Source: a virus (taxonomy: Duplodnaviria > Heunggongvirae > Uroviricota > Caudoviricetes). Taken from it: 42,229 nt of DNA. Both the position numbers and the translations under genes were made by a program. This document shows, piece by piece, positions 1 through 42,229 of the stretch. The notes under the pieces are model-generated. The model searched no databases. It saw nothing but the letters and a program-made list of their open reading frames with translations, and was not told where the DNA came from. Location: the IMG/VR virus record IMGVR_UViG_2718217897_000004; one strand, written 5' to 3'. The number at the start of each line of letters is the position of its first letter. The first letter of the stretch is position 1.

Positions 1-798
1 TTAATGAACATTCGTCGCCGAAAACGAGTCTGTATCATTAGCGTGATGCAGTCTCAGCAAAGGATCTTGTTGATAAAATTGGCAGAAACGTTGCCACAAT
101 GAAGGGAAACGAGGAGCAAAAAGTTCTGGGGCGCTAAAGAAATATTCAGAAAGTACGGCAAAACATTCAGCAGGATCACTGGCAGCATAAGCATCAATGC
201 TCGCCGCATTCTCGCCAACCAATTCGATTTCTTCCTGAATGTTGTTCATTGCAGCATGAAGATCGTGTTCCCAGCCAGCAACCTCACGCAACGGAATAAA
301 GGGAACTCCGCTGGCGCGATCGCCGTTACGGGTGTCCAGCTTATGAGCGACTTCATGAATAATCAGGTTAAAACCAGAAGCATCAAAAGAATCTTGTATA
401 TCCAACCAGTTCAAAACGATAGGCCCTTGCTGCCAGCTCTGACCTGACTGAACAATACGTTGGTTATGCACCAGACCGATATCGTCTTCCCATTCATCAT
501 CGACCACAAATGGCGCAGGATAAATTAAGACTTCATGAAAACCATCCAGCCATTCCAGTCCTAACTCCAGAACGGGTAGGCAAAATAGAAGTGCTATCCG
601 GCAGCTTCTTAATGAATCCAGTTCAAAGCCCTGTAAAGGAACAAGCCGCTTTTGCTGTAAAAAACGTTCGGCAAGAGTGACTAATTTGCTTTGTTCCTGT
701 TCCGTCAGACCCGTTAAAAGGGGGATCGATAGTGCTTCCTGCCAGGGAAGGGCAGTTTGATGTGCTGATTCTTGTACTTTCCAGGGCCACTTAATCAT
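1..798 (-). CDS. mtfA: Mlc titration factor A (zinc-dependent peptidase MtfA), host gene
   Basis: 278-aa frame whose internal start [14 protein letters not shown]... gives 265 aa; HEVAHKLD zinc-metallopeptidase motif; matches recalled E. coli MtfA along its length; stop is the complement of nt 1-3. Confidence 0.88.
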
Positions 799-891
799 CG
801 TTTTGCTCGCAAACTCGTCACTTGAACAAAATTGCACGGACAGGGACTGTTAAAATGCCAAATTTCCTGGCATCATGGCAACCATCTGAAC

Positions 892-981
892 GGAGAGATG
901 CCGGAGCGGCTGAACGGACCGGTCTCGAAAACCGGAGTGGGGGCAACTCCACCGGGGGTTCAAATCCCCCTCTCTCCGCCA
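892..981 (+). tRNA. serU: tRNA-Ser (anticodon CGA), prophage attachment site
   Basis: 90-nt sequence GGAGAGATGCCGGAGCGG...CTCGAAA...GGTTCAAATCCCCCTCTCTCCGCCA with long variable arm and anticodon loop containing CGA; integrase gene lies 53 nt downstream. Confidence 0.9.
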
Positions 982-1033
982 AAATTCAATCACTTACACA
1001 TCATTAAGTCAGTGACAAAAATCACACTTGGAA

Positions 1034-2059
1034 TTACTTGGAATATTTTCTTGGAATATTTTCAGGTAACGGGACATCAAGTGTTGGTGAAACTTTAACC
1101 TTCCTGTCATAGATTAGCACTTGCCCTTCGGTTTTGTGACCAGAGAAAAGTTGCTTATCCCGGCTGCTTCCTTCATAGTCTGAAATTCCTTTCGCCTTCA
1201 GATCATGAAAGGTGAAGTCGGTTAAAATACCTGAAATTTTTCCAGCACGATTTCTTGCTTCTACCCACATTTCGTTAAAGCCTTTGTACATATATCGGTT
1301 GCCGTATTGATTGCTGATCACATAGGCAGATTTTGGTAACTGTTTTGCTTTTTCGATCGCTGCCTGTAATCGTGGACTCCATGCTTTTATCTGTTTTTTT
1401 CCGGTTTTCCCTTGCTGGATGAATATCCCGTCGTTTCCAATCTGTTCCCATTTCAGCGATAACACATCGGAAACCCTCGCTGCACACAGATAGGCAATTT
1501 CCATTGCGATAAAAACAGGAAGAGGTGCAACGCTTAATACTTCCTGGTATTCTTTGTCGGTTACATATCGTTCGCGGTTTTTGGCCTTGAATTTACTTAC
1601 ACCTGCACATGGGTTAGCCTTCACGTACCCTCGCTCATACCCCCAACTGTAAACACGGGACATACTGCTTTTTTCATGGTTGGCTTGCGTTTTACTCTGC
1701 TCCCCTCTTTTGTCCATGTATCGACGGATGTGTTCTGGTTTTATGGAATCCGCTGGTACCTTACCGAATACGGCAAGCAACTTTTTTTGATGTTGCAGAT
1801 AATCTTTTTGTGTTCTTGGACTAAGGTCACTGTAATAGGCGCTGGCGAGGAATTTTTCCCACAAGCGACCGAATGTCATTGCACGATCGCGATTATTTAC
1901 AGTTTCCTCATACTTTTTCCATAAAGCAGCTAAACCATCCTTGATGGCGGTTAGTGTGACAGATTCTCTGGATGTTGGTTTCCATACATAACTATATTTA
2001 TTTGGGTATACATTTGGAGGTAATTTTTCGTGTTCAGGATTTTTCCTTCGTCTTCCCAT
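1034..2059 (-). CDS. int: Phage integrase, tyrosine site-specific recombinase
   Basis: 341-aa ORF reading toward the tRNA; typical position and size; stop/start overlap with the upstream excisionase ORF. Confidence 0.88.
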   Translation of the reverse strand: MGRRRKNPEHEKLPPNVYPNKYSYVWKPTSRESVTLTAIKDGLAALWKKYEETVNNRDRAMTFGRLWEKFLASAYYSDLSPRTQKDYLQHQKKLLAVFGKVPADSIKPEHIRRYMDKRGEQSKTQANHEKSSMSRVYSWGYERGYVKANPCAGVSKFKAKNRERYVTDKEYQEVLSVAPLPVFIAMEIAYLCAARVSDVLSLKWEQIGNDGIFIQQGKTGKKQIKAWSPRLQAAIEKAKQLPKSAYVISNQYGNRYMYKGFNEMWVEARNRAGKISGILTDFTFHDLKAKGISDYEGSSRDKQLFSGHKTEGQVLIYDRKVKVSPTLDVPLPENIPRKYSK

Positions 2060-2262
2060 CAGATCGCACCAAAATTCGGCTCTACCTCGCGTGGTGGTAA
2101 AGTTTTATTGCAGGTAAATAGATCCCGGCTGACAATCGGTTTGCCACTACGATTGGTATAGAACGGAAGCCCGTTTTCCATTAACCATTTTCGCTGGTGG
2201 CTTGCATATTTGCAGCCCGTTAATATTAGCAATTCATCTTCGGTTAAAAATAAGCTGCTCAT
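2059..2262 (-). CDS. xis: Excisionase-like small DNA-binding protein
   Basis: 67-aa ORF immediately upstream of int with TGATG overlap; small basic protein at the xis position. Confidence 0.6.
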   Translation of the reverse strand: MSSLFLTEDELLILTGCKYASHQRKWLMENGLPFYTNRSGKPIVSRDLFTCNKTLPPREVEPNFGAI

Positions 2263-2320
2263 AGCTATATCTCATAACCGCCGCTAACTATATACGGTTA
2301 GCGGCAATTAGGGTTGAACA

Positions 2321-4747
2321 TTAAAAATCAGCCTGACTCGGGATCAGTTTTTGCCAGATAGCTGAAACGTATTTTGCCTGGTAACGAGCGTCATCAAGTG
2401 CATTATGGCGCTCACCTTCGAATGGGATAGCAGTTCTGGCATCGAAGTCTATGGCTTTCCCCAGCTCAACGATTGTGCGTACATCGCGATCGTTGCAGTA
2501 GCGCCACGGGCAGGGGATACCCTGTCGTTCGTATGAACGGCGTAAAATCACGTTGTCGAAGTTGGCCCCATTACCCCAGACCTGAACAAAAAATTCACCG
2601 GAGTTTTCGTCGATAAATTCCCGCAATTGCAGTAGTGCATCATCTAACGGGATTTCATCGGTCATAATGGCAGACTGCGCCTCACGTGATTGCTTCAGCC
2701 ACCATTTAATGACGTCACGATCAATGACTCCGCCAGCAGTATCCAGATCGATGGTCTTGCTAAATTCCGGTCCCATATCTCCGGTTTGTGGATCGAAAAA
2801 TATTGCGCCTATTGAGATAATCGGGGCATCGGGATTTTTTCCCATGGTTTCAAGGTCGATCATCAGATGAATCCCCGCTCTGCTGGTGGATGTGAGTTTA
2901 TGATGACCATTCACCTTAATTAAGGGATCTGTCGCCTCGCCAGTTTTATTATCGCTGGCGTGATGCTGATTGCCGCCAGGGTTCTCCTTGTGTGGATGTT
3001 CAGCGCCTTCCATTTCCTCCGGAACATTTTCCTGAACTTCAACCTGATTCTCTTCATCGAATGTTTCCTGGTATGTTGCGTCGCCCATCACCGCGCCACA
3101 ATCAGGGCAGTTGCCGCCACCCCTCTGACCGCAGGCGGTGCAGACTTTTTCCGGTTCCTGTTGCGCTACTGGTTCGGATTGTTTCGTTTCTGGCTCGTTT
3201 TGTAACGCATTTGGGCTGTTTTGTTCCGCTTTTTGGTCGTTCCGTTCCGATTCATGCTGGTTCTGGTTCACAGAATCGCGAGTCTGGATCCCCTTGACCC
3301 ATTTCGGATCATTAGGGTCGCTAATCCCCTCAACAAATTCACCACGCGATACAGCAAGTAACTTATCGGCGTCAGGCTGGCTGATATTGGCTGCCTGCAT
3401 AATTTTGTTTACTTCGTCAGCGGTGACTTTTACTTGGTTAGCGGAACTCACCTGCGACTGAACGTTCTGGCAATGTTCAGTTGTATCCGGTTCCATTGTT
3501 TCAGTTGTTGCCTGTTCACCTGCCATTGCGTCAGATGGTTGTGGTTTTTCTTCCTCTGTTTCACGTTCAGTAACCACCTCGCGGTTAATTTCTTCCAGGA
3601 TATCTTTTTCCGGCGTATGCCGGGCAGCTGTGAGAGTTTCCTTGCTGGGGTTCTCGTGATCAGTTTCCGTCAAATAGGCGTTGATATACCCCTGAAGGCG
3701 TCCCGGGTAGTGATAAAATTCAGGGTGTGCGCTTCGGATAAGTGCAAAAATAGCGGCGCGGGAATAGTCCAGAATACCCGGGGTTGCACGAAGTGCTGCG
3801 GACCATTCTTTGAACGGACTTTCTTTTTTCAGGACTACTTCTTTTGCGCGACGATAAACGCTGCCCGGAATTTCATAAATATTAAAATCCATCGGAAGTG
3901 TGGCTGCTGCAATCTCCACATCCAGTGTGTCGAGGGTGTGTACTAAATTCGGATTGCGATCGGTTTTGTTCCCACCGCCAGCATTAGCACCGGAAGCCGT
4001 GCGGGTGATGCGTGAAACACGATTTCCTTTCATCCACTCTTTTGTCAGCAGACCCCGATCAATGTAGTCAGCGTCCAGGTATGCTTCGAAAAAAGCAGTT
4101 ATTAGTCCCAGGTCTGAATTACCAGGATTAGGGAAAACTTTGTCAGTGTCACGAACCAGTTTGTGGAGGTCGCGAATCTCCAGCGAGTCGAGCAGACTGG
4201 TTTTATGCGAAATAGCCAGAGCAGTAACAGCCGGTAGTTCTTCAGCCCGTGCAATGTGTAATGCCTGGAGTTCGTCGCGTGAAACGTGCGTTACTGGTTT
4301 TTCGCTGCCGTGTTGAGCAAGCCAACGAATGGGCAGTTCCTGACCGGAGACAGGCAGAAGCATGCTCTCCTCAATCTCAGTCATGTCTTCGCCGTTGATG
4401 TTGGTATTGTCAGTGCTGGCTGGTTTGTCCTGAACAGAGGGGGAAGGGCCGATAAATGTCATTGTGATGCCATCTTTCCCGCCTTTTTCATAGCGGTTGC
4501 AGAATTCAGTATCAAACACGCCTTCTGGCGGAAGGTCGTCAACAACGGGCAAATTGACGCGGACGGGTTTTTTAAAGTCGTCTTCATCATAATCGTTGTC
4601 ATCCATTGCGGTAATGCAGCGGGAGATTGCAACAGATAATTTTTTTGCTGTAGTCCAGTAAAAACCACCTTTAATTCCCAGGCGTTTTCTTACTTTGTCA
4701 TTTTTTGCTTCGCAATATAGTGCAAATTCTTCTTTATCAGTGCTCAT
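2321..4747 (-). CDS. Phage exonuclease: large N-terminal region with Cys4 zinc ribbon fused to a C-terminal DnaQ-like (DEDDh) 3'-5' exonuclease domain (of the kind annotated exodeoxyribonuclease VIII in prophages)
   Basis: 808-aa ORF; C-terminal MIDLETMG...WGNGANFDN...HNALDDARY motifs fit exonuclease motifs I-III; CTACGQRGGGNCPDCG zinc ribbon mid-protein; occupies the exo/recombination slot of the leftward operon. Confidence 0.75.
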   Translation of the reverse strand: MSTDKEEFALYCEAKNDKVRKRLGIKGGFYWTTAKKLSVAISRCITAMDDNDYDEDDFKKPVRVNLPVVDDLPPEGVFDTEFCNRYEKGGKDGITMTFIGPSPSVQDKPASTDNTNINGEDMTEIEESMLLPVSGQELPIRWLAQHGSEKPVTHVSRDELQALHIARAEELPAVTALAISHKTSLLDSLEIRDLHKLVRDTDKVFPNPGNSDLGLITAFFEAYLDADYIDRGLLTKEWMKGNRVSRITRTASGANAGGGNKTDRNPNLVHTLDTLDVEIAAATLPMDFNIYEIPGSVYRRAKEVVLKKESPFKEWSAALRATPGILDYSRAAIFALIRSAHPEFYHYPGRLQGYINAYLTETDHENPSKETLTAARHTPEKDILEEINREVVTERETEEEKPQPSDAMAGEQATTETMEPDTTEHCQNVQSQVSSANQVKVTADEVNKIMQAANISQPDADKLLAVSRGEFVEGISDPNDPKWVKGIQTRDSVNQNQHESERNDQKAEQNSPNALQNEPETKQSEPVAQQEPEKVCTACGQRGGGNCPDCGAVMGDATYQETFDEENQVEVQENVPEEMEGAEHPHKENPGGNQHHASDNKTGEATDPLIKVNGHHKLTSTSRAGIHLMIDLETMGKNPDAPIISIGAIFFDPQTGDMGPEFSKTIDLDTAGGVIDRDVIKWWLKQSREAQSAIMTDEIPLDDALLQLREFIDENSGEFFVQVWGNGANFDNVILRRSYERQGIPCPWRYCNDRDVRTIVELGKAIDFDARTAIPFEGERHNALDDARYQAKYVSAIWQKLIPSQADF

Positions 4748-4840
4748 TATTGGTAAACCTCATCACAGATTTAAGGGTGAACAAATCTCTGCCATTGCTG
4801 ACATATAAGAATGAAACTGGATATTTATTACGGTGCTGTT

Positions 4841-5032
4841 TTAAAATTCTGCCGGGATTTCGTTATTATCCTGGTGAATAACTTTATCGACCGGATAACA
4901 GCTGCCTGGAATTTTCTGTTCGGTTGCTGCTGCCATACATTCCTGCATTGTTCTGTGAACACTGACTGCAATATCAACTGGCTCTCCGGAAACAAGAAAA
5001 ACCGTCAGAATAAGTGCAAATACTGGATTCAT
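4841..5032 (-). CDS. Small membrane/secreted protein at the ydfD position (YdfD-like)
   Basis: 63-aa frame from internal ATG MNPVFALILTVFLVSG... with hydrophobic N-terminus; AAGGA SD about 8 nt upstream; 4-nt overlap with dicB stop. Equivalence to YdfD is from position and length only. Confidence 0.45.
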   Translation of the reverse strand: MNPVFALILTVFLVSGEPVDIAVSVHRTMQECMAAATEQKIPGSCYPVDKVIHQDNNEIPAEF

Positions 5033-5217
5033 TGTGCACATCCTTTTGGCATCAGACGTAAACGGGCCAGCATTGAAACAATGCATACTTTATTTAATAA
5101 CTCCCGTTCGTGTTTTCTTTTGTTAATGGCATCTTCAGTAAATACAGGATTACTGATAGTGACACCAATTTCAAAACAACCTTCAGACGTATTAACGTTT
5201 GGTAATAACGTTTTCAT
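5029..5217 (-). CDS. dicB: Cell-division inhibitor DicB
   Basis: 62-aa frame MKTLLPNVNTSEGCFEIGVTISNPVFTEDAINKRK...SMLARLRLMPKGCAQ matches recalled DicB nearly residue for residue. Confidence 0.85.
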   Translation of the reverse strand: MKTLLPNVNTSEGCFEIGVTISNPVFTEDAINKRKHERELLNKVCIVSMLARLRLMPKGCAQ

Positions 5218-5386
5218 TATCGCGCCCTCAACAATGAGTTTTGTGATGCGGTGCCTGGTGCCTCCAGGTGACGTTAACCAGTTAACAATTAACGCCGGAT
5301 ACAGAGAATCCACCCATAACACTGTTTTTGGTTTTAACTGTTCCGCGTGCGCTTAGCCGCATTCACCGCATCACAAAATTCACTTT

Positions 5387-5444
5387 AAAAAGGGCGGCAG
5401 AGCAGTCACGGAGTAAAACTGATACCGCCAAACGTCACCAGAAA
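5387..5444 (-). ncRNA. dicF: DicF small regulatory RNA (53 nt) with 3' U-tract
   Basis: Minus strand reads TTTCTGGTGACGTTTGGCGGTATCAGTTTTACTCCGTGACTGCTCTGCCGCCC followed by TTTTT, which matches recalled DicF; sits immediately upstream of dicB as in Qin. Confidence 0.85.
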
Positions 5445-5784
5445 ATTGATAACAGAGGGCGTTGCAGCGGGGTTATCACTTAAGCGTATGGTCAACCTGA
5501 CAACCCGGTGTCCTCAACGGGGAAGGAATAACCCCGCCATACTTACCGCCGCGCCATTTCGCGGAGTGCCACAACCGGAAGCGCACGGTCGACGAAAATT
5601 TAACGACAGGCTATCTATGAACCAGCTACCTCGCCGTGCGCTTTCGCGTTATGGTCTGACTTTTCATGGAAATATCCTTTCAGTAAACTGTCAGTGCCGG
5701 ATGCTCACCCGTGTCCGGCGCACGCACTCCACCTCACCCGTGGAGAACTCCTTAATTACCAACCTTAGCTTCGTTGGTTAGCTA

Positions 5785-6003
5785 TTAACGCGGGTATGTA
5801 ATCATTCTGGCAATGCTTAATGCCGCTGCTTTTTCCAGATTGGTGATATCCTGCTCCAGAGAGAACAGATTTTCAGCCTGCTTAGCCCTGGCTTCATTAG
5901 CCCATTTCAGATCCTGCGCTGCATTAATTTTCTGGCGCATCCACTCATAAAGTTCATCATCGGTATAGTCTGGCGCGATGATGACAGGTTCTCGTTTCTG
6001 CAT
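5785..6003 (-). CDS. YdfC-like small protein of the dicB operon
   Basis: 72-aa frame from internal ATG (MQKREPVIIAPDYTDDELYEW...) with strong AAGGAG SD 5 nt upstream; same length and position as Qin ydfC. Confidence 0.5.
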   Translation of the reverse strand: MQKREPVIIAPDYTDDELYEWMRQKINAAQDLKWANEARAKQAENLFSLEQDITNLEKAAALSIARMITYPR

Positions 6004-6074
6004 GTCAGCTCCTTGTGGTTCGCATTGCCTGCTTTTAACCACGTCAGGCGAGGTGGTATCCTCTGAGGGGTCTG

Positions 6075-6431
6075 TTACTCGAGAGGAAATTGGTTATGAA
6101 TACAATCAAGTTTTCTTGCCCAGAATGTGGTGGCGAAGTCTTTGACACATCCTTTAAGCCGCAGGGCTCTGACAGTTTCGCGGGAGCCATCTGCAAAAAT
6201 TGTGGTCACCTTGTAACTGAAGATGAGTCCTCGCAGTTCGATGACGAAATCGTTGACAATATCTTCGGTGCACTCACCAGAGACTTTCTGAAATAAAGAC
6301 GCATACCGCTTAGTTACCGCTCTGATAACTCTTACCTGTCCGGCAATGGCGCTGATGTCAATATAAAGCGCCATTGCTGCTTCTTTGCCGATCCCGTGAT
6401 GCCTTCCATTCTGATGTTTGACTTCGCCCAC
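6075..6431 (-). CDS. Hypothetical first gene of the leftward (dicB) operon; alternative to the overlapping plus-strand zinc-ribbon ORF
   Basis: 118-aa frame with GTG start and GAGGA SD; occupies the ydfA/ydfB position but fully overlaps a zinc-ribbon ORF on the other strand, so at most one is likely real over the shared span. Confidence 0.25.
   Translation of the reverse strand: MGEVKHQNGRHHGIGKEAAMALYIDISAIAGQVRVIRAVTKRYASLFQKVSGECTEDIVNDFVIELRGLIFSYKVTTIFADGSRETVRALRLKGCVKDFATTFWARKLDCIHNQFPLE
6096..6296 (+). CDS. Small acidic zinc-ribbon protein (CPECGG...CKNCGH), antisense to the leftward early operon
   Basis: 66-aa frame from ATG 6096 with GAGAGG SD about 9 nt upstream; two CxxC pairs about 25 aa apart; acidic C-terminus. 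Confidence 0.4.
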   Translation: MNTIKFSCPECGGEVFDTSFKPQGSDSFAGAICKNCGHLVTEDESSQFDDEIVDNIFGALTRDFLK

Positions 6432-6515
6432 TGAGAAATCCTCTGTTTCCCCTTAACGCCGGGGTAGCGGAACTGTTTGCTGAGAACACCGTGCGGTGTC
6501 TTGATGCAAGTAAGA

Positions 6516-6566
6516 TTAGCCATGGCTAACAATTTGGTCAAGCATTTTTGTTTGTCATGACTAACA
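6516..6566. promoter_or_regulatory. Left operator/promoter region: two palindromic repressor sites
   Basis: Perfect 14-bp palindrome TTAGCCATGGCTAA (6516-6529) and near-palindrome TTGTCATGACTAACA (6552-6566), between dicA and the leftward operon. Confidence 0.5.
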
Positions 6567-6601
6567 TTTTGGACAGTCAAAAAGATAACGCATTGATTGC
6601 G

Positions 6602-7009
6602 TTATCTTTTGTTTGTTCGTTGACGGGCTTTTAATAACTCTTCAAAGAGTTTGTTGAAATTTTTTACTCGGGCGCGCATCTCGGTGAGCTGAGCATCCTG
6701 TTCTGATTCAGGCAGTGCATTAAAAAGCTCAAGGAGCTCATGTTCTTTGGGGGATAGAGCAACTGGCTCCTCAATAGGTGGTGATGGCTGCTTGTCTTCA
6801 TCGCCAAATAGAATCCATGTTGGCGAGCACTGCAGTACTTTGCTGAGGGCAAAAAGATTCTTTCCTGTAGGTTCGCTATCATCCCGCTCCCATTGTGAAA
6901 CTGATACGTGAGAAATTTTCAGGGCTTTAGCAAGAGACCTTTGGGTGTATTTGAGGTTTTTTCGGCGATATCTAATGCGTTCGCCAATGGTTAAATTTTT
7001 TGTATCCAT
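6602..7009 (-). CDS. dicA: Repressor DicA (CI-type HTH repressor of the immunity region)
   Basis: 135-aa protein MDTKNLTIGERIRYRRKNLKYTQRSLAKALKISHVSVSQWER... matches recalled DicA in length and sequence. Confidence 0.9.
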   Translation of the reverse strand: MDTKNLTIGERIRYRRKNLKYTQRSLAKALKISHVSVSQWERDDSEPTGKNLFALSKVLQCSPTWILFGDEDKQPSPPIEEPVALSPKEHELLELFNALPESEQDAQLTEMRARVKNFNKLFEELLKARQRTNKR

Positions 7010-7044
7010 AGTTAGCTAATGCTAAATCTTATTGACTATGTTTT

Positions 7045-7076
7045 TGTTAACATCTATTTTGTTAGTCATGGCTAAC
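7045..7076. promoter_or_regulatory. Right operator/promoter region between dicA and dicC
   Basis: GTTAGTCATGGCTAAC (7061-7076) repeats the left-operator core; TGTTAACA palindrome at 7045-7052; divergent promoters expected here. Confidence 0.5.
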
Positions 7077-7092
7077 AATTAAGGTGCTTTAA

Positions 7093-7323
7093 ATGCTTAA
7101 AACTGACGCACTTTTGTATTTCGGTTCAAAAACAAAACTTGCACAAGCTGCTGGTATTCGTTTGGCTTCGCTTTATAGCTGGAAAGGGGAGCTAGTACCT
7201 GAAGGTCGCGCGATGCGCCTGCAAGAGGCATCCGGCGGGGAACTTCAGTACGACCCCAAAGTTTATGACGAATATCGTAAGGCAAAGCGGGCGGGGCGGT
7301 TGAACAATGAAAATCACCCCTGA
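7093..7323 (+). CDS. dicC: DicC (Cro-like regulator), divergent from dicA
   Basis: 76-aa protein MLKTDALLYFGSKTKLAQAAGIRLASLYSWKG... matches recalled DicC in length and sequence. Confidence 0.85.
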   Translation: MLKTDALLYFGSKTKLAQAAGIRLASLYSWKGELVPEGRAMRLQEASGGELQYDPKVYDEYRKAKRAGRLNNENHP

Positions 7324-7858
7324 ACAGGTTTGTGAGGCTCTGGATGCCTGGGTGTGCCGACCAGGAATGACACAGGAGCAGGCGACGATATTAATCACGG
7401 AAGCATTCTGGGCTCTGAAAGAACGCCCGAACATCGATGTTCAACGCGTCACGTTTAATGATGGCGAGGTTGATCAACGGGCGCTGGGCGTTAACCGGGT
7501 GAAGATATTCGAACGCTGGAAAGCTATCGACACCAGGGATAAGCGGGAAAAATTCACGGCGCTGATTCCGGCAATTATGGAGGCTATCCGGATCAGCGAT
7601 TTCAGGTTGTATTGTGAAATTACTGACGGAAAAAGCATTACGTACATGATCGCCGGGTTAAACAAAGAATATGGCGATGTGGTGGAGTCCGGGCTGCTTT
7701 TTGCGGATCCATCTGTTGTGGAACGTGAGACTGACGAGCTTATAGAAAAAGCTATTGCTTTCAAGCATGCGTATCGTCAGCAATATCAATATTACTTTGC
7801 AGATAAACAAATGTCTGCCAGGGGTTCGTATGAGTATCGATGCACTACGATGGGCTAA
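7307..7858 (+). CDS. YdaT-like early protein (proposed CII-analogue family)
   Basis: 183-aa ORF directly after the Cro-like gene; segment REKFTALIPAIMEAI resembles the recalled YdaT segment; position equals lambda cII. Confidence 0.45.
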   Translation: MKITPEQVCEALDAWVCRPGMTQEQATILITEAFWALKERPNIDVQRVTFNDGEVDQRALGVNRVKIFERWKAIDTRDKREKFTALIPAIMEAIRISDFRLYCEITDGKSITYMIAGLNKEYGDVVESGLLFADPSVVERETDELIEKAIAFKHAYRQQYQYYFADKQMSARGSYEYRCTTMG

Positions 7859-8870
7859 AAAGGTGAAAACCGGCAGTTCATCCAGTAAGTCTGTATTGAC
7901 CTGGCTTGCTGATATGTGCGGTGCCGATTTGTGTGCATACCCGTCTGTATCTGCACTGGCAGAAGTAACGGAACTGAACAAAAAGACTGTGCAGGACAGC
8001 TTACGACACCTGATGGAGATTGGGTTAATTGTTGATACCGGTGAGAGAAAAGGCAGAACAAAGCAAATTGTGGTGTACCGACTTATCGGTGTAGATGAAA
8101 GTGTTGCCGAGCCTGAATACACCCAAAAACGGGAGTCTTTAAAGGTGGGTAAAATTGGTGCTGTTAATAAAAACAGTACCGAAAATGGTTATGTTTCAGC
8201 ACAAAACAGACCCAAAAACGGAACTCTTAGCTGCATGGAAAATAACCAAAGACACCCAAATTTTCCATCAAAGACACCCAAAAACGGATCACGGAACCCA
8301 AAGGAACCCAAAGATCTAAACCCCACACATAACGCACGCGAGAATGCCCCGACCAGTGAGCAGGAAGTTTTGTCGTTACAGGCAGCACCCCTTGTATTCC
8401 TGGATGGCCTGAGCGAACCCATCGGAAAATTTCCGATGACCGATAGCTGGTATCCGTCACGGGATTTTCGACGACGGGCTGCGTTGTGGGGGATGGCTTT
8501 GCCGGAGACAGAATTTACACCTGCTGAACTTGCCGTCTTCCGGGACTACTGGGCAGCGGAGGGGAAAGTGTTTACGCAGATTCAGTGGGAGCAGAAATTC
8601 GCCCGTCACGTAAATCACGTCAGGGCGCAGGTTAAACCAGTCAGCAAGGGGGTAAACCATGCAGCAGCACCAGGTGGCACCGCATCACGGGCAGTTCAGG
8701 AAATTCGGGCAGCACGTGAGCAGTGGGAACGTGAAAACGGATTTATCAGCGACGGAAACGGCCTGGAAGCTGTGGGAACTCATGGGGGAGGTTTATTCGA
8801 ACCGCTGGACCCAGAAGAACGGGGCCGCACCTTCGAAGCTCTGGATTGCACAGATTGGCGCGATGACTGA
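7830..8870 (+). CDS. Replication initiation protein (N-terminal winged HTH, C-terminal DnaT-like domain)
   Basis: Start ATG 7830 with AGGGG SD; N-terminus MSIDALRWAKKVKTGSSSSKSVLTWLADMCG... typical of prophage replication proteins; C-terminal DSWYPSRDFRRRAALWGMALPETEFTPAEL...DYWAAEGKVFTQIQWEQKF resembles DnaT-like domain. Confidence 0.7.
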   Translation: MSIDALRWAKKVKTGSSSSKSVLTWLADMCGADLCAYPSVSALAEVTELNKKTVQDSLRHLMEIGLIVDTGERKGRTKQIVVYRLIGVDESVAEPEYTQKRESLKVGKIGAVNKNSTENGYVSAQNRPKNGTLSCMENNQRHPNFPSKTPKNGSRNPKEPKDLNPTHNARENAPTSEQEVLSLQAAPLVFLDGLSEPIGKFPMTDSWYPSRDFRRRAALWGMALPETEFTPAELAVFRDYWAAEGKVFTQIQWEQKFARHVNHVRAQVKPVSKGVNHAAAPGGTASRAVQEIRAAREQWERENGFISDGNGLEAVGTHGGGLFEPLDPEERGRTFEALDCTDWRDD

Positions 8871-9324
8871 GCAGCAAATCCGGCAGGTCTGCCGCGAGTG
8901 CATGGACCGCTGCCGGGCGGGTGAAACATGGCCTCCGGACCTGGCTGAGTTTGTGGCGCTGATTTCGGAAAGCGGGGCCAATCCATTTGGTCTGACGGTG
9001 GATGCTGTGATGGAGGAGTACCGCCGCTGGCGCAATGAGTCCTGGCGATACGACGGAAGTGATAAGTACCCGTGGTCTCAGCCTGTGCTGTATCACATTT
9101 GCCTCGAGATGCGTTCAAAGGGGATTGAACGCCAGATGACCGAAGGGGAATTAAAACGGCTTGCAGAACGGCAGCTGACGAAATGGGCAAAGCATGTTAG
9201 TAACGGCCTGAGCGTTCCGCCAGTACGGCGACAACTGGCGGCACCAAAACGCCCGTTGGGACCAACGCCAATTGAGTTGCTGAAACAGGAATATGAACGC
9301 CGGAAAGCGGCTGGGTTTGTTTGA
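8659..9324 (+). CDS. Second replication-module protein (P-position); start may be ATG 8659 or ATG 8863
   Basis: 221-aa frame with strong AAGGGGG SD before ATG 8659 but 212-nt overlap with the upstream gene; alternative ATG 8863 gives ATGACTGA stop/start coupling. No Walker A motif seen. Confidence 0.5.
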   Translation: MQQHQVAPHHGQFRKFGQHVSSGNVKTDLSATETAWKLWELMGEVYSNRWTQKNGAAPSKLWIAQIGAMTEQQIRQVCRECMDRCRAGETWPPDLAEFVALISESGANPFGLTVDAVMEEYRRWRNESWRYDGSDKYPWSQPVLYHICLEMRSKGIERQMTEGELKRLAERQLTKWAKHVSNGLSVPPVRRQLAAPKRPLGPTPIELLKQEYERRKAAGFV

Positions 9325-9356
9325 GTTGAGAAGTAATTTTTACCGGGAGGAAATTT

Positions 9357-10127
9357 ATGGAGACTGTTTTTGACGCACTGAAAGCAATGGGAAAAGCCAC
9401 GTCGGTAGAACTGGCTACGCGACTTGATATCAGTCGTGAAGAAGTGCTGAACGAGCTGTGGGAACTCAAAAGAAATGGCGTCGTTGATAAAACTGGTCAC
9501 ACCTGGTTTCTGGCTGGCGAAGGTGAATCCCGGGTAACCGAAGAGCGGCCAGTAAAATCTGAAGCACAGGATATGCTGACCGGGGAGGTCGAACAAAAAG
9601 TTACCGCAGACATGATGATTGAGTTTATCGGTCAGGAGGGGGCTAAAACGTGTGAGGAACTGGCGGGTAAGTTCGGTGTCAGTACTCGCAAGGTTGCTTC
9701 CACGCTGGCGGTGGTAACCGCAACGGGGCGGCTGGCACGCGTTAATCAGAACGGTAAATTTCGTTACTGCATGCCGGGCGATAAGTTACCAGCAGAGCCG
9801 AAATCCGTGCCGGTAACGGAAAATGATGGTAAGGCCTTTCCTCAGCCAGCAGGTGTTGCGTTACCAGTACAGGAAGCGGCAACACAGGAAGATATTAAAA
9901 CAGAAACTGTGGCGGACATTGTGCAGTCGCTGCCATCGTTTACTGCAACGCGAGCTGATGATTTGATTTTGCCATCGCTGCATTTGGCAAACCGCGAACT
10001 GCGTCGGGCGAAAAATCATGTCCAGAAGTGGGAGCGTGTCTGCGCCGCGCTGCGGGAGCTGAACAGGCACCGGGATATTGTCCGACAGATTGTCGATTCT
10101 TCCCGCCACGTTGCACCGGAAAAGTGA
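9357..10127 (+). CDS. Hypothetical phage protein with N-terminal winged-helix-like region (recalled as a DUF1627-type prophage protein)
   Basis: 256-aa ORF with GGGAGG SD; N-terminal ...ELATRLDISREEVLNELWELKRNGVV... HTH-like. Confidence 0.6.
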   Translation: METVFDALKAMGKATSVELATRLDISREEVLNELWELKRNGVVDKTGHTWFLAGEGESRVTEERPVKSEAQDMLTGEVEQKVTADMMIEFIGQEGAKTCEELAGKFGVSTRKVASTLAVVTATGRLARVNQNGKFRYCMPGDKLPAEPKSVPVTENDGKAFPQPAGVALPVQEAATQEDIKTETVADIVQSLPSFTATRADDLILPSLHLANRELRRAKNHVQKWERVCAALRELNRHRDIVRQIVDSSRHVAPEK

Positions 10128-10142
10128 TTGTCGGAGGTGATT

Positions 10143-10634
10143 ATGGCAAGAGTATTTACACAGGAAGAACGGGAAGAAGTGAAGGCGCGCATTGTGGAAC
10201 TGGTACGCAGAGATGGGCGGAAAACGCGTAAACAACTGGAAAATGAAACCGGGGCGACAAGACATCTGATAGAAGTTCTGACGAAAGAGCTGGTAGCCAG
10301 TGGTGTTGTATATGGCTCAGGGTATGGAATATTCCCTTCAGCGCAGGCACGTAAGGACTGGATAAAAGCCATCGAAAAGATGTCGAAAGCAAAGTTAAAG
10401 AAACTGGCTGTGGTTGATCCTGACCTTATCTGGTCATTACCAGACGGAGAAATACGCCGCTACGACAGGCGTCAAAACATAATCTGTAGCGAGTGCCGGA
10501 AGAGCGAAGTTATGCAGCGCGTGCTGGCGTTTTATCAAGGAGGTGGTGCTGTGAGTGAAATTAGCTATCAGGCTTCAATTGCCGCTGGCATTTGCATCAA
10601 AGGAGAGGAGCATGGAAATAAAACCAGAAGATGA
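10143..10634 (+). CDS. Hypothetical phage early protein
   Basis: 163-aa frame from ATG 10143 with GGAGG SD; N-terminal charged helix-rich region. Confidence 0.55.
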   Translation: MARVFTQEEREEVKARIVELVRRDGRKTRKQLENETGATRHLIEVLTKELVASGVVYGSGYGIFPSAQARKDWIKAIEKMSKAKLKKLAVVDPDLIWSLPDGEIRRYDRRQNIICSECRKSEVMQRVLAFYQGGGAVSEISYQASIAAGICIKGEEHGNKTRR

Positions 10635-10968
10635 GTTAAGTAATATTGTTTTATTTCCGGTAAAAGAGGATGACCCACGTAATCAGGTTAATTTTCTTTA
10701 TGAGCCATCGGAAAGACCATATTGTCATCACGCCTCTGTCCGGGTTGACGAAAAAGAGCGTCAGGTCCGCTGTAAAATCTGCGGTGCAGTTGTGGAGCCA
10801 TTTGACTGGATGCTCTCTGTGGCGAAAAGAGAAACCAGACTGGCAGATGATGTAAAACTATTGCGCCAGGAGGAACAGGAAAGGCGAAAAAATATAGAAA
10901 AGCTAATTCAGATTGAGCGTAATGCGAAAGCACGGATACGCAGGGTGACAAAATCCAGAACTGAATAA
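10612..10968 (+). CDS. Hypothetical protein with CHH...CxxC zinc-binding motif and basic coiled C-terminus
   Basis: 119-aa frame from ATG 10612 with GGAGAGGAG SD; PYCHHASV...CKICGAV motif. Confidence 0.5.
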   Translation: MEIKPEDELSNIVLFPVKEDDPRNQVNFLYEPSERPYCHHASVRVDEKERQVRCKICGAVVEPFDWMLSVAKRETRLADDVKLLRQEEQERRKNIEKLIQIERNAKARIRRVTKSRTE

Positions 10969-11061
10969 TTAAATTTAGCACTGTTAAAAATTTAATCCTT
11001 AACCGGAGGGATTTCTGCACCCTCAGAACAGCAGGAGGCCACCCGAAAGGGTGGTAGTGAA

Positions 11062-11244
11062 ATGCGAAAGTTCAAAATAATTATTGAAACGGGAATAGCT
11101 GGTGGAGATTTTGAGGATGTATTCGAAGTGGACGATGACGCAACACCTGATGAAATTCATGACGAAGCAAAAGAAATTTTCTTTAACTACTGCAATTACT
11201 CATATCACGAAATAAAAGACGAAGAGGAAGAACAAAATGGCTGA
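11062..11244 (+). CDS. Small acidic hypothetical protein
   Basis: 60-aa ORF; a GNRA-loop hairpin lies between its SD-like AGGAGG and the ATG. Confidence 0.4.
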   Translation: MRKFKIIIETGIAGGDFEDVFEVDDDATPDEIHDEAKEIFFNYCNYSYHEIKDEEEEQNG

Positions 11245-11413
11245 TTTTGGTTCAACTAAATACAACGTCAGTTTTGAAGAATGGCATGAACTGTTAATGG
11301 ACTATGCAGAGTTACGTGGTGGAAGTGCTGCTGATGCTGAAGCCTGGCATGATGACTACGAAGCAGGAAAAACTCCGGTCGAAGCATATTGTGATGAGTG
11401 GGGCGATGAATGA
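11237..11413 (+). CDS. Small acidic hypothetical protein (58 aa, below the ORF-track cutoff)
   Basis: ATG 11237 overlaps upstream stop (ATGGCTGA); stop overlaps next start (GATGAATGAGC); translationally coupled chain. Confidence 0.35.
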   Translation: MADFGSTKYNVSFEEWHELLMDYAELRGGSAADAEAWHDDYEAGKTPVEAYCDEWGDE

Positions 11414-11925
11414 GCGAGATTAATTATCAGGAAGGGCATGAAACGGCAGGGCAGGCAAAACCAGTTGCATGGCGATATCGCTACGTGAAAAAAGGCGTTA
11501 CGGACTCTCAGGGGGAGCCGTGGGTTGGTGACTGGAAATATGTACCGACAAAAGAGGATTGCAACGACAGGCCGAACTATGAAATTCAGGCGTTATTCAC
11601 GGCCCAGCCTGTGCCACTGACACCAGAAGGATTGATTAAAGCAGTGCGTTTCTATGAACAGGTAAAGCGTGAGAATCCACCAGTAGAAACAGGAGCATGG
11701 AAAGATGCTGTTGATTGGGTACTCAAAGAGGCCTGCTGTGCTGTCATTCTGGGTAAAGCCGACAATCCACTAGCATCCAGTAATCAGGTTGGCGAATTAA
11801 CAATGTGGGTTAAACGACTGGTCAGTCAACTGAAAAAAGCTAATCCAGACTGCAAATTACCGGAGAAGGCGATGGACTACCTGAAGCGGAACGAACTGAT
11901 AAGCGCGGAGGATGTTTTGCGATGA
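11410..11925 (+). CDS. Hypothetical phage protein
   Basis: 171-aa ORF coupled to the upstream small gene. Confidence 0.55.
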   Translation: MSEINYQEGHETAGQAKPVAWRYRYVKKGVTDSQGEPWVGDWKYVPTKEDCNDRPNYEIQALFTAQPVPLTPEGLIKAVRFYEQVKRENPPVETGAWKDAVDWVLKEACCAVILGKADNPLASSNQVGELTMWVKRLVSQLKKANPDCKLPEKAMDYLKRNELISAEDVLR

Positions 11926-12005
11926 CCTGGCCTGAAGCATTCACAACGGTAGGAATTGCAATGGCGGTGGCGCTGGTGGTGTATTCGATTTGCCGCTGGG
12001 GGTAA
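11922..12005 (+). CDS. Possible 27-aa hydrophobic peptide (MTWPEAFTTVGIAMAVALVVYSICRWG)
   Basis: ATG overlaps the upstream stop (ATGA); single predicted TM helix; too short for confident calling. Confidence 0.25.
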   Translation: MTWPEAFTTVGIAMAVALVVYSICRWG

Positions 12006-12467
12006 GGTATTAAAAAACGCCCCGTATACAGACGTTGATCGCCTGAGATGTGGGGATAGGGAGTTAGTTAAATAGTTATACAACAATACCTGATTTTATA
12101 TTGAAGCAAGAAATAGGTTGCTACATATTGAATCATGCGCGTGTACGTCAAATATGGGAGGTCATCGTGCTGGTTCTGAAATGTGCGCTGGCTGTTGCGG
12201 CAGTAATGGCAATTTATTGTCTTGTTATCGTTCTTATGAATCACCTCTCTGATTGATTTCATATTGGCGAGGTGATGGGAGTTAAGTAGAATGGCTGCGG
12301 GTGCTTGAGGCTATCTGCCTCGGGCATGAACACCAACGGCAGATAGAGAAAAGCCCCAGTTAACATTACGCGTCCTGCAAGACGTTTAACATTAATCTGA
12401 GGCCCAATCTATGCTTCACAAACGTAGGTTAGCCTCTTACGTGCCGAAAGGCAAGGAGAAGCAGGCT

Positions 12468-12623
12468 ATGAAGCAGCAAAAGGCGATGTTAATCGCCCTG
12501 ATCGTCATCTGTTTAACCGTCATAGTGACGGCACTGGTAACGAGGAAAGACCTCTGCGAGGTACGAATCCGAACCGGCCAGACGGAGGTCGCTGTCTTCA
12601 CAGCTTACGAACCTGAGGAGTAA
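12468..12623 (+). CDS. hok: Hok/Gef-family type I toxin (51 aa)
   Basis: MKQQKAMLIALIVICLTVIVTALVTRKDLCEVRIRTGQTEVAVFTAYEPEE carries the Hok signature LTRK-LCE-R-R-G--EVA-F-AYE; in-frame upstream extension from 12411 resembles a mok-like leader; structured leader and terminator flank it. Confidence 0.8.
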   Translation: MKQQKAMLIALIVICLTVIVTALVTRKDLCEVRIRTGQTEVAVFTAYEPEE

Positions 12624-12691
12624 GAGACCTGGCGGGGGAGAAATCCCTCGCCACCTCTGATGTGTCAGGCATCCTCAACGCACCCGCACTT

Positions 12692-12723
12692 AACCCGCTT
12701 CGGCGGGTTTTTGTTTTTATTTT
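12692..12723 (+). terminator. Rho-independent terminator of the hok transcript
   Basis: CCCGC-TTCG-GCGGG hairpin followed by a T-run. Confidence 0.55.
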
Positions 12724-12843
12724 CAACGCGTTTGAAGTTTTAGATTGTGCCGGAATAGAATCAAAAATACTTAAGTAGCGCGCAGGGAGAAGAGGGATGG
12801 ACCCCGAACAGGGGAGTGCTATTTATCTGGAAGGATTCTGTTG

Positions 12844-13104
12844 ATGAAAATCGAAGAATTACGTGAAATTTTTAGTGAAGATGGCCTCTATACTGTGCGC
12901 GTTGAGAATGGCGCTATTGTCAGCCACTGCCGTATTAAATGTTTACAGTCTCAACAAAGGAAGAGTGGAGCTGCGTTAATTCATTTTGTGGATGGGCTTG
13001 TGACGGATGGTTTTATTTTGCGTGCAAATGAATTTGTCACATCGTTGCCGTCTCTGAAAGAAGCTGGGATTAAGGCTGGTTTTTCTGCTTTTGAAGATGA
13101 GTGA
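12844..13104 (+). CDS. Hypothetical protein
   Basis: 86-aa frame from ATG 12844 with AAGGA SD 8 nt upstream. Confidence 0.45.
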   Translation: MKIEELREIFSEDGLYTVRVENGAIVSHCRIKCLQSQQRKSGAALIHFVDGLVTDGFILRANEFVTSLPSLKEAGIKAGFSAFEDE

Positions 13105-13170
13105 ATTCATCTACAATTCAGCGCAGGGCTGAACCCCTGTTGAGTAACACTGTGCCACCGGAGAAAGCCG

Positions 13171-13449
13171 ATGGCGCAAAATTCCAGACTACACAATTCT
13201 GATAATTCAGCCGTCTTTGCCAGCAGGCACGGGCGGCGTTCTCATGCATTCAAATCTGACTGGTTCCAGCACGCCCCATGCACTGAAGAACAGGCCGAAT
13301 GGCTGATTCAGTGTTACCGCAGACACGGATACGAGATTAAGAAAGCCCTCAGCCTCGATTATCGTCACTGGATAATCTCCGTCAGGCTTCCTTACTCCGA
13401 ACGCCCACCGCGTCCGTCCCGCACATTCCAGCAACGGATCTGGAGGTAA
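13171..13449 (+). CDS. Hypothetical protein
   Basis: 92-aa ORF with GGAG SD; stop overlaps the SD of the next gene. Confidence 0.45.
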   Translation: MAQNSRLHNSDNSAVFASRHGRRSHAFKSDWFQHAPCTEEQAEWLIQCYRRHGYEIKKALSLDYRHWIISVRLPYSERPPRPSRTFQQRIWR

Positions 13450-13450
13450 C

Positions 13451-14506
13451 GTGCGGGTATTACTTCGACCTGTTCTGGTACCGGAACTCGGGCTGGTGGT
13501 CCTTAAGCCCGGTCGTGAATCCATGCCGGTATTTCACAATCCTCGAGTGCTGGTGGAGCCGGAACCGAAAAGCATGCGCGGTCTGCCGTCCGGAGTCGTT
13601 CCTGCTGTTCGCCAGCCGCTGGCTGAGGATAAATCATTACTGCCATTTTTCAGCGATGAGCGGGTGATTCGTGCTGCTGGTGGTGCTGGTGCATTGTCTG
13701 ACTGGCTGTTGCGCCATATTAAATCCTGCCAGTGGCCACACGGCGATTATCATCACAGCGAAACCGTTATTCACCGATATGGTACCGGCGCAATGGTGTT
13801 GTGCTGGCACTGCGACAACCAGCTGCGTGACCAGACATCCGAATCACTCGGGCAACTTGCTCATCAAAACCTGTCAGCATGGATGATTGACGTCATCGGT
13901 CACGCAATAAGCGGTACGCAGGAGCGGGAGTTATCTCTGGCTGAATTATCCTGGTGGGCGGTCCGCAATCAGGTGGCGGACGCGCTACCGGAAGCGGTAT
14001 TACGTCGTTCGCTGGGGTTGCGTGCGGAAAAAATCCGCTCAATGTACCGTGAAAGCGACATCGTACCGGGAGAGCAGACCGCCACCAGCATACTGAAGCA
14101 GCGCACAAAAAATCTTGCGCCGCTGCCTCACGCCCACCAGCAAAACCCGCCACAGGAAGAGACGGTGGTCAGCATTGCCGTTGATCCGGAGTCACCGGCT
14201 CAGTATCTCCAGCGCCAGAAACCACAACGGGAAGAGATGCCTGTATACACGCGCTGGGTAAAAACGCAGAAATGCATGACGTGCGGTAATCAGGCAGATG
14301 ATCCGCATCACATCATTGGTCATGGACTGGGAGGGATGGGAACAAAGGCTGATGATTTGTTTGTTATTCCGCTGTGCCGTAAATGTCATAACGAACTGCA
14401 CGCCGGGGTAAAAGATTTTGAAGAAAAACACGGCAGCCAGCTGTTGTTGCTGATTCGTTTTTTAATGCACGCGAGAAATTCGGGTGTCCTGAAGTGGAAA
14501 GCATGA
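13451..14506 (+). CDS. DUF968-type protein with C-terminal HNH-like zinc-finger nuclease motif (YdfU-like)
   Basis: 351 aa, GTG start with GGAGG SD; C-terminal CMTCGNQADDPHHIIGHGLGG...CRKCHNELH motif. Confidence 0.7.
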   Translation: MRVLLRPVLVPELGLVVLKPGRESMPVFHNPRVLVEPEPKSMRGLPSGVVPAVRQPLAEDKSLLPFFSDERVIRAAGGAGALSDWLLRHIKSCQWPHGDYHHSETVIHRYGTGAMVLCWHCDNQLRDQTSESLGQLAHQNLSAWMIDVIGHAISGTQERELSLAELSWWAVRNQVADALPEAVLRRSLGLRAEKIRSMYRESDIVPGEQTATSILKQRTKNLAPLPHAHQQNPPQEETVVSIAVDPESPAQYLQRQKPQREEMPVYTRWVKTQKCMTCGNQADDPHHIIGHGLGGMGTKADDLFVIPLCRKCHNELHAGVKDFEEKHGSQLLLLIRFLMHARNSGVLKWKA

Positions 14507-14872
14507 ATGACTGAACGCATAGAATTTGTTTTGCCTTACCCGCCGACGGTGAATACCTACTGGCGACGTCATGGCAATACGTATTTCATCTCGGAGGCCG
14601 GAAAGCGTTATCGCCATGATGTGGCGCTAATTGTTCGCCAGCAGCGGTTGAAATTAAACCTGTCCGGAAGGCTGGCGATAAAGATTATTGCAGAGCCACC
14701 GGATAAGCGCCGTCGTGACCTGGACAATATCCTGAAAGCACCACTGGATGCGCTGACGCATGCCGGACTACTCATAGACGACGAGCAGTTTGATGAAATC
14801 AATATTGTGCGCGGTCAGCTCGTTCCTGGTGGGCGGCTGGGGATAAAAATCACAGAACTGGAGTGCGCATGA
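14507..14872 (+). CDS. rusA: Holliday-junction resolvase RusA
   Basis: 121-aa protein with ...TVNTYWRRHGN...DKRRRDLDNILKAPLDALTHAG... matching the RusA family; start overlaps upstream stop. Confidence 0.88.
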   Translation: MTERIEFVLPYPPTVNTYWRRHGNTYFISEAGKRYRHDVALIVRQQRLKLNLSGRLAIKIIAEPPDKRRRDLDNILKAPLDALTHAGLLIDDEQFDEINIVRGQLVPGGRLGIKITELECA

Positions 14873-15558
14873 ATAACCAGTATTTACAGTTTGTGCGTGA
14901 GCAGCTCATTATCGCCACCGCTGATTTGAGTGGGGCAACAAAAGGTCAGCTTGAAGCCTGGCAGGAGAATGCCATGTTCGATACAGGGCGTTACAGGCGA
15001 AAAAAAATCCGGTACCGCGATGAAGTGACTGGAAAAATGATAACGCGGGATAATCCACCAATCCCGGGAAAACAATCACTGGCGAATGGCTCATCAATTG
15101 CCCTAGTCAGCCCGGTTGAGTTTTCGACATCATCATGGCGGCGGGCTTTGCTGTCTCTTGAAGAGCATCATAAAGCCTGGTTGTTGTGGTGTTACGGCGA
15201 GAGTATTTGTTGGGAATATCAGATCGCGATAACACAGTGGGCGTGGAATGAATTTAATACTCAATCCGGTACCAGAAAAATTGCAGGGAAAACGCAGGAA
15301 CGCCTGAAAAAATTAATCTGGCTGGCGGCGCAGGCAGTAAAAGCAGAACTTTTTGGTGGGGAAGGTTATGAATACCAGGAGCTGGCATTACTGGCGGGAG
15401 TGACAACTAAAAACTGGTCCAAAACATTTACTCGTCACTGGGTTGCAATGAAACACATTTTTCAACGACTGGATAGTGAGGCTTTATTGTTTGTAATGAG
15501 AACACGTTCAAAACAAAAGGCGGCATTTTCAAAGCAAAGTGTTGCAAAAGTAGATTGA
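14869..15558 (+). CDS. Putative late-gene antiterminator (Q-position protein)
   Basis: 230-aa ORF between rusA and the lysis region, followed by a terminator; call is positional, no Q zinc-finger recognised. Confidence 0.45.
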   Translation: MNNQYLQFVREQLIIATADLSGATKGQLEAWQENAMFDTGRYRRKKIRYRDEVTGKMITRDNPPIPGKQSLANGSSIALVSPVEFSTSSWRRALLSLEEHHKAWLLWCYGESICWEYQIAITQWAWNEFNTQSGTRKIAGKTQERLKKLIWLAAQAVKAELFGGEGYEYQELALLAGVTTKNWSKTFTRHWVAMKHIFQRLDSEALLFVMRTRSKQKAAFSKQSVAKVD

Positions 15559-15623
15559 AAGGCATATATTTCATGCAAATCTGATATTTTGCCGATTTTG
15601 TACGTGATGGCAAAAGCAAACAA

Positions 15624-15648
15624 AACCCGCCCACAAGCGGGTTTTTTT
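15624..15648 (+). terminator. Rho-independent terminator downstream of the Q-like gene (tR'-like)
   Basis: ACCCGC-CCACAA-GCGGGT hairpin followed by TTTTTTT. Confidence 0.55.
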
Positions 15649-15731
15649 GTGCCACTTATCTCGGATAGACATGGTGAATGCGCTGGTGGAGGAAGTAAGA
15701 GTGATTTTTAACCAGTTGATTTTTTGAGTGC

Positions 15732-15760
15732 TTGCAACATTGATTTCGTAACGTTATTAT
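15732..15760 (+). promoter_or_regulatory. Sigma70-type promoter for the tRNA cluster
   Basis: TTGCAA, 17-bp spacer, TATTAT, ending 9 nt upstream of the first tRNA. Confidence 0.5.
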
Positions 15761-15769
15761 CCTGCGCCC

Positions 15770-15845
15770 GGCCCTTTAGCTCAGTGGTAAGAGCGAGCGA
15801 CTCATAATCGCCAGGTCGCTGGTTCAAATCCAGCAAGGGCCACCA
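15770..15845 (+). tRNA. tRNA with CAU anticodon, Ile2(LAU)-like (ileX/ileZ-like)
   Basis: 76 nt, acceptor GGCCCTT/AAGGGCC, anticodon loop CTCATAA; resembles recalled ileX. Confidence 0.8.
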
Positions 15846-15846
15846 G

Positions 15847-15923
15847 CCGCCACTAGCTCATCAGGAAAGAGCGTCAACCCTTTAAGTTGAGTGTGCGAGG
15901 TTCGAGTCCCCGGTGGCGATCCA
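15847..15923 (+). tRNA. tRNA-like gene of uncertain isotype (possibly degenerate)
   Basis: Cloverleaf can be drawn but with C1-A72 mismatch, one T-stem mismatch and anticodon loop CCTTTAA (C at position 33; anticodon would be UUU). Confidence 0.4.
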
Positions 15924-15925
15924 GT

Positions 15926-16001
<76 letters not shown>

Positions 16002-16004
16002 TAT

Positions 16005-16079
<75 letters not shown>

Positions 16080-16285
16080 GTTAGAGTCTTTCAGTCTGCG
16101 ATGATGGGAAATCCCGGAGTGACTGAAAGACGTTTAAGTTATGAATGATCGCTTTTTTTGCAAAATTGCTGTGCAGAAATACTAACCTTCGGGCAGGCGA
16201 TCATTCATAAGCACTCTGCTTTTATTCCGATTAACTGTGGGTGGTTTGTTGGATAGAGTGCTTCCCTTACTGTATATATCGTTTC

Positions 16286-16310
16286 GCCCGCTTTTGCGGG
16301 TTTTTCTTTT
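16286..16310 (+). terminator. Rho-independent terminator immediately upstream of the holin gene
   Basis: CCCGC-TTTT-GCGGG hairpin followed by TTTTTCTTTT. Confidence 0.5.
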
Positions 16311-16370
16311 CAAATCCCTTTCATTTCTCAGTGTAAAACTACGCCATCCGTTATTTGCGGAGGTGAGGCT

Positions 16371-16586
16371 ATGAAATCCATGGACAAAATTTCAACGGGC
16401 ATTGCCTACGGCACCTCCGCAGGCAGTGCTGGCTACTGGTTTTTACAGTGGCTTGATCAGGTCAGTCCTTCACAGTGGGCTGCGATTGGTGTACTGGGGA
16501 GTCTGGTTCTGGGCTTCCTGACTTATCTGACAAATCTGTACTTCAAAATCAGAGAAGACAAGCGTAAGGCTGCACGGGGAGAGTAA
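16371..16586 (+). CDS. Holin, phage-21 S21-type pinholin with dual-start motif
   Basis: 71-aa [53 protein letters not shown]... matches recalled S21 sequence; Met1/Met4 dual start. Confidence 0.85.
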
Positions 16587-16590
16587 TTCA

Positions 16591-16941
16591 ATGACTCAAA
16601 ACTATGAACTGATTGTGAAAGGGATCCGCAATTTTGAGAATAAAGTTACGGTAACTTTAGCGTTACGGGACAAAAAACGCTTTGACGGCGAAATTTTTGA
16701 CCTGGACATCTCGCTGGACCGTGTTGAAGGTGCCGCGCTGGAGTTTTATGAGGCAGCAGCCAGAAGGAGCATCAGACAGGTCTTCCTGGATGTTGCTGCC
16801 GGGTTATGTGAAGGGGATGAGCAGTCGCCGGAAAAGCGCCCCGTAATTTTAGAGGCGCAGAATGTGTGGATAACCTACAAAGGAAAGCTACCAGGAAGAA
16901 TTACTGGTTCTCTGAAGACTCCTCCGGAATCACAACCTTAA
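16591..16941 (+). CDS. YdfR-like uncharacterised protein inserted between holin and endolysin
   Basis: 116-aa ORF with GGAGAG SD; same position as Qin ydfR; no TM segment. Confidence 0.5.
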   Translation: MTQNYELIVKGIRNFENKVTVTLALRDKKRFDGEIFDLDISLDRVEGAALEFYEAAARRSIRQVFLDVAAGLCEGDEQSPEKRPVILEAQNVWITYKGKLPGRITGSLKTPPESQP

Positions 16942-17004
16942 GTCACTGACCGGAACAGATAAACCTGTCCGTGGGCAGAAACCGATAAATCCTGATAAAT
17001 ATCC

Positions 17005-17538
17005 ATGAACGCAATAATCAGATACGGCCTGTCGGCTGCCGTTCTGGCACTGATTGCCGTCGGTGCGCCCGCGCCTGATATTCTCGACCAGTTTCTGGAT
17101 GAAAAAGAAGGTAACCACACAACGGCATACCGCGATGGTTCCGGCATCTGGACCATCTGTCGGGGTGCCACGATGGTGGATGGAAAACCCGTTTTTCCCG
17201 GTATGAAACTGTCGAAGGAAAAATGCGACCAGGTCAACGCCATTGAGCGTGATAAGGCGCTGGCATGGGTGGAGCGCAATATTAAAGTACCACTGACCGA
17301 ACCACAAAAAGCGGGTATCGCGTCATTTTGTCCCTATAACATTGGCCCCGGTAAGTGTTTTCCATCGACGTTTTATAAGCGGCTGAATGCTGGTGATCGT
17401 AAGGGCGCATGCGAGGCGATTCGCTGGTGGATAAAAGATGGTGGGCGCGATTGCCGCATACGTTCAAATAACTGCTATGGACAGGTTATTCGTCGTGACC
17501 AGGAAAGCGCATTAGCCTGTTGGGGAATAGATCAGTGA
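17005..17538 (+). CDS. SAR endolysin (T4-lysozyme-type, glycoside hydrolase family 24)
   Basis: 177 aa; N-terminal weakly hydrophobic Ala/Gly-rich signal-anchor-release segment; E...D...T catalytic spacing ([23 protein letters not shown]). Confidence 0.85.
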
Positions 17539-18002
17539 GCAGAGTCGCCGCGATTATTTATGCTCTGGTTATCTGCATCATCGTCTGCCTGTCGTGGGCG
17601 GTCAATCATTACCGTGATAACGCCATCACCTACAAAGAACAGCGTGATAAAAAAGTCAGTGAGCTGAAGCAGCTGACCGCCACCATCGCTGACATGCAGC
17701 AGCGTCAGCGTGATGTTGCTGCGCTCGATGCAAAGTACTCGAGAGAATTAGCCAATGCGAAAGCTGAAAATGAAACTCTGCGCGCTGATGTTGCCGCTGG
17801 TCGTAAGCGCCTGCGGGTCAATGCCAGTTGCTCCGCAGCCGTGCGTGAAGCCACCGGACCCACCAGCGTGGATAATGCAACCAGCCCCAGACTGGCAGAC
17901 ACCGCTGAACGGGATTATTTCACCCTCAGAGAACGGTTGATGACGATGCAGAAGCAACTGGAAGGGGCACAGCTATACATTCGTGAGCAATGTCTCAGAT
18001 AA
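17535..18002 (+). CDS. Spanin inner-membrane subunit Rz
   Basis: GTG start overlapping endolysin stop; [34 protein letters not shown]... closely matches recalled lambda Rz. Confidence 0.85.
17755..17940 (+). CDS. Spanin outer-membrane lipoprotein Rz1, embedded in the +1 frame of Rz
   Basis: [22 protein letters not shown]...[32 protein letters not shown] matches recalled lambda Rz1; lipobox VSAC. Confidence 0.8.
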
Positions 18003-18157
18003 AAACCGGCCAAGGATAATCCGCTAAAGATTCGCCGGTGGCGAAAGAGAGCCAAGGTGTCAACCTACGCTATTACTTATGATAATGCAACAGACGAAGC
18101 GGGACATATTGGCGCATAACAAATCAGTGCAGGCTAACTGCAGGAAGAACTTAGGGC

Positions 18158-18424
18158 GTGAACGTAGAAAACCTAAGTAACGCACATTACATCTATAACG
18201 AGATGAAAGAGCTACAGCGACAGAAAGGTATACTGGAAAGTGGTGCAGGGCTTGGTGTGACAATCCAGTCTGCCTATCAATATAGTGCTTTTCTTGAGGC
18301 CATACGCCCGCATGCAGTTGCTGAACTTAACAGCCGTATTGAGGAAAAGAAATCCGCGCTGGTTAATTTGGGTGCTTCCTTCTCTATATACGAGCATAAT
18401 AAGGCGGGTTGGAAACCCGCCTAA
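18158..18424 (+). CDS. Hypothetical ORF (doubtful)
   Basis: 88-aa frame with GTG start and weak SD; its 3' end is encoded by a GC hairpin that looks like a bidirectional terminator. Confidence 0.25.
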   Translation: MNVENLSNAHYIYNEMKELQRQKGILESGAGLGVTIQSAYQYSAFLEAIRPHAVAELNSRIEEKKSALVNLGASFSIYEHNKAGWKPA

Positions 18425-18429
18425 AGCAC

Positions 18430-18969
18430 TTAGAAACTGCGTGGAGCTGTGGAAAGAATGGATGCCAGTTCTTCCTTCGATAAATCCCAGCTTCGATTTA
18501 CAGCGTCAATTTTCTTAAACTCATCAAGCATTGCGTTATAGAGATGTTCTGTACGTGAATGAGTATTGGCAATGGGCTGTTTCTGTTCGGGGAAGCGATC
18601 AATTTTCTGATATGCCTCAATGATACTGAAGTAATCGCATTCATTATGACCGTCGAAACCTGGGAGCTGAATTTCCCCATCATGTATTTTTAGATGATGG
18701 TCACGGACTAATTCTTTTTGCTCGTCATCACTAAGTTTCCTGAAAGCATTGGAAAGTCCGCGGTACATATTCAAGACAGCAGTAACAAAATCACGATCTT
18801 CTTTACTTGGTTCATCAACATCCAAATGTGAATATTCGGCCTTCATAACCCAATCATTACCAGATGACACAGCATATTTTACAAGCTGTGGATCAATATC
18901 AGTTTCGATACCTAGGTGGATGGCAATGTCACATAACAAAATGGTATTGATTTTATCCTTAATATCCAT
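18430..18969 (-). CDS. YfbU-family (UPF0304-like) protein, reverse-oriented moron between lysis and packaging modules
   Basis: 179-aa ORF on the opposite strand to all surrounding late genes; segments ...LPGFDGHNECDYFSIIEAY... and ...NAMLDEFKKID... resemble recalled YfbU. Confidence 0.55.
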   Translation of the reverse strand: MDIKDKINTILLCDIAIHLGIETDIDPQLVKYAVSSGNDWVMKAEYSHLDVDEPSKEDRDFVTAVLNMYRGLSNAFRKLSDDEQKELVRDHHLKIHDGEIQLPGFDGHNECDYFSIIEAYQKIDRFPEQKQPIANTHSRTEHLYNAMLDEFKKIDAVNRSWDLSKEELASILSTAPRSF

Positions 18970-19107
18970 GAGTTAACCCTCTGAAGTAAAAAGTAATATC
19001 TACACCCGTTAGCTCATGAAGTCTATTGATCTGGCTCATATCAGCGGCAAATCTATTTCATGGAGATACTCAATGCAGGTCACTTTTGATTTATATAAGG
19101 GCGAAAC

Positions 19108-19458
19108 ATGCCAGCACTAATCCCACGAGCCTGCCGTAAACGTGGATGTGCAGGTACAACCACAGACAGTTCTGGTTACTGCGATAAACATCGTGGCGAA
19201 GGATGGGTACAGCATCAACGCGGACTGAGCCGCCACCAGCGTGGCTATGGCTCGAAATGGGATGCCATACGTGCGCGCATACTGAAGCGTGATAATCATC
19301 TGTGTCAGAACTGCCTGCGCAATGGGAGAGCCGTTGAAGCCAGAACTGTGGACCACATCATTCCGAAAGCTCATGGTGGCACGGATGCAGACAGTAACCT
19401 GCAGAGTCTGTGCTGGCCCTGTCATAAAGCAAAAACAGCGCGCGAACGCATCAATTGA
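19108..19458 (+). CDS. HNH endonuclease (terminase-associated)
   Basis: 116 aa with CxxC...CxxC and HNH motif DHIIPKAHGGTDADSNLQSLCWPCHKAKT; immediately upstream of terminase genes. Confidence 0.85.
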   Translation: MPALIPRACRKRGCAGTTTDSSGYCDKHRGEGWVQHQRGLSRHQRGYGSKWDAIRARILKRDNHLCQNCLRNGRAVEARTVDHIIPKAHGGTDADSNLQSLCWPCHKAKTARERIN

Positions 19459-19605
19459 TAACGGTTCCCATCTGTAGGGGAGGGGCGGGTCAAATCTCTG
19501 CAACCCTGGCTGCTCAGTACCGCCGCCTGACCTTTCCTCGCATCGCCGCAGGTTCGAAAACTTTTTTTTGGAATGTGATTAAATGATTGATAGGTAAAAC
19601 CGATT

Positions 19606-20088
19606 ATGCCTGGACCCCCGAAAACCCCGCCACGCCTGCATTTGATACGAGGTAACCCCTCAAAGCGGCCAGTTAAAGACTCCAAAAAAAACGCTAAAAA
19701 GGATGAAAAAGGTCTCCCTAAAATTCCGCAACATTTAGGGGCGCAGGGGAAGTACTGGTTCAGGCGAATGGCGGAAGAACTGAATGCGGAAGGGATCATT
19801 TCTCAGCTCGATGCGCGTGCACTCGAGTTACTGGTGGAAGCCTACACCGAATACCGGCATCACTGTGAAACACTCGATGCTGAGGGTTATACCTACCGCA
19901 CGGAAACGCAGAACGGTGATGTGCTGATTAAGGCACACCCGGCTGCTGCGATGAAGGCGGATGCCTGGAAGCGGATCCGGGCGATGCTTGCAGAGTTTGG
20001 TATGTCACCGGCAAGCCGGGCGAAAGTAAATACCGCCGGACCGGATGATGTTGATCCGCTGGCGGAGCTTTTAAAAGCGAGAGACTGA
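19606..20088 (+). CDS. Terminase small subunit
   Basis: 160-aa basic N-terminus protein directly coupled (TGATG) to the large terminase ORF. Confidence 0.75.
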   Translation: MPGPPKTPPRLHLIRGNPSKRPVKDSKKNAKKDEKGLPKIPQHLGAQGKYWFRRMAEELNAEGIISQLDARALELLVEAYTEYRHHCETLDAEGYTYRTETQNGDVLIKAHPAAAMKADAWKRIRAMLAEFGMSPASRAKVNTAGPDDVDPLAELLKARD

Positions 20089-21845
20089 TGGCAAAAGTGG
20101 CTGACGGGATCCGCTACGCCGAACGTGTTATTGCAGGAGAAATTGTCGCTGGCGAATTTGTCCGTCTGGCCTGCCAGCGTTTTCTTGATGATTTGAAGTA
20201 CGGCGAAGAGCGGGGGATTTATTTCAGTGAACCCCGTGCGCAGCACATCCTGAATTTCTACAAATTTGTGCCCCATGTGAAAGGGGCGCTGGCAGGCCAG
20301 CCCATTGAGTTGATGGACTGGCATGTATTTATCCTTATTAATATTTTTGGTTTTGTCATTCCGCTGGTGAATGAAGAGACCGGGGAAGTTGTCATGCGCA
20401 GCGATGGCAGCGGACGCCCGGTGATGGTGCGCCGGTTCCGGACGGCGTACAACGAAGTCGCCCGTAAAAACGCAAAATCAACCCTGTCATCGGGTATCGG
20501 CCTGTATATGACGGGGGCAGATGGTGAAGGCGGTGCTGAGGTGTATTCAGCCGCAACCACGCGTGACCAGGCCAGAATCGTGTTTGAAGACGCCAAAAAT
20601 ATGGTCAGAAAAGCCCGGTCGACACTCGGGCGGTTGTTTGATTTCAACAAGCTGGCGATTTACCAGGAGCAGAGCGCATCAAAATTTGAACCCCTTTCCT
20701 CGGATGCAAACAACCTGGATGGTCTGAACATCCACTGCGCCATTATTGATGAGCTGCATGCACATAAAACCCGCGACGTGTGGGACGTTCTGGAAACGGC
20801 AACTGGTGCCCGTCTGCAGTCCCTTTTATTTGGTATCACCACGGCTGGCTTTAACAAGGAAGGGATTTGTTACGAGCAACGCGATTACGCCATCAAGGTA
20901 TTGCGAGGCTATAACAGCGACGTGGAGGGCGCGGTAAAAGACGACTCCTACTTTGCGATTATTTACACCCTCGATGAGGGAGATGATCCGTTTGATGAAA
21001 CGGTCTGGCAGAAAGCGAATCCCGGCCTGGGCATCTGTAAACGCTGGGATGATCTGCGTCGTCTGGCGAAAAAGGCGAAGGAGCAGGTCTCCGCGCGGGT
21101 GAATTTTTTCACAAAACACATGAATGTGTGGGTCACTGCCGAGTCTGCCTGGATGGACATGATTAAGTGGGAGAAATGCGAATACATTGCCCCACGACAT
21201 GAGCTGAAAACGTATCCCATGTGGGTCGGCGTTGACCTTGCTCATAAGATTGATATCTGTGCGGCGGCAAAACTCTGGCGAACGGATAACGGGCATGTTC
21301 ATGCCGATTTTAAATTCTGGCTCCCGGAAGGACGGCTGGAACGATGCTCGCGGCAGCAGGCAGAACTTTACCGGAAGTGGGCGGAGATGGATAAGCTGAT
21401 TCTGACGGATGGTGATGTTATCGATCATGCTCAGATAAAAAGTGACTTACTGGAATGGATTGGTGGTGAAAACCTCAGGGAACTGGGATTTGACCCGTGG
21501 AGCGCGATGCAGTTCAGCCTGGCACTGGCTGAAGAAGGGATACCACTGGTGGAGGTTCCGCAGACGGTTCGCAATCTGTCAGAGGCCATGAAGGAAACGG
21601 AATCACTGGTCTATGCCGGGCGTTTCCATCACAGCAATCATCCGGTCATGAACTGGATGATGTCTAACGTTACGGTAAAACCGGACAAAAACGACAATAT
21701 CTTCCCGAATAAATCCACGCCGGAAGCCAAAATCGACGGTCCTGTTGCGATGTTTACAGCAATGAGCCGGATGCTGGTCAATGGTGGTGAACCGGAGCCG
21801 GATCTGTCTGAACATCTGGTCAGCGTGGGCATCCGCTCACTTTAA
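20088..21845 (+). CDS. Terminase large subunit (HK97-type)
   Basis: 585-aa ORF at the canonical position with an ATPase-like N-terminal half and nuclease-like C-terminal half. Confidence 0.85.
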
Positions 21846-21856
21846 CCGAGGTCATT

Positions 21857-22039
21857 ATGTTTCTGATAATTCTCGCGCCACTGGTGGGCGTGCTGGGTGC
21901 GCTTTTGCTGGCGTATGGTGCCTGGCTGATTTATCCCCCGGCGGGTTTTGTTGTTGCCGGGGTGCTGTGCCTGCTCTGGTCGTGGCTGGTGGCGCGATAT
22001 CTCGACCGTACACAGTCGTCTGTCGGCGGAGGTAAATAG
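21857..22039 (+). CDS. Small membrane protein (two predicted TM helices)
   Basis: 60-aa ORF with GAGGT SD between terminase and portal. Confidence 0.45.
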
Positions 22040-23280
22040 TGTTCTTTTCGGGATTATTTCAACGAAAAAGTGACGCGCCGGTGACCACGCCAGCAGAACT
22101 GGCGGATGCTATCGGGCTGTCATATGACACCTATACCGGAAAGCAGATCAGCAGCCAGCGGGCCATGCGACTGACGGCGGTTTTTTCCTGCGTCAGGGTG
22201 CTGGCAGAGTCGGTCGGGATGTTGCCCTGCAATCTGTATCACCTGAACGGCAGCCTGAAACAGAGAGCCACCGGCGAACGTCTGCATAAGCTGATCTCCA
22301 CGCATCCCAATGGCTATATGACGCCGCAGGAGTTCTGGGAGCTGGTGGTCACCTGTCTGTGCCTGCGGGGAAACTTTTATGCTTACAAAGTGAAAGCATT
22401 TGGCGAAGTGGCTGAACTGCTGCCCGTCGATCCTGGCTGTGTGGTGCCGAAGCTTAACAGTAGCTGGGAGCCGGTCTATCAGGTCACATTCCCGGACGGT
22501 TCCACGGATGTGCTGACCCAGGAGGATATCTGGCATGTGCGCACGCTGACGCTGGACGGTCTGGTGGGGCTGAATCCCGTCGCCTATGCCCGCGAGGCAA
22601 TATCGCTGGCAGCGGCGACCGAAGAGCACGGGGCCAGGCTGTTCAGCAATGGTGCGGTGACGTCCGGTGTGTTGCGTACTGAACAGACGCTGTCAGATCA
22701 GGCTTATGAGCGCCTGAAGAAAGATTTTGAGGAGCGTCACACCGGGCTTGGTAATGCTCACCGCCCGATGATCCTTGAGATGGGGCTGGACTGGAAGTCG
22801 ATGGCGCTGAACGCCGAGGACAGCCAGTTTCTGGAAACCCGCAAGTTTCAGCTTGAAGAAATCTGTCGTCTGTTCCGGGTGCCGTTGCACATGGTGCAGA
22901 ACACCGATCGCGCCACCTTCAACAATATCGAAGAGCTGGGGCTCGGATTTATCAACTATTCACTGGTGCCGTATCTGACCCGCATCGAACAGCGGATCAA
23001 CACCGGACTGGTACGAAAAAGTAAGCAGGGCGTTTATTACGCCAAATTTAACGCCGGGGCGTTACTGCGCGGGGATATGAAGTCCCGTTTTGAAGCCTAC
23101 GCCACCGGGATTAACTGGGGAATTTACTCTCCCAATGACTGCCGCGACCTGGAAGATATGAATCCGCGTCCCGGTGGTGATGTCTATCTCACACCGATGA
23201 ACATGACCACGAAACCCTCCGATGGCAGTAAAGCCGGTAAGCAGAAGGATAACGCCAATGCAGACGAAACAACGTCTTGA
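22039..23280 (+). CDS. Portal protein (HK97 family)
   Basis: 413-aa ORF, GTG start with GGAGG SD, between terminase and prohead protease. Confidence 0.85.
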   Translation: MFFSGLFQRKSDAPVTTPAELADAIGLSYDTYTGKQISSQRAMRLTAVFSCVRVLAESVGMLPCNLYHLNGSLKQRATGERLHKLISTHPNGYMTPQEFWELVVTCLCLRGNFYAYKVKAFGEVAELLPVDPGCVVPKLNSSWEPVYQVTFPDGSTDVLTQEDIWHVRTLTLDGLVGLNPVAYAREAISLAAATEEHGARLFSNGAVTSGVLRTEQTLSDQAYERLKKDFEERHTGLGNAHRPMILEMGLDWKSMALNAEDSQFLETRKFQLEEICRLFRVPLHMVQNTDRATFNNIEELGLGFINYSLVPYLTRIEQRINTGLVRKSKQGVYYAKFNAGALLRGDMKSRFEAYATGINWGIYSPNDCRDLEDMNPRPGGDVYLTPMNMTTKPSDGSKAGKQKDNANADETTS

Positions 23281-23908
23281 TGTACCGCTGAGTCTGAAAT
23301 CTGTCAGTGACTCCGGTGAGTTTGAAGGGTATGGCTCCGTCTTTGGTGTAAAGGACAGCCACGATGATGTGGTGATGTCCGGGGCATTTGCTGCTTCCCT
23401 GCGGGCGTGGAGTGACAGAAAAGCGTTACCTGCGCTGCTCTGGCAGCACCGCATGGATGAACCCATCGGTGTTTACACCGAAATGAAGGAAGACGATGTC
23501 GGGCTTTACGTCAGGGGACGGTTGCTTATTGATGATGATCCCCTCGCAAAACGCGCACATGCACACATGAAGGCCGGTTCGTTAACCGGCCTTTCTATTG
23601 GGTACGTCCTGAAAGACTGGGAATACGACCGGAGCAAAGAAGCCTTTCTGCTGAAAGAAATCGACCTCTGGGAAGTCAGCCTGGTGACGTTCCCGTCTAA
23701 CGACGAGGCGCGGATCAGCGACGTCAAGAACGCACTGGCCCGCGGGGAAATCCCCGAACAGAAAAAAATCGAAAGAGTCCTGCGTGATGTCGGACTCTCC
23801 CGTACCCAGGCCAAAGAATTCATGGCCGGGGGCTATGGCGCACTGTCCCTGCGCGACGCTGAGGATGTGGGCTCTGCACTGAATGCACTGAAAAATCTGA
23901 ACTTCTAA
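23258..23908 (+). CDS. Prohead protease (HK97-type)
   Basis: About 216-aa frame from ATG 23258 overlapping portal 3' end; immediately precedes the major capsid gene. Confidence 0.8.
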   Translation: MQTKQRLDVPLSLKSVSDSGEFEGYGSVFGVKDSHDDVVMSGAFAASLRAWSDRKALPALLWQHRMDEPIGVYTEMKEDDVGLYVRGRLLIDDDPLAKRAHAHMKAGSLTGLSIGYVLKDWEYDRSKEAFLLKEIDLWEVSLVTFPSNDEARISDVKNALARGEIPEQKKIERVLRDVGLSRTQAKEFMAGGYGALSLRDAEDVGSALNALKNLNF

Positions 23909-23922
23909 TCAGGAGAAATACG

Positions 23923-25128
23923 ATGGCGGTTGATATTAAAGATGTCGAACAGGTCGCGCAGGAGCTGCAGCAGAAGTTTGACGACTTCAAGGCAAAGAAC
24001 GACAAGCGCGTGGATGCGATTGAGCAGGAAAAAGGCAAGCTTGCCGGGCAGGTGGAAACCCTGAACGGGAAACTCAGTGAGCTGGAAAATCTCAAAAGCG
24101 ACCTTGAAAAAGAGCTGCTTGAGCTGAAACGTCCGGCAGGTGGTGCGCAAAATAAACTGGCCACCGAGCATAAAGAGGCGTTTGTGGGCTTCCTGCGTAA
24201 AGGCCGTGAAGACGGTCTGCGCGATCTGGAGCGTAAGGCATTGCAGGTGGGCACCGATGAAGACGGTGGCTATGCCGTGCCGGAAGCACTGGATCGCAAC
24301 ATTCTCAACCTGCTGAAAGATGAAGTGGTGATGCGCCAGGAAGCCACGGTGATCACCGTTGGCGGTTCCGACTACAAAAAACTGGTGAATCTGGGCGGCA
24401 CGGCTTCCGGATGGGTTGGCGAGACTGACGCGCGCTCCCAGACTGCCACCTCAAAACTGGGACTGATTGAACCTTTCATGGGGGAAATCTACGGTAACCC
24501 GCAGGCCACCCAGAAAATGCTGGATGATGCCTTTTTCAACGTGGAGGCCTGGATCAACAGCGAGCTGGCAACCGAATTTGCCGAACAGGAAGAAATTGCC
24601 TTTACCACCGGCGATGGTACCAAGAAGCCGAAAGGGTTCCTGGCGTATGAATCCACTGATGAAACCGACAAGATCCGGGCGTTCGGCAAACTTCAGCATA
24701 TTGTATCCGGCGAAGCGACGGCAGTGACTGCAGATGCCATTATCAAACTGATTTACACGCTGCGTAAGGCACACCGCACCGGCGCGAAGTTCATGATGAA
24801 CAACAACAGCCTGTTTGCCATTCGTCTGCTGAAAGACACAGAGGGTAACTATCTGTGGCGTCCGGGGCTGGAGCTGGGGCAGCCGTCCTCTCTGGCGGGT
24901 TACGGTATCGCTGAAAACGAACAGATGCCGGATATTGCCGCTGATGCGAAAGCCATTGCATTTGGTAACTTCAAACGGGGTTACACCATCGTTGACCGTA
25001 TCGGTACCCGCATTCTGCGTGACCCGTACACCAATAAACCGTTTGTCGGTTTTTATACCACCAAGCGCACCGGCGGCATGCTGGTCGATTCGCAGGCCAT
25101 CAAACTGCTGAAGATTGCAGCGGCGTAA
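23923..25128 (+). CDS. Major capsid protein (HK97 fold) with N-terminal coiled-coil scaffolding-like delta domain
   Basis: 401 aa; AGGAG SD; N-terminal about 100 aa charged coiled coil followed by capsid body. Confidence 0.88.
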   Translation: MAVDIKDVEQVAQELQQKFDDFKAKNDKRVDAIEQEKGKLAGQVETLNGKLSELENLKSDLEKELLELKRPAGGAQNKLATEHKEAFVGFLRKGREDGLRDLERKALQVGTDEDGGYAVPEALDRNILNLLKDEVVMRQEATVITVGGSDYKKLVNLGGTASGWVGETDARSQTATSKLGLIEPFMGEIYGNPQATQKMLDDAFFNVEAWINSELATEFAEQEEIAFTTGDGTKKPKGFLAYESTDETDKIRAFGKLQHIVSGEATAVTADAIIKLIYTLRKAHRTGAKFMMNNNSLFAIRLLKDTEGNYLWRPGLELGQPSSLAGYGIAENEQMPDIAADAKAIAFGNFKRGYTIVDRIGTRILRDPYTNKPFVGFYTTKRTGGMLVDSQAIKLLKIAAA

Positions 25129-25135
25129 TCATTCA

Positions 25136-25160
25136 GGGGGCGCAGAAGTGCGCCCCTGTT
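25136..25160 (+). terminator. Stable hairpin after the capsid gene (attenuator or mRNA-stabilising stem)
   Basis: 8-bp GC stem GGGGCGCA/TGCGCCCC with GAAG loop; weak T-run. Confidence 0.35.
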
Positions 25161-25178
25161 CTGACAGGTGAAAGAATC

Positions 25179-25367
25179 ATGATCCTGAAACAAGATCTGA
25201 AATGGTCACCGGACGGTATGCGTGTTGAGATTATTCGGGCCGGTGAGTATGAAGATAAAGAATTACCCGAACGGGTACGCGAAATTGCCACTGCAGCTGG
25301 GATTGTCTCTGAAAAGAGAACACCTGTTGCGCGGGGGGCTGATAAGTCTAAAAAACAGCATTCATAG
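25179..25367 (+). CDS. Small hypothetical head-module protein
   Basis: 62-aa ORF between capsid and connector genes; weak SD. Confidence 0.35.
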   Translation: MILKQDLKWSPDGMRVEIIRAGEYEDKELPERVREIATAAGIVSEKRTPVARGADKSKKQHS

Positions 25368-25378
25368 AGGTTGCCCAA

Positions 25379-25684
25379 ATGATGCCCACTCTGGAAGAGC
25401 TTCGTGTTCAGTGCCGGATTGATGATGACAATGAACAGGAGAATTCTCTTCTTATGATGTATCTGGCTGCCGCCAGGGAAGAGGCTGAAAAGTTTTTAAA
25501 CCGGACGCTTTACGATGAAACTGTTTCTGAGCAGGATACGACCGGGCTTGTAATAACACCTCTGATAAAACTGCGTCTTATGCAACTGGTTGGCTACTGG
25601 TACGAGAACAGGGAAATGCAGGATGCAGTGCCTGATTTTTTCTATACCGGACTGCGGATGTATCGGTTTCATCCCGGGACATAG
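25379..25684 (+). CDS. Head-tail connector / DNA-packaging protein (gp6-like)
   Basis: 101-aa ORF with GAGGT SD in the canonical position after the capsid gene. Confidence 0.65.
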   Translation: MMPTLEELRVQCRIDDDNEQENSLLMMYLAAAREEAEKFLNRTLYDETVSEQDTTGLVITPLIKLRLMQLVGYWYENREMQDAVPDFFYTGLRMYRFHPGT

Positions 25685-25692
25685 GAGGATTC

Positions 25693-26031
25693 ATGCAGGC
25701 AGGAAGATTACGTGATCGTGTGGTTATTCTGAATGCCACCACCGTTCGGTCTCCATCAGGGCACCCTGTGGAAACAATGACGGAAGGGGCAACCATATGG
25801 GCAGAAGTTAAGGGGATCAGTGGCAGGGAGAGAATATCCGGAGGCGCAGAAACTGCTCAGGCTACAGTGAGGGTCTGGATGAGATTCCGGCGAGATGTGA
25901 CAGCAACTTCATGTCTGAAAGTGCTGACTGGCGCATTCAAAGGCGCGATTCTGAGTATAGACGGTCCGCCGATACCGGATGCCCGTGCCACCCGGCTTGA
26001 GATACTCTGTTCTCAGAAGGGGAATGTGTGA
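25693..26031 (+). CDS. Head closure / head-tail adaptor protein
   Basis: 112-aa ORF with AGGAGG SD, translationally coupled to the next gene. Confidence 0.6.
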   Translation: MQAGRLRDRVVILNATTVRSPSGHPVETMTEGATIWAEVKGISGRERISGGAETAQATVRVWMRFRRDVTATSCLKVLTGAFKGAILSIDGPPIPDARATRLEILCSQKGNV

Positions 26032-26477
26032 TGGATTTCAGTCTTGATTTTTCAGGTCTGGCGGATATTGCACGGGATCTGGAGACGCTCAGCAGGGCAG
26101 AAAACAATAAGGTGCTGCGCGATGCCACCCGTGCCGGTGCTGAAGTTATGCGGGATGCAGTTGTTGAACGTGCGCCGGAGCGAACCGGGAAACTGAAGAA
26201 AAATGTGGTTGTTCTCACTCAGCGTTCAAAGCGTCGGGGGGAAATTATCTCGGGTGTCCACATTCGTGGACGGAACCTGCGAACCGGAAACAGTGATAAC
26301 AGCATGAAAGCCAGCGATCCCCGAAATGCGTTTTACTGGCGCTTTGTGGAGCTGGGAACGATAAACATGCCCGCGCATCCGTTCATTCGCCCGGCTTTCG
26401 ATACGACAGAGGAACTGGCAGCACAGATTGCCATACAGCGAATGAATCAGGCTATTGATGAGGTCTTAAGTAAATGA
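26028..26477 (+). CDS. HK97 gp10-like tail-component protein
   Basis: 149-aa ORF coupled to its neighbours (ATGA overlaps). Confidence 0.65.
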   Translation: MMDFSLDFSGLADIARDLETLSRAENNKVLRDATRAGAEVMRDAVVERAPERTGKLKKNVVVLTQRSKRRGEIISGVHIRGRNLRTGNSDNSMKASDPRNAFYWRFVELGTINMPAHPFIRPAFDTTEELAAQIAIQRMNQAIDEVLSK

Positions 26478-26818
26478 GAGAGACCACACTGTATTCCCTG
26501 CTGTCTCAACTGGCCGGAGGACAGGTTTATCCTTATGTGGTCCCGCTGACGGAGGGAAAGCCTGCGGTATCTCCGCCATGGCTGGTGTTTTCTGTGGTGT
26601 CTGACACGGCATCTGATGTGCTTGATGGTCAGGCTGAATCAAGAATTACCGTGCAGATCGATGTCTGGGCGACAGTACCTGATGACGCAGATGATATCCG
26701 TGAGCAGGCGCTTGATGCGGTAAGGCAACTGGCACCCTCCGTTATTTCTAAAACGCAGGGTTATGATCCTGATTCCCGTCTGAGCAGAGCCACGCTTGAA
26801 TTTCAGGTAATAGCCTGA
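26474..26818 (+). CDS. Tail completion protein (gp11-like)
   Basis: 114-aa ORF followed by a terminator hairpin (26838-26862, CCCGCC-GCT-GGCGGG plus T-run). Confidence 0.6.
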   Translation: MRETTLYSLLSQLAGGQVYPYVVPLTEGKPAVSPPWLVFSVVSDTASDVLDGQAESRITVQIDVWATVPDDADDIREQALDAVRQLAPSVISKTQGYDPDSRLSRATLEFQVIA

Positions 26819-26878
26819 GATCGTTAATGATTTTACCCACCCGCCGCTGGCGGGTTTTTTTATTTTCAGGAGACGAGT

Positions 26879-27583
26879 ATGTCCTCTAATTTTGAACGTT
26901 CTCAGCAGACCAAAGTCATGATCTCGTCTGCACCGGTAACGGCAGAAACGCTGAGTTCTGCCAGTTTTCTTGAACTGAGCTGTACGATTAAAGAGGTTCA
27001 GTTTACCGCCGGGCAGAAACAGGATATTGATGTCACCACGCTGTGTTCTGTTGAGCAGGAAAATATTAACGGTCTTGGTGCCGCGTCAGAGATTTCCATG
27101 TCAGGCAACTTTTATCTGAATGCTGCCCAGAACGCGTTGCGCAGTGCCTATGACAATGACACCACGTATGGCTTTAAAGTTATTTTTCCGTCAGGCAACG
27201 GATTTACCTTTATGGCAGAGGTGCGTCAGCATACCTGGTCTGCAGGAACCAATGGAGTTGTGGCTGCAACGTTTTCCCTGCGCCTGAAAGGTAAACCTGT
27301 ACTGACGACAGAGCCACTGAAAGTGAAGGTCGATTTAAACAGCACGCTGCAGGTTTCTGTCGGAGCGAAACTCGAAATGGTGGTTGAGGCTGCCGGTGGT
27401 GTGCCGCCTTATTCTTATGTCTGGAAGAAAGGTGGTTCTCCTGTTTCCGGACAGACGGCGGCAACGTTCAGTAAGGCATCAGCAGCATCCGGTGATGCCG
27501 GTGCGTATACCTGCGAGATTTCTGATTCAGCAAGCCCGGTTAGCAAGGTGACCTCCACTTCCTGCACTGTTACCGTCAGTTAA
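26879..27583 (+). CDS. Major tail (tube) protein with C-terminal Ig-like domain
   Basis: 234 aa with AGGAG SD; C-terminal about 90 aa Ig-like segment; precedes the G/GT chaperone pair. Confidence 0.75.
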   Translation: MSSNFERSQQTKVMISSAPVTAETLSSASFLELSCTIKEVQFTAGQKQDIDVTTLCSVEQENINGLGAASEISMSGNFYLNAAQNALRSAYDNDTTYGFKVIFPSGNGFTFMAEVRQHTWSAGTNGVVAATFSLRLKGKPVLTTEPLKVKVDLNSTLQVSVGAKLEMVVEAAGGVPPYSYVWKKGGSPVSGQTAATFSKASAASGDAGAYTCEISDSASPVSKVTSTSCTVTVS

Positions 27584-27597
27584 TGAGGATAGATGTG

Positions 27598-27969
27598 ATG
27601 ACTAAAAATATCCGTAATCTGGCACTGGCAACGATGTCGGGGTTTCGCCATAAAACTGTTGATGTGCATGAATGGGAAGGGGCAACGGTTGTATTACGGG
27701 AACCTTCTGCAGAAGCCTGGTTGCGCTGGCAGGAGATCGTTAAAGCAAAAGATGATGAGACACCGTTATCCGTTGCGGAGCGCGCCCGCCGAAATCTGGA
27801 GGCAGATGTTGAACTGTTCATTGATGTTCTGTGTAATACCGGACTGCAACCTGTATTTTCAGAGGATGATCGTGAACAGGTGATTGCCGTGTATGGCCCG
27901 GTGCATGCGCGGCTTCTTCGGCAGTCTCTGGAACTGATCAGTGATGCCGGTGAGGTTAAAAAAAAGTAG
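27598..27969 (+). CDS. Tail assembly chaperone (lambda G-like)
   Basis: Frame ends ...GTT AAA AAA AAG TAG with a slippery A7G run just before the stop. Confidence 0.7.
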   Translation: MTKNIRNLALATMSGFRHKTVDVHEWEGATVVLREPSAEAWLRWQEIVKAKDDETPLSVAERARRNLEADVELFIDVLCNTGLQPVFSEDDREQVIAVYGPVHARLLRQSLELISDAGEVKKK

Positions 27970-27980
27970 CGCTTCCGGGG

Positions 27981-28271
27981 ATGCGTTTTCTGATGATGCT
28001 GGCGCTCAGGATGGGGCGCACATTGTCAGAGTTACGCCGGGAAATGTCCGCATCAGAAATCATGATGTGGGCAGAATTTGACAGGTTCAGCCCGCTGGGT
28101 GACGAGCGGGCTGATATCCGGGCTGCCCAGATAGTTTCTGCGGTTTACGGTGCGCAGGGTGTCAAAGTCCCACTGAATGATGCGCTTCTTCAGTGGGAGC
28201 ATGATTCAGAAGAAAATAAATGCGATGATCCATTTATTGGATTAGAGGTTGCTCTAATGTCTTCACTATAA
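27981..28271 (+). CDS. T-like extension of the tail assembly chaperone, reached by programmed -1 frameshift (GT fusion)
   Basis: Open frame in the -1 frame relative to G starting right after the slippery site; no independent SD. Confidence 0.55.
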   Translation: MRFLMMLALRMGRTLSELRREMSASEIMMWAEFDRFSPLGDERADIRAAQIVSAVYGAQGVKVPLNDALLQWEHDSEENKCDDPFIGLEVALMSSL

Positions 28272-28329
28272 GATAATTTTTTAATCGTTTTGAAATTGAA
28301 TGCTTAACTCAAAGTCAGGAGGATTAATC

Positions 28330-28671
28330 ATGAGAAAATCAGTGGTGACATTAGCTTGTTTGTTTTTTATTAGTGCATGTAAACCATCAGATAATTATGT
28401 TATTTCTTTAGGGGAAAACTTAGTTAAAGATAAGCTTATTGATCCTGATAGTGCAAAATTTAATTCTTTTTTTCATAAGTCAGGTGATTTATATGGTTAT
28501 GTTTGTGGGGATGTTAATTCAAAAAACACGTTTGGTGGATATACAGGGAAAAAGCCATATTTTGTTTATTTGGAAGTTGTGGATGGAAAAGTTAAGAGTC
28601 ATGGGACTGTAACAATTGTTAATGATCATGATCCAAGCAGTATGGAAAAATATAAGTTGTTTTGCCAATAA
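28330..28671 (+). CDS. Lipoprotein of unknown function (moron inside the tail operon)
   Basis: 113-aa frame from ATG 28330 with AGGAGG SD; signal peptide with lipobox FISAC; visibly AT-rich; own terminator (28686-28707). Confidence 0.6.
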   Translation: MRKSVVTLACLFFISACKPSDNYVISLGENLVKDKLIDPDSAKFNSFFHKSGDLYGYVCGDVNSKNTFGGYTGKKPYFVYLEVVDGKVKSHGTVTIVNDHDPSSMEKYKLFCQ

Positions 28672-28720
28672 TTATCATCTTAAAAAACCGCAGAAGCGGT
28701 TTTTTTATGGGGTAAAATAA

Positions 28721-31700
28721 ATGGCGACATTACGTGAACTGATTATTAAAATATCGGCAAACTCCCGGTCATTCCAGTCAGAGATCTCCCGGGCTTCGCG
28801 TATGGGGCAGGATTACTACCGCACCATGCAGAACGGAGGCCGACAGTCTGCTGCTGCATCCCGTGAAATGCGGCGTGCACTGGCAGAAGTGACGGATCAG
28901 ATAAATACAGCTAAATCTTCGGCACTGAATATGGCGGGGGCATTTGCCGGAGCTTTTGCTACCGGTCATCTTATTTCTCTCGCCGATGAGTGGAATTCAG
29001 TAAATGCCCGTCTGAAGCAGGCCTCACAGTCCAGTGATGATTTTCAGGCATCACAGCGTGAATTAATGGCGATCAGCCAGAGAACGGGGACGGCGTTTTC
29101 TGATAACGCCAGCCTTTTTGCCCGTTCTGCAGCTTCCATGCGGGAGTATGGTTACAGTTCTGAGGAGGTACTGAAAGTCACCGAGGCGATCTCCACGGGC
29201 CTGAAATTATCCGGTGCCAGTACAGCAGAAGCCAGTTCGGTGATCACGCAGTTCAGTCAGGCTCTGGCGCAGGGAGTGCTGCGTGGTGAAGAGTTTAACT
29301 CGGTGAATGAGAACGGCGATCGTGTTATTCGTGCGCTGGCTGCGGGAATGGGAGTTGCCCGTAAGGATCTGAAGGCCATGGCGGATAACGGAAAACTGAC
29401 CGCCGATAAGGTTGTTCCTGCACTGATTAGTCAGCTTGGGGCATTACGTGATGAATATGCGGCAATGCCTGATACGGTTTCATCCTCTGCAACCAAAGTT
29501 GAAAACGCCTTTATGGCCTGGGTTGGTGGTGCGAACGAGGCAAGCGGAGTGACGAAGACGCTCTCCGGTGTGCTGAATGGTATTGCAGGCAATATTGACA
29601 CCGTGGCAACCGCTGCCGGTGCTCTGGTTGCCGTCGGGGTAGCCCGATATTTTGGCAATATGGCGTCTTCTGCTGGTTCTGCAACTGCCGGGCTAATCAC
29701 TGCGGCCAGAAACGAAGTGGCTCTTGCGGAAGCGCAGCTCCGGGGGACGCAGATAGCAACAGCCAGGGCGCGTGCGGCAGTTTATCGTGCGCAACAGGCG
29801 GTTGCTGCTGCTCGCGGTACCGAAAGGCAGGCAGCCGCAGAATCGAAACTGGCTGCTGCCCAGGCGTCACTTACCCGTAATATTGCGGCCAGAACAGCGG
29901 CACAGACAACGCTGAATAATGTTACGTCAGTGGGGAGCCGTCTGTTAAGTGGTGCGCTGGGGTTGGTTGGTGGTGTGCCGGGACTCGTCATGTTGGGGGC
30001 GACGGCCTGGTACACGATGTATCAGAATCAGGAGCAGGCCAGAGAATCTGCACGCCAGTATGCCGCAACAATCGACGAAATTCGCCAGAAAACGTCGGCA
30101 ATGTCGCTTCCTGAAGCGTCAGATAATGAGGAAAAGACGCGGCAGGCACTGGAGGAACAAAATCGCCTGATTAGCGAACAGGAAGGAAAAATTCGCGGAC
30201 TGAAAAATCAAATTGCTGATTATCAACGCTGGCTTGATGAAAGTTCGCAGAGTGGTTCGGGTGCTGAAATCATCCTTAAAGGGCTTGCCGAAGCAACAAA
30301 TCAACTGGCAGTTGAACAGTCTCGCCTCACTCAAATGCAGGGCAAAGCGCAATCCATTCAGGATGTGCTTGCCGGGCTGGAGGAGCGACGAGTGGCGTTG
30401 ATCCGTCAACAGGCAGCGGAACAAAACAAAGCGTATCAGTCCCTGTTGATCATGAATGGGCAGCATACCGAGTTTAATCGCCTTCTCGGGCTTGGTAATG
30501 AATTACTTCAGCAGCGACAGGGGCTGGTGAATGTACCATTACGGCTGCCACAGGCAACCCTGGATGATAAACAGCAGACCGCACTGAATAACAGCAAGCG
30601 CGAACTGGCTCTGTCCCGCCTTAAGGGGGAAGCGCGTGAGCGTGCCCGACTGGGCTATGCTGCGGATGATCTCGGCTTTGTGGGGGAGGCATATCAGACA
30701 GCCAGACAGAATTATATCAATAACTCACTGGATGCCTGGCGAAATAACCAGGCAAATAAACCCAAAGCGCATAAAAAGACCGAAGCGGAAAAAACAGAAG
30801 ATATTTATAAACGGCTGATTAAACAGCAAAAAGAACAGATAGCACTGGCAGGGCAGAATACTGAACTGGCTAAGATGAAATATCAGGTCAGTCAGGGCGA
30901 ATTATCAACCCTGTCAGAAGCGCAGAAAAAAACGCTTTTACAGAATGCAGCACTCATCGACCAGAAAAAGATTCGTGAGCAGCTTGCCGCGTATGAAAGC
31001 AGTCTGGCGGACAGTAATGCCAGTGCCCGGGCATCTGACGACGCGCAGTTGCTGGGATATGGTGAAGGCTCACGGATGCGTGAACGACTCCAGGAAATGT
31101 GGAGTATCCGGCAGGCGTTTGAGCAGAAAAATAACGAGCTACTGAGACAGTATCAGGCCGGAGAAATTGAAGAAGCCCTGTGGAAACAGGAAAAATCGCT
31201 GAATGAGAAATATCTGGAAGAGCGTCTCAGCGATCAGCAGGATTATTATGCAAAGGCTGATGCTTTACGCAGTGACTGGAATGCCGGCCTCCAGGAGGGA
31301 CTGACGAACTGGGTAGACAGTGCCACCGATTATGCTTCGCAGGCGGCAGATGCTGTCGTTTCCACTATGGACGGGCTGGTATCAAATATTTCCGATGCAC
31401 TGGCCGGAAATGTTGTGGACTGGCGAAACTGGGGGAGTTCAATTTTCCAGGAAGTTTCAAAAATTCTGATGAACGCTGCCATCGTTAACGGGCTGAAGTC
31501 ACTTTCCAAAAGCATGTCCGGTGCCGGAGGATGGCTTGGTACGGTCGGCGACTGGCTTTCCGGTGCAGTGGCAAACGCAAAAGGTGGTGTTTACACATCG
31601 GCAAATCTGAGTGCTTACAGTAACACTATTGTGGATACACCGACGTATTTTGCTTTTGCGAAAGGTGCCGGGCTGATGGGCGAGGCCGGGCCTGAAGCTA

Positions 31701-31933
31701 TCATGCCACTGACACGGGCAGCGGACGGCTCTCTTGGGGTCAGAGCCATTGGCAATGTGAATGGTGGCGGGGGATTTGTTTATTCTCCCGTGTATCACAT
31801 CAGTATTCAGAATAAAGGGAGCAATGGCGAGATAGATACGCAGTCAGCCAGGGGGCTGGTGGATCTGATCGACAGCAGGGTTGTGTCAATTATGCAGTCA
31901 TCACGTCGGGACGGAGGATTATGCAGTGTCTGA
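28721..31933 (+). CDS. Tail tape-measure protein
   Basis: 1070-aa helix-rich, Ala/Gln-rich protein between chaperone and M/L/K/I/J. Confidence 0.88.
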   Translation: MATLRELIIKISANSRSFQSEISRASRMGQDYYRTMQNGGRQSAAASREMRRALAEVTDQINTAKSSALNMAGAFAGAFATGHLISLADEWNSVNARLKQASQSSDDFQASQRELMAISQRTGTAFSDNASLFARSAASMREYGYSSEEVLKVTEAISTGLKLSGASTAEASSVITQFSQALAQGVLRGEEFNSVNENGDRVIRALAAGMGVARKDLKAMADNGKLTADKVVPALISQLGALRDEYAAMPDTVSSSATKVENAFMAWVGGANEASGVTKTLSGVLNGIAGNIDTVATAAGALVAVGVARYFGNMASSAGSATAGLITAARNEVALAEAQLRGTQIATARARAAVYRAQQAVAAARGTERQAAAESKLAAAQASLTRNIAARTAAQTTLNNVTSVGSRLLSGALGLVGGVPGLVMLGATAWYTMYQNQEQARESARQYAATIDEIRQKTSAMSLPEASDNEEKTRQALEEQNRLISEQEGKIRGLKNQIADYQRWLDESSQSGSGAEIILKGLAEATNQLAVEQSRLTQMQGKAQSIQDVLAGLEERRVALIRQQAAEQNKAYQSLLIMNGQHTEFNRLLGLGNELLQQRQGLVNVPLRLPQATLDDKQQTALNNSKRELALSRLKGEARERARLGYAADDLGFVGEAYQTARQNYINNSLDAWRNNQANKPKAHKKTEAEKTEDIYKRLIKQQKEQIALAGQNTELAKMKYQVSQGELSTLSEAQKKTLLQNAALIDQKKIREQLAAYESSLADSNASARASDDAQLLGYGEGSRMRERLQEMWSIRQAFEQKNNELLRQYQAGEIEEALWKQEKSLNEKYLEERLSDQQDYYAKADALRSDWNAGLQEGLTNWVDSATDYASQAADAVVSTMDGLVSNISDALAGNVVDWRNWGSSIFQEVSKILMNAAIVNGLKSLSKSMSGAGGWLGTVGDWLSGAVANAKGGVYTSANLSAYSNTIVDTPTYFAFAKGAGLMGEAGPEAIMPLTRAADGSLGVRAIGNVNGGGGFVYSPVYHISIQNKGSNGEIDTQSARGLVDLIDSRVVSIMQSSRRDGGLCSV

Positions 31934-32267
31934 GTCTGAAGTTTTTAACTGGATCCCCCGCGAGGGGATGGAGACGACACGAAAGCCATCTGTTATTACA
32001 GTAAAGTTCGGTGACGGATATGAACAGCGACGGGCTGGTGGTCTGAATGCGGATCTGAAAACCTTTAAACCGGTATTTCGTGTCACAGATGAATATTCCC
32101 GCGCCGCGCTGGACAGTTTTTTATCCCGTCATGCCGGGATGCGTGCTTTTTTGTGGCGCCCGCCAAAACACAACAGGACTGTCAGGGTTGTCTGCAGGGA
32201 GTGGAGTACTTCGGATAATGCCATGTATACCGATTTTAACTGTACCTTTGAAGAGGTCACTCACTGA
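31926..32267 (+). CDS. Minor tail protein M
   Basis: GTG start with GGAGGA SD overlapping tape-measure stop; ...VKFGDGYEQRRAGGLNADLKTF... matches recalled lambda M. Confidence 0.8.
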   Translation: MSESEVFNWIPREGMETTRKPSVITVKFGDGYEQRRAGGLNADLKTFKPVFRVTDEYSRAALDSFLSRHAGMRAFLWRPPKHNRTVRVVCREWSTSDNAMYTDFNCTFEEVTH

Positions 32268-32965
32268 TGCAGGATATACAACAGGAAACACTGAATGAGT
32301 GTACAAAAGCGGAGCAATCCGCACTGGTCGTGCTCTGGGAAGTCGATCTGACCGAAGTCGGTGGCGAGCGTTATTTTTTCTGTAATGAGCAGAACGAAAA
32401 AGGTGAGTCAGTCACCTGGCAGGGGCGACAGTATCAGGCGTACCCTATTCAGGGAAGCGGCTTTGAGATGAACGGCAAAGGAGCCAGTGCAAGACCAACG
32501 CTGAAAGTCTCTAACCTGCACGGCATGGTCACCGGGATGGCGGAAGACCTGCAAAGTCTGGTCGGCGGAACGGTGGTCAGGCGTAAGGTTTACGCCCGTT
32601 TTCTGGATGCGGTGAACTTCGTCAACGGAAACAGTGACGCCGATCCGGAGCAGGAGGTGATCAGCCGCTGGCGCATCGAGCAGTGCAGCGAACTGAGCGC
32701 GGTCAGTGCCTCCTTTGTGTTGTCCACACCGACGGAAACGGATGGTGCCGTTTTTCCGGGGCGCATCATGCTGGCCAACACCTGCACCTGGACCTATCGC
32801 GGTGATGAGTGCGGTTATAATGGTCCGGCTGTCGCGGATGAATATGACCAGCCGACGTCCGATATCACGAAGGATAAATGCAGCAAATGCCTGAGTGGCT
32901 GTAAGTTTCGCAATAACGTCGGCAACTTTGGCGGCTTCCTTTCCATTAACAAACTTTCGCAGTAA
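32267..32965 (+). CDS. Minor tail protein L
   Basis: 232 aa with C-terminal Cys cluster (CGYNG...CSKCLSGCKF); lambda L-like. Confidence 0.88.
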   Translation: MQDIQQETLNECTKAEQSALVVLWEVDLTEVGGERYFFCNEQNEKGESVTWQGRQYQAYPIQGSGFEMNGKGASARPTLKVSNLHGMVTGMAEDLQSLVGGTVVRRKVYARFLDAVNFVNGNSDADPEQEVISRWRIEQCSELSAVSASFVLSTPTETDGAVFPGRIMLANTCTWTYRGDECGYNGPAVADEYDQPTSDITKDKCSKCLSGCKFRNNVGNFGGFLSINKLSQ

Positions 32966-32970
32966 ATCCC

Positions 32971-33714
32971 ATGACAGAGACAGAATCAGCGATTCTGGCG
33001 CACGCCCGGCGATGTGCGCCAGCGGAGTCGTGCGGCTTCGTGGTGAGAACGCCGGAGGGAGAAAGATATTTTCCCTGCGTGAATATCTCCGGTGAGCCGG
33101 AGGCGTATTTCCGGATGGCTCCGGAGGACTGGCTGCGGGCAGAAATGCAGGGTGAGATTGTGGCGCTGGTCCACAGTCACCCCGGTGGTCTGCCCTGGCT
33201 GAGTGAGGCCGATCGGCGGCTGCAGGTGCAGAGTGATTTGCCGTGGTGGCTGGTCTGCCGCGGGGCGATTCACAAGTTCCGCTGTGTGCCACATCTTACC
33301 GGGCGGCGCTTTGAGCACGGGGTGACGGACTGTTACACGCTGTTCCGGGATGCATACCATCTGGCGGGAATTGAGATGCCGGATTTTCATCGCGGAGATG
33401 ACTGGTGGCGTAACGGCCAGAATCTCTATCTTGACAATATGGAGGCGACTGGTTTTTACCGTGTCGCACTGACAGAGGCGCAGCCGGGCGATGTGCTGCT
33501 GTGCTGTTTTGGTTCATCGGTGCCGAATCATGCCGCCATTTACTGTGGTGATGGCGAGCTGCTGCACCATATTCCTGAACAACTGAGCAAACGAGAGAGG
33601 TATACCGACAAATGGCAGCGACGCACACACTCCCTCTGGCGTCACCGGGCATGGCACGCATCTGCCTTTACGGGGATTTACAACGATTTGGCCGCCGCAT
33701 CGACCTTCGTGTGA
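32971..33714 (+). CDS. Tail assembly protein K (JAB/MPN plus NlpC/P60-like)
   Basis: 247 aa; HSHP motif (VALVHSHPGG) and later Cys/His motif; lambda K-like. Confidence 0.88.
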   Translation: MTETESAILAHARRCAPAESCGFVVRTPEGERYFPCVNISGEPEAYFRMAPEDWLRAEMQGEIVALVHSHPGGLPWLSEADRRLQVQSDLPWWLVCRGAIHKFRCVPHLTGRRFEHGVTDCYTLFRDAYHLAGIEMPDFHRGDDWWRNGQNLYLDNMEATGFYRVALTEAQPGDVLLCCFGSSVPNHAAIYCGDGELLHHIPEQLSKRERYTDKWQRRTHSLWRHRAWHASAFTGIYNDLAAASTFV

Positions 33715-34259
33715 AAACGGGGGCTGAAGCCATCCGGGCGCTGGCCACGCAGCTTCCGTCGTTTCGCCAGAAACTGAATGAGGGCTGGTATCAGGTGCGC
33801 ATTGCCGGGCGTGATGCAGGCGAAAATGAATTATCTGCCCGTCTTAATGAGCCGCTGGAAAATGGTGCCGTGATTCACATCGTGCCGCGTATGGCGGGAG
33901 CTAAAAGTGGCGGTGTGTTTCAGGTGGTGCTGGGGGCGGCGCTGATTGCGGTGGCATGGTGGAGCCCTGTGGGCTGGCTGGGTGCTGCGGCTGTATCGGG
34001 CATGTATGCGGCAGGGGCCAGTATGATTCTGGGTGGTGTGGCCCAGATGCTGGCACCGAAAGCCAGGACGCCCACGGCAGCCAGTACAGATAACGGCAAA
34101 CAGAACACCTATTTCTCCTCACTGGATAACATGGTTGCTCAGGGCAATGTTCTGCCTGTTCTGTACGGTGAAATGCGTGTGGGGTCGCGGGTGGTTTCTC
34201 AGGAGATCAGCACGGCAGACGAAGGGGACGGTGGTCAGGTTGTGGTGATTGGTCGCTGA
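33612..34259 (+). CDS. Tail assembly protein I
   Basis: MAATHTLPLASPGMARICLYGDLQRFGRRIDLRVKTGAEAIRALATQLP... matches recalled lambda I; overlaps K 3' end as in lambda. Confidence 0.85.
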   Translation: MAATHTLPLASPGMARICLYGDLQRFGRRIDLRVKTGAEAIRALATQLPSFRQKLNEGWYQVRIAGRDAGENELSARLNEPLENGAVIHIVPRMAGAKSGGVFQVVLGAALIAVAWWSPVGWLGAAAVSGMYAAGASMILGGVAQMLAPKARTPTAASTDNGKQNTYFSSLDNMVAQGNVLPVLYGEMRVGSRVVSQEISTADEGDGGQVVVIGR

Positions 34260-34319
34260 TGCAAAATGTTTTATGTGAAACCGCCTCCGGGCGGTTTTGT
34301 CGTTTATGGAGCATGACGA

Positions 34320-37300
34320 ATGGGTAAAGGCAGCAGTAAGGGGCATACCCCGCGAGAAGCGAAGGACAACCTGAAATCCACGCAGTTGCTGAGTGTGATT
34401 GATGCCATCAGTGAAGGGCCGATTGAAGGTCCGGTGGATGGATTAAAAAGCGTGCTGCTGAACAGTACGCCGGTGCTGGACACTGAGGGGAATACCAACA
34501 TCTCCGGTGTCACAGTGGTGTTCCGGGCAGGTGAGCAGGAGCAGACTCCGCCGGAGGGATTTGAATCCTCCGGCTCCGAGACGGTGCTGGGTACGGAAGT
34601 GAAATACGACACGCCGATCACCCGCACCATCACGTCTGCAAACATCGACCGTCTGCGCTTTACCTTTGGTGTGCAGGCACTGGTGGAAACCACCTCAAAG
34701 GGTGACCGGAATCCGTCGGAAGTTCGCCTGCTGGTTCAGATACAACGTAACGGTGGCTGGGTGACGGAAAAAGACATCACCATTAAGGGCAAAACCACTT
34801 CGCAGTATCTGGCCTCGGTGGTGGTGGGTAACCTGCCGCCGCGCCCGTTTAATATCCGGATGCGCAGGATGACGCCGGACAGCACCACAGACCAGCTGCA
34901 GAACAAAACGCTCTGGTCGTCATACACCGAAATCATCGATGTGAAACAGTGCTACCCGAACACGGCACTGGTCGGCGTGCAGGTGGATTCGGAGCAGTTC
35001 GGCAGCCAGCAGGTGAGCCGTAATTATCATCTGCGCGGGCGCATTCTGCAGGTGCCGTCGAACTATAACCCGCAGACGCGGCAATACAGCGGTATCTGGG
35101 ACGGGACGTTTAAGCCAGCATACAGCAACAACATGGCCTGGTCTCTGTGGGATATGCTGACCCATCCGCGCTACGGCATGGGGAAACGTCTTGGTGCGGC
35201 GGATGTGGACAAATGGGCGCTGTATGTCATCGGCCAGCATTGCGATCAGTCGGTGCCGGACGGTTTTGGCGGCACGGAGCCGCGCATCACCTGTAATGCG
35301 TACCTGACCACACAGCGTAAGGCGTGGGATGTTCTCAGTGATTTCTGCTCGGCGATGCGCTGTATGCCGGTATGGAACGGACAGACGCTGACGTTCGTGC
35401 AGGACCGACCGTCGGATAAGGTGTGGACCTATAACCGCAGTAATGTGGTGATGCCGGATGATGGCGCGCCGTTCCGCTACAGCTTCAGCGCCCTGAAGGA
35501 CCGCCATAATGCCGTTGAGGTGAACTGGATTGACCCGAACAACGGCTGGGAGACGGCGACAGAGCTTGTTGAAGATACGCAGGCCATTGCCCGTTACGGT
35601 CGTAATGTTACGAAGATGGATGCCTTTGGCTGTACCAGCCGGGGGCAGGCACACCGCGCCGGGCTGTGGCTGATTAAAACGGAGCTGCTGGAGACGCAGA
35701 CCGTGGATTTCAGCGTCGGCGCAGAAGGGCTTCGCCATGTACCGGGCGATGTTATTGAAATCTGCGATGATGACTATGCCGGTATCAGCACCGGTGGTCG
35801 TGTGCTGGCGGTGAACAGCCAGACCCGGACGCTGACGCTCGACCGTGAAATCACGCTGCCATCCTCCGGTACCACGCTGATAAGCCTGGTTGACGGAAGT
35901 GGCAATCCGGTCAGCGTGGAGGTTCAGTCCGTCAACGACGGCGTGAAGGTAAAAGTGAGCCGTGTTCCTGAGGGTGTTGCTGAATACAGCGTATGGGGGC
36001 TGAAGCTGCCGACGCTGCGCCAGCGCCTGTTCCGCTGCGTGAGTATCCGTGAGAACGACGACGGCACGTATGCCATCACCGCCGTGCAGCATGTGCCGGA
36101 AAAAGAGGCCATCGTGGATAACGGGGCGCACTTTGACGGCGAACAGAGTGGCACGGTGAATGGTGTCACGCCGCCAGCGGTGCAGCACCTGACCGCAGAA
36201 GTCACTGCAGACAGCGGGGAATATCAGGTGCTGGCGCGATGGGACACACCGAAGGTGGTGAAGGGCGTGAGCTTCCTGCTCCGTCTGACCGTAACAGCGG
36301 ACGACGGCAGTGAGCGGCTGGTCAGCACGGCCCGGACGACGGAAACCACATACCGCTTCACGCAACTGGCGCTGGGGAACTACAGGCTGACAGTCCGGGC
36401 GGTAAATGCGTGGGGGCAGCAGGGCGATGCGGCGTCGGTATCGTTCCGGATTGCCGCACCGGCAGCACCGTCGAGGATTGAGCTGACGCCGGGCTATTTT
36501 CAGATAACCGCCACGCCGCATCTTGCGGTTTATGATCCGACGGTACAGTTTGAGTTCTGGTTCTCGGAAACGCGGATTACGGATATCAGGCAGGTTGAAA
36601 CCACAGCCCGCTATCTTGGCACGGCGCTGTACTGGATAGCCGCCAGTATCAATATCAAACCGGGCCATGATTATTATTTTTACATCCGCAGTGTGAACAC
36701 CGTTGGCAAATCGGCATTTGTGGAGGCTGTTGGCCAGCCGAGTGATGATGCATCCGGCTATCTGGATTTTTTCAAAGGAGAGATAGGGAAAAGCCATCTG
36801 GCTCAGGAGCTGTGGACGCAGATTGATAACGGTCAGCTTGCGCCTGACCTGGCTGAAATCAGGACGTCCATTACGGATGTCAGCAATGAAATCACGCAGA
36901 CCGTCAATAAGAAACTGGAAGACCAGAGTGCGGCAATTCAGCAGATACAGAAGGTTCAGGTTGATACAAATAATAACCTGAACAGCATGTGGGCTGTGAA
37001 GCTGCAGCAGATGCAGGACGGACGCCTTTATATCGCGGGTATTGGTGCCGGTATTGAGAATACCCCTGACGGTATGCAGAGTCAGGTGCTGCTGGCGGCG
37101 GACAGGATTGCGATGATTAATCCTGCGAATGGCAACACAAAGCCGATGTTTGTTGGTCAGGGCGATCAGATATTTATGAATGAAGTGTTCCTGAAATATC
37201 TGACGGCTCCCACCATTACCAGCGGCGGTAATCCTCCGGCATTTTCCCTGACACCGGACGGGCGGCTGACGGCAAAAAATGCCGATATCAGCGGTAACGT

Positions 37301-37799
37301 GAATGCGAACTCCGGGACGCTCAACAACGTCACGATTAACGAGAACTGCCGGGTTCTGGGAAAACTGTCCGCGAACCAGATTGAAGGCGATCTCGTTAAA
37401 ACAGTGGGCAAAGCTTTCCCCCGGGACTCCCGTGCACCGGAGCGGTGGCCATCAGGGACCATTACCGTCAGGGTTTATGACGATCAGCCGTTTGACCGGC
37501 AGATTGTTATTCCGGCGGTGGCATTCAGCGGCGCTAAACATGAGAGAGAGCATACTGATATTTACTCCTCATGCCGTCTGATAGTGCGGAAAAACGGTGC
37601 TGAAATTTATAACCGTACCGCGCTGGATAATACGCTGATTTACAGTGGCGTTATTGATATGCCTGCCGGTCACGGTCACATGACGCTGGAGTTTTCGGTG
37701 TCAGCATGGCTGGTAAATGACTGGTATCCCACAGCAAGTATCAGCGATTTGCTGGTTGTGGTGATGAAGAAAGCCACCGCAGGCATCAGTATCAGCTGA
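34320..37799 (+). CDS. Host specificity protein J (central tail fibre / tip attachment)
   Basis: 1159 aa beginning [37 protein letters not shown] as recalled for lambda J. Confidence 0.9.
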
Positions 37800-37866
37800 A
37801 TTTTATAACCCATATACGGGCGCCAGAAATGGCGCCTTTTTTATTGCAGAAAAGCGAGAGGTAATT

Positions 37867-38466
37867 ATGCGTAAAGTTTGTGCAGCCATTTTGTCCGCAG
37901 CCATCTGTCTGTCCGTATCCGGTGCGCCTGCATGGGCATCTGAACATCAGTCCACGCTGAGCGCGGGGTATCTTCATGCCTCGACGAACGTTCCCGGCAG
38001 CGATGATCTTAACGGGATTAACGTGAAATACCGTTATGAGTTTACGGACACGCTGGGGCTGATTACGTCATTCAGTTATGCCAACGCTGAAGATGAGCAA
38101 AAAACGCATTACAGCGATACCCGCTGGCATGAAGATTCCGTGTGTAACCGCTGGTTCAGCGTGATGGTGGGGCCGTCTGTGCGCGTGAATGAATGGTTCA
38201 GCGCGTATGCGATGGCGGGTATGGCTTACAGCCGTGTGTCGACTTTCTCCGGGGATTATCTCCGCGTAACTGACAACAAGGGGAAAACGCACGATGTGCT
38301 GACCGGAAGTGATGACGGTCGCCACAGCAACACGTCTCTGGCGTGGGGAGCTGGCGTGCAGTTTAACCCGACCGAATCCGTGGCCATTGATATTGCTTAT
38401 GAAGGCTCCGGCAGTGGTGACTGGCGCACTGACGGTTTCATCGTGGGTGTCGGTTATAAATTCTGA
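37867..38466 (+). CDS. lom: Lom/Ail-family outer-membrane beta-barrel protein
   Basis: 199 aa with signal peptide and C-terminal ...GVGYKF beta-barrel ending; flanked by terminators at 37818-37843 and 38493-38520. Confidence 0.88.
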
Positions 38467-38530
38467 TTAGCCAGGTAACACAGTGTTATGACAGCCCGCC
38501 GGTTCAGGCGGGCTTTTTTGTGGAGTGGAT

Positions 38531-40936
38531 ATGGCAGCAGTAAAAATCTCAGGTGTGCTGAAAGATGGTGCGGGAAAACCAATACAGAACTGCACTATTC
38601 AACTGAAGGCAAAGCGTAACAGCACCACGGTACTGGTGAACACGGTGGCTTCTGAAAATCCGGATGAAGCCGGACGTTACAGCATGGATGTTGAGTATGG
38701 CCAGTACAGCGTCACCCTGCTGGTTGAAGGTTTTCCGCCTTCACATGCCGGGACCATTACCGTCTATGAAGGCTCCAGACCAGGTACGCTGAATGATTTT
38801 CTCGGTGCCATGACGGAAGATGATGTCATGCCGGAGGCATTGCGTCGTTTTGAGGCAATGGTGGAAGAAGTGGCACGCAACGCCGAAGCCGCCTCTCAGA
38901 GCGCAGCGGCGGCAAAGAAATCCGAAACTGCAGCGGCATCATCAAAGAACGCGGCGAAAACCTCAGAAACGAATGCAGCTAATAGTGCACAGGCGGCAGC
39001 GACCTCAAAGACTGCATCGGCAAACTCCGCGACAGCAGCCAAAAAATCAGAAACCAACGCGAAAAATAGCGAGACAGCCGCAAAGACGAGCGAAACCAAC
39101 GCAAAGTCCAGCCAGACGGCAGCGAAAACCAGCGAAACGAATGCCAAAGCCAGTGAAACTGCGGCGAAAAGCAGTCAGGCTGCAGCAGCCCAAAGCGAGA
39201 GCGCGGCAGCCGGTTCTGCGACTTCAGCAGCTGGATCAGCAACTGCTGCGGCTAACAGCCAGAAAGCTGCGAAGACGAGTGAAACTAACGCAAAGTCCAG
39301 CCAGACGGCAGCGAAGACCAGCGAAACGAATGCCAAAGCCAGTGAAACTGCGGCGAAAAGCAGTCAGGATGCAGCGGCCCAAAGCGAGAGTGCCGCAGCC
39401 AGTTCTGCAAGCGCGGCGGCTGCTTCTGCCACTGCATCAGCTAACAGTCAAAAAGCAGCAAAAACCAGTGAAACCAACGCAAAGGCGAGCGAGACTGCGG
39501 CGGCGAACTCGGCGCAAGCATCGGCAGCAAGCCAGACAGCAGCTAAAGCAAGTGAAGACGCAGCCAGAGAGTATGCAAGCCAGGCAGCGGAGCCGTATAA
39601 ACAAGTTTTGCAGCCGTTGCCCGATGTGTGGATACCGTTTAATGATTCACTGGATATGATTACGGGCTTTTCGCCATCATATAAAAAAATTGTTATTGGC
39701 GACGATGAAATAACAATGCCTGGCGACAAGATTGTAAAGTTTAAACGCGCATCGAAAGCAACTTACATTAATAAATCTGGTGTGCTGACAGAGGCTGCCA
39801 TTGACGGGCCACGATTTGAACGTGATGGCCTGCTTATTGAGGGGCAAAGAACTAACCTGCTAATCAATTCAACAAATCCGACTAAATGGAACAAGTCGTC
39901 AAATATGATCTTAAGTGCATCAGGTGTAGATGATTTCGGATTCCAGTACGCAAAATTTACATTAAAACCAGAAATGGTAGGGCAAATTTCAGCGATTAAC
40001 ATAGTAACCGTTTCCGGCAGTAAAGGTTTTGATGTAACAGGCGGAGAAAAGTATGTAACCATATCATGCAGGGTGCAAAGTGGCACTCCAAATTTAAGAT
40101 GCCGATTACGATTTGAAAACTATGATGGTTCTACCTACACATTCTTAGGTGACGCTTACTTAAATACGACAGATTTATCTATTGATAAGACGGGTGGTGC
40201 CGCTAATCGCATTACTGCAAGGGCTGTTAAAGATGAAGCAAGCAAATGGATCTTTTTTGAGGCGACAATTAAGGCACTTGATACAGAAAATATGATAGGT
40301 GGAATGGTTCAGTATGCCCCGGCAAAAGGAGTGGGCACTGGCGCGGATGATTATATTTATATTGCGACCCCTCAAGTTGAAGGTGGGGCGTGCGCTTCAT
40401 CGTTTATTATAACAGGCGCATCCCCTGTAACACGCGCCAGCGATATTGTAACGGTCCCCATTTCTCTAAATTGGTGCAATCCCGCTATTAGTTCATTAGC
40501 AGAAGTTAATACCAATTGGGATGAATCGCCAAACAAAGAAGGTAGCGCACGTATTCTTAATATTTCCACTACGGGAGATACAACTGAAATTGCAGATGAA
40601 AGTTATATGTATTTGGGGTATACATCTTTGGGAGCACGCGCAATCATTACAAATGGTAAAGGCACTAAAATAGAATATAAAAGCGTTATAGAACGACCAG
40701 AGAGAAAAAGCATTATCGGCTTTAGATTCACAGAAAGTCGAGAATTGTGTGTTGTGGTTAACGGTAATATTGGTGCTAAGGTAGTTTCTCCTTATAAAAA
40801 ACACAAATATACAGGAGGCTTCATTAATATTGGTGGTCAATCATCATCCGGCAACCGTCACCTATTTGGACACGTTCGAAATCTGCGTATTTGGCACAAG
40901 GCATTGACTGATGCTCAGATGGGGGAGTCAATCTAA
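38531..40936 (+). CDS. Side tail fibre protein (lambda Stf-like N-terminus; Ala/Ser/Thr-rich repeat shaft; distinct C-terminal domain)
   Basis: N-terminal MAAVKISGVLKDGAGKPIQNCTIQLKAKRNSTTV... matches recalled lambda Stf; C-terminal about 440 aa is visibly more AT-rich and ends ...NLRIWHKALTDAQMGE, which resembles a LamG/ConA-like lectin motif. Confidence 0.85.
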   Translation: MAAVKISGVLKDGAGKPIQNCTIQLKAKRNSTTVLVNTVASENPDEAGRYSMDVEYGQYSVTLLVEGFPPSHAGTITVYEGSRPGTLNDFLGAMTEDDVMPEALRRFEAMVEEVARNAEAASQSAAAAKKSETAAASSKNAAKTSETNAANSAQAAATSKTASANSATAAKKSETNAKNSETAAKTSETNAKSSQTAAKTSETNAKASETAAKSSQAAAAQSESAAAGSATSAAGSATAAANSQKAAKTSETNAKSSQTAAKTSETNAKASETAAKSSQDAAAQSESAAASSASAAAASATASANSQKAAKTSETNAKASETAAANSAQASAASQTAAKASEDAAREYASQAAEPYKQVLQPLPDVWIPFNDSLDMITGFSPSYKKIVIGDDEITMPGDKIVKFKRASKATYINKSGVLTEAAIDGPRFERDGLLIEGQRTNLLINSTNPTKWNKSSNMILSASGVDDFGFQYAKFTLKPEMVGQISAINIVTVSGSKGFDVTGGEKYVTISCRVQSGTPNLRCRLRFENYDGSTYTFLGDAYLNTTDLSIDKTGGAANRITARAVKDEASKWIFFEATIKALDTENMIGGMVQYAPAKGVGTGADDYIYIATPQVEGGACASSFIITGASPVTRASDIVTVPISLNWCNPAISSLAEVNTNWDESPNKEGSARILNISTTGDTTEIADESYMYLGYTSLGARAIITNGKGTKIEYKSVIERPERKSIIGFRFTESRELCVVVNGNIGAKVVSPYKKHKYTGGFINIGGQSSSGNRHLFGHVRNLRIWHKALTDAQMGESI
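39101..39408 (+). repeat. Near-identical direct repeat (about 120 bp, two copies, 189-bp period) within the tail-fibre shaft
   Basis: 39101-39219 and 39290-39408 differ at only a few positions; encode repeated ...KTSETNAKSSQTAAKTSETNAKASETAAKSSQ... Confidence 0.6.
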
Positions 40937-41217
40937 TGAAAGATTTAACACTCAAATTTGCCGACAGGGCCGACTTTTCGGCCTTTATGGGAAGTATTGG
41001 CTATTATAATGACGAGTCGATGCAGGATGATATTCTGATTGATGTGATAGGTAACGTGTACAAAGAAACCGGAGAGCTGACTGAAGATGGCGAACCGGTA
41101 TGTGTTAAGGAAGATGGATATTTTGTAAACGTGCGCATCATTAAGGATACGCAAATATCGTCATTATTCGATGAATACGCGGTTGCTGTTGAGCATCAAC
41201 TTCGTGGCTGGATGTGA
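40936..41217 (+). CDS. Hypothetical acidic protein following the tail fibre gene
   Basis: 93-aa ORF overlapping the stf stop by 1 nt. Confidence 0.4.
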   Translation: MKDLTLKFADRADFSAFMGSIGYYNDESMQDDILIDVIGNVYKETGELTEDGEPVCVKEDGYFVNVRIIKDTQISSLFDEYAVAVEHQLRGWM

Positions 41218-41226
41218 GGTAGAGAA

Positions 41227-41931
41227 ATGGCTACATCAACAGTAATTCCGGGAGACATCACCACGCTGAAGGGAGATGTTAGTAAAGCAAAGGAAGATAT
41301 TTCCTCTATTAACGGAAAAGTATCAACGCTTCAGACTGATATGGCCAGTGCAAAGCAGGATATCAGCACCAGATACACAAAAACTGAAGTTGATAATAAG
41401 CTGAAAAACAAAGTGGAAGTGAACGATCTGGAAAGTGGTCGTTATGGCGGAGATTTTTACCCGCTGACTGGCCGTGAAGCGTTTTATTTATGGGGATTGG
41501 GCACAACTACAGCGGCGGCAAATCTTTATCTTAATCCTGACCCTGCAATTTCGTCTGTGCTGCGGTCAACATCGTCTATCCGCTATAAACATTCAGTAGA
41601 GACGATAGATTCAGAGCACGCCGATCTCATTTTCAGGATGCGCCCTGTGTGGTACAGGTCGCAATGCGAAAATGACAGGCGTGACTGGGGATTCTATGGA
41701 TTGATTGCCGAGGAAGTTGGAGAAATTGCCCCTCAGTTTGTTCACTGGCGACCAGCCAACGAAGATGATGCACCGGAAACCATTTCCAGCAATGGCCTTG
41801 TTGCCGAAGGTGTAATGTACGAACGTCTGGTTGTTCCACTGATTCACCATATCCAGAAGCTGACTGAAAGAGTTGATGAACTTGAGTCAGAATTAAAGTT
41901 GTTATCCGTTTCCCGAAGCGATATCGGATAA
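41227..41931 (+). CDS. Short tail-fibre-like protein: N-terminal coiled coil plus C-terminal intramolecular chaperone (peptidase S74-like) domain
   Basis: 234 aa; heptad-like N-terminus; C-terminal SSIRYKHSV...DWGFYGLIAEEVGEIAPQFV resembles the endosialidase/tail-fibre chaperone signature. Confidence 0.5.
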   Translation: MATSTVIPGDITTLKGDVSKAKEDISSINGKVSTLQTDMASAKQDISTRYTKTEVDNKLKNKVEVNDLESGRYGGDFYPLTGREAFYLWGLGTTTAAANLYLNPDPAISSVLRSTSSIRYKHSVETIDSEHADLIFRMRPVWYRSQCENDRRDWGFYGLIAEEVGEIAPQFVHWRPANEDDAPETISSNGLVAEGVMYERLVVPLIHHIQKLTERVDELESELKLLSVSRSDIG

Positions 41932-41941
41932 AGGAGGCGTA

Positions 41942-42229
41942 ATGGATATAACACCTTTCCTTCATGCACTTTGTGCTGTGGCTGCGCAGGTACTGGTTGG
42001 TCTTTTTACCGGAAACTGGGCTTACGGGGCGATAGCTGGTTGTACGTTCTTCATTGCGCGTGAACATACCCAGGCAGAATATCGCTGGATTGAAATGTTC
42101 GGGCATGGCAAGCGGATTAACATGCCGTGGTGGGGCGGTTTTGATCCACGTGCATGGGATGTGGCAAGCCTGATGGATTTTGCTGTGCCGGTGGTGGCGT
42201 GTCTGCTGATCTGGATGTTGATCCGTTAA
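41942..42229 (+). CDS. Small membrane protein at the distal end of the tail-fibre region
   Basis: 95-aa ORF with GGAGG SD; predicted TM helices at both ends; stop codon is the last 3 nt of the window. Confidence 0.45.
   Translation: MDITPFLHALCAVAAQVLVGLFTGNWAYGAIAGCTFFIAREHTQAEYRWIEMFGHGKRINMPWWGGFDPRAWDVASLMDFAVPVVACLLIWMLIR

What the first reader, a model, noticed from the sequence alone, without database searches (positions are those of the whole stretch)
2321..4747. 808-aa exonuclease fusion with a large uncharacterised N-terminal region
Only the last about 200 aa carry a recognisable DnaQ-like DEDDh domain. The preceding about 600 aa contain an acidic low-complexity linker and a Cys4 zinc ribbon but nothing I can assign. 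No separate Bet/RecT-like annealase or Gam-like gene is visible in the operon, so partner functions may be folded into this protein or absent.
Basis: partly seen in the sequence, partly recalled or inferred. Interest (0 to 1): 0.4.

Follow-up and report, generated by a model that had tools for sequence, protein, structure and literature searches.

The report
RecE scaffold with swapped exonuclease domain
This prophage gene joins the first ~600 residues of the classic RecE recombination nuclease to a different, opposite-polarity (3'-to-5', DnaQ/DexA-type) exonuclease; the protein is very common in E. coli, appears unstudied, and occurs without the RecT annealing partner that accompanies true RecE.

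Summary
The 808-aa ORF at 2321-4747 (-) is real, and its C-terminus (aa 627-798) is an intact DEDDh exonuclease of the Rv2179c/T4-DexA family. The N-terminal region is not unassignable. Residues 58-610 are 58% identical to residues 50-591 of E. coli K-12 RecE, Cys4 motif included, and Pfam PF06630 matches. Homology ends where RecE's PD-(D/E)XK nuclease begins, so this is RecE's N-terminal module with the nuclease swapped. RecE's own N-terminal region still has no known function or fold, and my model found no structural relatives.

No annealase is present in the window. Across 80 loci from other Enterobacteriaceae species, PD-(D/E)XK versions had RecT immediately downstream in 43 of 44 loci. 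DEDDh versions had none in 23 of 23 loci. The N-terminal module therefore cannot be a built-in annealase; the partner is absent.

Both halves are under purifying selection. DNA of this DEDDh domain occurs in 74% of complete E. coli genomes; DNA of the K-12 RecE nuclease domain occurs in 32%. K-12's ydfE is a truncated sister allele.

Most likely function: a stand-alone 3'-to-5' exonuclease of the prophage early-left operon, not a two-component recombinase. Its biological role is not established. Verdict: a common, annotated but uncharacterised variant of a known kind, of moderate interest.

The parts
2321..4747 (-). Complete 808-aa gene: RecE N-terminal module plus a DEDDh exonuclease
   Evidence: ORF list. 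A gene of the same length, 99.9% identical, is annotated 'exonuclease' in strain XDL. dN/dS is 0.17-0.25 among E. coli alleles.
4577..4747 (-). aa 1-57: N-terminal allele not shared with K-12 RecE; part of folded domain D1 (aa 1-100)
   Evidence: The BLASTP alignment with RecE starts at aa 58. The same 1-57 allele occurs in both nuclease types among representative proteins. AF2 pLDDT is about 90 or more for aa 1-100.
2918..4576 (-). aa 58-610: region homologous to RecE aa 50-591
   Evidence: 58% identity over 563 alignment columns. PF06630 matches aa 57-189. NF007259 matches model positions 1-603. DNA homology to K-12 recE ends at gene nucleotide 1829 (H27).
3557..4360 (-). aa 130-397: two helical domains (D2 130-245, D3 260-397), the conserved core of the family
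   Evidence: AF2 pLDDT is about 85-97. Segments N2 and N3 are shared by nearly all representatives. dN/dS is 0.12-0.17. No PDB or BFVD structural match.
3956..4000 (-). aa 250-264: conserved glycine-rich loop (T-x-SGANAGGGN-x-TDR), the only basic patch in the N-terminal region
   Evidence: T250 is invariant; A256, G258, T262, D263 and R264 are nearly invariant (90% or more of sequences) in alignment A3. Residues 250-258 have low pLDDT. The net charge of aa 246-262 is +3.
3098..3142 (-). aa 536-550: Cys4 zinc-ribbon motif (C536, C539, C547, C550)
   Evidence: Read from the sequence. Conserved in K-12 RecE. Short strands with pLDDT about 70-76. Present only in the closer relatives (segment N5).
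2870..3077 (-). aa 557-626: acidic disordered linker containing the RecE/DEDDh junction (aa 610/611, about nt 2915-2920)
   Evidence: pLDDT is below 50 for aa 556-610. Net charge is -9. The alignment with RecE ends at aa 610. dN/dS for aa 531-626, which also contains the zinc ribbon, is 0.7-0.8 in the two comparisons with the window allele and 2.15 between L089 and L090, where dS is only 0.044.
2354..2869 (-). aa 627-798: DEDDh 3'-5' exonuclease domain (Rv2179c/DexA family)
   Evidence: PF16473 E 3e-66. Catalytic residues D631, E633, D731, H781 and D786 are present. Foldseek best hit is T4 DexA 8kel, E 1e-10. dN/dS is 0.06-0.07.
4841..5032 (-). Upstream gene: ydfD orthologue (DUF1482, 63 aa), co-oriented
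   Evidence: PF07358. 89% identity to the K-12 Qin lysis protein YdfD. Same order in other E. coli loci.
5029..5217 (-). dicB (cell-division inhibitor), in the same leftward operon
   Evidence: PF05358 E 2e-39. PGAP annotation in the near-identical locus L002.
2059..2262 (-). Downstream excisionase-like gene (DUF4224)
   Evidence: PF13986. Annotated as a DUF4224 domain-containing protein in L002. It occupies the position that recT takes in RecE-type loci.
1034..2059 (-). Tyrosine integrase, next to the tRNA-Ser attachment site (892-981)
   Evidence: PF00589. tRNA-Ser. An integrase follows the nuclease in all 15 DEDDh loci scanned.

Best explanation
The gene encodes a modular prophage nuclease of the RecE lineage. 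RecE's PD-(D/E)XK 5'-to-3' exonuclease domain has been replaced by a DnaQ-like DEDDh 3'-to-5' exonuclease of the Rv2179c/T4-DexA family. RecE's N-terminal ~550 residues are kept: three folded acidic domains, disordered acidic linkers and a Cys4 ribbon.

Shown here: the homology and the junction at aa 610; intact catalytic residues; purifying selection on both halves; the position as the last gene of the leftward early operon (dicB-ydfD-exo-xis-int); and the strict absence of an annealase wherever the DEDDh domain is present.

Inferred: the protein is made with the early-left transcript after induction or infection. It acts as a stand-alone 3'-end-directed exonuclease, most likely on DNA, because its nearest solved relative is a DNA exonuclease and its scaffold comes from a DNA-end enzyme. 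A 3'-to-5' enzyme destroys rather than creates the 3' tails an annealase needs. It therefore cannot work as half of an exonuclease/annealase (SynExo) recombinase, which fits the missing recT.

The N-terminal module serves either nuclease type and does not depend on RecT. It is therefore probably a targeting, oligomerisation or protein-interaction scaffold and not an annealase or a generic DNA-binding domain. The biological purpose (trimming phage or host DNA ends, attacking foreign DNA, or counter-defence) is not determined.
For: Homology: aa 58-610 align with RecE aa 50-591 at 58% identity. PF06630 and PF16473 both match. NF007259 matches only model positions 1-603 of 877. The DEDDh residues are conserved, and the fold matches DexA best, then RNase T, DnaQ domains and Orn.

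Context: among representative proteins at 50% identity, the RecE-N scaffold is joined to either a DEDDh or a PD-(D/E)XK domain in many separate clusters. In 80 species-level loci, the PD-(D/E)XK type has RecT overlapping its stop codon in 43 of 44 loci, and the DEDDh type has no RecT in 23 of 23 loci. A Pfam scan of 116 neighbouring ORFs from 15 DEDDh loci showed integrase, YdaT, DnaT and lambda-P families; no annealase family was among the 25 most frequent. The window itself has no annealase.

Selection: dN/dS is 0.06-0.07 for the DEDDh domain and 0.09-0.17 for the folded N-terminal domains.

Conserved cassette: dicB-ydfD-exo-xis-int recurs at different attachment sites.

Charge: the protein has net charge -53, and the folded N-terminal domains have pI 5.0-5.7.
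Against: No biochemical or genetic data exist for this protein in the literature I could search. Substrate (DNA or RNA), polarity and timing of expression are all inferred. The Pfam family is named after an exoribonuclease. The promoter and terminator scan was no better than chance, so co-transcription with the early-left operon rests on gene order and spacing only. The annealase search relied on a RecT HMM, low-sensitivity phmmer searches with Bet and Erf, and Pfam counts limited to the 25 commonest families. A rare or novel annealase in some loci is therefore not excluded. An acidic N-terminal region does not prove a protein-interaction role.
Confidence: 0.6

Rival explanations
1. It is a prophage-encoded defence or superinfection-exclusion nuclease. 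Like the DexA homologue EcD ('HREX'), it would degrade the DNA of incoming phages, for example modified T-even DNA, and protect the lysogen.
For: An E. coli DexA homologue (EcD) was reported to degrade 5hmC-containing T4 DNA and to protect cells (PMC12153337). The window protein's nuclease domain is in the same Pfam family as DexA, and DexA is its best structural match. The DEDDh domain is present in 74% of complete E. coli genomes, often in several copies, as expected for a selectable accessory function. The gene lies at the prophage edge next to int, where accessory genes are often found.
Against: DexA's 5hmC-recognition residues W152 and D169 align to C751 and A765 here and vary across the family. 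D90, whose loss defines the EcD state, is retained as D703. EcD is a different protein: its cloning primers encode MIDTET... at the start and ...TIPETYD at the end. PADLOC gives only a weak generic DEDDh hit. The gene sits inside the repressed early-left operon, with no promoter of its own above chance. In Rac, the equivalent operon is silent in lysogens (my own knowledge).
Confidence: 0.17
2. It is an RNA-directed 3'-to-5' exoribonuclease, like Rv2179c, RNase T or oligoribonuclease. It would act on host or phage RNAs or on short oligonucleotide or cyclic-nucleotide signals during lytic growth.
For: Pfam names the family '3'-5' exoribonuclease Rv2179c-like', and RefSeq often names the protein '3'-5' exoribonuclease'. 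RNase T and Orn are strong structural matches (E 1e-8 to 1e-7).
Against: The closest solved relative, by sequence and by fold, is the DNA exonuclease DexA. RNase T also degrades DNA: its listed structures are DNA complexes. The domain is fused to the scaffold of a DNA-end enzyme and takes the place of a DNA exonuclease.
Confidence: 0.12
3. It is still a recombination exonuclease, a functional analogue of RecE. It would cooperate with host functions (RecA/RecFOR, SSB) or with an unrecognised phage annealase, possibly one hidden in the N-terminal region.
For: It occupies the recE position and keeps the RecE N-terminal module. That module enhances linear-linear recombination in full-length RecE (Fu et al. 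2012, as cited in PMC11611040). The phage keeps RusA and a DUF968/YdfU-like gene in its nin region.
Against: 3'-to-5' polarity removes the 3' tails needed for annealing or RecA loading (established knowledge of SynExo systems). RecT is absent in 23 of 23 DEDDh loci and present in 43 of 44 PD-(D/E)XK loci. The N-terminal module is the same in proteins that do have RecT, so it is unlikely to be an annealase. No annealase family was detected in it by Pfam or PHROGs.
Confidence: 0.08
4. It is a non-functional relic: a deletion fused the 5' part of recE to a downstream exonuclease gene, and the product has no role.
For: Prophage left arms are mosaic and often decayed. K-12 ydfE is an IS2-truncated allele, and an O157 copy is annotated as partial.
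Against: The reading frame is intact in more than 1000 complete E. coli genomes at 80% or more coverage. The architecture recurs in many clusters at 50% identity and in 23 species-level loci. Catalytic residues are conserved. dN/dS is far below 1 in both halves.
Confidence: 0.03

Closest known systems
RecE (exodeoxyribonuclease VIII) of the E. coli K-12 Rac prophage
   Same: Residues 58-610 are homologous to RecE 50-591 at 58% identity, including the Cys4 motif and acidic linkers. Both are the large nuclease gene of the leftward early operon of a lambdoid or Rac-like prophage, upstream of xis and int.
   Different: The PD-(D/E)XK 5'-to-3' nuclease domain (PDB 3H4R) is absent and replaced by a DEDDh domain. 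The protein scores below the NCBIfam RecE cut-off (920 versus 1269 bits). No recT follows it. The first 57 residues are a different allele.
T4 DexA (exonuclease A; PDB 8KEL/8KEN) and its E. coli homologue EcD ('HREX', PMC12153337)
   Same: Same Pfam family, PF16473. Best sequence and structure match in the PDB. All five DEDDh catalytic residues align.
   Different: DexA and EcD appear to be small stand-alone proteins: DexA is 227 aa, and EcD's length is not stated in the text I read. Here the domain is the C-terminus of an 808-aa protein. DexA's 5hmC-recognition residues W152 and D169 are not conserved (C751, A765). Identity is only about 20-25%.
Rv2179c, RNase T, oligoribonuclease and DnaQ-epsilon DEDDh exonucleases
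   Same: Same fold and catalytic motif. Foldseek E values of 1e-8 to 1e-7 to RNase T, DnaQ domains and Orn.
   Different: Those are cellular housekeeping enzymes without a RecE-type N-terminal module. Substrate preference cannot be transferred from them.
Two-component phage recombinases (SynExo): lambda Exo/Bet and RecE/RecT
   Same: Same genomic slot and the same RecE lineage of the scaffold.
   Different: The protein lacks both defining parts: a 5'-to-3' PD-(D/E)XK exonuclease and an adjacent annealase.
YdfE (Qin cryptic prophage, E. coli K-12)
   Same: Same cassette, dicB-ydfD-exonuclease-int. The window's ydfD is 89% identical to K-12 ydfD.
   Different: K-12 ydfE is truncated by IS2 after 256 codons. 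It carries another N-terminal allele with no BLASTP similarity to this one, resembling the P0163/P0176-type DEDDh proteins.

Membership tests
RecE / exodeoxyribonuclease VIII (NCBIfam NF007259 equivalog) | Whole-protein score above the curated cut-off (1269 bits) | tested here: not met
   920 bits; only model positions 1-603 of 877 are matched. K-12 RecE scores 1830 bits.
RecE / exodeoxyribonuclease VIII | C-terminal PD-(D/E)XK 5'-to-3' nuclease domain (as in PDB 3H4R) | tested here: not met
   The BLASTP alignment with RecE ends at aa 610 of this protein and aa 591 of RecE. No PDB hit to 3H4R with this protein. phmmer with the RecE C-terminus finds it only in the other class of loci.
RecE / exodeoxyribonuclease VIII | RecE N-terminal region (Pfam PF06630 Exonuc_VIII) | tested here: met
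   PF06630 at 125.7 bits against a cut-off of 25. 58% identity to RecE 50-591.
RecE / exodeoxyribonuclease VIII | Adjacent recT annealase gene | tested here: not met
   No RecT in the window. Absent in 23 of 23 DEDDh-type loci and present in 43 of 44 PD-(D/E)XK-type loci.
DEDDh 3'-5' exonucleases, Rv2179c/DexA family (Pfam PF16473) | Pfam gathering score and full-length domain match | tested here: met
   222.9 bits against a cut-off of 27; profile positions 2-177 of 177.
DEDDh 3'-5' exonucleases, Rv2179c/DexA family | Five catalytic residues D-E-D-H-D | tested here: met
   D631, E633, D731, H781 and D786 align with DexA D7, E9, D119, H186 and D191.
DEDDh 3'-5' exonucleases, Rv2179c/DexA family | DnaQ-like fold | tested here: met
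   The AF2 model (pTM 0.77) matches DexA 8kel at E 1e-10 and TM 0.68, then RNase T and DnaQ domains.
DEDDh 3'-5' exonucleases, Rv2179c/DexA family | 3'-to-5' exonuclease activity and substrate (DNA or RNA) | not testable with these tools
   Needs an enzyme assay.
HREX (DexA/EcD 5hmC-recognising exonuclease defence; PMC12153337) | 5hmC-recognition residues equivalent to DexA W152 and D169 | tested here: not met
   They align to C751 and A765, and the positions vary across the family. Caveat: this is a MAFFT alignment at about 25% identity, so register errors are possible.
HREX (DexA/EcD) | Loss of the tetramer residue (DexA D90), as in EcD | tested here: not met
   The aligned residue is D703, so the aspartate is retained.
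HREX (DexA/EcD) | Protection against T4 or modified-DNA phages | not testable with these tools
   Needs plaque or growth assays.
SynExo two-component recombinase (exonuclease plus annealase) | 5'-to-3' PD-(D/E)XK exonuclease with a co-encoded single-strand annealing protein | tested here: not met
   The nuclease is a DEDDh type. No RecT, Bet, Erf or Rad52-like gene was found in the window or in related DEDDh loci.
Known anti-phage defence systems (PADLOC-DB v2) | Match to a defence-system protein model | tested here: not met
   Only a weak generic cas-associated DEDDh model matched (E 1.3e-4). Of the four neighbouring ORFs scanned, three had no match; the small + strand ORF 6090-6296 had two weak matches (E about 2e-3).

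The most novel reading that the evidence does not exclude
The RecE N-terminal region would be an autonomous module that works with any nuclease: an orphan fold, strongly acidic, with a conserved glycine-rich loop. It would perform a conserved task unrelated to annealase-coupled recombination, such as end tethering, host-factor capture or DNA mimicry against host nucleases. Prophages would exchange the effector domain attached to it (PD-(D/E)XK, DEDDh and at least two further unannotated C-termini). Under this reading the DEDDh version, present in about three quarters of E. coli genomes, is an uncharacterised nuclease system with a role in phage-phage or phage-host conflict rather than in recombination.
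Probability: 0.3. Interest if true: 0.6.

Novelty: new variant of a known kind. Interest (0 to 1): 0.4.

Why it matters
RecE/RecT is a workhorse of recombineering, yet the 600-residue N-terminal region of RecE has no known function. This protein shows that the region is kept under purifying selection when the nuclease chemistry and polarity are changed and RecT is lost. Its job therefore does not depend on RecT or on 5'-to-3' resection, which narrows the hypotheses and gives a natural test case.

The DEDDh version is more prevalent in E. coli than this measure of canonical K-12-type RecE (74% versus 32% of complete genomes, by near-identity DNA search with each nuclease domain), and I found no functional study of it. 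Many databases and phage records call it 'exodeoxyribonuclease VIII'. That name implies a polarity and a partner it does not have. The strict either/or pattern (PD-(D/E)XK with RecT, DEDDh without) is a simple rule for annotating prophage recombination capacity.

Tried and rejected
1. The first homologue search with aa 1-610 returned only near-identical E. coli sequences and gave no diversity. I used the 50%-identity representative library instead.

2. The first paper search matched 'receptor' through word-start matching and was useless.

3. The first attempt at search for related loci failed because the alignment was too divergent. A trimmed alignment of the conserved block worked.

4. phmmer with K-12 RecT missed the divergent RecT genes next to RecE-type genes. 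Pfam confirmed them, and a custom HMM then found them all. phmmer with lambda Bet, Exo and Gam and with P22 Erf found nothing anywhere. This is a low-sensitivity negative.

5. Foldseek searches of the N-terminal model against the PDB and BFVD gave no hit with E below 0.1. A profile search of PDB sequences matched nothing in the N-terminal homology region: the only significant hit was the RecE nuclease, through RecE-type C-termini in the alignment, and a weak TATA-box-binding-protein hit (E 0.026) lies in the low-complexity linker region.

6. Pairwise dN/dS against orthologues from other genera was saturated (pS about 0.75) and uninformative. I used closer E. coli alleles instead.

7. The promoter and terminator scan was no better than shuffled sequence.

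8. I considered that EcD from the HREX paper might be this protein. I rejected this because its cloning primers encode different termini.

9. I expected K-12 YdfE to align with the N-terminus. It does not, because it is another N-terminal allele.

10. Searches for literature on PF06630, PF16473, Rv2179c with prophage, and ydfE found no functional study.
Full report
**1. The observation**

The window is a lambdoid, Qin/Rac-like prophage integrated at tRNA-Ser(cga) (892-981) next to mtfA. Its leftward early arm reads, on the minus strand:
- a cI-like repressor (6602-7009);
- two small ORFs of unknown function (phrog_21318 and phrog_1744);
- dicB;
- a ydfD orthologue (DUF1482);
- the 808-aa ORF (2321-4747);
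- a DUF4224 excisionase-like gene;
- a tyrosine integrase.

A 99.9% identical gene of the same length is annotated 'exonuclease' in E. coli strain XDL, with the same neighbours.

- A DEDDh domain occupies aa 627-798 (PF16473, E 3e-66).
- Three stretches are acidic and predicted disordered (398-442, 485-530, 557-626).
- There is a CxxC-x7-CxxC motif (C536, C539, C547, C550).

**2. What the N-terminal 600 residues are**

They are not unassignable.
- Pfam PF06630 (Exonuc_VIII) matches aa 57-189 (E 3e-36).
- BLASTP against K-12 RecE, taken from the Rac prophage of a K-12 derivative, aligns aa 58-610 with RecE aa 50-591. Identity is 58%, and several blocks are almost identical, including the Cys4 motif.
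- The NCBIfam RecE equivalog model matches positions 1-603 of 877. The score of 920 bits is below the 1269-bit cut-off because the last third is missing.
- At the DNA level, homology to K-12 recE stops at gene nucleotide 1829, which is codon 610 (H27).

The similarity therefore ends where the RecE nuclease domain begins, and from there a DEDDh domain follows. The crystallised RecE domain starts at about residue 606 (my recollection). A 2023 review gives 564-866 (PMC11611040).

The protein is the RecE N-terminal module with a swapped nuclease. [quoted passage not shown] The assignment is thus to a known family but not to a known function.

**3. Structure**

An AlphaFold2 model of aa 1-610, built from 32 diverse sequences, has a mean pLDDT of 71. 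It shows:
- a small alpha/beta domain (aa 1-100, pLDDT about 90);
- two helical domains (130-245 and 260-397, pLDDT about 85-97);
- a small helical unit (443-484);
- the zinc ribbon (531-555, pLDDT about 70-76);
- disordered segments between these.

A highly conserved glycine-rich loop, T-x-SGANAGGGN-x-TDR (aa 250-264), lies between the helical domains. Foldseek found nothing with E below 0.1 in the PDB or in BFVD. A sequence profile matched nothing in the N-terminal homology region of any PDB chain. All folded N-terminal domains are acidic (pI 5.0-5.7), and the whole protein has a net charge of -53. This does not look like a generic DNA-binding scaffold.

The C-terminal model (aa 601-808, pTM 0.77) matches T4 DexA best (8kel, E 1e-10, TM 0.68), followed by RNase T, DnaQ domains and oligoribonuclease. 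DexA belongs to the same Pfam family. The five catalytic residues are present: D631, E633, D731, H781 and D786.

**4. Is the annealase really missing, and is that meaningful?**

In the window, PHROGs and Pfam scans of the early-region ORFs on both arms found these functions:
- repressor and cro/cII-like regulators;
- O-like and P-like replication proteins;
- a Ren-like protein;
- a DUF968/HNH-like protein;
- RusA, Q and lysis genes.

No RecT, Bet, Erf or Sak family member appeared. No ORF of suitable size remains unscanned between 11.9 and 13.5 kb.

To test whether this is a rule, I searched 1.84 billion representative proteins with aa 1-610. Only 263 clusters matched, so the family is narrow. 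Among the long representatives, the scaffold is joined either to a DEDDh domain or to a RecE-type PD-(D/E)XK domain, each in many clusters.

I then fetched 80 loci from one-genome-per-species contigs. Nearly all come from Enterobacterales genera, mostly Enterobacteriaceae, such as Citrobacter, Enterobacter, Klebsiella, Kluyvera, Atlantibacter, Leclercia and Erwinia. The ORF immediately downstream of PD-(D/E)XK-type genes is a RecT-family protein (PF03837, E 1e-33 to 1e-42). An HMM seeded from these ORFs gave the following for loci with at least 1.5 kb of downstream sequence:

| Nuclease type | RecT present | RecT absent |
|---|---|---|
| PD-(D/E)XK | 43 | 1 |
| DEDDh | 0 | 23 |

In DEDDh loci the gene is followed by a ~100-aa ORF and an integrase, as in the window.

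A Pfam scan of 116 ORFs of at least 140 aa from 15 DEDDh loci listed integrase, YdaT, DnaT, lambda P and HTH families. No annealase family was among the 25 commonest, and the families not shown each matched at most one ORF.

The swap of nuclease type therefore goes together with loss of the annealase. The same N-terminal module occurs with and without RecT, so it cannot be the place where an annealase function was 'folded in'.

**5. Is it functional?**

Among E. coli alleles 89-90% identical in DNA, taken from prophages at a different attachment site but with the same dicB-ydfD-exo-xis-int cassette, dN/dS values were:
- 0.06-0.07 for the DEDDh domain;
- 0.09-0.17 for the folded N-terminal domains;
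- 0.2-0.8 for the linker regions in the comparisons with the window allele.

Both halves are under purifying selection, and the linkers evolve fast. The gene is not a decaying relic, although truncated copies exist (K-12 ydfE; an O157 copy).

**6. Prevalence**

By near-identity DNA search (at least 80% of each query covered):
- the full gene occurs in 1071 of 5426 complete E. coli genomes;
- the DEDDh-domain DNA occurs in 4040 of 5426 genomes, up to 7 copies each;
- the K-12 RecE nuclease-domain DNA occurs in 1729 of 5426 genomes.

RefSeq names the protein 'exonuclease', '3'-5' exonuclease' or '3'-5' exoribonuclease'. Several phage records and JGI call it 'exodeoxyribonuclease VIII'. That name is misleading, because the defining nuclease domain and partner are absent.

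**7. How it most likely works**

Shown:
- an intact DEDDh active site;
- the RecE-type scaffold;
- the position at the distal end of the leftward early operon;
- no annealase.

Inferred: the protein is made with the early-left transcript on induction or infection. It acts alone as a 3'-to-5' exonuclease, most probably on DNA 3' ends. Such an enzyme removes the 3' tails that annealases and RecA use, so it cannot be the resection half of a SynExo pair. This explains why recT is dispensable and lost. The N-terminal module, which is indifferent to nuclease chemistry, polarity and RecT, is more likely a targeting, oligomerisation or protein-interaction device. The biological purpose remains open.

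Rivals:
- **Defence nuclease.** A recent report describes an E. coli DexA homologue (EcD) that degrades 5hmC DNA and protects against T4 (PMC12153337). That makes this the most attractive rival. However, EcD is a different protein. DexA's 5hmC-recognition residues are not conserved here, and the tetramer aspartate is retained. PADLOC has no matching system. The gene lies in an operon expected to be repressed in lysogens.
- **Exoribonuclease.** This role cannot be excluded from sequence.
- **Recombination with a host or hidden annealase.** The polarity and the co-variation with RecT argue against it.
- **Non-functional relic.** The conservation data argue against it.

**8. Comparison with what is known, and novelty**

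The protein works like a DexA or RNase T-type DEDDh exonuclease attached to RecE's N-terminal module.
- It is a member of Pfam PF06630 and PF16473.
- It is not a member of the RecE equivalog family: three of four defining features were tested and not met.
- It is not a SynExo recombinase.
- It does not meet the sequence features proposed for HREX.

The architecture is catalogued in databases and is extremely common, so the protein is not new as a sequence. I found no paper describing its function, the domain swap, or the either/or relation with RecT. I rate it a new variant of a known kind, of moderate interest. Its main value is as a natural experiment on the long-unexplained RecE N-terminal region and as a correction to widespread 'exonuclease VIII' annotation.

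Noticed in passing
L079:8230-10209, L080:481-2427, L077:8359-9966; proteins P0198, P0204: The RecE-N scaffold also occurs with C-termini that are neither DEDDh nor RecE-type PD-(D/E)XK. One is phrog_26058 (633 aa, unknown function). Another is phrog_2489 with a C-terminal phrog_7838 'exonuclease'. Neither C-terminus has a Pfam or PDB sequence match, and no RecT lies next to them. They may carry further nuclease or effector types on the same scaffold.
   Followed up: partly
protein P0137 (752-aa DEDDh-type representative): Two of the five catalytic positions are substituted: E to K at the DexA E9 position and D to A at the D119 position. This is probably a catalytically dead variant that keeps the scaffold.
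   Followed up: no
window 4841-5217 (-); L091:12955-14191: The window's left operon is the intact counterpart of the K-12 Qin cryptic prophage: dicB, then ydfD (89% identical to the K-12 lysis protein YdfD), then the exonuclease. K-12 'ydfE' is an IS2-truncated sister allele of this gene family with a different N-terminal allele.
   Followed up: yes
window 3956-4000 (-), aa 250-264: A glycine-rich loop, T-x-SGANAGGGN-x-TDR, is highly conserved (one position invariant, five nearly invariant). It is the only basic patch of the N-terminal region and is predicted with low confidence. A subset of family members replaces it with an unrelated segment (...RRSEKPT-x-RTINYEIA...). It may be a functional site of the RecE N-terminal module.
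   Followed up: partly
L004 (contig JAGZPX010000007.1, labelled Veillonella parvula MAG): It carries a 95%-identical copy of this E. coli prophage gene. This is almost certainly mis-binned Enterobacteriaceae DNA in the MAG.
   Followed up: no
window 6090-6296 (+), inside and antisense to ORF 6075-6431 (-): A 68-aa ORF carries two CxxC pairs (zinc-ribbon-like) and a weak match to phrog_4852. It overlaps the phrog_21318 ORF on the opposite strand. Which of the two is expressed is unclear.
   Followed up: no
window 13451-14872 (+): The nin-like region keeps a DUF968/YdfU-like protein (phrog_96) and a RusA Holliday-junction resolvase directly upstream of Q. The phage therefore retains late recombination-intermediate processing despite having no annealase.
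   Followed up: no
E. coli genome searches: The 3' 46% of the gene (about aa 439-808: small helical unit, zinc ribbon, DEDDh domain) is found at 92-95% identity in most E. coli genomes, joined to different 5' parts. This points to a recombination hotspot inside the acidic linker around aa 400-440.
   Followed up: partly

What the first reader, a model, noticed from the sequence alone, without database searches (positions are those of the whole stretch)
4841..5444. Intact DicF sRNA, dicB and a ydfD-like gene arranged as in Qin but inside a complete prophage
The minus strand encodes the 53-nt DicF sequence essentially as recalled for E. coli, followed by a 62-aa DicB and a 63-aa signal-peptide protein, all between the repressor and an intact exonuclease/xis/int block. 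In K-12 Qin this unit is part of a defective prophage; here it appears in a complete one, so these host-targeting functions may be deployed during induction.
Basis: partly seen in the sequence, partly recalled or inferred. Interest (0 to 1): 0.45.

Follow-up and report, generated by a model that had tools for sequence, protein, structure and literature searches.

The report
dicF–dicB–ydfD unit in lambdoid prophage
The region really does hold the known cell-division-blocking small RNA DicF and the small proteins DicB and YdfD, inside a gene-complete E. coli prophage, but the same arrangement is already seen in most E. coli genomes and in isolated phages, so it is ordinary.

Summary
On the minus strand, DicF lies at 5392-5444. 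It scores 76.7 bits against Rfam RF00039 and is 53/53 identical to K-12. dicB (5029-5217, 62 aa) matches K-12 at 60/62 residues (Q36H, I44V). ydfD (4841-5032, 63 aa) matches at 54/63 and keeps both conserved cysteines. The block from ydfC to the end of ydfD aligns without gaps to K-12 Qin at 95.9%.

The control parts are also present:
- dicA, dicC and the DicA operators over the dicBp promoter
- a Rem-like antirepressor

The surrounding element sits at tRNA-Ser (serU) next to mtfA. It has full-length ORFs for every lambdoid module, but attR lies beyond the window and inducibility is untested.

The idea that these host-targeting functions are early (PL-type) phage functions is reasonable but not new. 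The 604-bp unit occurs in 3778 of 5426 complete E. coli genomes. It also occurs at 95-99.7% identity in deposited phage genomes (Tritos, mEp460_ev081, HannyBb, PhiR42_1 and the vB_Eco series). A 2023 paper already notes a functional phage carrying dicB, dicF, dicAC and rem.

Verdict: real, correctly identified, already known, low interest.

The parts
5392..5444 (-). dicF, a 53-nt small RNA. The unpaired 5' part is followed by a terminator hairpin (GGCGG...CCGCC) and a U run at 5386-5391.
   Evidence: Rfam RF00039, 76.7 bits. It is 53/53 identical to K-12 b1574. The predicted fold is a single 3' hairpin of -15.9 kcal/mol.
5029..5217 (-). dicB, 62 aa. This is the MinC-dependent cell-division inhibitor and ManYZ inhibitor.
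   Evidence: Pfam PF05358 over 1-62/62 and NCBIfam NF049927 at 134 bits. It is 60/62 identical to K-12, with Q36H and I44V. It is 100% identical to RefSeq WP_000854558.1 as encoded in strain XH992.
4841..5032 (-). ydfD, 63 aa, DUF1482, known as a lysis protein. Its start codon overlaps the dicB stop (ATGA), which suggests translational coupling.
   Evidence: Pfam PF07358, E 1.5e-24. It is 54/63 identical to K-12 YdfD, and C32 and C45 are kept.
5445..5784 (-). A 340-nt structured spacer between ydfC and dicF. This is the DicF precursor region that holds the published RNase III and RNase E processing sites.
   Evidence: It is 97.1% identical to K-12 with no indels. The MFE is -150.5 kcal/mol with z = -3.06 against shuffles. 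Processing is described in PMC10448788.
5218..5391 (-). A 174-nt dicF-dicB spacer. Transcription must read through the DicF terminator to reach dicB.
   Evidence: It is 97.1% identical to K-12.
5785..6003 (-). ydfC, 72 aa.
   Evidence: It is 70/72 identical to K-12 YdfC.
6075..6431 (-). The first slot of the operon, occupied by ydfA/ydfB in K-12. Here it holds a different module: a 118-aa sense ORF overlapping an antisense 68-aa zinc-ribbon ORF at 6090-6296 (+).
   Evidence: There is no blastn or tblastn match to K-12 ydfA/ydfB. The same module is present in phage vB_EcoS-640R1. The antisense ORF matches NCBIfam NF047912 (ECs_2282 family) at 57 bits against a cut-off of 37.
6513..6541 (-). The dicBp (PL-like) promoter: TTGACC, 17 nt, TAATCT. 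The palindromic DicA operator TTAGCCATGGCTAA (6516-6529) lies over it, and a second operator-like site is at 6551-6564.
   Evidence: It aligns with the K-12 dicBp region. Operator-like sites recur in the dicA-dicC intergenic region at 7012-7025 and 7062-7075. The assignment of the promoter and operators follows PMC10448788.
6602..7009 (-). dicA, a 135-aa short repressor of the Gifsy/DicA type.
   Evidence: NCBIfam NF007257 (transcriptional repressor DicA) at 235.7 bits against a cut-off of 101. It is 93% identical to K-12 DicA.
7093..7323 (+). dicC, a 76-aa Cro analogue.
   Evidence: Pfam P22_Cro. It is 97% identical to K-12 DicC.
12844..13104 (+). A Rem-like antirepressor candidate, 86 aa, lying between hokD and the DUF968 gene as rem does in Qin.
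   Evidence: tblastn with K-12 Rem gives 71% identity over 83/83 residues, E 3e-35. The antirepressor role of Rem is described in PMC10448788.
2321..4747 (-). An 808-aa exonuclease, with a RecE-like N-terminal part and an Rv2179c-like 3'-5' exonuclease C-terminal domain.
   Evidence: Pfam PF06630 and PF16473. NCBIfam PRK09709 gives a partial match. The gene has the same length in strain 2D.
2059..2262 (-). An excisionase-like gene (DUF4224), 67 aa.
   Evidence: It is 100% identical to the XH992 protein WP_000096344.1.
1034..2059 (-). A tyrosine integrase, 341 aa.
   Evidence: Pfam Phage_integrase. It aligns end to end at 58% identity with phage ST64B Int, with the catalytic motifs kept. It is 99.4-99.7% identical to the integrases in phage records ON470580 and ON470583.
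951..981 (+). The attL core: the 31-bp 3' end of tRNA-Ser(CGA), whose gene spans 892-981.
   Evidence: ARAGORN identifies the tRNA. In relative XH992 the same 31-mer is duplicated about 400 bp beyond the last phage gene. In this window it occurs only once, so attR is not included.

Best explanation
This is the dicBF early-left (PL-type) operon of a Qin/mEp460-like lambdoid temperate phage. The phage is integrated at tRNA-Ser (serU) next to mtfA in an E. coli chromosome.

**In the lysogen.** The short, non-cleavable repressor DicA binds palindromic operators over dicBp and keeps the operon off. This step is inferred from 93% identity to K-12 DicA and from the conserved operators.

**Derepression.** The operon switches on through the Rem-like antirepressor or through the spontaneous DicA/DicC switch. 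This is inferred from K-12 experiments.

**Transcription and processing.** Transcription from dicBp runs through the first-slot module and ydfC into a structured 340-nt leader. RNase III and then RNase E cut out the 5' end of DicF, and the DicF hairpin plus U-run terminates a share of transcripts. This was shown in K-12. Here the sequence is identical for DicF and 97% identical for the leader.

**DicF action.** DicF pairs through its 3' part with ftsZ and pykA mRNAs and through its 5' part with xylR mRNA, lowering FtsZ synthesis.

**Read-through products.**
- DicB binds MinC and takes it to the septum to dismantle Z rings. It also blocks ManYZ-dependent DNA entry of superinfecting phages.
- YdfD is translationally coupled to DicB. 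It inhibits IspG and causes lysis unless division is blocked.
- The exonuclease, xis and int follow.

The unit is therefore the functional counterpart of lambda kil in the PL operon. It halts host division, and incidentally excludes some phages, when the prophage is derepressed.
For: **Identity and order of parts.**
- Searches give DicF 53/53, DicB 60/62, YdfD 54/63 and an ungapped 1248-bp alignment to Qin at 95.9%.
- Searches show the control circuit: DicA, DicC, the operators over a TTGACC-17-TAATCT promoter, and a Rem homologue.
- Searches show the terminator hairpin and the structured leader.
- The sequence shows directly that all genes from dicBp to int lie on one strand, with no predicted terminator other than the DicF hairpin.

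**Gene-complete phage context.**
- One search finds full-length counterparts for nearly all genes of the XH992 relative.
- One search gives PHROGs assignments.
- One search shows Int matching ST64B Int end to end.

**Same operon in deposited phage genomes.**
- Tritos has cI, three small ORFs, an annotated DicF, dicB, ydfD, exonuclease, xis and int in that order.

**Published mechanisms.**
- PMC10448788: DicA repression, the Rem antirepressor, RNase III/E processing, and functional phage mEp460_ev081 carrying dicB, dicF, dicAC and rem.
- PMC5069750: DicF targets and pairing regions.
- PMC6832061: DicB, MinC/ZipA and ManYZ.
- PMC8835842: YdfD, IspG, and DicB offsetting lysis.
- PMC4967827: DicB determinants.
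Against: - Nothing in the window shows expression. All mechanistic steps are carried over from K-12 Qin.
- attR is not in the window, so excision competence is unverified.
- PGAP flags the indel-free identical int frame in two close relatives as 'frameshifted'.
- No LexA box lies near the Rem-like gene. [quoted passage not shown] The inducing signal is therefore unknown.
- No N-type antiterminator was identified. How much transcription passes the DicF terminator to reach dicB through int is unknown.
Confidence: 0.85

Rival explanations
1. The element only looks complete. It is a defective or satellite-like prophage, and the dicBF unit is kept by selection on the host, for phage exclusion through DicB/ManYZ and metabolic or division control through DicF. 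On this view it is not a working phage early function.
For: - The unit is in 3778 of 5426 E. coli genomes, often in several copies (median 2, up to 9). Most of those contexts are thought to be defective prophages (PMC5069750).
- attR is not in the window.
- The int of the closest RefSeq relatives is flagged as a pseudogene.
- In 2016 no phage genome carried the unit (PMC5069750).
Against: - All modules are full-length ORFs.
- Int matches the ST64B integrase end to end.
- The same 341-aa Int and the same unit occur in deposited phage genome records.
- A functional phage with the unit is reported (PMC10448788).
Confidence: 0.12
2. The DicF-like sequence is chiefly a transcription terminator of the early-left operon, like lambda tL1, and the small RNA is a by-product with no role for the phage.
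For: - DicF ends in an intrinsic terminator that sits between the small early genes and dicB through int.
- With flanks about 97% identical, zero mismatches in 53 nt is not in itself significant.
Against: - The unpaired 5' 15 nt and the loop, which are not needed for termination, are also identical to K-12. These are the experimentally defined pairing regions (PMC5069750).
- The Rfam family conserves the 5' single-stranded part.
Confidence: 0.03

Closest known systems
The dicBF operon of cryptic prophage Qin (Kim), E. coli K-12 (ydfABC-dicF-dicB-ydfD-ydfE, controlled by dicA/dicC and rem)
   Same: - DicF is 53/53 identical, DicB 60/62, YdfD 54/63 and YdfC 70/72.
- The spacing is the same: a 340-nt leader, a 174-nt spacer, and the dicB/ydfD ATGA overlap.
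- DicA is 93% and DicC 97% identical, with the same operator family and promoter.
- A Rem homologue (71%) lies next to hokD.
   Different: - The chromosomal site is serU/mtfA here, against ydfJ-rspB for Qin.
- ydfA/ydfB are replaced by an unrelated module holding an antisense ECs_2282-family zinc-ribbon ORF.
- Downstream lies an intact 808-aa exonuclease, unrelated to the ydfE pseudogene, plus intact xis and int. Qin instead has the IS2-disrupted ydfE/intQ.
- Replication, Q, lysis, head and tail modules are all present, whereas Qin lacks most of them.
Deposited temperate coliphage genomes carrying the same unit: Escherichia phage Tritos (OV696610), mEp460_ev081 (LR597641), HannyBb, PhiR42_1, vB_EcoS-640R1/-813R8/-689R5 and vB_EcoM-606R7
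   Same: - The 604-bp dicF-dicB-ydfD block is 95-99.7% identical over 99-100% of its length.
- The order repressor, small ORFs, DicF, dicB, ydfD, exonuclease, xis, int is the same, and DicF is annotated in Tritos.
- vB_EcoS-640R1 also shares the ydfA/B-replacing module.
- vB_EcoM-606R7 and vB_EcoS-689R5 share the integrase at over 99%.
   Different: - Tritos and 640R1 have different immunity regions (cI/Cro types rather than DicA/DicC) and different integrases and attachment sites.
- No phage record covers more than 74% of the left half or 66% of the right half of the window. This is the usual lambdoid mosaicism.
Lambda kil in the PL operon
   Same: It is a small early-left-operon function that blocks FtsZ-ring assembly and causes filamentation on prophage derepression (PMC3961180). 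It occupies a comparable position between the immunity region and the recombination/xis/int genes.
   Different: There is no sequence relationship. Kil acts on FtsZ in a ZipA-dependent way, whereas DicB acts through MinC and DicF acts by antisense pairing with ftsZ mRNA.

Membership tests
DicF RNA (Rfam RF00039) | The covariance-model score is above the curated gathering threshold over the full model. | tested here: met
   76.7 bits against a gathering score of 48, covering model positions 1-52 of 52, E 2.4e-15.
DicF RNA (Rfam RF00039) | The pairing regions for ftsZ and pykA (3' part) and for xylR (5' part) are intact. | tested here: met
   All 53 nt are identical to K-12 DicF. The pairing regions are defined in PMC5069750.
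DicF RNA (Rfam RF00039) | The RNA is produced by RNase III/RNase E processing of a dicBp transcript and ends at its own intrinsic terminator. | not testable with these tools
   Only the sequence prerequisites can be shown. The leader is 97% identical to K-12 and strongly structured, and the hairpin plus U-run is present.
DicB (Pfam PF05358 / NCBIfam NF049927) | The protein gives a full-length profile match above the curated cut-offs. | tested here: met
   Pfam gives 135.4 bits against a cut-off of 27, over 1-62/62. NCBIfam gives 134.3 bits against a cut-off of 100.
DicB (Pfam PF05358 / NCBIfam NF049927) | The N-terminus is intact (residues 1-14, position 2 occupied, L5) and residues up to about 54 are retained, as required for division inhibition. 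| tested here: met
   Residues 1-35 are identical to K-12. The only changes are Q36H and I44V, and there is no truncation. The determinants come from PMC4967827.
DicB (Pfam PF05358 / NCBIfam NF049927) | The protein binds the MinC C-terminal domain and inhibits ManYZ. | not testable with these tools
   This is inferred from 97% identity to the characterised protein.
YdfD / DUF1482 lysis protein | The protein matches the Pfam DUF1482 profile, is about 63 aa long, and has the two conserved cysteines. | tested here: met
   PF07358 gives 86 bits against a cut-off of 25. C32 and C45 are retained and identity to K-12 is 54/63. The conserved cysteines are noted in PMC8835842.
YdfD / DUF1482 lysis protein | The protein has lytic activity through IspG inhibition. 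| not testable with these tools
   The nine substitutions cluster at residues 3-8 and 57-63. Their effect is unknown.
Intact (inducible) lambdoid prophage | Full-length genes are present for integration/excision, immunity, replication, late control, lysis, packaging, head and tail. | tested here: met
   Searches cover the modules. Int matches ST64B Int end to end.
Intact (inducible) lambdoid prophage | Both attachment sites (attL and attR) are present. | tested here: inconclusive
   The attL core is at 951-981. The window ends at the stop codon of the last phage gene. In relative XH992 the second core copy lies about 400 bp further on.
Intact (inducible) lambdoid prophage | The prophage excises and produces infectious particles. 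| not testable with these tools
   There is only indirect support. Mosaically related genomes are deposited as phage records.

The most novel reading that the evidence does not exclude
These Qin/mEp460-type phages appear to lack an N-like antiterminator. In gene-complete members, the DicF hairpin may act as a timing gate in the early-left operon. Terminated transcripts would give only DicF, a reversible lowering of FtsZ synthesis. Read-through would commit the cell to DicB, YdfD, exonuclease, Xis and Int. In this particular variant, the antisense ECs_2282-family zinc-ribbon gene lying in the first slot of the operon could tune that flow by convergent transcription.
Probability: 0.15. Interest if true: 0.35.

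Novelty: already known. Interest (0 to 1): 0.08.

Why it matters
It matters little beyond annotation. The locus is one more example showing that dicBF is a normal early-operon cargo of a widespread family of temperate coliphages, not a peculiarity of the K-12 remnant Qin. A 2016 paper argued that the operon was absent from sequenced phages and therefore mainly a domesticated host function. That view has since been overtaken by isolated phages carrying it, and this prophage fits the newer picture. A gene-complete lysogen like this one would be a convenient natural system for asking what DicF, DicB and YdfD do for the phage during derepression, but such systems are already available.

Tried and rejected
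- **LexA box.** I searched for a box (CTGT-N8-ACAG, up to 1 mismatch) that could tie the Rem-like antirepressor to the SOS response. There were 14 hits against 13.4 expected by chance, and none lies upstream of the Rem-like gene, so no SOS link could be proposed.
- **YdfE versus the exonuclease.** I tested whether K-12 YdfE is the truncated counterpart of the 808-aa exonuclease. Neither blastn nor tblastn gave a match, so the idea was rejected.
- **attR in the window.** The 31-bp core occurs only once in the window.
- **A hidden frameshift in int.** PGAP flags the int of two close relatives as 'frameshifted', so I checked the window's copy. It has no indel relative to them, yet the 341-aa frame aligns end to end with ST64B Int. 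I therefore treat it as intact but note the discrepancy.
- **A hidden known RNA or gene in the ydfC-dicF spacer.** There is no Rfam hit at gathering level and no K-12 annotation. The strong structure is explained by the published RNase III/E processing leader.
- **Promoter and terminator scan.** The generic scan missed both dicBp and the DicF terminator because of its loop-size and hexamer rules. I located them by alignment to K-12 instead.
- **Large searches not used.** The large protein-database and structure tools were not run, because every part matched curated families directly.

Full report
**1. Observation**

All the elements below lie on the minus strand.

- **DicF.** Rfam's DicF model (RF00039) matches window 5443-5392 over its whole length. 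The score is 76.7 bits against a gathering score of 48, with E 2.4e-15. An ungapped comparison with the K-12 record (NC_000913.3) shows the 53-nt dicF at 5444-5392 to be 53/53 identical.
- **dicB.** It lies 174 nt downstream of dicF, at 5217-5029, and encodes 62 aa. It matches Pfam DicB over 1-62/62 and NCBIfam NF049927 above cut-off. It differs from K-12 DicB only by Q36H and I44V.
- **ydfD.** It lies at 5032-4841 and encodes 63 aa (DUF1482). Its ATG overlaps the dicB stop (ATGA). It is 54/63 identical to K-12 YdfD, and both conserved cysteines are kept.
- **The whole block.** The stretch from ydfC to 85 nt past ydfD (window 6003-4756) aligns to K-12 Qin without a single gap at 95.9%.

**2. 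Surroundings**

*Upstream (higher coordinates)*

- ydfC is at 5785-6003.
- A 340-nt non-coding leader separates ydfC from dicF. It is 97% identical to K-12 and strongly structured (z = -3.06).
- In the slot where K-12 has ydfA/ydfB there is an unrelated module (6004-6445). It holds a 118-aa sense ORF that overlaps an antisense 68-aa CxxC...CxxC ORF. The antisense ORF belongs to NCBIfam's ECs_2282 zinc-binding family.
- The dicBp promoter (TTGACC-17-TAATCT, 6541-6513) carries a perfect palindromic operator, TTAGCCATGGCTAA. Related sites recur between dicA and dicC.
- dicA (6602-7009) matches NCBIfam 'transcriptional repressor DicA' at 236 bits and is 93% identical to K-12.
- dicC (7093-7323) is 97% identical to K-12.
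- A Rem homologue (71% identity) sits next to hokD/sok at 12844-13104, as rem does in Qin.

*Downstream (lower coordinates)*

- An 808-aa exonuclease has a RecE-like N-terminal part and an Rv2179c-like 3'-5' exonuclease domain.
- It is followed by an excisionase-like gene and a 341-aa tyrosine integrase.
- tRNA-Ser(CGA) and mtfA come next.
- K-12's ydfE pseudogene is not homologous to this exonuclease.

**3. Is the prophage complete?**

The nearest annotated relative is a prophage at the same serU/mtfA site in E. coli XH992. It is 98.6% identical over 93% of the first 25 kb.

I translated each of its annotated genes and searched the window with them. All have full-length counterparts except four cases:

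- ydfA/ydfB, which are replaced.
- The central, recombined part of the exonuclease.
- A DUF977 protein that differs in its last 6 residues.
- A swapped distal tail-fibre gene.

PHROGs independently assigns small and large terminase, portal, protease, major head, major tail, tape measure, J, Q and holin.

PGAP flags the integrase of XH992 and of strain 2D as 'frameshifted', and the window has no indel relative to them. Even so, the 341-aa frame aligns end to end with the integrase of the functional Salmonella phage ST64B, including the AARVSDV, FHDLKAKG and GHKTE...YDRK motifs. It is also over 99% identical to integrases in two deposited phage records. I therefore regard int as intact.

The 31-bp att core (the tRNA-Ser 3' end, 951-981) occurs only once in the window. 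In XH992 the second copy lies about 400 bp beyond the last phage gene, and the window ends at exactly that gene's stop codon. The element is therefore gene-complete. Its right boundary and its inducibility cannot be established from this window.

**4. How it most likely works**

Everything from dicBp to int is on one strand. This is the early-left (PL-type) operon of a lambdoid phage.

The following steps were shown for K-12 Qin and are carried over here by near-identity:

- DicA represses dicBp. DicA lacks the Ala-Gly cleavage site and is relieved by the antirepressor Rem or by a spontaneous DicA/DicC switch.
- The polycistronic RNA is cut by RNase III, giving a roughly 190-nt intermediate, and then by RNase E to give the 53-nt DicF. 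DicF's 3' end is its own terminator (PMC10448788).
- DicF pairs with ftsZ and pykA through its 3' part and with xylR through its 5' part (PMC5069750).
- DicB binds MinC, targets it to the septum through ZipA, and also blocks ManYZ-dependent phage DNA entry (PMC6832061).
- DicB's N-terminal 14 residues, L5, and the residues before the last eight are needed for activity (PMC4967827). All are unchanged here except the conservative I44V.
- YdfD causes lysis through IspG inhibition, and DicB offsets this (PMC8835842).

What is inferred rather than shown here is that derepression of this prophage delivers DicF first and then, by read-through of the DicF terminator, DicB, YdfD, exonuclease, Xis and Int. 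This would stop host division much as lambda Kil does.

The trigger is unknown. [quoted passage not shown]

**5. Comparison with what is known, and novelty**

- The 604-bp unit is present at 80% coverage or more in 3778 of 5426 complete E. coli genomes. The median is 2 places per genome that has any match to the unit, and the maximum is 9.
- It is also present at 95-99.7% identity and 99-100% coverage in eight deposited phage genomes.
- In phage Tritos the order is cI, three small ORFs, DicF (annotated as such), dicB, ydfD, exonuclease, xis, int.
- vB_EcoS-640R1 even shares the ydfA/B-replacing module.
- In 2016 it was reported that no sequenced phage carried dicB or dicF (PMC5069750). By 2023 the same laboratory noted that the functional phage mEp460_ev081 carries dicB, dicF, dicAC and rem (PMC10448788).

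It is already in the literature and in public annotation.

**6. Rivals**

- *Disguised remnant.* The element could be a remnant in disguise, with the unit retained for the host. The missing attR and the PGAP pseudogene flags in relatives leave this open at about 0.12.
- *Terminator only.* DicF could be merely a terminator by-product. This is unlikely, because the non-terminator pairing regions are also identical and are conserved in the Rfam family.

**7. Verdict**

The feature is real and was correctly identified. Interest is 0.08.

The most novel reading still open is that the DicF terminator works as a timing gate in an N-less early operon, possibly tuned by the antisense zinc-ribbon gene. 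I give this a probability of about 0.15, and it would be of modest interest if true.

Noticed in passing
window 6075-6431 (sense ORF, -) and 6090-6296 (antisense ORF, +): The slot that holds ydfA/ydfB in K-12 is occupied by an unrelated module with two overlapping ORFs on opposite strands. RefSeq/NCBIfam names the antisense 68-aa CxxC...CxxC ORF as an ECs_2282-family zinc-binding protein (57 bits against a cut-off of 37). Phage records instead annotate the 118-aa sense ORF, which has a good RBS and a GTG start at the ydfA position. The module occurs in 936 of 5426 E. coli genomes. Which strand is expressed is unresolved.
   Followed up: partly
window 1034-2059 (-); L002 45567-46617; L006 1369-2419: The integrase gene has no indel relative to the copies in E. 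coli XH992 and 2D, which PGAP marks as 'frameshifted' pseudogenes. Even so, the 341-aa frame aligns end to end with phage ST64B Int. The pseudogene flags in RefSeq look like an annotation artefact tied to the C-terminal tail.
   Followed up: yes
window 12299-12620 and 12844-13104: A hokD/sok type I toxin-antitoxin locus (Rfam sok, 113 bits) is followed by a Rem-like antirepressor gene that is 71% identical to K-12 Rem. No LexA box lies upstream of it.
   Followed up: partly
window 15770-16079 (+): A cluster of four tRNA genes lies between the Q antiterminator and the holin gene. Their anticodons are CAT (annotated tRNA-Ile in the relative), Lys-TTT, Thr-TGT and Gly-TCC.
   Followed up: no
window 18430-18969 (-): A YfbU-family gene lies on the opposite strand, between the lysis cassette and the HNH/terminase genes. 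It looks like a moron, and it is 100% identical to the XH992 copy.
   Followed up: no
window 38525-41931 (+): The side tail-fibre genes are the most diverged part relative to XH992. The large fibre protein is 74% identical. The distal 234-aa ORF (41227-41931) shares only its first 27 residues with the 346-aa counterpart, which suggests a swapped receptor-binding tip.
   Followed up: no
window 6446-6473 (-): A 28-nt segment, GTTCCGCTACCCCGGCGTTAAGGGGAAA, contains a CCCC/GGGG hairpin. It is conserved, with a single G-to-A change in K-12, just upstream of the first operon gene in the window, K-12, Tritos and vB_EcoS-640R1, even though the flanks on both sides differ. It marks a mosaic junction in the 5' leader of the dicBp transcript, and its role is unknown.
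   Followed up: no
phage record MT713136.1 (Aeromonas phage AP1) 249916-250152; PP818812.1 (Actinobacillus phage vB_Apl-pPE4) 5840-6004: A 254-kb Aeromonas jumbo-phage record holds 237 bp that are 98% identical to the E. coli dicF and dicF-dicB spacer region. An Actinobacillus phage record also has an 89% match to about 165 bp of the same region. These are unexpected hosts. The Aeromonas case looks like contamination or misassembly.
   Followed up: no
L006 (E. coli 2D) 6139-6778: In strain 2D the dicF-dicB-ydfD block is 100% identical to the window. However, two extra hypothetical genes are inserted between ydfC and dicF, which shows that the DicF leader region tolerates insertions.
   Followed up: no

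What the first reader, a model, noticed from the sequence alone, without database searches (positions are those of the whole stretch)
5445..5784. About 340-nt leader without a coding-strand ORF upstream of DicF
Between the ydfC-like gene and DicF the minus strand has no ORF of 60 aa or more (the only long frame is an Arg-rich plus-strand shadow). DicF is processed out of a longer transcript, so this stretch probably carries the processing sites and may hold further small RNAs or micro-ORFs.
Basis: partly seen in the sequence, partly recalled or inferred. Interest (0 to 1): 0.4.

Follow-up and report, generated by a model that had tools for sequence, protein, structure and literature searches.

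The report
Conserved pseudoknotted leader RNA before DicF
The "empty" 340-base stretch in front of the small RNA DicF is non-coding, but its last 126 bases form a strongly conserved, pseudoknotted RNA that I could not find described, that sits at the head of early operons in many temperate phages, and that is nearly always followed by a transcription terminator, so it probably controls read-through.

Summary
Window 5445-5784 (minus strand) is exactly the ydfC-dicF spacer. It is 340 nt and 98% identical to the unannotated K-12 Qin spacer. The longest minus-strand ORF is 36 aa.

The plus-strand 111-aa frame and the 13-aa micro-ORF are not conserved.

The stretch is mosaic:
- The 5' 200 nt (module A) vary between prophages and show no covariation.
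- The 3' 126 nt (module B, 5461-5586) are a conserved RNA with four helices and a pseudoknot. 96.6% of cells pair, and 13 of 33 pairs carry compensatory changes against 3.3 in shuffles.

Module B has no Rfam match and no similarity to HK022 put. It occurs in about 80% of complete E. coli genomes, in Shigella, Citrobacter, Trabulsiella, Erwinia and Izhakiella, and in Salmonella and lambdoid phages without an annotated N gene. In P1 it lies just after the Pban promoter. In 60 of 61 distinct contexts a terminator (DicF or a DicF-like hairpin) follows within 125 nt.

Best reading (inferred, confidence 0.4): a cis-acting leader RNA that lets RNA polymerase read through the DicF terminator, analogous to put but structurally unrelated. 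Rivals are a processing scaffold, a ligand- or protein-responsive attenuator, and a stand-alone RNA.

The parts
5785..6003 (-). ydfC-like CDS (72 aa), the upstream boundary of the spacer
   Evidence: ORF list. Homologous loci are annotated 'protein YdfC'. No significant Pfam family.
5587..5784 (-). Module A: the variable, mosaic 5' part of the spacer. Predicted hairpins: 5727-5745, 5696-5719 (GCCGGA...UCCGGC), 5653-5669 (degenerate here; CCCUGAAAAGUCAGGG in relatives), 5639-5648 (CGC-GAAA-GCG) and 5603-5637.
   Evidence: 11-mer coverage map and alignments show many alternative sequences upstream of module B. RNAalifold gives covariation term +0.08 and no pair with a compensatory change. Coordinates.
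5626..5667 (-). 13-codon micro-ORF MKSQTITRKRTAR; judged not real
   Evidence: The ATG is CTG in K-12 and in most homologues.
5461..5586 (-). Module B: a conserved 126-nt structured RNA. Helices: P0 5568-5575/5461-5468; P1 5560-5564/5549-5553; pseudoknot 5537-5542/5486-5491; P2 5532-5536/5518-5522; P3 5498-5506/5470-5478. A boxA-like GUGCGCU lies at 5580-5586.
   Evidence: Covariance model R1 hit of 153.7 bits, the only copy in the window. Pair counts: 95.4% paired with 10 compensatory pairs on the MAFFT alignment; 96.6% with 13 of 33 on the model-based alignment. RNAalifold recovers P0, P1 and P3 on its own. No Rfam match at E up to 10.
5445..5460 (-). 16-nt single-stranded linker GCCCUCUGUUAUCAAU that ends at the DicF 5' end; the likely RNase E site
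   Evidence: Sequence and coordinates. RNase E dependence of the DicF 5' end as summarised in PMC5069750.
5392..5444 (-). DicF sRNA; its 3' hairpin plus U-run is the intrinsic terminator that follows module B
   Evidence: Rfam RF00039, 76.7 bits. K-12 annotation. Terminator fold.
5239..5378 (-). STnc100-like structured domain between dicF and dicB, closed by a perfect 15-bp duplex (5364-5378 with 5239-5253). The duplex is the likely RNase III site that gives the reported 72-nt DicF.
   Evidence: Rfam RF02076, 38.8 bits, below its gathering score of 47. Fold and coordinates. The 72-nt form is reported in PMC5069750.
5029..5217 (-). dicB, the first gene downstream of the terminator
   Evidence: Pfam PF05358 DicB, E = 5.7e-40.
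5446..5781 (+). Antisense 111-aa open frame; not a gene
   Evidence: Intact in 11 of 21 distinct near-identical spacers; truncated by 1-nt indels in hairpin P2. No Pfam family.

Best explanation
**What it is.** The last 126 nt of the spacer (module B, 5461-5586, minus strand) are a cis-acting structured leader RNA. It folds into a closing helix P0, hairpins P1 and P2, and a 9-bp helix P3. The loop of P3 pairs back to the P1/P2 junction, forming an H-type pseudoknot.

**How I think it works.** The nascent RNA forms just before RNA polymerase reaches the intrinsic terminator made by the DicF 3' hairpin. I propose that it makes the elongation complex resistant to termination. Transcripts from the repressor-controlled early promoter would then continue into dicB, the exonuclease gene and xis/int. 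The transcripts that do terminate, or that RNase E cuts in the 16-nt linker, yield DicF. This would be the job done by putL/putR in phage HK022, but done by an unrelated fold.

**Shown.** The RNA structure, its conservation, its position at the head of early operons, and its coupling to terminators.

**Inferred.** The effect on RNA polymerase.
For: 1. **A real RNA structure.** 96.6% of cells form standard pairs, against 34-54% when partners are slid by 1-3 columns. 13 of 33 pairs carry compensatory changes, against 3.3 +/- 1.2 in shuffles (0 of 500 reach the observed value). The MAFFT-only alignment gives the same picture. Single-sequence folds of the cdtI-, L047- and Erwinia-type copies recover P0-P3 on their own.
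2. **Position at the head of early operons.**
   - In P1 it starts about 20-25 nt after the C1-controlled P1ban transcription start.
   - In Ayreon, cdtI and 2H10 it lies about 270 nt after the promoter that follows cI.
   - In Salmonella phage F1055 it lies between the repressor gene and a recombination gene.
3. **Coupling to terminators.** 60 of 61 distinct downstream contexts have a hairpin of -10 kcal/mol or stronger plus a U-run within 125 nt (median 70 nt). Only 103 of 600 random positions do. By inspection the hairpins belong to about ten unrelated sequence types. In the cdtI/Ayreon type, two terminators in tandem stand between the promoter and the first gene.
4. **No other antiterminator found.**
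   - The window's operon and the viable phages cdtI, Ayreon, 2H10, Tritos and HannyBb have no annotated N protein, although the operon runs 4-5 kb to xis/int.
   - A putL/putR profile finds nothing in these loci.
5. **Read-through does happen.** Both the terminated 53-nt DicF and a read-through, RNase III-cut 72-nt form are reported, and dicB lies beyond the terminator (PMC5069750).
Against: - There is no functional evidence of any kind; everything rests on context.
- Only one copy occurs per phage and none in the rightward operon. HK022 has a put site in each early operon.
- 5'-truncated recombinants exist (Shigella L140; phage pPE4 L006) with the P0 and P1 5' strands replaced.
- In Salmonella phage 118970_sal3 the interior is swapped for an STnc100-like domain while the terminator is kept. 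Either the two cassettes are functional analogues, or the slot tolerates anything.
- Absence of N rests on annotation and Pfam only, and N proteins are very diverse.
- In K-12-type prophages the element lies roughly 0.75-1 kb from the promoter, after translated genes.
- The homologues were collected with motif-anchored patterns. The invariance of GCGGCGGUAAG and CAGGUUGACCAU is therefore partly built in. The pseudoknot rests on one compensatory type (U-A to C-G, in P1-like copies) plus wobbles.
Confidence: 0.4

Rival explanations
1. Processing and stability scaffold. Module B is a compact folded domain that presents the adjacent single-stranded linker to RNase E. This sets a precise 5' end for DicF (or for the DicF-like RNA in other phages). 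The fold also protects the upstream mRNA 3' end from exonucleases after the cut.
For: - The DicF 5' end is RNase E-dependent (PMC5069750).
- The cut site lies in a 16-nt A/U-rich linker immediately 3' of P0.
- Module B is nearly always paired with a DicF-like hairpin.
Against: - The sequence between module B and the hairpin (the DicF 'seed') is not conserved and is almost absent in P1 and cdtI types, so there is often little sRNA body to release.
- A mere structural barrier would not need invariant loop and junction nucleotides or a pseudoknot.
- This reading does not explain tandem terminators ahead of the first gene.
Confidence: 0.2
2. Ligand- or protein-responsive attenuator (riboswitch-like). 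Module B is an aptamer, and its bound or free state decides whether the following terminator forms.
For: - The architecture is a multi-helix junction with a pseudoknot and invariant unpaired nucleotides, followed within 37-119 nt by an intrinsic terminator. This is typical of transcriptional riboswitches.
Against: - No conserved antiterminator alternative was found. The linker and the terminator 5' arm vary in sequence and length. Minimum-free-energy folds of four of the six types tested (cdtI, L047, Erwinia, ETEC1706) give module B (wholly or in part) and the terminator as independent domains; in the P1-type fold only the terminator hairpin stands out, and the window's own fold instead pairs the GGCGGUAAG junction with the terminator 3' arm.
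- A second terminator follows in cdtI-type phages, which a single switch would not control.
- No Rfam riboswitch matches.
Confidence: 0.15
3. Stand-alone functional RNA. Module B plus the terminator hairpin is a roughly 200-nt RNA made from the early promoter that acts in trans. Possible roles are binding a host protein, acting as a sponge, or acting in phage-host conflict. The cassette-like STnc100 sRNA would be a parallel case.
For: - In Salmonella phage 118970_sal3 an STnc100-like domain occupies the same slot, with the same closing helix and the same terminator.
- Rfam types STnc100 as an sRNA gene.
- In P1 module B starts almost at the transcript 5' end and a terminator follows 37 nt later.
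Against: - In K-12-type prophages module B is internal to a polycistronic mRNA with no promoter of its own.
- No target or partner is known.
- The searchable literature has no report of such an RNA species.
Confidence: 0.12
4. Not an RNA element at all. The conservation would reflect the plus-strand 111-aa ORF (annotated 'hypothetical protein' in some records), a decayed gene, or a DNA-level site.
For: - PGAP and several phage records annotate short antisense 'hypothetical proteins' here.
- The frame spans the whole spacer in this window.
Against: - The frame is broken in 10 of 21 close variants by 1-nt indels.
- It has no Pfam family.
- Substitutions are compensatory within helices.
- 80 cells are G-U pairs on the DicF strand.
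Confidence: 0.03

Closest known systems
HK022 putL/putR antiterminator RNAs
   Same: Both are cis-encoded RNAs in the leader of a repressor-controlled early operon of a temperate phage that lacks an N protein. Both are placed before the first terminators. In P1, module B sits almost at +1, as putL does.
   Different: Put RNAs are about 70 nt with two stem-loops. Module B is 126 nt with four helices and a pseudoknot. There is no sequence or profile similarity. The two short motifs shared with putL are absent from putR. Module B occurs once per phage rather than once in each early operon. Its function is untested.
Lambda-type nut sites / rrn boxA antitermination
   Same: The position in an early leader is the same. 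A boxA-like GUGCUCU / AUGCUCUUU lies immediately 5' of helix P0 in several types.
   Different: Only 5-7 of the 10 specified positions match the boxA consensus GYTCTTTAANA (PMC5725501). The E. coli main type reads GCGCUUCC. There is no adjacent boxB pentaloop hairpin, and no N gene was found.
STnc100 (Rfam RF02076)
   Same: It is a structured prophage leader RNA closed by a similar helix (UGGUG...CACCA) and followed by a terminator. It replaces the module B interior in Salmonella phage 118970_sal3, and it lies just downstream of DicF in this window.
   Different: The interior sequence and fold differ. Module B does not match the STnc100 model. The function of STnc100 is itself unknown.
DicF (Rfam RF00039) precursor region of the K-12 dicBF operon
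   Same: This is the same locus at 98% identity. [quoted passage not shown]
   Different: The papers I could reach describe no structured domain upstream of DicF. Module B also occurs where there is no DicF seed sequence.

Membership tests
HK022 put RNA | Sequence or profile similarity to putL/putR | tested here: not met
   An nhmmer profile of putL and putR finds only HK022 itself among the window, K-12, cdtI, Ayreon, 2H10, Tritos, HannyBb, P1 and other loci. Model R1 finds nothing in HK022, even with filters off.
HK022 put RNA | About 70 nt with two stem-loops | tested here: not met
   Module B is 126 nt with helices P0-P3 and a pseudoknot.
HK022 put RNA | Lies downstream of an early promoter and upstream of terminators in a phage without N | tested here: met
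HK022 put RNA | Acts in cis on RNA polymerase through the beta' zinc-binding domain | not testable with these tools
   Requires transcription assays and rpoC mutants.
Lambda-type nut site | boxA matching the consensus GYTCTTTAANA | tested here: inconclusive
   5-7 of the 10 specified positions match, depending on type. The window has GCGCUUCCGGU.
Lambda-type nut site | boxB hairpin next to boxA, plus an N protein gene | tested here: not met
   No N protein in annotation or Pfam. The only boxB-like hairpin (CCCUGAAAAGUCAGGG) lies about 65 nt (66 nt in the window) upstream of the boxA-like motif, in module A, and is degenerate in this window.
Transcriptional riboswitch | Conserved aptamer-like fold followed by a terminator | tested here: met
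Transcriptional riboswitch | Mutually exclusive antiterminator and terminator pairings | tested here: not met
   Folds of six types show no conserved alternative pairing. In four of them (cdtI, L047, Erwinia, ETEC1706) module B, wholly or in part, and the terminator fold as independent domains; the window's own fold pairs the GGCGGUAAG junction with the terminator 3' arm instead, a pairing not recovered in the other five folds.
Any Rfam 15 family | Covariance-model match | tested here: not met
   Permissive cmscan of 5200-6100 at E up to 10 returns only DicF, a weak STnc100 hit downstream of DicF, and a chance mascRNA hit at E = 9.1.
RfaH ops element | GGCGGTAGNNTG on the non-template strand | tested here: not met
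   Module B has GGCGGTAAGTATG. Only the first 7 nt match, and the conserved G8 is absent (sequence; ops consensus from my own knowledge).
Protein-coding gene (antisense 111-aa ORF) | Reading frame kept among homologues | tested here: not met
   Intact in 11 of 21 distinct close variants. No Pfam family.

The most novel reading that the evidence does not exclude
Module B is a new class of RNA-only processive antiterminator, structurally unrelated to put. It would reprogram E. coli RNA polymerase in cis. It would be the missing early antitermination device of lambdoid phages without N, of Qin/Rac-type prophages present in most E. coli genomes (K-12 included), and of the P1 ban operon. STnc100-like RNAs would be an interchangeable second class occupying the same leader slot.
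Probability: 0.3. Interest if true: 0.8.

Novelty: new variant of a known kind. Interest (0 to 1): 0.6.

Why it matters
DicF is one of the oldest known bacterial small RNAs, and the dicBF operon sits in E. coli K-12. Even so, the 126-nt domain next to it is unannotated, is absent from Rfam, and is not mentioned in the literature I could search.

If it controls read-through, three things would be explained:
- how dicB and the recombination and excision genes are expressed past the DicF terminator;
- how lambdoid phages without an N protein complete early leftward transcription;
- why P1 carries a 'dicF-like region' at the start of its ban operon.

It would also add a second, structurally distinct example of an RNA that modifies RNA polymerase. 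It is short enough for direct reporter, in vitro transcription and cryo-EM tests.

If it is only a processing scaffold, it is still a widespread RNA motif worth an Rfam entry, but of modest interest.

Tried and rejected
1. **Put membership.** putL shares GCGCGGCGG and ACCAUGCG with module B, but in the opposite order, and putR lacks both. The profile search was negative. I treat the resemblance as chance.
2. **RfaH ops.** Only a 7-nt prefix matches.
3. **boxA.** The match is partial, so the result is inconclusive.
4. **Micro-ORF MKSQTITRKRTAR.** Not conserved.
5. **Antisense 111-aa ORF.** The frame is not conserved.
6. **A small N-like protein in the Ayreon leader.** The annotated 39-aa ORF starts with TTG and has no arginine-rich motif.
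7. **Structure in module A.** RNAalifold finds no covariation. There is one by-eye compensatory change in the CCCUGA/UCAGGG hairpin (CUCUGA/UCAGAG).
8. **EHEC anti-sRNAs AgvB and AsxR.** They lie near PR', so they are unrelated.
9. **The built-in terminator scan.** It misses DicF-type hairpins because it caps the loop at 8 nt. I replaced it with an RNAfold-based scan that has a random-position control.
10. **Papers not held.** Three papers could not be read: Faubladier & Bouche 1994, King et al. 2011 and Lobocka et al. 2004. Prior mention of upstream homology there cannot be excluded.
11. **Literature search for the motif strings.** It returned only unrelated primer sequences.

Full report
**1.

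Rfam finds DicF at 5392-5443 on the minus strand (76.7 bits against a gathering score of 48). By alignment with K-12, the 53-nt RNA is 5392-5444. The ydfC-like CDS ends at 5785. So 5445-5784 is exactly the ydfC-dicF spacer.

The spacer is 340 nt, the same length as K-12 MG1655 1649042-1649381. The two are 98% identical, and RefSeq annotates nothing there.

The longest minus-strand ORF inside it is 36 aa. The only long frame is the plus-strand 111-aa one at 5446..5781.

The spacer matches 4325 of 5426 complete E. coli genomes, with up to 8 copies per genome. [quoted passage not shown]

**2. It is not coding on either strand**

- The plus-strand frame is intact in only 11 of 21 distinct spacers of at least 92% identity. 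Common 1-nt indels truncate it. It has no Pfam family.
- The 13-codon micro-ORF with a plausible ribosome-binding site (ATG at 5667) reads CTG in K-12 and in most relatives.

**3. The spacer is a mosaic of two parts**

BLAST against phage genomes matched the 3' third alone (query positions about 210-332) in unrelated contexts. These include:
- phage cdtI, Ayreon, 2H10 and Stx2c phages;
- an 'Actinobacillus' phage;
- P1 and P7, where it overlaps the feature annotated 'dicF-like region' just downstream of the C1-controlled Pban promoter.

The 5' 200 nt (module A, 5587-5784) are replaced by many alternative sequences, even among close E. coli prophages. RNAalifold finds several plausible hairpins in module A but no covariation.

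**4. Module B (5461-5586) is a structured RNA**

*Collecting homologues.* Pattern scans of viral and genome collections, plus BLAST, gave about 60 distinct copies. They come from:
- Escherichia, Shigella and Citrobacter;
- Trabulsiella, Erwinia tracheiphila and Izhakiella;
- P1-like phages and Salmonella phage F1055.

*The fold.* Numbering starts at window 5586 = nt 1.
- P0: 12-19 with 119-126
- P1: 23-27 with 34-38
- P2: 51-55 with 65-69 (variable loop)
- P3: 81-89 with 109-117
- Pseudoknot: 45-50 (GUAUGG) with 96-101 (CCAUAC), which lies in the P3 loop

*Support on a MAFFT alignment*:
- 95.4% of cells pair, against 33-52% when partners are slid by 1-3 columns.
- 10 pairs carry compensatory changes, against 3.8 in shuffles (0 of 500 reach the observed value).

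*Support on the model-based alignment of 48 distinct sequences*:
- 96.6% of cells pair.
- 13 of 33 pairs are compensatory, against 3.3 +/- 1.2 in shuffles (0 of 500).

*Examples of compensatory change*:
- Izhakiella P3 is GGGUAACCA/UGGUUACCC, against GGGUUGUCA/UGACAACCC elsewhere.
- P1-phage P3 is GUUGCCA/UGGCAAC, and its pseudoknot is GCAUGG/CCAUGC.
- P2 stems include CGGGG/CCCCG, CUGGG/CCCAG, CAGGUG/CACCUG and CGAGG/CCUCG.

*Independent recovery and strand.* RNAalifold recovers P0, P1 and P3 on its own. Single-sequence folds of three types recover all four helices. 80 cells are G-U pairs on the DicF strand, and pairing is 96.6% on that strand against 93.2% on the other.

*Database and copy number.* Permissive cmscan against Rfam 15 finds nothing for these bases. 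The covariance model finds a single copy in the window and in the whole cdtI genome.

*Caveats.*
- The pattern-based collection fixes GCGGCGGUAAG and CAGGYUGRCCAU by design.
- P1 shows no compensatory change.
- The pseudoknot rests on one compensatory type plus wobble pairs.

**5. Context**

*Terminator downstream.* Module B is nearly always followed by an intrinsic-terminator-like hairpin plus U-run.
- This holds in 60 of 61 distinct downstream contexts within 125 nt (offsets 37-119, median 70). Only 103 of 600 random positions in the same loci show it.
- By inspection the hairpins belong to about ten different sequence types. DicF is one of them.
- In cdtI/Ayreon-type phages two terminators stand in tandem between the leftward early promoter and the first gene.

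*Promoter upstream.*
- In P1, module B starts about 20-25 nt after the P1ban start.
- In Ayreon it lies about 272 nt after the annotated promoter.
- In K-12-type prophages it follows ydfA, ydfB and ydfC.

*No other antiterminator found.*
- The operon it heads runs 4-5 kb to xis/int in the viable phages cdtI, Ayreon, 2H10, Tritos and HannyBb. None has an annotated N antiterminator.
- The window's operon has an HTH repressor, YdfC, DicB, DUF1482, an ExoVIII-like exonuclease and an integrase, but no N family.
- A putL/putR profile finds no put in any of these loci.

**6. Mechanism**

*Best-supported reading (confidence 0.4; context shown, action inferred).* Module B is a cis-acting leader RNA that makes RNA polymerase read through the terminator(s) that follow it. 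This is the job of put in HK022 (PMC9378689). DicF would then be the by-product of the fraction of transcripts that terminate, or of RNase E cleavage in the 16-nt linker (5445-5460). The 72-nt form would arise from read-through transcripts.

*The likely RNase III site.* A perfect 15-bp duplex (5364-5378 with 5239-5253) closes an STnc100-like domain. It begins 14 nt after DicF, and a cut 19 nt past DicF falls inside it. This fits the RNase III cleavage reported to give the 72-nt form.

*Rivals.*
- A processing and stability scaffold for DicF (0.2).
- A ligand- or protein-responsive attenuator (0.15). It is weakened because no conserved antiterminator pairing was found.
- A stand-alone RNA acting in trans (0.12).
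- A coding or DNA-level explanation (0.03).

*Points against the leading reading.*
- No functional data exist.
- There is one copy per phage.
- 5'-truncated recombinants exist (L140, pPE4).
- In Salmonella phage 118970_sal3 the interior of module B is replaced by an STnc100-like domain. The boxA-like motif, the P0 closing helix and the terminator are kept.

**7. Comparison with known systems**

- **Put.** Module B works, at best, like put, but it is not a put RNA. The fold, length and sequence tests all fail.
- **Nut site.** It is not a nut site. The boxA match is partial, and there is no boxB or N.
- **RfaH ops.** It is not an ops element.
- **Rfam.** It matches no Rfam family.
- **Literature.** The searchable literature contains no description of it. 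Three relevant older papers were not available.

**8. Verdict**

What is new is the conserved pseudoknotted domain and its phage-wide association with early-operon terminators. I rate it a new variant of a known kind (a cis-regulatory leader RNA) with interest 0.6. The claim is directly testable with simple reporter and in vitro transcription experiments.

Noticed in passing
window 5239-5380 (minus strand), between dicF and dicB: An STnc100-like structured domain (Rfam RF02076, 38.8 bits, below its gathering score of 47). It is closed by a perfect 15-bp duplex, 5364-5378 with 5239-5253. The duplex begins 14 nt after DicF, and a cut 19 nt past DicF falls inside it. This fits the RNase III cut reported to give the 72-nt DicF.
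   Followed up: partly
L162 (Salmonella phage 118970_sal3) 4108-4302, compared with L161, L154 and L151: The boxA-like motif, the P0 closing helix (GUUGUGGU...ACCACAAC) and the downstream terminator are kept. The interior of module B is replaced by an STnc100-like domain (37.5 bits, E = 1.7e-6). Module B and STnc100-like RNA behave as alternative cassettes in one leader slot.
   Followed up: partly
L149 (Trabulsiella), L151 (Erwinia tracheiphila), L154 (Izhakiella), 40-120 nt downstream of module B: The DicF-equivalent terminator hairpin is enlarged. It contains a strong Shine-Dalgarno sequence plus ATG (GGAGGAG..AUAAUGUUCUACCG, peptide MFYRGTA...). The reading frame runs through the terminator 3' arm. 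The peptide frame is not conserved after about 8 codons.
   Followed up: no
L151, L154, L161 and L068, about 20-110 nt upstream of module B: Two tRNA-like T-arm/acceptor minihelices (GGCAGGUUCAAUUCCUGCCACC and GGUCCGUUCAAUUCGGACACC) lie in the same leader. The region matches a stretch annotated tRNA-Arg in Salmonella phage SPC32H.
   Followed up: no
window 6027-6049 (minus strand), just upstream of ydfC; also L003, L140, L154 and many viral contigs: The hairpin GCCUGACGUGGUUAAAAGCAGGC recurs as a recombination joint where different leader modules are spliced. It alternates with CCCUGAAAAGUCAGGG at the same position ahead of the CGAAAG hairpin.
   Followed up: partly
L003 (E. coli ETEC1706) 2636-3091; L005 (phage cdtI) 2545-3000: In ETEC1706 the spacer holds about 546 extra bases between its two matched pieces. 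A 456-nt antisense 'hypothetical protein' is annotated over that stretch, and one of the same size over the cdtI module B/terminator region. It is probably an annotation artefact over structured RNA.
   Followed up: no
L006 (phage vB_Apl-pPE4) about 2600-2760; L140 (Shigella flexneri): These are 5'-truncated module B copies with the P0 and P1 5' strands replaced. pPE4 also carries a tandem duplication of the P0-3'/linker/DicF-like unit. In L140 the DicF hairpin is decayed. The 'Actinobacillus' phage is nearly identical to E. coli sequences in this region.
   Followed up: no
window 6090-6296 (plus strand): A small zinc-ribbon gene (ECs_2282 family in homologues) lies antisense inside the leftward early operon, between the repressor gene and ydfC.
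   Followed up: no
window 12299-12473 (plus strand): A sok antitoxin RNA (Rfam RF01794, 113 bits), which implies a hok/sok-type toxin-antitoxin locus inside the prophage.
   Followed up: no
window 892-981 and 15770-16079 (plus strand): tRNA-Ser(CGA) lies next to the integrase gene (1034-2059, minus strand) and is the likely attachment site. A cluster of four phage tRNAs (Met, Lys, Thr, Gly) lies at 15770-16079.
   Followed up: no

What the first reader, a model, noticed from the sequence alone, without database searches (positions are those of the whole stretch)
6075..6431. Zinc-ribbon ORF antisense to the first gene slot of the leftward early operon
Immediately downstream of the left operator, the minus strand carries a 118-aa frame with a reasonable RBS, but the plus strand fully inside it encodes a 66-aa acidic protein with two CxxC pairs and its own SD. 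A Cys4 ribbon in a shadow frame by chance is unlikely, so either this is a genuine antisense-embedded gene in the lambda N / Qin ydfA-ydfB slot, or the 118-aa frame is the artefact.
Basis: seen in the sequence. Interest (0 to 1): 0.55.

Follow-up and report, generated by a model that had tools for sequence, protein, structure and literature searches.

The report
Two conserved genes, opposite strands
The same 200 bases of this E. coli prophage appear to encode two different proteins, one on each DNA strand (a small zinc-ribbon protein and the first gene of the phage's early operon), and both have been kept intact across several genera of gut bacteria, a rare and well-supported case of antisense dual coding.

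Summary
Plus strand 6096-6296 encodes a 66-aa acidic Cys4 protein with an SD. Minus strand 6075-6431 is an open 118-aa frame.

- **Plus gene.** It belongs to NCBIfam NF047912 (ECs_2282 family), so it is already catalogued.
- **Minus gene.** It is phrog_21318. Its conserved core is 99 aa, starting at ATG 6374, and it is the first gene of the DicA-controlled leftward operon. RefSeq annotates one strand or the other, depending on the genome.
- **Conservation.** In 12 lineages (Escherichia, Klebsiella, Citrobacter/Enterobacter-like, Serratia) both ORFs stay open.
- **Selection.** pN/pS is below 1 in both frames, and synonymous divergence is depressed in both.
- **Non-overlapping part.** The minus gene's 26 non-overlapping codons show an ordinary coding signature.
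- **Null models.** Simulations with selection on a single frame never reproduced these results.
- **Deep relatives.** A distant Zn-ribbon relative (27% identity) carries a matching antisense partner.

The Zn gene sits behind a ~70-nt promoter-like leader that also precedes more than 30 unrelated small ORFs, most of them facing against the early operon.

The function of both proteins is unknown. Mutually exclusive expression is inferred, not shown. A Zn-null allele (E14→stop) is common in STEC prophages.

The parts
6096..6296 (+). Zn-ribbon gene (66 aa plus stop), ECs_2282 family. Cys4 (C8, C11, C33, C36) with an acidic C-terminal helix.
   Evidence: ORF list. NF047912 at 57.3 bits against a cut-off of 37. 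Conserved in 12 lineages with invariant Cys, ATG and stop position. pN/pS 0.43.
6075..6374 (-). Operon-sense gene, conserved core of 99 aa plus stop (phrog_21318; RefSeq WP_001240336-type). First gene of the DicA-controlled leftward early operon. Codons 27-99 overlap the Zn gene codon for codon.
   Evidence: phrog_21318 at E 7e-66. Annotated by PGAP in NZ_AP018488. Open in 12 lineages. The N-terminal non-overlapping part has pN/pS 0.53 and no stops. In the overlap, pN/pS is 0.72 against a simulated null of 1.1-1.3.
6375..6431 (-). Specific to E. coli and not conserved.
   Evidence: Absent or different in non-E. coli lineages. Frameshifted by a 1-nt deletion in SS52-type prophages, which leaves the 99-aa core intact.
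6027..6095 (+). Conserved ~70-nt cassette leader upstream of the Zn ATG. Components: IR1 (6027-6031 / 6045-6049), -35-like TTAACC (6035-6040), extended -10-like TGGTATCCT (6054-6062), IR2 (6060-6067 / 6078-6086) and SD GAGAGGA (6081-6087).
   Evidence: Conserved in all lineages, while the flanks differ from IR1 outward. The same element precedes more than 30 unrelated small ORFs in IMG/VR contigs, with the ATG 27-48 nt after GGTGGTAT. IR2 has 31 distinct complementary arm pairs.
6344..6376 (.). Conserved hairpin (CAATGGCGCT-N13-AGCGCCATTG) spanning the start codon of the operon-sense gene and lying 48 nt after the Zn stop. Could be a 3' hairpin of the Zn mRNA, a sequestering structure for the sense start codon, or both.
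   Evidence: Predicted in 11 lineages. One pair is G-C, A-U or G.U when read on the plus strand, but A.C on the minus strand in 6 of 11 lineages.
6513..6541 (-). Leftward early promoter (-35 TTGACC at 6536-6541, -10 TAATCT at 6513-6518), overlapped by the operator palindrome TTAGCCATGGCTAA at 6516-6529. It converges on the Zn gene.
   Evidence: Aligned with the K-12 Qin dicA-ydfA interval. Coordinates. An operator-like copy also occurs at 7067-7079.
6580..6610 (.). Hairpin with a 13-bp stem and T-runs on both sides, between dicA and the early-left promoter. It is the only strong terminator-like site downstream of the Zn gene on the plus strand.

Best explanation
Window 6075-6374 is a genuine antisense dual-coding module.

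The minus strand encodes a ~99-aa protein, the first gene of the repressor-controlled leftward early operon. The plus strand, codon-aligned and wholly embedded in that gene, encodes a 66-aa Cys4 zinc-ribbon protein of the ECs_2282 family. Both reading frames are under purifying selection. The pair has moved between lambdoid prophages as one unit for a long time. (Shown by comparative analysis.)

Inferred from sequence:
- The Zn gene is one cargo of a family of small cassettes that share a ~70-nt leader. The leader carries a sigma-70-like -35, an extended -10, a CA-rich stretch and an SD. These cassettes mostly point against the early-left operon, towards the repressor gene.
- The Zn gene therefore probably has its own promoter and can be made in the lysogen, when the early promoter is repressed.
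- After derepression, strong convergent early transcription reads through it and produces the sense protein instead. The two products would then be expressed in opposite states.

Probably the Zn gene is the older partner and the sense gene arose by overprinting.

The biochemical function of either protein is not known.
For: **Both ORFs are intact in all lineages.**
- Twelve lineages were examined, down to about 45-60% amino-acid identity.
- Zn start, stop and four Cys are fixed. The sense start carries strong SDs.

**Selection on both frames (NG86 over 9 lineages).**
- Zn frame: pS 0.54 [0.45-0.64], pN 0.23.
- Sense frame within the overlap: pS 0.38 [0.30-0.47], pN 0.27.
- Sense N-terminal part outside the overlap: pS 0.69, pN 0.36.
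- Neighbouring control genes in the same loci: pS 0.72-0.87 at 58-87% identity.
- Synonymous sites of both frames are therefore constrained only where the frames overlap.

**Single-frame selection cannot reproduce this.**
- Simulations gave a median pN/pS of 1.1-1.3 in the other frame (minimum 0.78-0.93).
- None of 150 simulations reached the observed 0.71 or 0.42.
- All 9 of 9 lineages were open in at most 0.7% of simulations.

**Cys codons.** Keeping four Cys codons, given only Thr/Ala in the sense protein, has probability about 1e-3 per lineage.

**Deep relatives carry the same arrangement.**
- A distant Zn relative was found (hhalign 96%, E 2e-9, 27% identity).
- It carries a codon-aligned antisense ORF with SD and ATG 27 codons beyond the Zn stop.
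- That ORF is related to the sense family, including its non-overlapping N-terminus (93%, E 2.7e-7).

**An open antisense frame is not a property of the niche.** Only 3 of 33 cargo genes behind the same leader have one, and 2 of those 3 belong to this family.

**The leader is shared and consistently oriented.** It precedes more than 30 unrelated ORFs at a fixed distance, mostly opposing the early operon.

**The sense orientation holds in a different operon.** In Klebsiella L108 the module sits in the rightward operon, and the sense frame is again co-directional with early transcription.
Against: - There is no transcription or translation evidence for either strand. No TSS or Ribo-seq data could be tied to the locus.
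- The Zn gene is knocked out (E14->TAA) in a prophage lineage present in 516 complete E. coli genomes, and by E44->stop in L084. It is therefore dispensable there.
- The AF2 model of the Zn protein is poor (pLDDT 54.6) and that of the sense protein only moderate (68.7). Neither has fold or family matches that suggest a function.
- Sense-frame constraint within the overlap is weak (pN/pS 0.72). The confidence interval for Zn pS [0.45-0.64] touches that of the internal control [0.59-0.79].
- The promoter assignment is a consensus match of 8/12 plus TG, which the standard scan did not call. The co-varying hairpin IR2 overlaps the putative -10, and a simple promoter model does not explain that.
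- The lineages are phylogenetically related. Joint probabilities that assume independence are therefore overstated.
Confidence: 0.7

Rival explanations
1. Only the plus-strand Zn-ribbon gene is real. The minus frame is a shadow ORF of the codon-aligned antisense frame, which is the frame most prone to stay open. This is the current PGAP practice wherever NF047912 fires.
For: - The Zn frame is the more strongly constrained of the two (pN/pS 0.43 against 0.72).
- Given the Zn protein, the shadow frame is open with probability 0.1-0.4 per lineage.
- The sense family has no relatives outside this overlap: only 11 hits in 1.84 billion representatives.
- Read-in ORFs occur at other cassettes, namely L153 and L221.
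Against: - The sense ORF extends 26-27 codons beyond the Zn gene. That part has a conserved SD and ATG, no stops in 9 lineages, and pN/pS 0.53 [0.39-0.65]; four of the other five frames have ratios of 0.92-1.04 (the third-position-aligned antisense frame has 0.61) and all five carry 6-20 stops.
- The frame is open in 12 of 12 lineages and in the deep relative. Among cargo genes outside this family, only 1 of 31 has such a frame.
- Zn synonymous divergence is depressed relative to neighbouring genes and to the internal control.
- Zn-only simulations never give a sense pN/pS of 0.71 or below.
Confidence: 0.1
2. Only the minus-strand operon gene is real. The Cys4 frame is a chance shadow ORF. This matches older PGAP and Prodigal calls, which annotate the 99- or 118-aa protein.
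For: - Gene callers pick the minus frame far more often: clusters of 575, 163 and 103 members, against 85 for the Zn protein.
- The Zn frame carries a nonsense codon in 516 genomes while the minus frame stays intact.
- The AF2 model is better for the minus protein.
Against: - Four Cys codons are retained in every lineage. Under sense-only coding they would be free Thr/Ala third positions, with probability about 1e-3 per lineage.
- Sense synonymous divergence falls from 0.69 outside the overlap to 0.38 inside it.
- The Zn ATG, stop position and SD are conserved. In L108 the SD lies outside the sense ORF.
- Sense-only simulations never give a Zn pN/pS of 0.42 or below.
- The Zn gene sits behind a leader shared with more than 30 other ORFs.
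- A distant homologue exists.
Confidence: 0.04
3. Both strands are translated, but the sense ORF is kept mainly as a translated conduit. It would be a read-in from a short upstream start that keeps ribosomes on the early transcript while it crosses the antisense cassette, for example to avoid Rho-dependent polarity. Its product would not be a protein with its own function.
For: - Constraint on the sense sequence within the overlap is weak.
- No fold or family matches were found.
- Operon-sense ORFs read into other cassettes, namely L153 and L221.
- These phages show no recognisable N/nut system.
Against: - 28 of 33 other cargo genes are crossed without any open antisense frame, so a conduit is not generally needed.
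- Amino-acid-level constraint exists both outside the overlap (pN/pS 0.53) and inside it (0.72, against a null of at least 1.1).
- hhalign recovers similarity in the N-terminus of the deep relative.
Confidence: 0.12

Closest known systems
ECs_2282 family putative zinc-binding protein (NCBIfam NF047912)
   Same: The plus-strand protein scores 57.3 bits against a cut-off of 37 over the whole model. It has the same 66-aa length and the same CxxC...CxxC pattern. RefSeq names it this way in many E. coli, Klebsiella, Citrobacter, Enterobacter and Serratia genomes.
   Different: The family carries only a name. No function is recorded, and none of the annotations seen mentions that the gene is embedded antisense in a conserved operon gene.
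Antisense overlapping gene pairs described in E. coli and Pseudomonas (nog1, laoB, asa, pop, ano, olg1/olg2; Neuhaus/Scherer and Ardern groups; PMC5960689, PMC7103648, PMC8850804, bioRxiv 10.1101/2020.11.18.388249)
   Same: A complete protein-coding ORF is embedded on the opposite strand of another gene, and automatic annotation keeps only one of the two.
   Different: - Those cases rest mainly on RNA-seq and Ribo-seq, and the embedded ORFs are described as evolutionarily novel.
- Here there are no expression data, but there is strong comparative evidence: both frames are conserved across genera and in a relative at 27% identity.
- Here the embedded gene appears to be the older and more constrained partner.
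- This locus is not mentioned in the survey read.
Phage morons (Juhala et al. 2000; concept cited in PMC4104026): independently transcribed extra genes inserted in lambdoid genomes
   Same: A small cargo gene with its own promoter-like element, inserted next to the immunity region and oriented independently of the surrounding operon. The cargo varies between phages while the flanks stay the same.
   Different: Classical morons lie between genes and carry their own terminator. This one lies inside a conserved gene on the other strand. It also shares a highly conserved ~70-nt leader with dozens of unrelated cargos, something I could not find described.
Lar / Ral restriction-alleviation proteins of Rac and lambda (TIGR03655; phrog_6422)
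   Same: Small (~60-66 aa) Cys-rich proteins encoded in the leftward early region of lambdoid prophages. There are weak profile hits (E 0.014 and 0.0098).
   Different: The scores fall far below the family cut-off (15.7 bits against 39.6). Lar and Ral are transcribed with the early operon, not against it. No functional inference is justified.
K-12 Qin ydfA-ydfB (first genes of the dicB operon)
   Same: Same slot: between the conserved P(dicB) leader and ydfC, downstream of dicA.
   Different: There is no sequence similarity. Qin has two small sense genes there, with no antisense gene and no cassette leader.

Membership tests
ECs_2282 family (NCBIfam NF047912) | Whole-protein HMM score at or above the curated cut-off of 37 bits | tested here: met
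   57.3 bits, E 1e-15, model positions 1-56 of 60.
ECs_2282 family (NCBIfam NF047912) | Two CxxC pairs forming a Cys4 zinc ribbon that binds zinc | not testable with these tools
   The four Cys are present and invariant in 12 lineages. Metal binding cannot be tested, and the AF2 model is of low confidence.
phrog_21318 (operon-sense protein) | Full-length profile match | tested here: met
   E 7.3e-66 over positions 1-99 of 99. Klebsiella P0031 scores E 6.9e-36.
Antisense overlapping (dual-coding) gene pair | Both ORFs stay intact across diverged homologues, more than a shadow frame would | tested here: met
   Both are open in 12 of 12 lineages and in a clade related at 27% identity. Simulated single-frame models give 9 of 9 open in at most 0.7% of runs. 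Only 3 of 33 control cargos have an open antisense frame.
Antisense overlapping (dual-coding) gene pair | Purifying selection acts on both frames | tested here: met
   pN/pS is 0.43 for the Zn frame and 0.72 for the sense frame, against a null of 1.1-1.3. pS is depressed in both frames relative to the non-overlapping part and to neighbouring genes.
Antisense overlapping (dual-coding) gene pair | Both strands are transcribed and translated | not testable with these tools
   Only sequence signals are available: an SD and start codon for both genes, and a promoter-like leader for the Zn gene. No expression data were found.
Moron (autonomously expressed insert) | Own promoter upstream and own terminator downstream | tested here: inconclusive
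   A -35-like and an extended -10-like element are conserved and shared with more than 30 other cargos, but the generic scan did not call them. The hairpin at 6344-6376 is followed by a weak U-tract, and the first strong terminator-like site is at 6580-6610.
Lar family restriction alleviation protein (TIGR03655) | HMM score at or above the cut-off of 39.6 bits | tested here: not met
   15.7 bits, E 0.014.
Lambda N-type antiterminator in the first PL slot | N-terminal arginine-rich motif, with a nut (boxA/boxB) site on the early transcript | tested here: not met
   Read directly, the sense protein's N-terminus (MALYIDISAIAGQVR...) has no arginine-rich motif. No protein-family hit was found, and no Rfam match in 5950-6620.
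HK022 put antiterminator RNA (considered for the 70-nt leader) | ~70-nt two-stem RNA related in sequence to putL/putR, lying on the early transcript | tested here: not met
   An nhmmer profile of the leader against the HK022 immunity region gave E 1.3. The only local resemblance (CUUUUAACCAC against UCUUUAAACCAU) lies on the anti-operon strand.

The most novel reading that the evidence does not exclude
The pair may be an ancient overprinted module in which one stretch of DNA yields two proteins in opposite phage states. The Zn-ribbon protein would be made from a portable cassette promoter in the lysogen, and the sense protein from the derepressed early operon. Convergent transcription would enforce mutual exclusion. 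The module would also be just one member of a large, undescribed system of anti-operon small-gene cassettes in enterobacterial lambdoid prophages. These cassettes share a ~70-nt leader with two co-varying hairpins, which might additionally act as an RNA element or as a recombination linker for cargo exchange.
Probability: 0.3. Interest if true: 0.85.

Novelty: new member of a known kind. Interest (0 to 1): 0.66.

Why it matters
**A strong candidate for bacterial antisense dual coding.** Antisense overlapping protein genes in bacteria remain contested, because most candidates are young and rest on expression data alone. This pair offers the opposite kind of evidence. Two codon-aligned frames have been co-conserved across at least five genera, and also in a relative at 27% identity. 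The module has an internal control, the non-overlapping N-terminus. It also has natural knock-outs of one partner: about 500 sequenced STEC genomes carry the Zn-null allele, often alongside an intact copy. The question is therefore directly testable.

**An annotation problem.** RefSeq currently annotates one strand or the other depending on allele and pipeline version. About 17% of complete E. coli genomes (936 of 5426) carry the module with half of its coding content missing.

**A wider system to explore.** The shared cassette leader points to an unexplored reservoir of small genes, mostly oriented against the early operon next to the immunity region.

Tried and rejected
- **Literature.**
  - No hit for ECs2282.
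  - No hit for the leader sequence.
  - The survey of E. coli antisense OLGs does not mention the locus.
  - The EDL933 TSS supplements do not contain the leader sequence.
- **put-like antiterminator reading of the leader.** No sequence similarity to HK022 putL/putR, and the wrong strand. Rfam found nothing at E of 5 or below.
- **AgvB-like anti-sRNA reading of the CA-rich loop.** AgvB lies at the PR' moron site and is a different RNA. The CACACAAC motif remains only a resemblance to GcvB target sites.
- **General anti-polarity rule.** The idea was that every anti-operon cassette is covered by a translated sense ORF. It is rejected, because only 3 of 33 cargos have an open codon-aligned antisense frame.
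- **RNAalifold on the leader.** It did not recover the hairpins because of register shifts. Single-sequence folds have unremarkable z-scores, and wobble counts do not identify the strand for IR2.
- **Collection scans.**
  - The GTDB representative-genome scan found only unrelated zinc ribbons.
  - Viral scans with P0043 and P0044 found nothing.
  - The metagenome scan added no new lineage.
- **Other cargo proteins of the cassette family.** No known functions.

Full report
**1. What is there**

The window is a lambdoid (Qin/DicA-type) E. coli prophage.

Features around the finding:
- A DicA-family repressor at 6602-7009(-), at 235.7 bits, and a DicC/Cro at 7093-7323(+).
- A leftward promoter overlapped by an operator palindrome at 6513-6541.
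- ydfC at 5785-6003(-), DicF RNA at 5392-5443(-), and dicB further left.

- Plus strand, 6096-6296: 66 aa, pI 4.24, with CPEC and CKNC pairs and an SD at 6081-6087.
- Minus strand, 6075-6431: 118 aa, GTG start.

The two frames are codon-aligned, with plus positions 1/2/3 matching minus positions 3/2/1. This is the antisense frame most likely to stay open by chance.

Aligned with K-12 Qin, the early-left leader and ydfC are conserved, but this module replaces ydfA-ydfB.

**2. Databases already disagree about the locus**

- The plus protein is a member of NCBIfam NF047912, "ECs_2282 family putative zinc-binding protein" (57.3 bits, cut-off 37).
- The minus protein is phrog_21318 (E 7e-66).
- RefSeq annotates the plus gene in some genomes (SS52) and a 99-aa minus-strand hypothetical protein in others (PV15-279). 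It never annotates both.
- 936 of 5426 complete E. coli genomes carry the module.

**3. Comparative evidence**

Protein and locus searches with either frame recovered 12 lineages:
- E. coli (two types).
- Klebsiella variicola (L108) and K. michiganensis (L107).
- Citrobacter/Enterobacter-like (L086, L087-L105).
- Serratia (L109).
- Several metagenomic lineages (L110-L115).

In every lineage both ORFs are open.

The Zn protein:
- It keeps its ATG, its stop position and all four Cys.
- It is 66 aa in most lineages, with a range of 62-67.

The sense protein:
- It is 93-103 aa.
- It starts at the equivalent of window ATG 6374, mostly behind strong SDs.
- It usually ends within two codons of the complement of the Zn ATG.

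**4. Selection on both frames**

NG86 estimates over nine lineages:

| Region and frame | pS | pN | pN/pS |
|---|---|---|---|
| Zn frame, overlap | 0.54 [0.45-0.64] | 0.23 | 0.43 |
| Sense frame, overlap | 0.38 [0.30-0.47] | 0.27 | 0.72 [0.56-0.90] |
| Sense frame, 26 non-overlapping codons | 0.69 | 0.36 | 0.53 |

- In the 26 non-overlapping codons the sense frame has no stops. Four of the other five frames of that stretch have ratios near 1 (0.92-1.04), the third-position-aligned antisense frame has 0.61, and all five carry 6-20 stops.
- Neighbouring genes in the same loci reach pS 0.72-0.87 at 58-87% identity. Synonymous sites of both frames are therefore constrained specifically where the frames overlap.
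- Simulations with selection on one frame only, matched for divergence, give the other frame a median pN/pS of 1.1-1.3. None reached the observed values (0 of 150 each).
- Those simulations left all nine lineages open in at most 0.7% of runs.
- Given only the sense protein, retention of the four Cys codons has probability about 1e-3 per lineage.

**5. A deeper test**

- A 76-aa Zn-ribbon cargo in other prophages (L164, L178, L191) is a distant relative of the family (hhalign 96%, E 2e-9, 27% identity).
- It also carries a codon-aligned antisense ORF. That ORF has an SD and ATG 27 codons beyond the Zn stop and ends at the Zn start.
- hhalign relates this ORF to the sense family over 98 columns, including the non-overlapping N-terminus (93%, E 2.7e-7).
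- The pair has therefore co-diverged.
- The sense family has no members outside this arrangement: 11 hits in 1.84 billion representatives. This fits an origin by overprinting on the Zn gene.

**6. How the Zn gene may be expressed**

- Conservation between lineages starts abruptly about 70 nt upstream of the Zn ATG, at window 6027. The flanks beyond that point differ in every lineage.
- The element contains, in order: an inverted repeat (IR1), a -35-like TTAACC/TTCACC, an extended -10-like TGGTATNCT, a second hairpin (IR2) with a conserved CA-rich loop, and the SD.
- Its first 37 nt occur at 100% identity in more than 1000 further E. coli genomes that lack the module.
- In E. coli 55989 it precedes an unannotated 106-aa membrane-protein ORF.
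- An IMG/VR scan stopped at its 120-locus limit. It shows the element in front of more than 30 unrelated small ORFs, with the ATG 27-48 nt after GGTGGTAT.
- These ORFs mostly point against the early-left operon and towards the repressor gene.
- IR2 shows 31 different complementary arm pairs.

I read this element as a portable promoter and leader for moron-like cassettes. The hairpins remain unexplained, and the promoter itself is inferred only.

Only 3 of 33 cargo genes behind this leader have an open codon-aligned antisense frame, and two of those three belong to this family. The sense ORF is therefore not a by-product of the niche.

**7. Orientation and a natural knock-out**

- In Klebsiella L108 the module sits in the rightward operon, between cro and the replication genes. 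The sense frame is again co-directional with early transcription.
- In a widespread STEC prophage lineage (PPompW type), Zn codon 14 is TAA, which changes the sense protein F->L.
- This allele is exact in 516 complete genomes. The intact allele is exact in 416.
- Many strains carry both alleles.
- The Zn gene can therefore be lost while the sense gene persists.

**8. Function**

No function can be assigned to either protein.

Structure predictions:
- Sense protein: pLDDT 68.7, with a helix-helix-hairpin-helix arrangement.
- Zn protein: pLDDT 54.6.

Searches without an informative match:
- Fold searches and PDB sequence-profile searches gave nothing informative.
- The Pfam scan of divergent homologues and the PADLOC scan gave nothing informative either.

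Similarity to Lar is far below threshold.

The model I favour is that the Zn protein is made in the lysogen from its own promoter and the sense protein after derepression, with convergent transcription making the two exclusive. This is an inference from the architecture.

**9. Verdict**

The zinc-ribbon gene is real and already catalogued. The "artefact" frame is also a conserved gene. The new result is the dual-coding relationship and its cassette context.

Noticed in passing
window 6027-6095; L153 2501-2571; loci L154-L273: A ~70-nt leader is conserved in front of more than 30 unrelated small ORFs in enterobacterial prophages. Layout: GCCTG-N14-CAGGC, then TCGGTGGTATNCT, then a co-varying hairpin with loop GTTCTCACACA, then the SD. 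The ORFs mostly oriented against the early-left operon. It may be a portable promoter and leader, an RNA element, or a recombination linker. I found no description of it in the searchable literature.
   Followed up: partly
L153 2572-2892 (+) (E. coli 55989, NC_011748.1 about 1794880-1795200): An unannotated 106-aa ORF that looks like a membrane protein sits behind the same leader, antisense to the dicB operon. More than 1000 complete E. coli genomes carry this leader without the Zn module. A YdfB read-through ORF of 205 aa shadows it on the other strand.
   Followed up: partly
window 6135-6137 (Zn codon 14); L002, L061-L064, L072, L080, L083, L132: A GAA->TAA nonsense allele of the Zn gene (sense F->L) is exact in 516 complete E. 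coli genomes, mostly STEC such as O157, O145, O103 and O55. Often a second, intact copy sits in another prophage of the same genome. SS52 has AAA (Lys) at this codon.
   Followed up: yes
window 6344-6376: A 10-bp hairpin covers the start codon of the operon-sense gene and is conserved in 11 lineages. One of its pairs runs G-C / G.U / A-U on the plus strand. It could end or stabilise the Zn mRNA, or occlude the sense start.
   Followed up: partly
window 6445-6507 (minus strand); K-12 L003 about 1900-1990: The 5' leader of the leftward early transcript is nearly identical to that of the K-12 Qin dicB operon, even though the first genes differ. It contains two small hairpins: ACACCG-CA-CGGTGT and CCCC-GGCGTTAA-GGGG. 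Their function is unknown.
   Followed up: no
L221 / L229 (cargo at L221 3888-4091): Another Zn-ribbon cargo behind the same leader is overlapped for about 55 codons, in the codon-aligned antisense frame. The overlapping sequence is the C-terminus of a 120-aa operon-sense ORF that begins with a ClpX-type C4 finger (CSFCG...CSEC). Antisense overlaps may recur at these cassettes.
   Followed up: no
window 12299-12473 (+); 15770-16076 (+); 892-978 (+): A sok antitoxin RNA of the hok/sok type lies inside the prophage (113 bits). There is a cluster of four tRNA genes at 15770-16076. A further tRNA at 892-978 lies beside the integrase and is probably the attachment site.
   Followed up: no
L001 2579-3197 (O157:H7 SS52): Between dicB/DicF and ydfC, the O157 prophages carry a plus-strand 77-aa gene. 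It partly overlaps a minus-strand 135-aa gene, and both are annotated as hypothetical. This is another convergent pair in the same operon, and it is absent from the window.
   Followed up: no

What the first reader, a model, noticed from the sequence alone, without database searches (positions are those of the whole stretch)
8659..8870. 212-nt overlap between the two replication genes, and no recognisable helicase loader
The initiator-like ORF runs to 8870, yet a strong SD and ATG open the next frame at 8659. Either the two overlap extensively, the second gene really starts at ATG 8863 (ATGACTGA coupling), or a frameshift joins them. Neither protein shows a Walker A motif, so no DnaC- or P-type loader ATPase is evident.
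Basis: seen in the sequence. Interest (0 to 1): 0.4.

Follow-up and report, generated by a model that had tools for sequence, protein, structure and literature searches.

The report
Initiator and helicase-loader genes truly overlap
In this E. coli prophage the replication initiator gene and the lambda-P-type helicase-loader gene share 212 bases read in two frames, an arrangement kept from enterobacteria to Vibrio phages, so the loader is present but is annotated too short in public genomes.

Summary
The sequence facts hold. The initiator ORF (7830-8870) and a second ORF with a strong Shine-Dalgarno site and ATG at 8659 (to 9324) overlap by 212 nt in different frames, and neither protein has a Walker A motif.

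The claim that no loader is recognisable is wrong. The second protein belongs to the lambda P family (PF06992, 61 bits), and these loaders are not ATPases.

- 20 loci from genomes of other species plus two Vibrio phages keep a 149-224 nt overlap, with an SD-preceded ATG at its 5' edge.
- ATG 8863, the RefSeq start, is not conserved and would delete two predicted helices.
- The overlap contains no slippery heptamer. The fused proteins in databases are scattered indels or deletions.

Selection is split. The 5' half keeps the initiator frame (a tail helix lying over the loader's disordered N-terminus). The 3' half keeps the loader frame (its first helices lying over the initiator's disordered acidic tail). 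Among 41 E. coli haplotypes, polymorphism in the overlap is under half that of the flanks (p=4.5e-6).

The overlap travels with the loader's N-terminal module behind at least four unrelated initiator types.

Verdict: a new variant of the lambda O/P module, of moderate interest. Translation of the long form has not been shown experimentally.

The parts
7830..8870 (+). Replication initiator gene (346 aa). It consists of an N-terminal HTH, a linker carrying the iterons, a DnaT-like domain and a 70-aa C-terminal tail.
   Evidence: ORF. PF17948 DnaT at residues 201-267 (59 bits) and a weak HTH_36 hit. phrog_1032/3992 'replication initiation / primosomal protein' matched to the last residue. E. coli DnaT structures 6aep and 9zbt matched at E=1e-18 to 1e-19. 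RefSeq annotates the same coordinates.
8116..8312 (.). Iteron-like direct repeats inside the initiator linker: ACMCCCAAAAACGG x3 and CAAAGACACCCAAA x3. This is the probable origin of replication.
   Evidence: the repeat finder families D1-D3. The position is analogous to the ori iterons inside lambda O and phi80 gene 15. Function is inferred, not tested.
8646..8653 (+). Shine-Dalgarno site (AAGGGGGT) for the loader gene, lying inside the initiator ORF.
   Evidence: Pairing energy is -11.8 kcal/mol. An equivalent SD (GGAGG, GGGAGG or GAGG) at <= -6 kcal/mol occurs in 15 of 18 homologous loci, against 12% of background positions.
8659..9324 (+). Lambda-P-family helicase loader gene, long form (221 aa). 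This is the proposed true coding sequence.
   Evidence: PF06992 at 61 bits, and phrog_109 aligned from residue 19. Homologues of 212-223 aa at 49-79% identity cover the whole query. The ATG and SD are conserved.
8659..8769 (+). Overlap part A. In the initiator frame it encodes the tail linker and helix (ASRAVQEIRAAREQWERE, nt 8682-8735). In the loader frame it encodes the disordered N-terminus (residues 1-37).
   Evidence: Codon-phase divergence follows the initiator frame (0.43/0.33/0.52). Mean amino-acid identity in the core of part A (loader residues 10-26) is 0.41 in the initiator frame, 0.26 in the loader frame and 0.22 in the third frame. AlphaFold2 predicts a helix at initiator residues 285-302 and pLDDT below 50 for loader residues 1-29.
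8770..8870 (+). Overlap part B. In the loader frame it encodes the first helices of the compact domain (AWKLWELMGEVYSNRWTQKNG...LWIAQIG). In the initiator frame it encodes a disordered acidic tail ending LDCTDWRDD and then the stop.
   Evidence: Codon-phase divergence follows the loader frame (0.31/0.25/0.51). Amino-acid identity is 0.60 in the loader frame, 0.37 in the initiator frame and 0.41 in the third frame. The initiator frame nevertheless stays open, with p about 0.25 per locus under synonymous resampling. AlphaFold2 predicts loader helices at 29-54 and 60-67 and pLDDT below 50 for initiator residues about 306-346.
8782..8784 (+). Internal ATG (Met42), used as the start in some database entries of 177-181 aa.
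   Evidence: SD pairing is only -4.2 kcal/mol. The conserved motif AWxLWE lies upstream of it. The residue is Leu in L023 and in Vibrio phage D75.
8863..8870 (+). ATGACTGA: ATG 8863 (Met69, the RefSeq/PGAP start of the 153-aa form) overlapping the initiator stop TGA 8868-8870.
   Evidence: Annotation. SD pairing is -3.1 kcal/mol. The motif is absent in L017, L021-L023, L025, L026, L029 and L030. Met69 is Leu in several distant homologues and Phe in one.

Best explanation
The window carries a lambda-type initiator-loader pair whose junction is a real dual-coding stretch of 212 nt. This is not an error, a frameshift site or a mis-called ORF.

How it is read (inferred from the comparative evidence):
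- Ribosomes translating the initiator read frame 0 through to TGA 8870.
- Other ribosomes start independently at the SD-preceded ATG 8659, inside the initiator ORF, in the +1 frame. They make a 221-aa lambda-P-family helicase loader.

The two frames divide the stretch.
- In 8659-8769 the initiator frame is the constrained one. It encodes a short linker and an 18-residue helix. The loader frame there encodes only a disordered N-terminal arm, equivalent to lambda P domain I.
- In 8770-8870 the loader frame is the constrained one. It encodes the first helices of its compact domain, equivalent to the start of lambda P domain II. The initiator frame there encodes a disordered acidic tail.

What is shown and what is inferred:
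- Shown: the ORFs, family membership, conservation of the overlap, of the start signals and of both open frames, the partition of constraint, and the reduced polymorphism.
- Inferred: that ATG 8659 is the start used in vivo; that the initiator tail helix is the element that docks the loader (by analogy with the lambda O C-terminus binding the N-terminal part of P); and that placing the loader's ribosome-binding site inside the initiator ORF ties loader synthesis to initiator synthesis.
For: Family:
- PF06992 at 61 bits, phrog_109 aligned over residues 19-220, and the lambda P chain 8v9t.

Conservation of the arrangement:
- 20 loci from genomes of other species (Escherichia albertii, Salmonella, Klebsiella, Enterobacter, Citrobacter, Pectobacterium, Serratia, Buttiauxella and others), like the window itself, have the first ATG of the loader frame 149-224 nt upstream of the initiator stop, most often 212-215 nt.
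- Vibrio phages D75 and D173 have overlaps of 212 and about 200 nt at 31% loader identity.
- Five further E. coli and phage records keep the ATG, the SD and the open frame.

Start signal:
- Median SD pairing is -9.75 kcal/mol, against a background mean of -2.7.

Open frames:
- The third frame carries 86 stops.
- The initiator frame stays open over the overlap with p about 0.04 per locus given the loader protein, and about 0.25 for the 3' half alone.
- The loader frame stays open with p about 0.29 given the initiator protein.

Selection:
- Codon-phase and amino-acid identity patterns are split between the two halves.
- Among 41 haplotypes of near-identical E. coli prophages, segregating-site density is 0.117 and 0.122 in the two halves of the overlap, against 0.266 in each flank (Fisher p=4.5e-6).
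- Third positions of the locally dominant frame vary at 14 of 70 sites, against 114 of 238 in the flanks (p=2.8e-5).
- Ten single-base changes would stop the initiator silently for the loader, and five would do the reverse. None has stopped either frame in any intact homologue examined here.

Structure:
- The loader has pLDDT below 50 for residues 1-29 and helices at 29-54 and 60-67.
- The initiator tail has a helix at 285-302 followed by a disordered stretch.
- This matches the lambda P domain plan: I = 1-29 (a lasso, disordered in solution), II = about 30-119 (PMC12661323).

Other elements:
- No RNA structure, Rfam family, promoter or terminator explains the constraint.
Against: - There is no direct evidence of translation from ATG 8659 (no Ribo-seq or proteomics).
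- RefSeq/PGAP annotates the 153-aa form, and other entries use Met42.
- At deep divergence the loader's first 37 residues are no better conserved than the non-coding third frame (0.26 against 0.22, measured over residues 10-26). The initiator's last 33 residues are likewise no better than the third frame (0.37 against 0.41). In each half, therefore, one product looks like a passenger that is only kept free of stops.
- Synonymous divergence of the loader in the 3' half is only about 9% below expectation (0.536 against 0.586).
- The per-locus openness probabilities are modest, and the loci are not phylogenetically independent.
- L030 ends its initiator about 20 codons early (149-nt overlap). A stand-alone Erwinia homologue (L028) has only about 10 residues before the conserved core. 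Three loci have weak SD sites: one of the 16 enterobacterial loci tested (L025) and both Vibrio phages.
- The population comparison could be inflated by mosaic recombination bringing divergent alleles into the flanks.
Confidence: 0.8

Rival explanations
1. The loader really starts downstream, at ATG 8863 (coupled to the initiator stop through ATGACTGA, as RefSeq annotates) or at ATG 8782. The upstream part of the 221-aa ORF is then untranslated, and the true overlap is only 8 or 89 nt.
For: PGAP calls the 153-aa form in RefSeq genomes, and Rac-SA53 is annotated likewise. Many database entries of 177-181 aa start at Met42. ATGA-type coupling is the arrangement in lambda and phi80. The first 37 loader residues show no amino-acid conservation above the third-frame control. 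The chance of the loader frame being open upstream is not small, about 0.29 per locus.
Against: Residues 38-68 are among the best conserved in the family (W50, K53, N54, G55, W62) and show a loader-frame codon signature. They form predicted helices 29-54 and 60-67, so a start at Met69 removes them. Pfam and PHROG profiles align upstream of Met69. Met69 and the ATGA motif are absent in distant homologues. Met42 is Leu in L023 and in phage D75, and conserved residues lie upstream of it. SD pairing is -3.1 and -4.2 kcal/mol for these two starts, against -11.8 for 8659. The SD plus ATG at the 5' edge is conserved across genera. Polymorphism in 8659-8769 is halved relative to initiator-only sequence.
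Confidence: 0.1
2. Two loader isoforms are made: the full-length form from 8659, and a short form by termination-reinitiation at ATGACTGA (8863). The short form would lack the initiator-side module. This is an add-on to the main model, not a replacement.
For: GATGACTGA or GATGAGTGA is kept in 11 of the 16 non-redundant loci (the window and the loci closer to it). The stop and the ATG are 5 nt apart, a geometry known to allow reinitiation (established knowledge).
Against: The motif is missing in the more distant half of the family. In the loader frame ATG simply encodes Met69, and the TGA follows from the Thr-Glu codons, so its conservation in close relatives may be passive. There is no SD. A 153-aa product would begin in the middle of a folded domain.
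Confidence: 0.1
3. A programmed +1 (or -2) ribosomal frameshift near the boundary at about 8770 joins the initiator to the loader. The resulting fusion protein would read exactly the constrained half of each frame.
For: The partition of constraint (initiator frame 5', loader frame 3') is what such a fusion would predict. phrog_15931, a 482-position profile, matches both proteins. Fused proteins exist in databases: P0108, P0180 and P0081.
Against: The overlap has no X XXY YYZ heptamer; a specific +1 shift motif was not searched for. The region around the boundary varies in length and sequence between homologues. Each fusion joins the genes at a different place: P0108 comes from an indel-ridden long-read assembly in which the initiator is itself broken, P0081 and P0175 are internal deletions, and P0180 and L027 shift elsewhere. 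A fusion-only model does not explain the conserved SD and ATG at 8659, or why both frames stay open beyond the boundary.
Confidence: 0.03
4. The overlap is an artefact: a sequencing error or a decaying pseudogene pair in a defective prophage.
For: Single defective copies do exist, such as the Leclercia L027 frameshift and the P0167 and P0168 variants.
Against: A match to the module was found in 2130 of 5426 complete E. coli genomes, 906 of them covering at least 80% of it. The same arrangement, with the same frames, was checked in 11 sequenced PPompW/Stx2a phage records, in 20 loci from other species and in Vibrio phages.
Confidence: 0.01

Closest known systems
Bacteriophage lambda O / P (initiator / DnaB loader) and phi80 gp15 / gp14
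   Same: The gene order (cro, cII-like, initiator, loader) is the same, and iterons lie inside the initiator gene. The loader is a PF06992 member without NTPase motifs. Its C-terminal 129 residues are 49% identical to phi80 gp14. By published genetics, the initiator C-terminal region and the loader N-terminal part are the mutually specific surfaces (PMC6022878). The loader domain plan (disordered N-arm, then helical domains) matches the cryo-EM description of lambda P (PMC12661323).
   Different: Lambda and phi80 overlap by only 4 nt (ATGA), whereas here the genes share 212 nt in two frames. The initiator body is HTH plus a DnaT-like domain, not Phage_rep_O. The first 92 loader residues find no counterpart in phi80 gp14 by BLAST and align with lambda P only weakly (20% identity over the whole protein).
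E. coli DnaT (primosomal protein I, replication restart)
   Same: Initiator residues 194-270 match the DnaT C-terminal ssDNA-binding domain, E=1e-18 to 1e-19 against solved structures; PF17948.
   Different: Only this domain is shared. The NCBIfam DnaT equivalog scores 92 bits against a cut-off of 201. The N-terminal HTH, the iteron-bearing linker and the 70-aa tail are absent from DnaT. The protein sits in a phage replication module.
Rac prophage ydaU / ydaV module of E. coli K-12
   Same: The flanks are the same (DicA/DicC/YdaT-like regulators upstream, DUF1627 downstream), and there is a YdaU-type initiator.
   Different: In K-12 the loader position holds YdaV, annotated as an 'ATP-binding protein' in RefSeq and as 'DNA replication protein DnaC-like protein' in a related phage record. 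Here and in Rac-SA53 it holds a lambda-P-type loader overlapping the initiator. The two loader types are alternative cassettes, and similarity to K-12 resumes at the very end of the loader gene (window about 9323).
Same-strand out-of-frame overlapping phage gene pairs, e.g. lambda Rz/Rz1 spanin genes (from general knowledge, not tested here)
   Same: Two proteins that work together are encoded by one stretch of DNA in two frames. Ordered segments of one frame lie over disordered or unconstrained segments of the other, as is often reported for overlapping viral genes.
   Different: Rz1 is wholly embedded in Rz. Here the overlap is terminal (the 3' end of one gene and the 5' end of the next) and lies in a replication module. 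I found no description of it in five full-text searches.

Membership tests
Lambda P helicase-loader family (Pfam PF06992) | Significant match to the family profile above the curated cut-off | tested here: met
   61 bits against a gathering score of 26, residues 56-188. phrog_109 'P-like helicase loader' at 212 bits, residues 19-220. Lambda P chain 8v9t at E=2.8e-4.
Lambda P helicase-loader family (Pfam PF06992) | No NTP-binding motif (the loader is not an AAA+ ATPase) | tested here: met
   No Walker A or B pattern. Lambda P is unrelated to AAA+ DnaC (PMC6391071).
Lambda P helicase-loader family (Pfam PF06992) | Gene placed directly after the origin-binding initiator gene in the early-right operon | tested here: met
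   Order is Cro-like, YdaT/CII-like, initiator, loader. Same order as lambda and phi80.
Lambda P helicase-loader family (Pfam PF06992) | Domain plan: disordered N-terminal arm, two helical domains, C-terminal arm | tested here: inconclusive
   In the AlphaFold2 model, residues 1-29 have pLDDT below 50, helices span 29-181, and there is a C-terminal helix at 204-217. Mean pLDDT is only 69 and pTM 0.45. No fold search was run.
Lambda P helicase-loader family (Pfam PF06992) | Binds and opens host DnaB; released by DnaK/DnaJ/GrpE | not testable with these tools
   A biochemical property.
DnaC / DnaI AAA+ helicase loaders | AAA+ domain with Walker A and B motifs | tested here: not met
   No motif in either protein. 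No AAA+/IstB-type Pfam hit.
Lambda O initiator family (Pfam PF04492 Phage_rep_O) | Match to the Phage_rep_O N-terminal DNA-binding domain | tested here: not met
   No PF04492 hit for the window's initiator at E<=0.01. It has HTH_36 (20.8 bits, below the cut-off of 25) and DnaT. A relative with the same tail (L021) does carry Phage_rep_O. The window's protein therefore works like O without being a member.
Iteron-binding phage initiator ('replisome organizer') with internal origin | Direct repeats (iterons) within its own gene | tested here: met
   Three copies of a 24-nt repeat and three of a 14-nt repeat at 8116-8312. Binding was not tested.
Genuine dual-coding (overlapping) gene pair | Both frames open across the overlap in diverged homologues, with the third frame closed | tested here: met
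   0, 0 and 86 stops in the loader, initiator and third frames over 21 loci. The first two are zero by construction, because the overlap was delimited by those ORFs. Resampling probabilities are 0.04, 0.25 and 0.29 per locus.
Genuine dual-coding (overlapping) gene pair | Reduced variability at sites synonymous in one frame | tested here: met
   Population data: 14 of 70 against 114 of 238 third-position sites vary (p=2.8e-5). Overall site density is 0.12 against 0.27 (p=4.5e-6). At deep divergence the effect is small (0.536 against 0.586).
Genuine dual-coding (overlapping) gene pair | Independent translation start signal for the downstream gene | tested here: met
   Conserved ATG preceded by an SD, median -9.75 kcal/mol. 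Use in vivo was not tested.
Programmed ribosomal frameshift genes (dnaX, phage tail G/GT type) | Conserved slippery site at the frame junction | tested here: not met
   No X XXY YYZ heptamer in 8641-8880. The boundary region varies in length and sequence. Database fusions join at different places.

The most novel reading that the evidence does not exclude
The loader gene carries, in the -1 frame of its own first 210 nt or so, a portable C-terminal tail for whichever initiator gene lies upstream. The tail helix (ASRAVQxIRAAREQWE) would be the element that docks the loader's N-terminal module. Under this reading the two halves of the initiator-loader interface are written on the same DNA and cannot be separated by the mosaic recombination that shuffles lambdoid replication genes.

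What the evidence does show is the co-travel. The same tail and loader N-module follow at least four unrelated initiator bodies: HTH_36+DnaT, Phage_rep_O, DUF1376, and HTH_36/DnaD_N with a lambda-O-like C-domain. They also precede two unrelated loader C-terminal halves, one like phi80 gp14 and one of a Vibrio-phage type. Similarity between the different initiators begins at the loader's SD.

The docking itself is untested.
Probability: 0.3. Interest if true: 0.65.

Novelty: new variant of a known kind. Interest (0 to 1): 0.42.

Why it matters
1. Annotation. RefSeq names the loader correctly but starts it at Met69. That drops 68 residues, including two conserved helices and the arm equivalent to lambda P domain I. 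A match to this module was found in 2130 of 5426 complete E. coli genomes. Vibrio phage records make similar truncations. Surveys that ask which phages have a helicase loader, or that model loader-DnaB complexes, will use a clipped protein.

2. Biology. Same-strand overlaps of more than 200 nt that are conserved across orders of bacteria are uncommon in tailed phages. Here the overlap sits at the junction that classical lambda genetics identifies as the initiator-loader specificity interface. If the shared DNA encodes both sides of that interface, it would explain how mosaic phages swap origin-binding domains and host-helicase-binding domains freely without breaking initiator-loader recognition.

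3. Method. Paired alignments of these two proteins will show spurious co-variation, because the residues share nucleotides. Complex prediction from co-evolution must allow for this.

Tried and rejected
- Frameshift fusion. I looked for slippery heptamers (none) and inspected the fused database proteins. P0108 comes from a noisy Canu contig whose initiator is also broken. P0081 and P0175 are deletions, and P0180 and L027 are single indels at other positions. I could not explain why phrog_15931 matches both proteins over overlapping profile positions. It is probably a mixed family.
- RNA or DNA element as the cause of the constraint. Folding of 8610-8720 and 8640-8890 gives z = +0.07 and +1.43. 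Rfam gave only a chance-level hit elsewhere. There is no promoter or terminator consensus.
- NCBIfam. There is no model for the loader, so the short PGAP start does not come from a curated profile.
- Predicting an initiator-tail/loader complex as one linked chain. I prepared the sequences but abandoned the idea.
- The IMG/VR scan for more diverse relatives returned only copies 97-99% identical. I reused them for the polymorphism test instead.
- Literature. Five full-text searches found no description of this overlap. The Stx-phage replication-region paper PMC8044961 deals with other module types.
- The resemblance between the initiator's terminal LDCTDW and the lambda O / phi80 gp15 termini (LDLTNTDW, LDFNNTDW). 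In the window this motif is largely dictated by the loader's conserved LW-IAQ-IG codons, so homology cannot be claimed.
Full report
**1. What is in the sequence**

The window around the finding is the early-right operon of an E. coli lambdoid prophage. It is 98% identical to the PPompW / Stx2a phage records and 99.9% identical to E. coli strain 2D.

The genes run as follows:
- a DicA-like repressor (6602-7009, minus strand);
- a Cro/DicC-like gene (7093-7323);
- a YdaT/CII-like gene (7307-7858);
- an initiator (7830-8870);
- an ORF at 8659-9324;
- DUF1627 (9357-10127);
- DUF977 (10128-10634).

The initiator ORF ends at TGA 8868-8870. The next ORF opens at ATG 8659, in the frame shifted by +1, and is preceded by AAGGGGGT at 8646-8653. 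The shared stretch is 212 nt, and ATGACTGA lies at 8863-8870. Neither protein has a Walker A motif.

**2. What the two proteins are**

The initiator has a weak N-terminal helix-turn-helix (HTH), then a linker whose DNA carries iteron-like repeats (8116-8312). Next comes a domain closely similar to the ssDNA-binding domain of E. coli DnaT: PF17948 at 59 bits, and solved DnaT structures at E=1e-18 to 1e-19. A 70-residue tail follows.

The second protein is a member of the lambda P family. It scores 61 bits on PF06992 against a cut-off of 26. phrog_109 'P-like helicase loader' aligns over residues 19-220, and it matches the solved lambda P chain.

Lambda P is unrelated to the AAA+ loader DnaC and works without an ATPase domain (PMC6391071). 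The missing Walker A is what the family predicts. The statement that no loader is recognisable does not stand.

**3. Where the loader starts**

Databases hold at least four versions:
- 221 aa, from ATG 8659;
- 177-181 aa, from Met42 at 8782;
- 153 aa, from Met69 at 8863, which is the RefSeq/PGAP call;
- 140 aa, from 8902.

Several results favour 8659.
- Homologues at 49-79% identity from Klebsiella, Enterobacter, Salmonella, Symbiopectobacterium and others are 212-223 aa long and cover the whole query. Residues 38-68 (AWxLWExMGEIYSNRWTxKNGxxPSxLWIAQIG) are among the most conserved in the protein.
- AlphaFold2 places helices at 29-54 and 60-67. A start at Met69 deletes both, and a start at Met42 halves the first. 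Residues 1-29 are predicted to be disordered. This mirrors lambda P, whose domain I (1-29) is a flexible arm and whose domain II starts at about residue 30 (PMC12661323).
- Met69 and the ATGA motif are absent from the more distant homologues. Met42 is Leu in two of them.
- SD pairing is -11.8 kcal/mol for 8659, against -4.2 and -3.1 for the two internal ATGs. An SD of comparable strength precedes the equivalent ATG in 15 of 18 loci, with a median of -9.75 against a background mean of -2.7.

**4. The overlap is conserved**

In 20 loci from genomes of other species, as in the window itself, the first ATG of the loader frame lies 149-224 nt upstream of the initiator stop, most often 212-215 nt. 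Five further E. coli and phage records with diverged sequence keep the same ATG, SD and open frame.

Two Vibrio phages, whose loader N-terminal halves are only 31% identical to this one, have overlaps of 212 and about 200 nt with their O-like initiators. In one of them the annotated start is again truncated. Lambda and phi80 themselves overlap by only 4 nt.

The third forward frame carries 86 stops over the same stretch in 21 loci. I resampled synonymous codons to ask how often each frame would stay open by chance:
- the initiator frame given the loader protein, over the whole overlap: about 0.04 per locus;
- the initiator frame given the loader protein, 3' half only: about 0.25 per locus;
- the loader frame given the initiator protein: about 0.29 per locus.

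Each value is modest, but both frames are open in every intact locus. In the window, ten single-base changes would stop the initiator without altering the loader, and five would do the reverse. None has stopped either frame in any intact homologue examined here.

**5. Which frame is conserved**

The constraint is split between the two halves.

In 8659-8769, pairwise divergence by codon position follows the initiator frame: 0.43/0.33/0.52, against 0.32/0.31/0.55 in the initiator-only DnaT domain. Mean amino-acid identity, measured over the core of this half (loader residues 10-26), is 0.41 in the initiator frame, 0.26 in the loader frame and 0.22 in the third frame.

In 8770-8867, divergence follows the loader frame: 0.31/0.25/0.51, against 0.31/0.25/0.60 in loader-only sequence. 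Identity is 0.60 for the loader, 0.37 for the initiator and 0.41 for the third frame.

At deep divergence, then, each half has one constrained product and one product that is merely kept open. The loader's synonymous divergence in the 3' half is only about 9% below expectation.

At short range the second constraint becomes visible. Among 41 haplotypes of near-identical E. coli prophages, segregating-site density is:
- 0.266 in initiator-only sequence;
- 0.117 and 0.122 in the two halves of the overlap;
- 0.266 in loader-only sequence (Fisher p=4.5e-6).

Third positions of the locally dominant frame vary at 14 of 70 sites, against 114 of 238 in the flanks (p=2.8e-5). RNA folding, Rfam and promoter/terminator scans offer no other explanation for this constraint.

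**6. Anatomy of the shared stretch**

AlphaFold2 models the initiator's C-terminal part as a confident DnaT domain, a linker, one helix at residues 285-302 (ASRAVQEIRAAREQWERE, nt 8682-8735) and then a disordered, Gly/Asp/Glu-rich end.

Set against the loader model, the ordered element of each protein lies over a disordered element of the other. The initiator helix lies over the loader's flexible arm. The loader's first helices (nt 8743-8859) lie over the initiator's acidic tail.

**7. Rivals**

A programmed frameshift would read exactly the two constrained halves, so I took it seriously. The case against it is as follows.
- There is no slippery heptamer.
- The boundary region varies in length and sequence.
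- The fused database proteins join at different points, and are explained by a noisy assembly, deletions or single indels.
- A fusion-only model explains neither the conserved SD and ATG nor the open frames beyond the boundary.

A downstream start is the main rival (section 3). A second, short isoform made by reinitiation at ATGACTGA cannot be excluded for the close relatives. A sequencing error is excluded by the number of independent genomes.

**8. A travelling cassette**

The initiators upstream of this loader type are not all related. They include HTH_36+DnaT (the window), Phage_rep_O (L021), DUF1376 (L023, L003, L024) and HTH_36/DnaD_N with a lambda-O/phi80-gp15-like C-domain (L022, L030), among others. 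Yet all end in the same tail, and their similarity begins at about the loader's SD.

On the loader side, BLAST finds similarity to phi80 gp14 only over residues 93-221 (49% identity), while the Vibrio phage proteins share only residues 1-132.

The unit that stays together is therefore [initiator tail / loader N-module]. Lambda genetics places initiator-loader specificity in the C-terminal region of O and the N-terminal part of P (PMC6022878). It is a reasonable inference, not a result, that the tail helix docks the loader and that the overlap keeps the two matched surfaces on one piece of DNA.

**9. Comparison, novelty, verdict**

Functionally this is a lambda O/P-type initiator-loader pair. 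The loader is a family member. The initiator works like O but is not a Phage_rep_O member.

What differs from the known systems is the conserved junction of about 210 nt read in two frames. I found no description of it in five full-text searches. RefSeq's gene models hide it by starting the loader at Met69.

I rate it a new variant of a known kind, of moderate interest. The main practical consequence is a systematic N-terminal truncation of the loader in public annotation.

**Caveats**
- There are no expression data.
- The loci are not phylogenetically independent.
- The polymorphism contrast could be partly shaped by recombination.
- Both structure models have only moderate confidence (mean pLDDT 67-69).

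Noticed in passing
window 8116-8312: Iteron-like direct repeats sit inside the initiator's linker-coding region: AAYASACCCAAAAACGG at 8116, 8205 and 8271, and CAAAGACACCCAAA at 8247, 8269 and 8299. This is probably the prophage origin, placed as in lambda O and phi80 gene 15.
   Followed up: partly
window 8630-8666: A 17-nt direct repeat is spaced 20 nt apart: GGTTAAACCAGTCAGCA and GGGTAAACCATGCAGCA. The second copy contains the end of the loader's SD and its ATG. It could be a trace of a small duplication, or chance.
   Followed up: no
window 8863 (RefSeq WP_230278494-type models); L032 1834 vs 1501; L004 2203: Public annotations start this loader at three different downstream ATGs: 153 aa in PGAP, 140 aa in the LC5678xx phage records, and a 108-aa fragment in Vibrio phage D75. 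All of them cut into the conserved N-module.
   Followed up: yes
window 9323-9400 vs E. coli K-12 Rac (NZ_CP025268 1427535-1427614): Similarity to K-12 Rac resumes exactly at the end of the loader gene. In K-12 the preceding gene is ydaV, annotated as an ATP-binding protein and, in a related phage record, as DnaC-like. P-type and DnaC-type loaders are therefore alternative cassettes between the same flanks.
   Followed up: partly
window 8845-8867; L006 (lambda O end), L034 (phi80 gp15 end): The initiator ends ...LDCTDWRDD, while lambda O ends ...LDLTNTDWIYGVDL and phi80 gp15 ends ...LDFNNTDWAYGVIR. The resemblance may be chance, because in the window the motif is largely fixed by the loader's conserved LW-IAQ-IG codons. 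A published table (PMC6022878) lists the lambda amber mutation Oam205 five codons from the O terminus.
   Followed up: partly
L027 (Leclercia adecarboxylata NCTC13032) about 3100-3190; P0180, P0175, P0081, P0108/L031: Individual copies carry single indels or deletions that fuse or break the two genes at different places. These are decaying prophages or assembly errors. They are the likely source of the 482-position 'fusion' family phrog_15931, which matches both proteins.
   Followed up: partly
window 7830-7858 and 7307-7323: There are two further, smaller same-strand overlaps in the operon. The YdaT/CII-like gene and the initiator overlap by 29 nt. The Cro/DicC-like gene and the YdaT-like gene overlap by 17 nt.
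   Followed up: no
L028 (Erwinia sp. MMLR14_017) about 2974-3543: A stand-alone loader homologue has only about 10 residues before the conserved WxLW core. No initiator ORF overlaps it, and the upstream region is AT-rich and stop-filled. It may be a remnant or a domesticated copy.
   Followed up: no
L032 / L033 (Vibrio phages D75, D173): The Vibrio phage proteins share only the N-module (residues 1-132) with this loader, and their C-terminal halves have no Pfam match. They may correspond to the viral relatives of the VdhL loaders described in PMC11087808. That paper notes about 30% identity to some PF06992 proteins and a position next to lambda-O-like genes.
   Followed up: no

Follow-up and report, generated by a model that had tools for sequence, protein, structure and literature searches.

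In phage lambda, the rightward early operon carries the ren/nin region in its P-to-Q interval, after the helicase-loader gene and 5' of the resolvase and Q genes. Its genes lie on one strand, with tight or overlapping spacing, are dispensable and vary between phages. The first product of interest, Ren, has been described as "likely involved in DNA replication", and the Rex proteins interact with both O and Ren (bioRxiv 10.1101/2021.04.19.439022). In the Rac prophage (K-12; phage Rac MN652886, KU052037), the corresponding order is helicase loader, ydaW, lygF (encoding a DUF977 protein), HP1/HP2 and hok, next to a replication module consisting of YdaU and the DnaC-like YdaV. K-12 ydaW blocked the retron-Sen2 RcaT toxin in one overexpression screen reported in a preprint (bioRxiv 10.1101/2020.06.22.160242); the allele in this screen was the truncated K-12 form, which breaks off after residue ~154. 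A third related arrangement is found in Stx phage ArgO145, but in the other, leftward early operon (ea/exo-xis side).

The window analyzed here is a 42,229-nucleotide stretch of a Caudoviricetes virus (IMG/VR record IMGVR_UViG_2718217897_000004), which context and sequence identity assign to the prophages with dicA/dicC/ydaT. At positions 9357–11925 it contains a block of six plus-strand ORFs of 58–256 residues, which an earlier note on this DNA had listed and which match the RefSeq gene calls in a 99.9% identical locus of E. coli strain 2D. As that note had also stated, the block is situated between replication genes and a hok locus. On the left (7830–9324, plus strand), Pfam, PHROG and the RefSeq locus identify genes for a DnaT-like origin-binding protein, an analogue of O, and a P-like helicase loader; iterons are present at 8116–8312. 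On the right (12299–12623, plus strand) lies a hokD/sok type I toxin-antitoxin locus, with hokD named in the RefSeq annotation of the identical locus and the sok RNA recognized by Rfam (RF01794, 113 bits). At a permissive threshold, an Rfam search of positions 10900–12300 returned sok and no other RNA family, and a repeat search found neither iterons nor repeats within the block. Pas sRNAs, described in the vicinity of DUF1627 genes, are located by the holin/lysis genes, outside the block, and were rejected as block components.

The block thus resembles the lambda nin region in position, strand, spacing and variability, but it differs from it in having a YdaW gene between the P-like and Ren-like genes and a hok/sok locus inside the interval. 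In a tblastn comparison of all six proteins with the lambda early-left and nin regions, Ren was the only lambda relative recovered; ORF1 and ORF3–6 had no detectable counterpart there. The gene order of Rac is that of the window, with HP1/HP2 equivalent to ORF4/ORF5 and with YdaW of Rac 442/2 63% identical to ORF1; however, Rac uses the YdaU/YdaV module rather than the DnaT-like/P-like one, and it lacks ORF3 and a full-length ORF6. In ArgO145, gp13–gp18 encode an Ea22-like protein, ORF3 (98% identical), ORF4 (97%), ORF5 (93%), a second Ea22-like protein and a 27-residue ORF (100%); an additional gene of 213 nt separates ORF3 from ORF4 there, and neither ORF1 nor ORF2 is alongside. The segment is best read as the nin-type accessory region of a Qin/Rac-type lambdoid prophage of E. 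coli.

The six ORFs are real genes and not chance reading frames, because the exact protein of each is found on anywhere from tens to over 1000 contigs in public data and dN/dS against homologues ranges from 0.03 to 0.52; all six are under purifying selection. Although NCBIfam had no family for any of the six proteins, the earlier verdict that none is assignable was too strong: the block holds members of DUF1627/YdaW, of DUF977 with kinship to Ren and of DUF7167, and four PHROG families are represented. They are DUF and PHROG families of variable distribution, not conserved core genes of known function. The block is an ordinary accessory patchwork that is already catalogued and annotated in RefSeq E. 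coli genomes, and it changes the interpretation of the genome little.

Its variability, which the earlier note had surmised for an early region of uncharacterized genes, was borne out in E. coli genomes and related prophages alike. Part of positions 9000–12700 is found in 4863 of 5426 complete E. coli genomes, but 80% or more of this interval in only 169. Counting genomes with a match covering at least 80% of the query, ORF1 is found in 1572, ORF2 in 2261, ORF3 in 1678, ORF4 plus ORF5 in 1748, ORF6 in 294 and the whole block in 169 of the 5426. Within the same loci, ORF1 and ORF2 are 60–89% identical to their relatives, as opposed to 93–99% for ORF3–5. At the ORF2/ORF3 junction, related prophages carry DUF4014, DUF4406, Ea22-like or Paa/AdfO genes, and the string ORF3-ORF4-ORF5-Ea22-like recurs in the leftward early region of ArgO145. 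Gene order in viral loci is colinear, with helicase loaders of the P type in 13 and of the DnaC type in 13. The block is thus a mosaic of separately distributed and differently diverged genes, not one system. We consider it likely that it represents the promoter-proximal part of a nin-type patchwork in the helicase loader-Q interval of a Qin/Rac-type prophage, assembled from at least three independently inherited pieces with the roles proposed below.

ORF1 (9357–10127, plus strand; 256 residues) belongs to the YdaW family by Pfam, PHROG and BLASTP. It matches all 155 positions of PF07789 (DUF1627) with residues 91–245 (321.6 bits; cut-off 28.1) and phrog_630 with an E-value of 2.8e-136. K-12 Rac YdaW is 58% identical over residues 1–154 (BLASTP 2e-61), and ydaW occupies the same place after the helicase-loader gene; by its sequence, ORF1 is the full-length orthologue of the K-12 product. 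Two winged-helix domains (residues ~1–55 and 86–140) are followed by a linker rich in P, E and A and by a C-terminal helical region that is conserved, with sub-threshold matches to several HTH families at residues 1–50 and 86–135. In related prophages, ORF1 is 63–89% identical (dN/dS 0.30–0.52).

ORF2 (10143–10634, plus strand; 163 residues, or 168 from an alternative TTG start at 10128) is not the gene next to P but the one after that, with ORF1 in between. Pfam, PHROG and hhalign place it as a DUF977/Ren-like winged-helix protein: it matches positions 1–132 of the 134 in PF06163 (113.7 bits; cut-off 22.1), and it shares phrog_142, "Ren-like exclusion protein", with lambda Ren (4.6e-40 and 1.6e-41, respectively). 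Alignment of the ORF2 family with Ren by hhalign gave a probability of 90% (E-value 1.6e-6; 68 columns), while pairwise similarity in BLASTP is confined to a 20-residue C-terminal motif. Since Ren itself gave no DUF977 match in Pfam, the homology of ORF2 to Ren is remote. Compared to Ren, it carries an insertion of ~30 residues and, in this window, a foreign tail. Residues ~133–163 match the C-terminus of the gene found ahead of ORF3 in other prophages (a 47-residue or an Ea22-like one), identifying the present ORF2 as a deletion chimera whose tail stems from a lost neighboring gene. It is a clean case of module exchange at junctions consisting of a ribosome-binding site and an overlap. We suggest that such short conserved junctions, with their overlapping stop and start codons, serve as recombination linkers, and that one recombination event at a junction deleted a variable cassette and fused ORF2 to its tail.

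Winged-helix-like N-termini had been noted for two of the ORFs, and Pfam HTH/DUF977 matches together with profile alignment support them for ORF1 and ORF2. Direct BLASTP comparison of the two proteins revealed no similarity; they are therefore not detectable paralogues. Sequence searches of PDB chains with ORF1, ORF2, ORF3 and ORF6, and profile searches of the PDB with the ORF1 and ORF2 families, gave nothing significant. The Z-alpha domain was among the best PDB sequence matches of both ORF1 and ORF2, at E-values of 0.05–0.7; an assignment would have called for significant similarity together with the Asn and Tyr conserved in helix 3 and the wing Trp, and it was rejected on these E-values and because the key Asn aligned with Leu31 (HMMER).

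ORF3 (10612–10968, plus strand; 118 residues) combines a CxH...CxxC zinc ribbon with a long basic helix, as seen from PHROG, alignment and AlphaFold2. The zinc-binding motif ascribed earlier to one of the ORFs is this one: C38, H40, C54 and C57 are invariant among 35 homologues. The single, long helix (LRxEExxRRxNIEKLIQIERNAKARIRR) is nearly invariant, and dN/dS is as low as 0.03–0.13. In the AlphaFold2 model (pLDDT 73.5), strands span residues 43–54 and the helix residues 63–117. Foldseek found no PDB match to this model below an E-value of 0.3; the best hit, the TFIIB N-terminal domain (E-value 0.33), recognized only the 27-residue zinc ribbon. The TFIIB-type zinc ribbon family (PF08271, Zn_Ribbon_TF) scored 21.5 bits, below its cut-off of 29. 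Given this score and the four invariant ligands, we conclude that ORF3 carries a zinc ribbon without being a member of that family; it does belong to phrog_1621 (1.5e-55), a PHROG family of unknown function. In Serratia, Yersinia and Klebsiella, its relatives are flanked by RusA/NinG/NinH/YbcO genes on one side and YlcG plus Q on the other, and ORF4–6 are missing.

Based on these results, we suggest that ORF1 and ORF2 form an extended "ren locus", a tandem winged-helix YdaW protein plus a Ren homologue, which comes after the helicase loader in phages with either type of loader. The two proteins would most likely bind DNA or the replication complex and protect the developing phage against Rex-type or retron-type abortive or exclusion systems. 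ORF3 would be a nin-type gene whose product is probably a nucleic-acid binder. These two links, of DUF977 to Ren and of ORF1 to YdaW, provide testable leads for counter-exclusion.

The strongest competitor, which we regard as a serious though less probable option, is that ORF1–ORF3 are the phage's own replication, recombination or regulation accessories, comparable to lambda Ren, NinB and NinG, and tune origin firing, recombination-dependent replication or the timing of late genes. Three winged-helix domains and a zinc ribbon with a basic helix suit such tasks, as do the placement of ORF1 and ORF2 right behind the helicase-loader gene, be the module P-type or DnaC-type, that of ORF3 relatives between Holliday-junction resolvase genes and Q, and the replication role ascribed to Ren. 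However, ORF1 evolves fast, with dN/dS reaching 0.52, the block contains no DNA target or iteron, and genes of the ORF1/ORF2 type are dispensable, as YdaW is truncated in K-12 Rac and the DUF977 gene is absent from PPompW. For ORF1–3, a DNA-binding role associated with replication or recombination nevertheless accounts for the data at least as well as anti-defence does.

Somewhat less probable still, and in our view doubtful, is the idea that the block in its entirety serves anti-defence or host takeover, as an island in which most or all six products would neutralize immunity or redirect host machinery early in lytic growth. Some members may plausibly serve in anti-defence, as hinted at indirectly by the membership of ORF2 in the Ren PHROG, by the block of a retron toxin by K-12 ydaW and by the small size and high acidity of ORF4 and ORF5, reminiscent of many phage inhibitor proteins. 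The differing gene content of the interval between prophages and the occurrence of homologous genes in the exo-xis/ea accessory region of Stx phages would also fit an island. Yet roughly one in two E. coli genomes carries ORF1/ORF2, with the pair invariably following straight on from the helicase loader; this looks more like a function of the phage lineage than arms-race cargo. Purifying selection on ORF3 is very strong, and in other genera its nin location next to resolvase and Q genes is fixed. Among the defence-protein models of PADLOC-DB, ORF1 found weak, HTH-level matches only and ORF3–6 found none.

ORF4 (11062–11244, plus strand; 60 residues) is a DUF7167 protein (PF23768, 53.6 bits; cut-off 24.4) that also matches phrog_1997. 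Its family comprises 97 representative clusters, nearly all stand-alone proteins of 50–70 residues. ORF5 (11237–11413, plus strand; 58 residues), which overlaps ORF4 by 8 nt, has no Pfam match; it aligns with positions 76–137 of the 143-position profile of phrog_519, of unknown function (5.1e-23), and its family is narrow (Escherichia, Shigella, Salmonella, Enterobacter). Both proteins are very acidic (pI 4.06 and net charge -14 for ORF4; pI 4.05 and -13 for ORF5), with dN/dS of 0.04–0.08 and 0.04–0.22, respectively. ORF5 accompanies ORF4 in 63 of 66 viral loci with ORF4, and linkage between the two is tight. When relatives of either protein were screened for informative domain fusions, nearly all proved to be small and stand-alone, and no functional study of ORF3–6 came up in the literature under DUF name, PHROG id or RefSeq protein accession.

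We suggest that ORF4-ORF5, extending to ORF6 and the 27-residue ORF, constitute a cassette with this coupled tiny acidic pair as its core, and that the likeliest role of ORF4 and ORF5 is stoichiometric binding or inhibition of a protein from the host or from a rival phage. Acidity alone does not establish inhibitor function. It seems rather unlikely that ORF4-ORF5 are an undescribed inhibitor pair directed against a host defence or nuclease, or that ORF1-ORF2 are a counter-abortive-infection family against retron- or Rex-type systems. If true, either reading would give a function to genes in a third to half of E. coli genomes. Because genes of the block occur in 30–50% of complete E. coli genomes, assigning any function would widely improve annotation, and ORF4-ORF5, as a conserved mobile pair, is a candidate for anti-defence screens.

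The six genes had been portrayed as translationally coupled throughout, with overlapping stops and starts. Overlaps do exist at three of the five junctions, ORF2/ORF3 (23 nt), ORF4/ORF5 (8 nt) and ORF5/ORF6 (ATGA), but ORF1/ORF2 are separated by a 15-nt gap and ORF3/ORF4 by a 93-nt gap with a hairpin, so that uniform coupling fails. The latter spacer (10969–11061, plus strand), delineated by sequence, fold and conservation, contains AGGAGG at 11033–11038 and a GC hairpin at 11039–11054 (CCACCC GAAA GGGTGG), followed by 7 nt and the ATG of ORF4, and it is kept 5' of ORF4 even behind differing upstream genes. Among 121 viral-contig copies, a stem pair is G-C in 100, wobble in 18, mismatched in 2 and a compensatory A-T in 1, the last being the version in the window. 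Between a promoter-like site at 7032–7060 and a terminator at 12692–12709, we detected no consensus promoter or plus-strand terminator, only two weak internal hairpins. To judge from these missing consensus signals, the block is probably transcribed with the replication genes from a DicA-repressed rightward early promoter.

The shared strand, tight spacing, three overlapping junctions and lack of internal consensus promoters and terminators could also be taken as signs of one multi-protein system, encoded by a single operon and acting as a unit. We deem this very improbable: the distribution data largely refute it, as genome distributions and divergence levels are unlinked, foreign genes are inserted between members in relatives, ORF3 occurs without the other members in other genera, and consistent linkage is seen only for ORF4 and ORF5. 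Equally far-fetched is a block of decaying, non-functional prophage DNA, which the chimeric ORF2, the frequent defects of Qin/Rac-type prophages and an internal stop in the DUF977 gene of one relative might suggest, but which conflicts with six intact ORFs, with their dN/dS values and with close homologues in induced or isolated phages (vB_Eco series, ArgO145).

Within the patchwork that we favor, ORF6 (11410–11925, plus strand; 171 residues) is itself modular. According to PHROG, it consists of three exchangeable segments (residues ~16–62, 63–113 and 114–171); phrog_660, 26213, 924, 8171 and 250, families of unknown function, each match different segments. Some segments are common to proteins with Ea22 (PF13935) or DUF551 domains, and the Ead/Ea22-like proteins, which share the middle and C-terminal segments, show the same segment shuffling. 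ORF6 is covered to at least 80% in only 294 of 2076 matching genomes. Membership in the Ead/Ea22-like family was rejected, since ORF6 matched no Pfam family, PF13935 included, and has only downstream segments in common with Ea22-domain proteins. An AlphaFold2 model, built on a shallow alignment of 16 sequences (pLDDT 52.6), was too poor for a fold search.

A seventh, previously unlisted ORF of 27 codons (11922–12005, plus strand), recognized by sequence and conservation, encodes a hydrophobic peptide (MTWPEAFTTVGIAMAVALVVYSICRWG; GRAVY 1.09), and its start overlaps the ORF6 stop (ATGA). The exact peptide is found on 79 contigs. In six loci it is 92–100% conserved behind differing upstream genes, two of these loci showing synonymous changes only.

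The window is a Qin/Rac-type lambdoid prophage with the gene order dicA, dicC, ydaT-like, DnaT-like origin protein, P-like helicase loader, six ORFs, hokD/sok, DUF968, RusA and Q; the earlier note was therefore right to place the block of six after the replication genes and before the hok locus. ORF1 (256 aa; 9357-10127), ORF2 (163 aa; 10143-10634), ORF3 (118 aa; 10612-10968), ORF4 (60 aa; 11062-11244), ORF5 (58 aa; 11237-11413) and ORF6 (171 aa; 11410-11925), all on the plus strand, are real genes. Each exact protein was found on 10 to >1000 public contigs, and RefSeq lists all six as genes in a 99.9% identical stretch of Escherichia coli strain 2D. Comparison with homologues from related loci gave dN/dS values of 0.30-0.52 for ORF1, 0.17-0.34 for ORF2, 0.03-0.13 for ORF3, 0.04-0.08 for ORF4, 0.04-0.22 for ORF5 and ~0.2 for ORF6.

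Translational coupling, initially proposed for the entire block, holds at three of the five internal junctions (ORF2/ORF3, 23-nt overlap; ORF4/ORF5, 8 nt; ORF5/ORF6, ATGA) and fails at ORF1/ORF2 and ORF3/ORF4, where gaps of 15 and 93 nt intervene. Simple scans of the block revealed no consensus promoter and no convincing plus-strand terminator; such signals occur nearest at 7032-7060, where a promoter-like site precedes dicC, and at 12692-12709, where a terminator follows hok. It is reasonable to infer that the block is co-transcribed with the replication genes. In the region preceding ORF4 (11033-11061), an AGGAGG sits 24 nt before the ATG, and a GC hairpin (CCACCC GAAA GGGTGG, 11039-11054) lies between the two, the folding of which would restore normal ribosome-binding-site spacing. 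This element is kept even where the upstream gene differs. At its variable stem pair, 100 of 121 viral-contig copies have G-C, 18 a wobble, two a mismatch and one a compensatory A-T, the last also being the window's own pair. A 21-nt inverted repeat (81% complementary; 11006-11026 and 12629-12649, 1.6 kb apart) pairs the pre-ORF4 spacer with the 3' end of the hok transcript region, and may be due to chance.

The block is a mosaic, not one system. Among 5426 genomes, matches covering at least 80% of the query were found in 1572 for ORF1, 2261 for ORF2, 1678 for ORF3, 1748 for ORF4 plus ORF5 and 294 for ORF6, and in 169 for the whole interval 9000-12700. Identity to the window, compared within one set of related loci, is 60-89% for ORF1 and ORF2 but 93-99% for ORF3-5; the pieces therefore have different histories. 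Between ORF2 and ORF3, related prophages that share the replication module have additional DUF4014, DUF4406, Ea22-like and small hypothetical genes, while PPompW has Paa/AdfO after ORF1 instead. In Stx phage ArgO145, the string Ea22-like, ORF3, ORF4, ORF5, Ea22-like and a 27-aa ORF lies in the leftward early region.

ORF2 ends in 31 residues that fall outside DUF977 and match the C-terminus of the 47-aa or Ea22-like gene found ahead of ORF3 in other prophages, with the DNA join at a short common TTTCAGGAGGTG-type ribosome-binding-site sequence. The compact arrangement in the window is therefore a deletion derivative, with a 23-nt ORF2/ORF3 overlap that came from the lost gene. A peptide tail, ...IKGEEHGNKTR(G/R), recurs at the C-termini of unrelated genes (window 10530-10634; related loci L005, 3602-3745, and L006, 3380-3488), as do related ...GIKGE ends seen on ORF6-like proteins. 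The DNA under these shared tails holds the next gene's ribosome-binding site and start; such junctions apparently act as linkers at which modules recombine.

The view that none of the six is assignable was too strong: ORF1 is a DUF1627 protein (321.6 bits; cut-off 28.1), ORF2 is DUF977/Ren-like and ORF4 is DUF7167. The PHROG families of ORF1 and ORF3-6 include none with known function, and nothing further on the block proteins came from NCBIfam, PADLOC or searches of PDB sequences. In ORF3, a CxH...CxxC zinc ribbon is invariant and a basic C-terminal helix nearly so; AlphaFold2 (pLDDT 73.5) models a small β-hairpin ribbon and a single 55-residue helix, and Foldseek against the PDB found no whole-protein relative. 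Its relatives in Serratia, Yersinia and Klebsiella prophages (45-73% identity) lie between RusA/NinG/NinH/YbcO and YlcG+Q without ORF4-6, which makes ORF3 an independent nin-type gene. ORF4 and ORF5, each of ~60 residues, are extremely acidic (pI ~4.05; net charges -14 and -13), and ORF5 matches positions 76-137 of the 143 in phrog_519. As ORF5 accompanies ORF4 in 63 of the 66 viral contigs encoding the latter, always colinearly, the pair is the sole consistently linked unit in the block; the helicase loader upstream is P-type in 13 of these contigs and DnaC-type in 13. Several PHROGs match ORF6, each over its own segment; the protein's three segments also occur in other arrangements, some of them fused to Ea22 or DUF551 domains.

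ORF1 consists of two winged-helix regions followed by a conserved C-terminal region; it is the full-length counterpart (58% identity) of YdaW from the K-12 Rac prophage, which ends after about residue 154. DUF977, too, has been recognized as a winged helix (PMC2686095). ORF2 falls into phrog_142, "Ren-like exclusion protein" (4.6e-40), which λ Ren itself matches at 1.6e-41, and a profile of ORF2 relatives aligned with Ren (probability 90%, E 1.6e-6) across the helix-turn-helix and a C-terminal ECRxSxxMxRVLAxY motif. Thus, on these profile comparisons, ORF2 is a remote Ren homologue with a ~30-residue insertion. Both ORF1 and ORF2 keep their position after the helicase loader under either replication type. 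λ ren mutants are excluded by Rex. According to Thomason et al. (10.1101/2021.04.19.439022), ren is "likely involved in DNA replication", and Rex proteins interact with O and Ren in two-hybrid assays. In an overexpression screen, the prophage genes that blocked the retron-Sen2 RcaT toxin included K-12 ydaW (10.1101/2020.06.22.160242). We therefore infer that ORF1 and ORF2 are DNA- or replisome-associated winged-helix proteins, possibly with a counter-exclusion role, and rate ORF3 as a putative nucleic-acid-binding nin gene and ORF4-ORF5 as candidate stoichiometric inhibitors. Host-takeover or anti-defense functions, as suggested in the earlier note, are a reasonable but generic interpretation of a largely correct observation; the rival reading of ORF1-3 as replication or recombination accessories of the phage itself agrees at least as well with the positional conservation. 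As a mosaic accessory region of a very common prophage type, the block is ordinary and has been annotated before, and its every feature falls within known kinds; what value remains is in the links to Ren and YdaW and in the ORF4-ORF5 pair, a candidate for screening.

Beyond ORF6, and overlapping its stop codon by ATGA, lies a 27-codon hydrophobic ORF (MTWPEAFTTVGIAMAVALVVYSICRWG; 11922-12005, +) that RefSeq does not annotate in the identical locus. Across six related loci, among them Stx phage ArgO145, it shows 92-100% conservation behind genes that differ, and it probably encodes a small membrane protein and forms the seventh gene of the string. An insertion of ~290 bp (12006-12298), present in some relatives and absent from others, separates it from hok/sok. 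This insertion, without a match in Rfam, contains a very hydrophobic 29-codon ORF (MLVLKCALAVAAVMAIYCLVIVLMNHLSD; 12167-12256, +) with a GTG start and a GGGAGG ribosome-binding site, the exact peptide of which was not found in the protein collection, and, just upstream, a terminator-like hairpin on the opposite strand (12036-12016, -). It could represent a second type I toxin-like module.

Elsewhere in the window, CAAAGACACCCAAAAACGG-type direct repeats (three to six copies; 8116-8312) within the DnaT-like replication gene are probably origin iterons. DicF sRNA is encoded at 5392-5443 (-; 76.7 bits), a four-tRNA cluster lies downstream of Q (15770-16076, +), and an additional tRNA close to the left end (892-978, +) may mark the attachment site.
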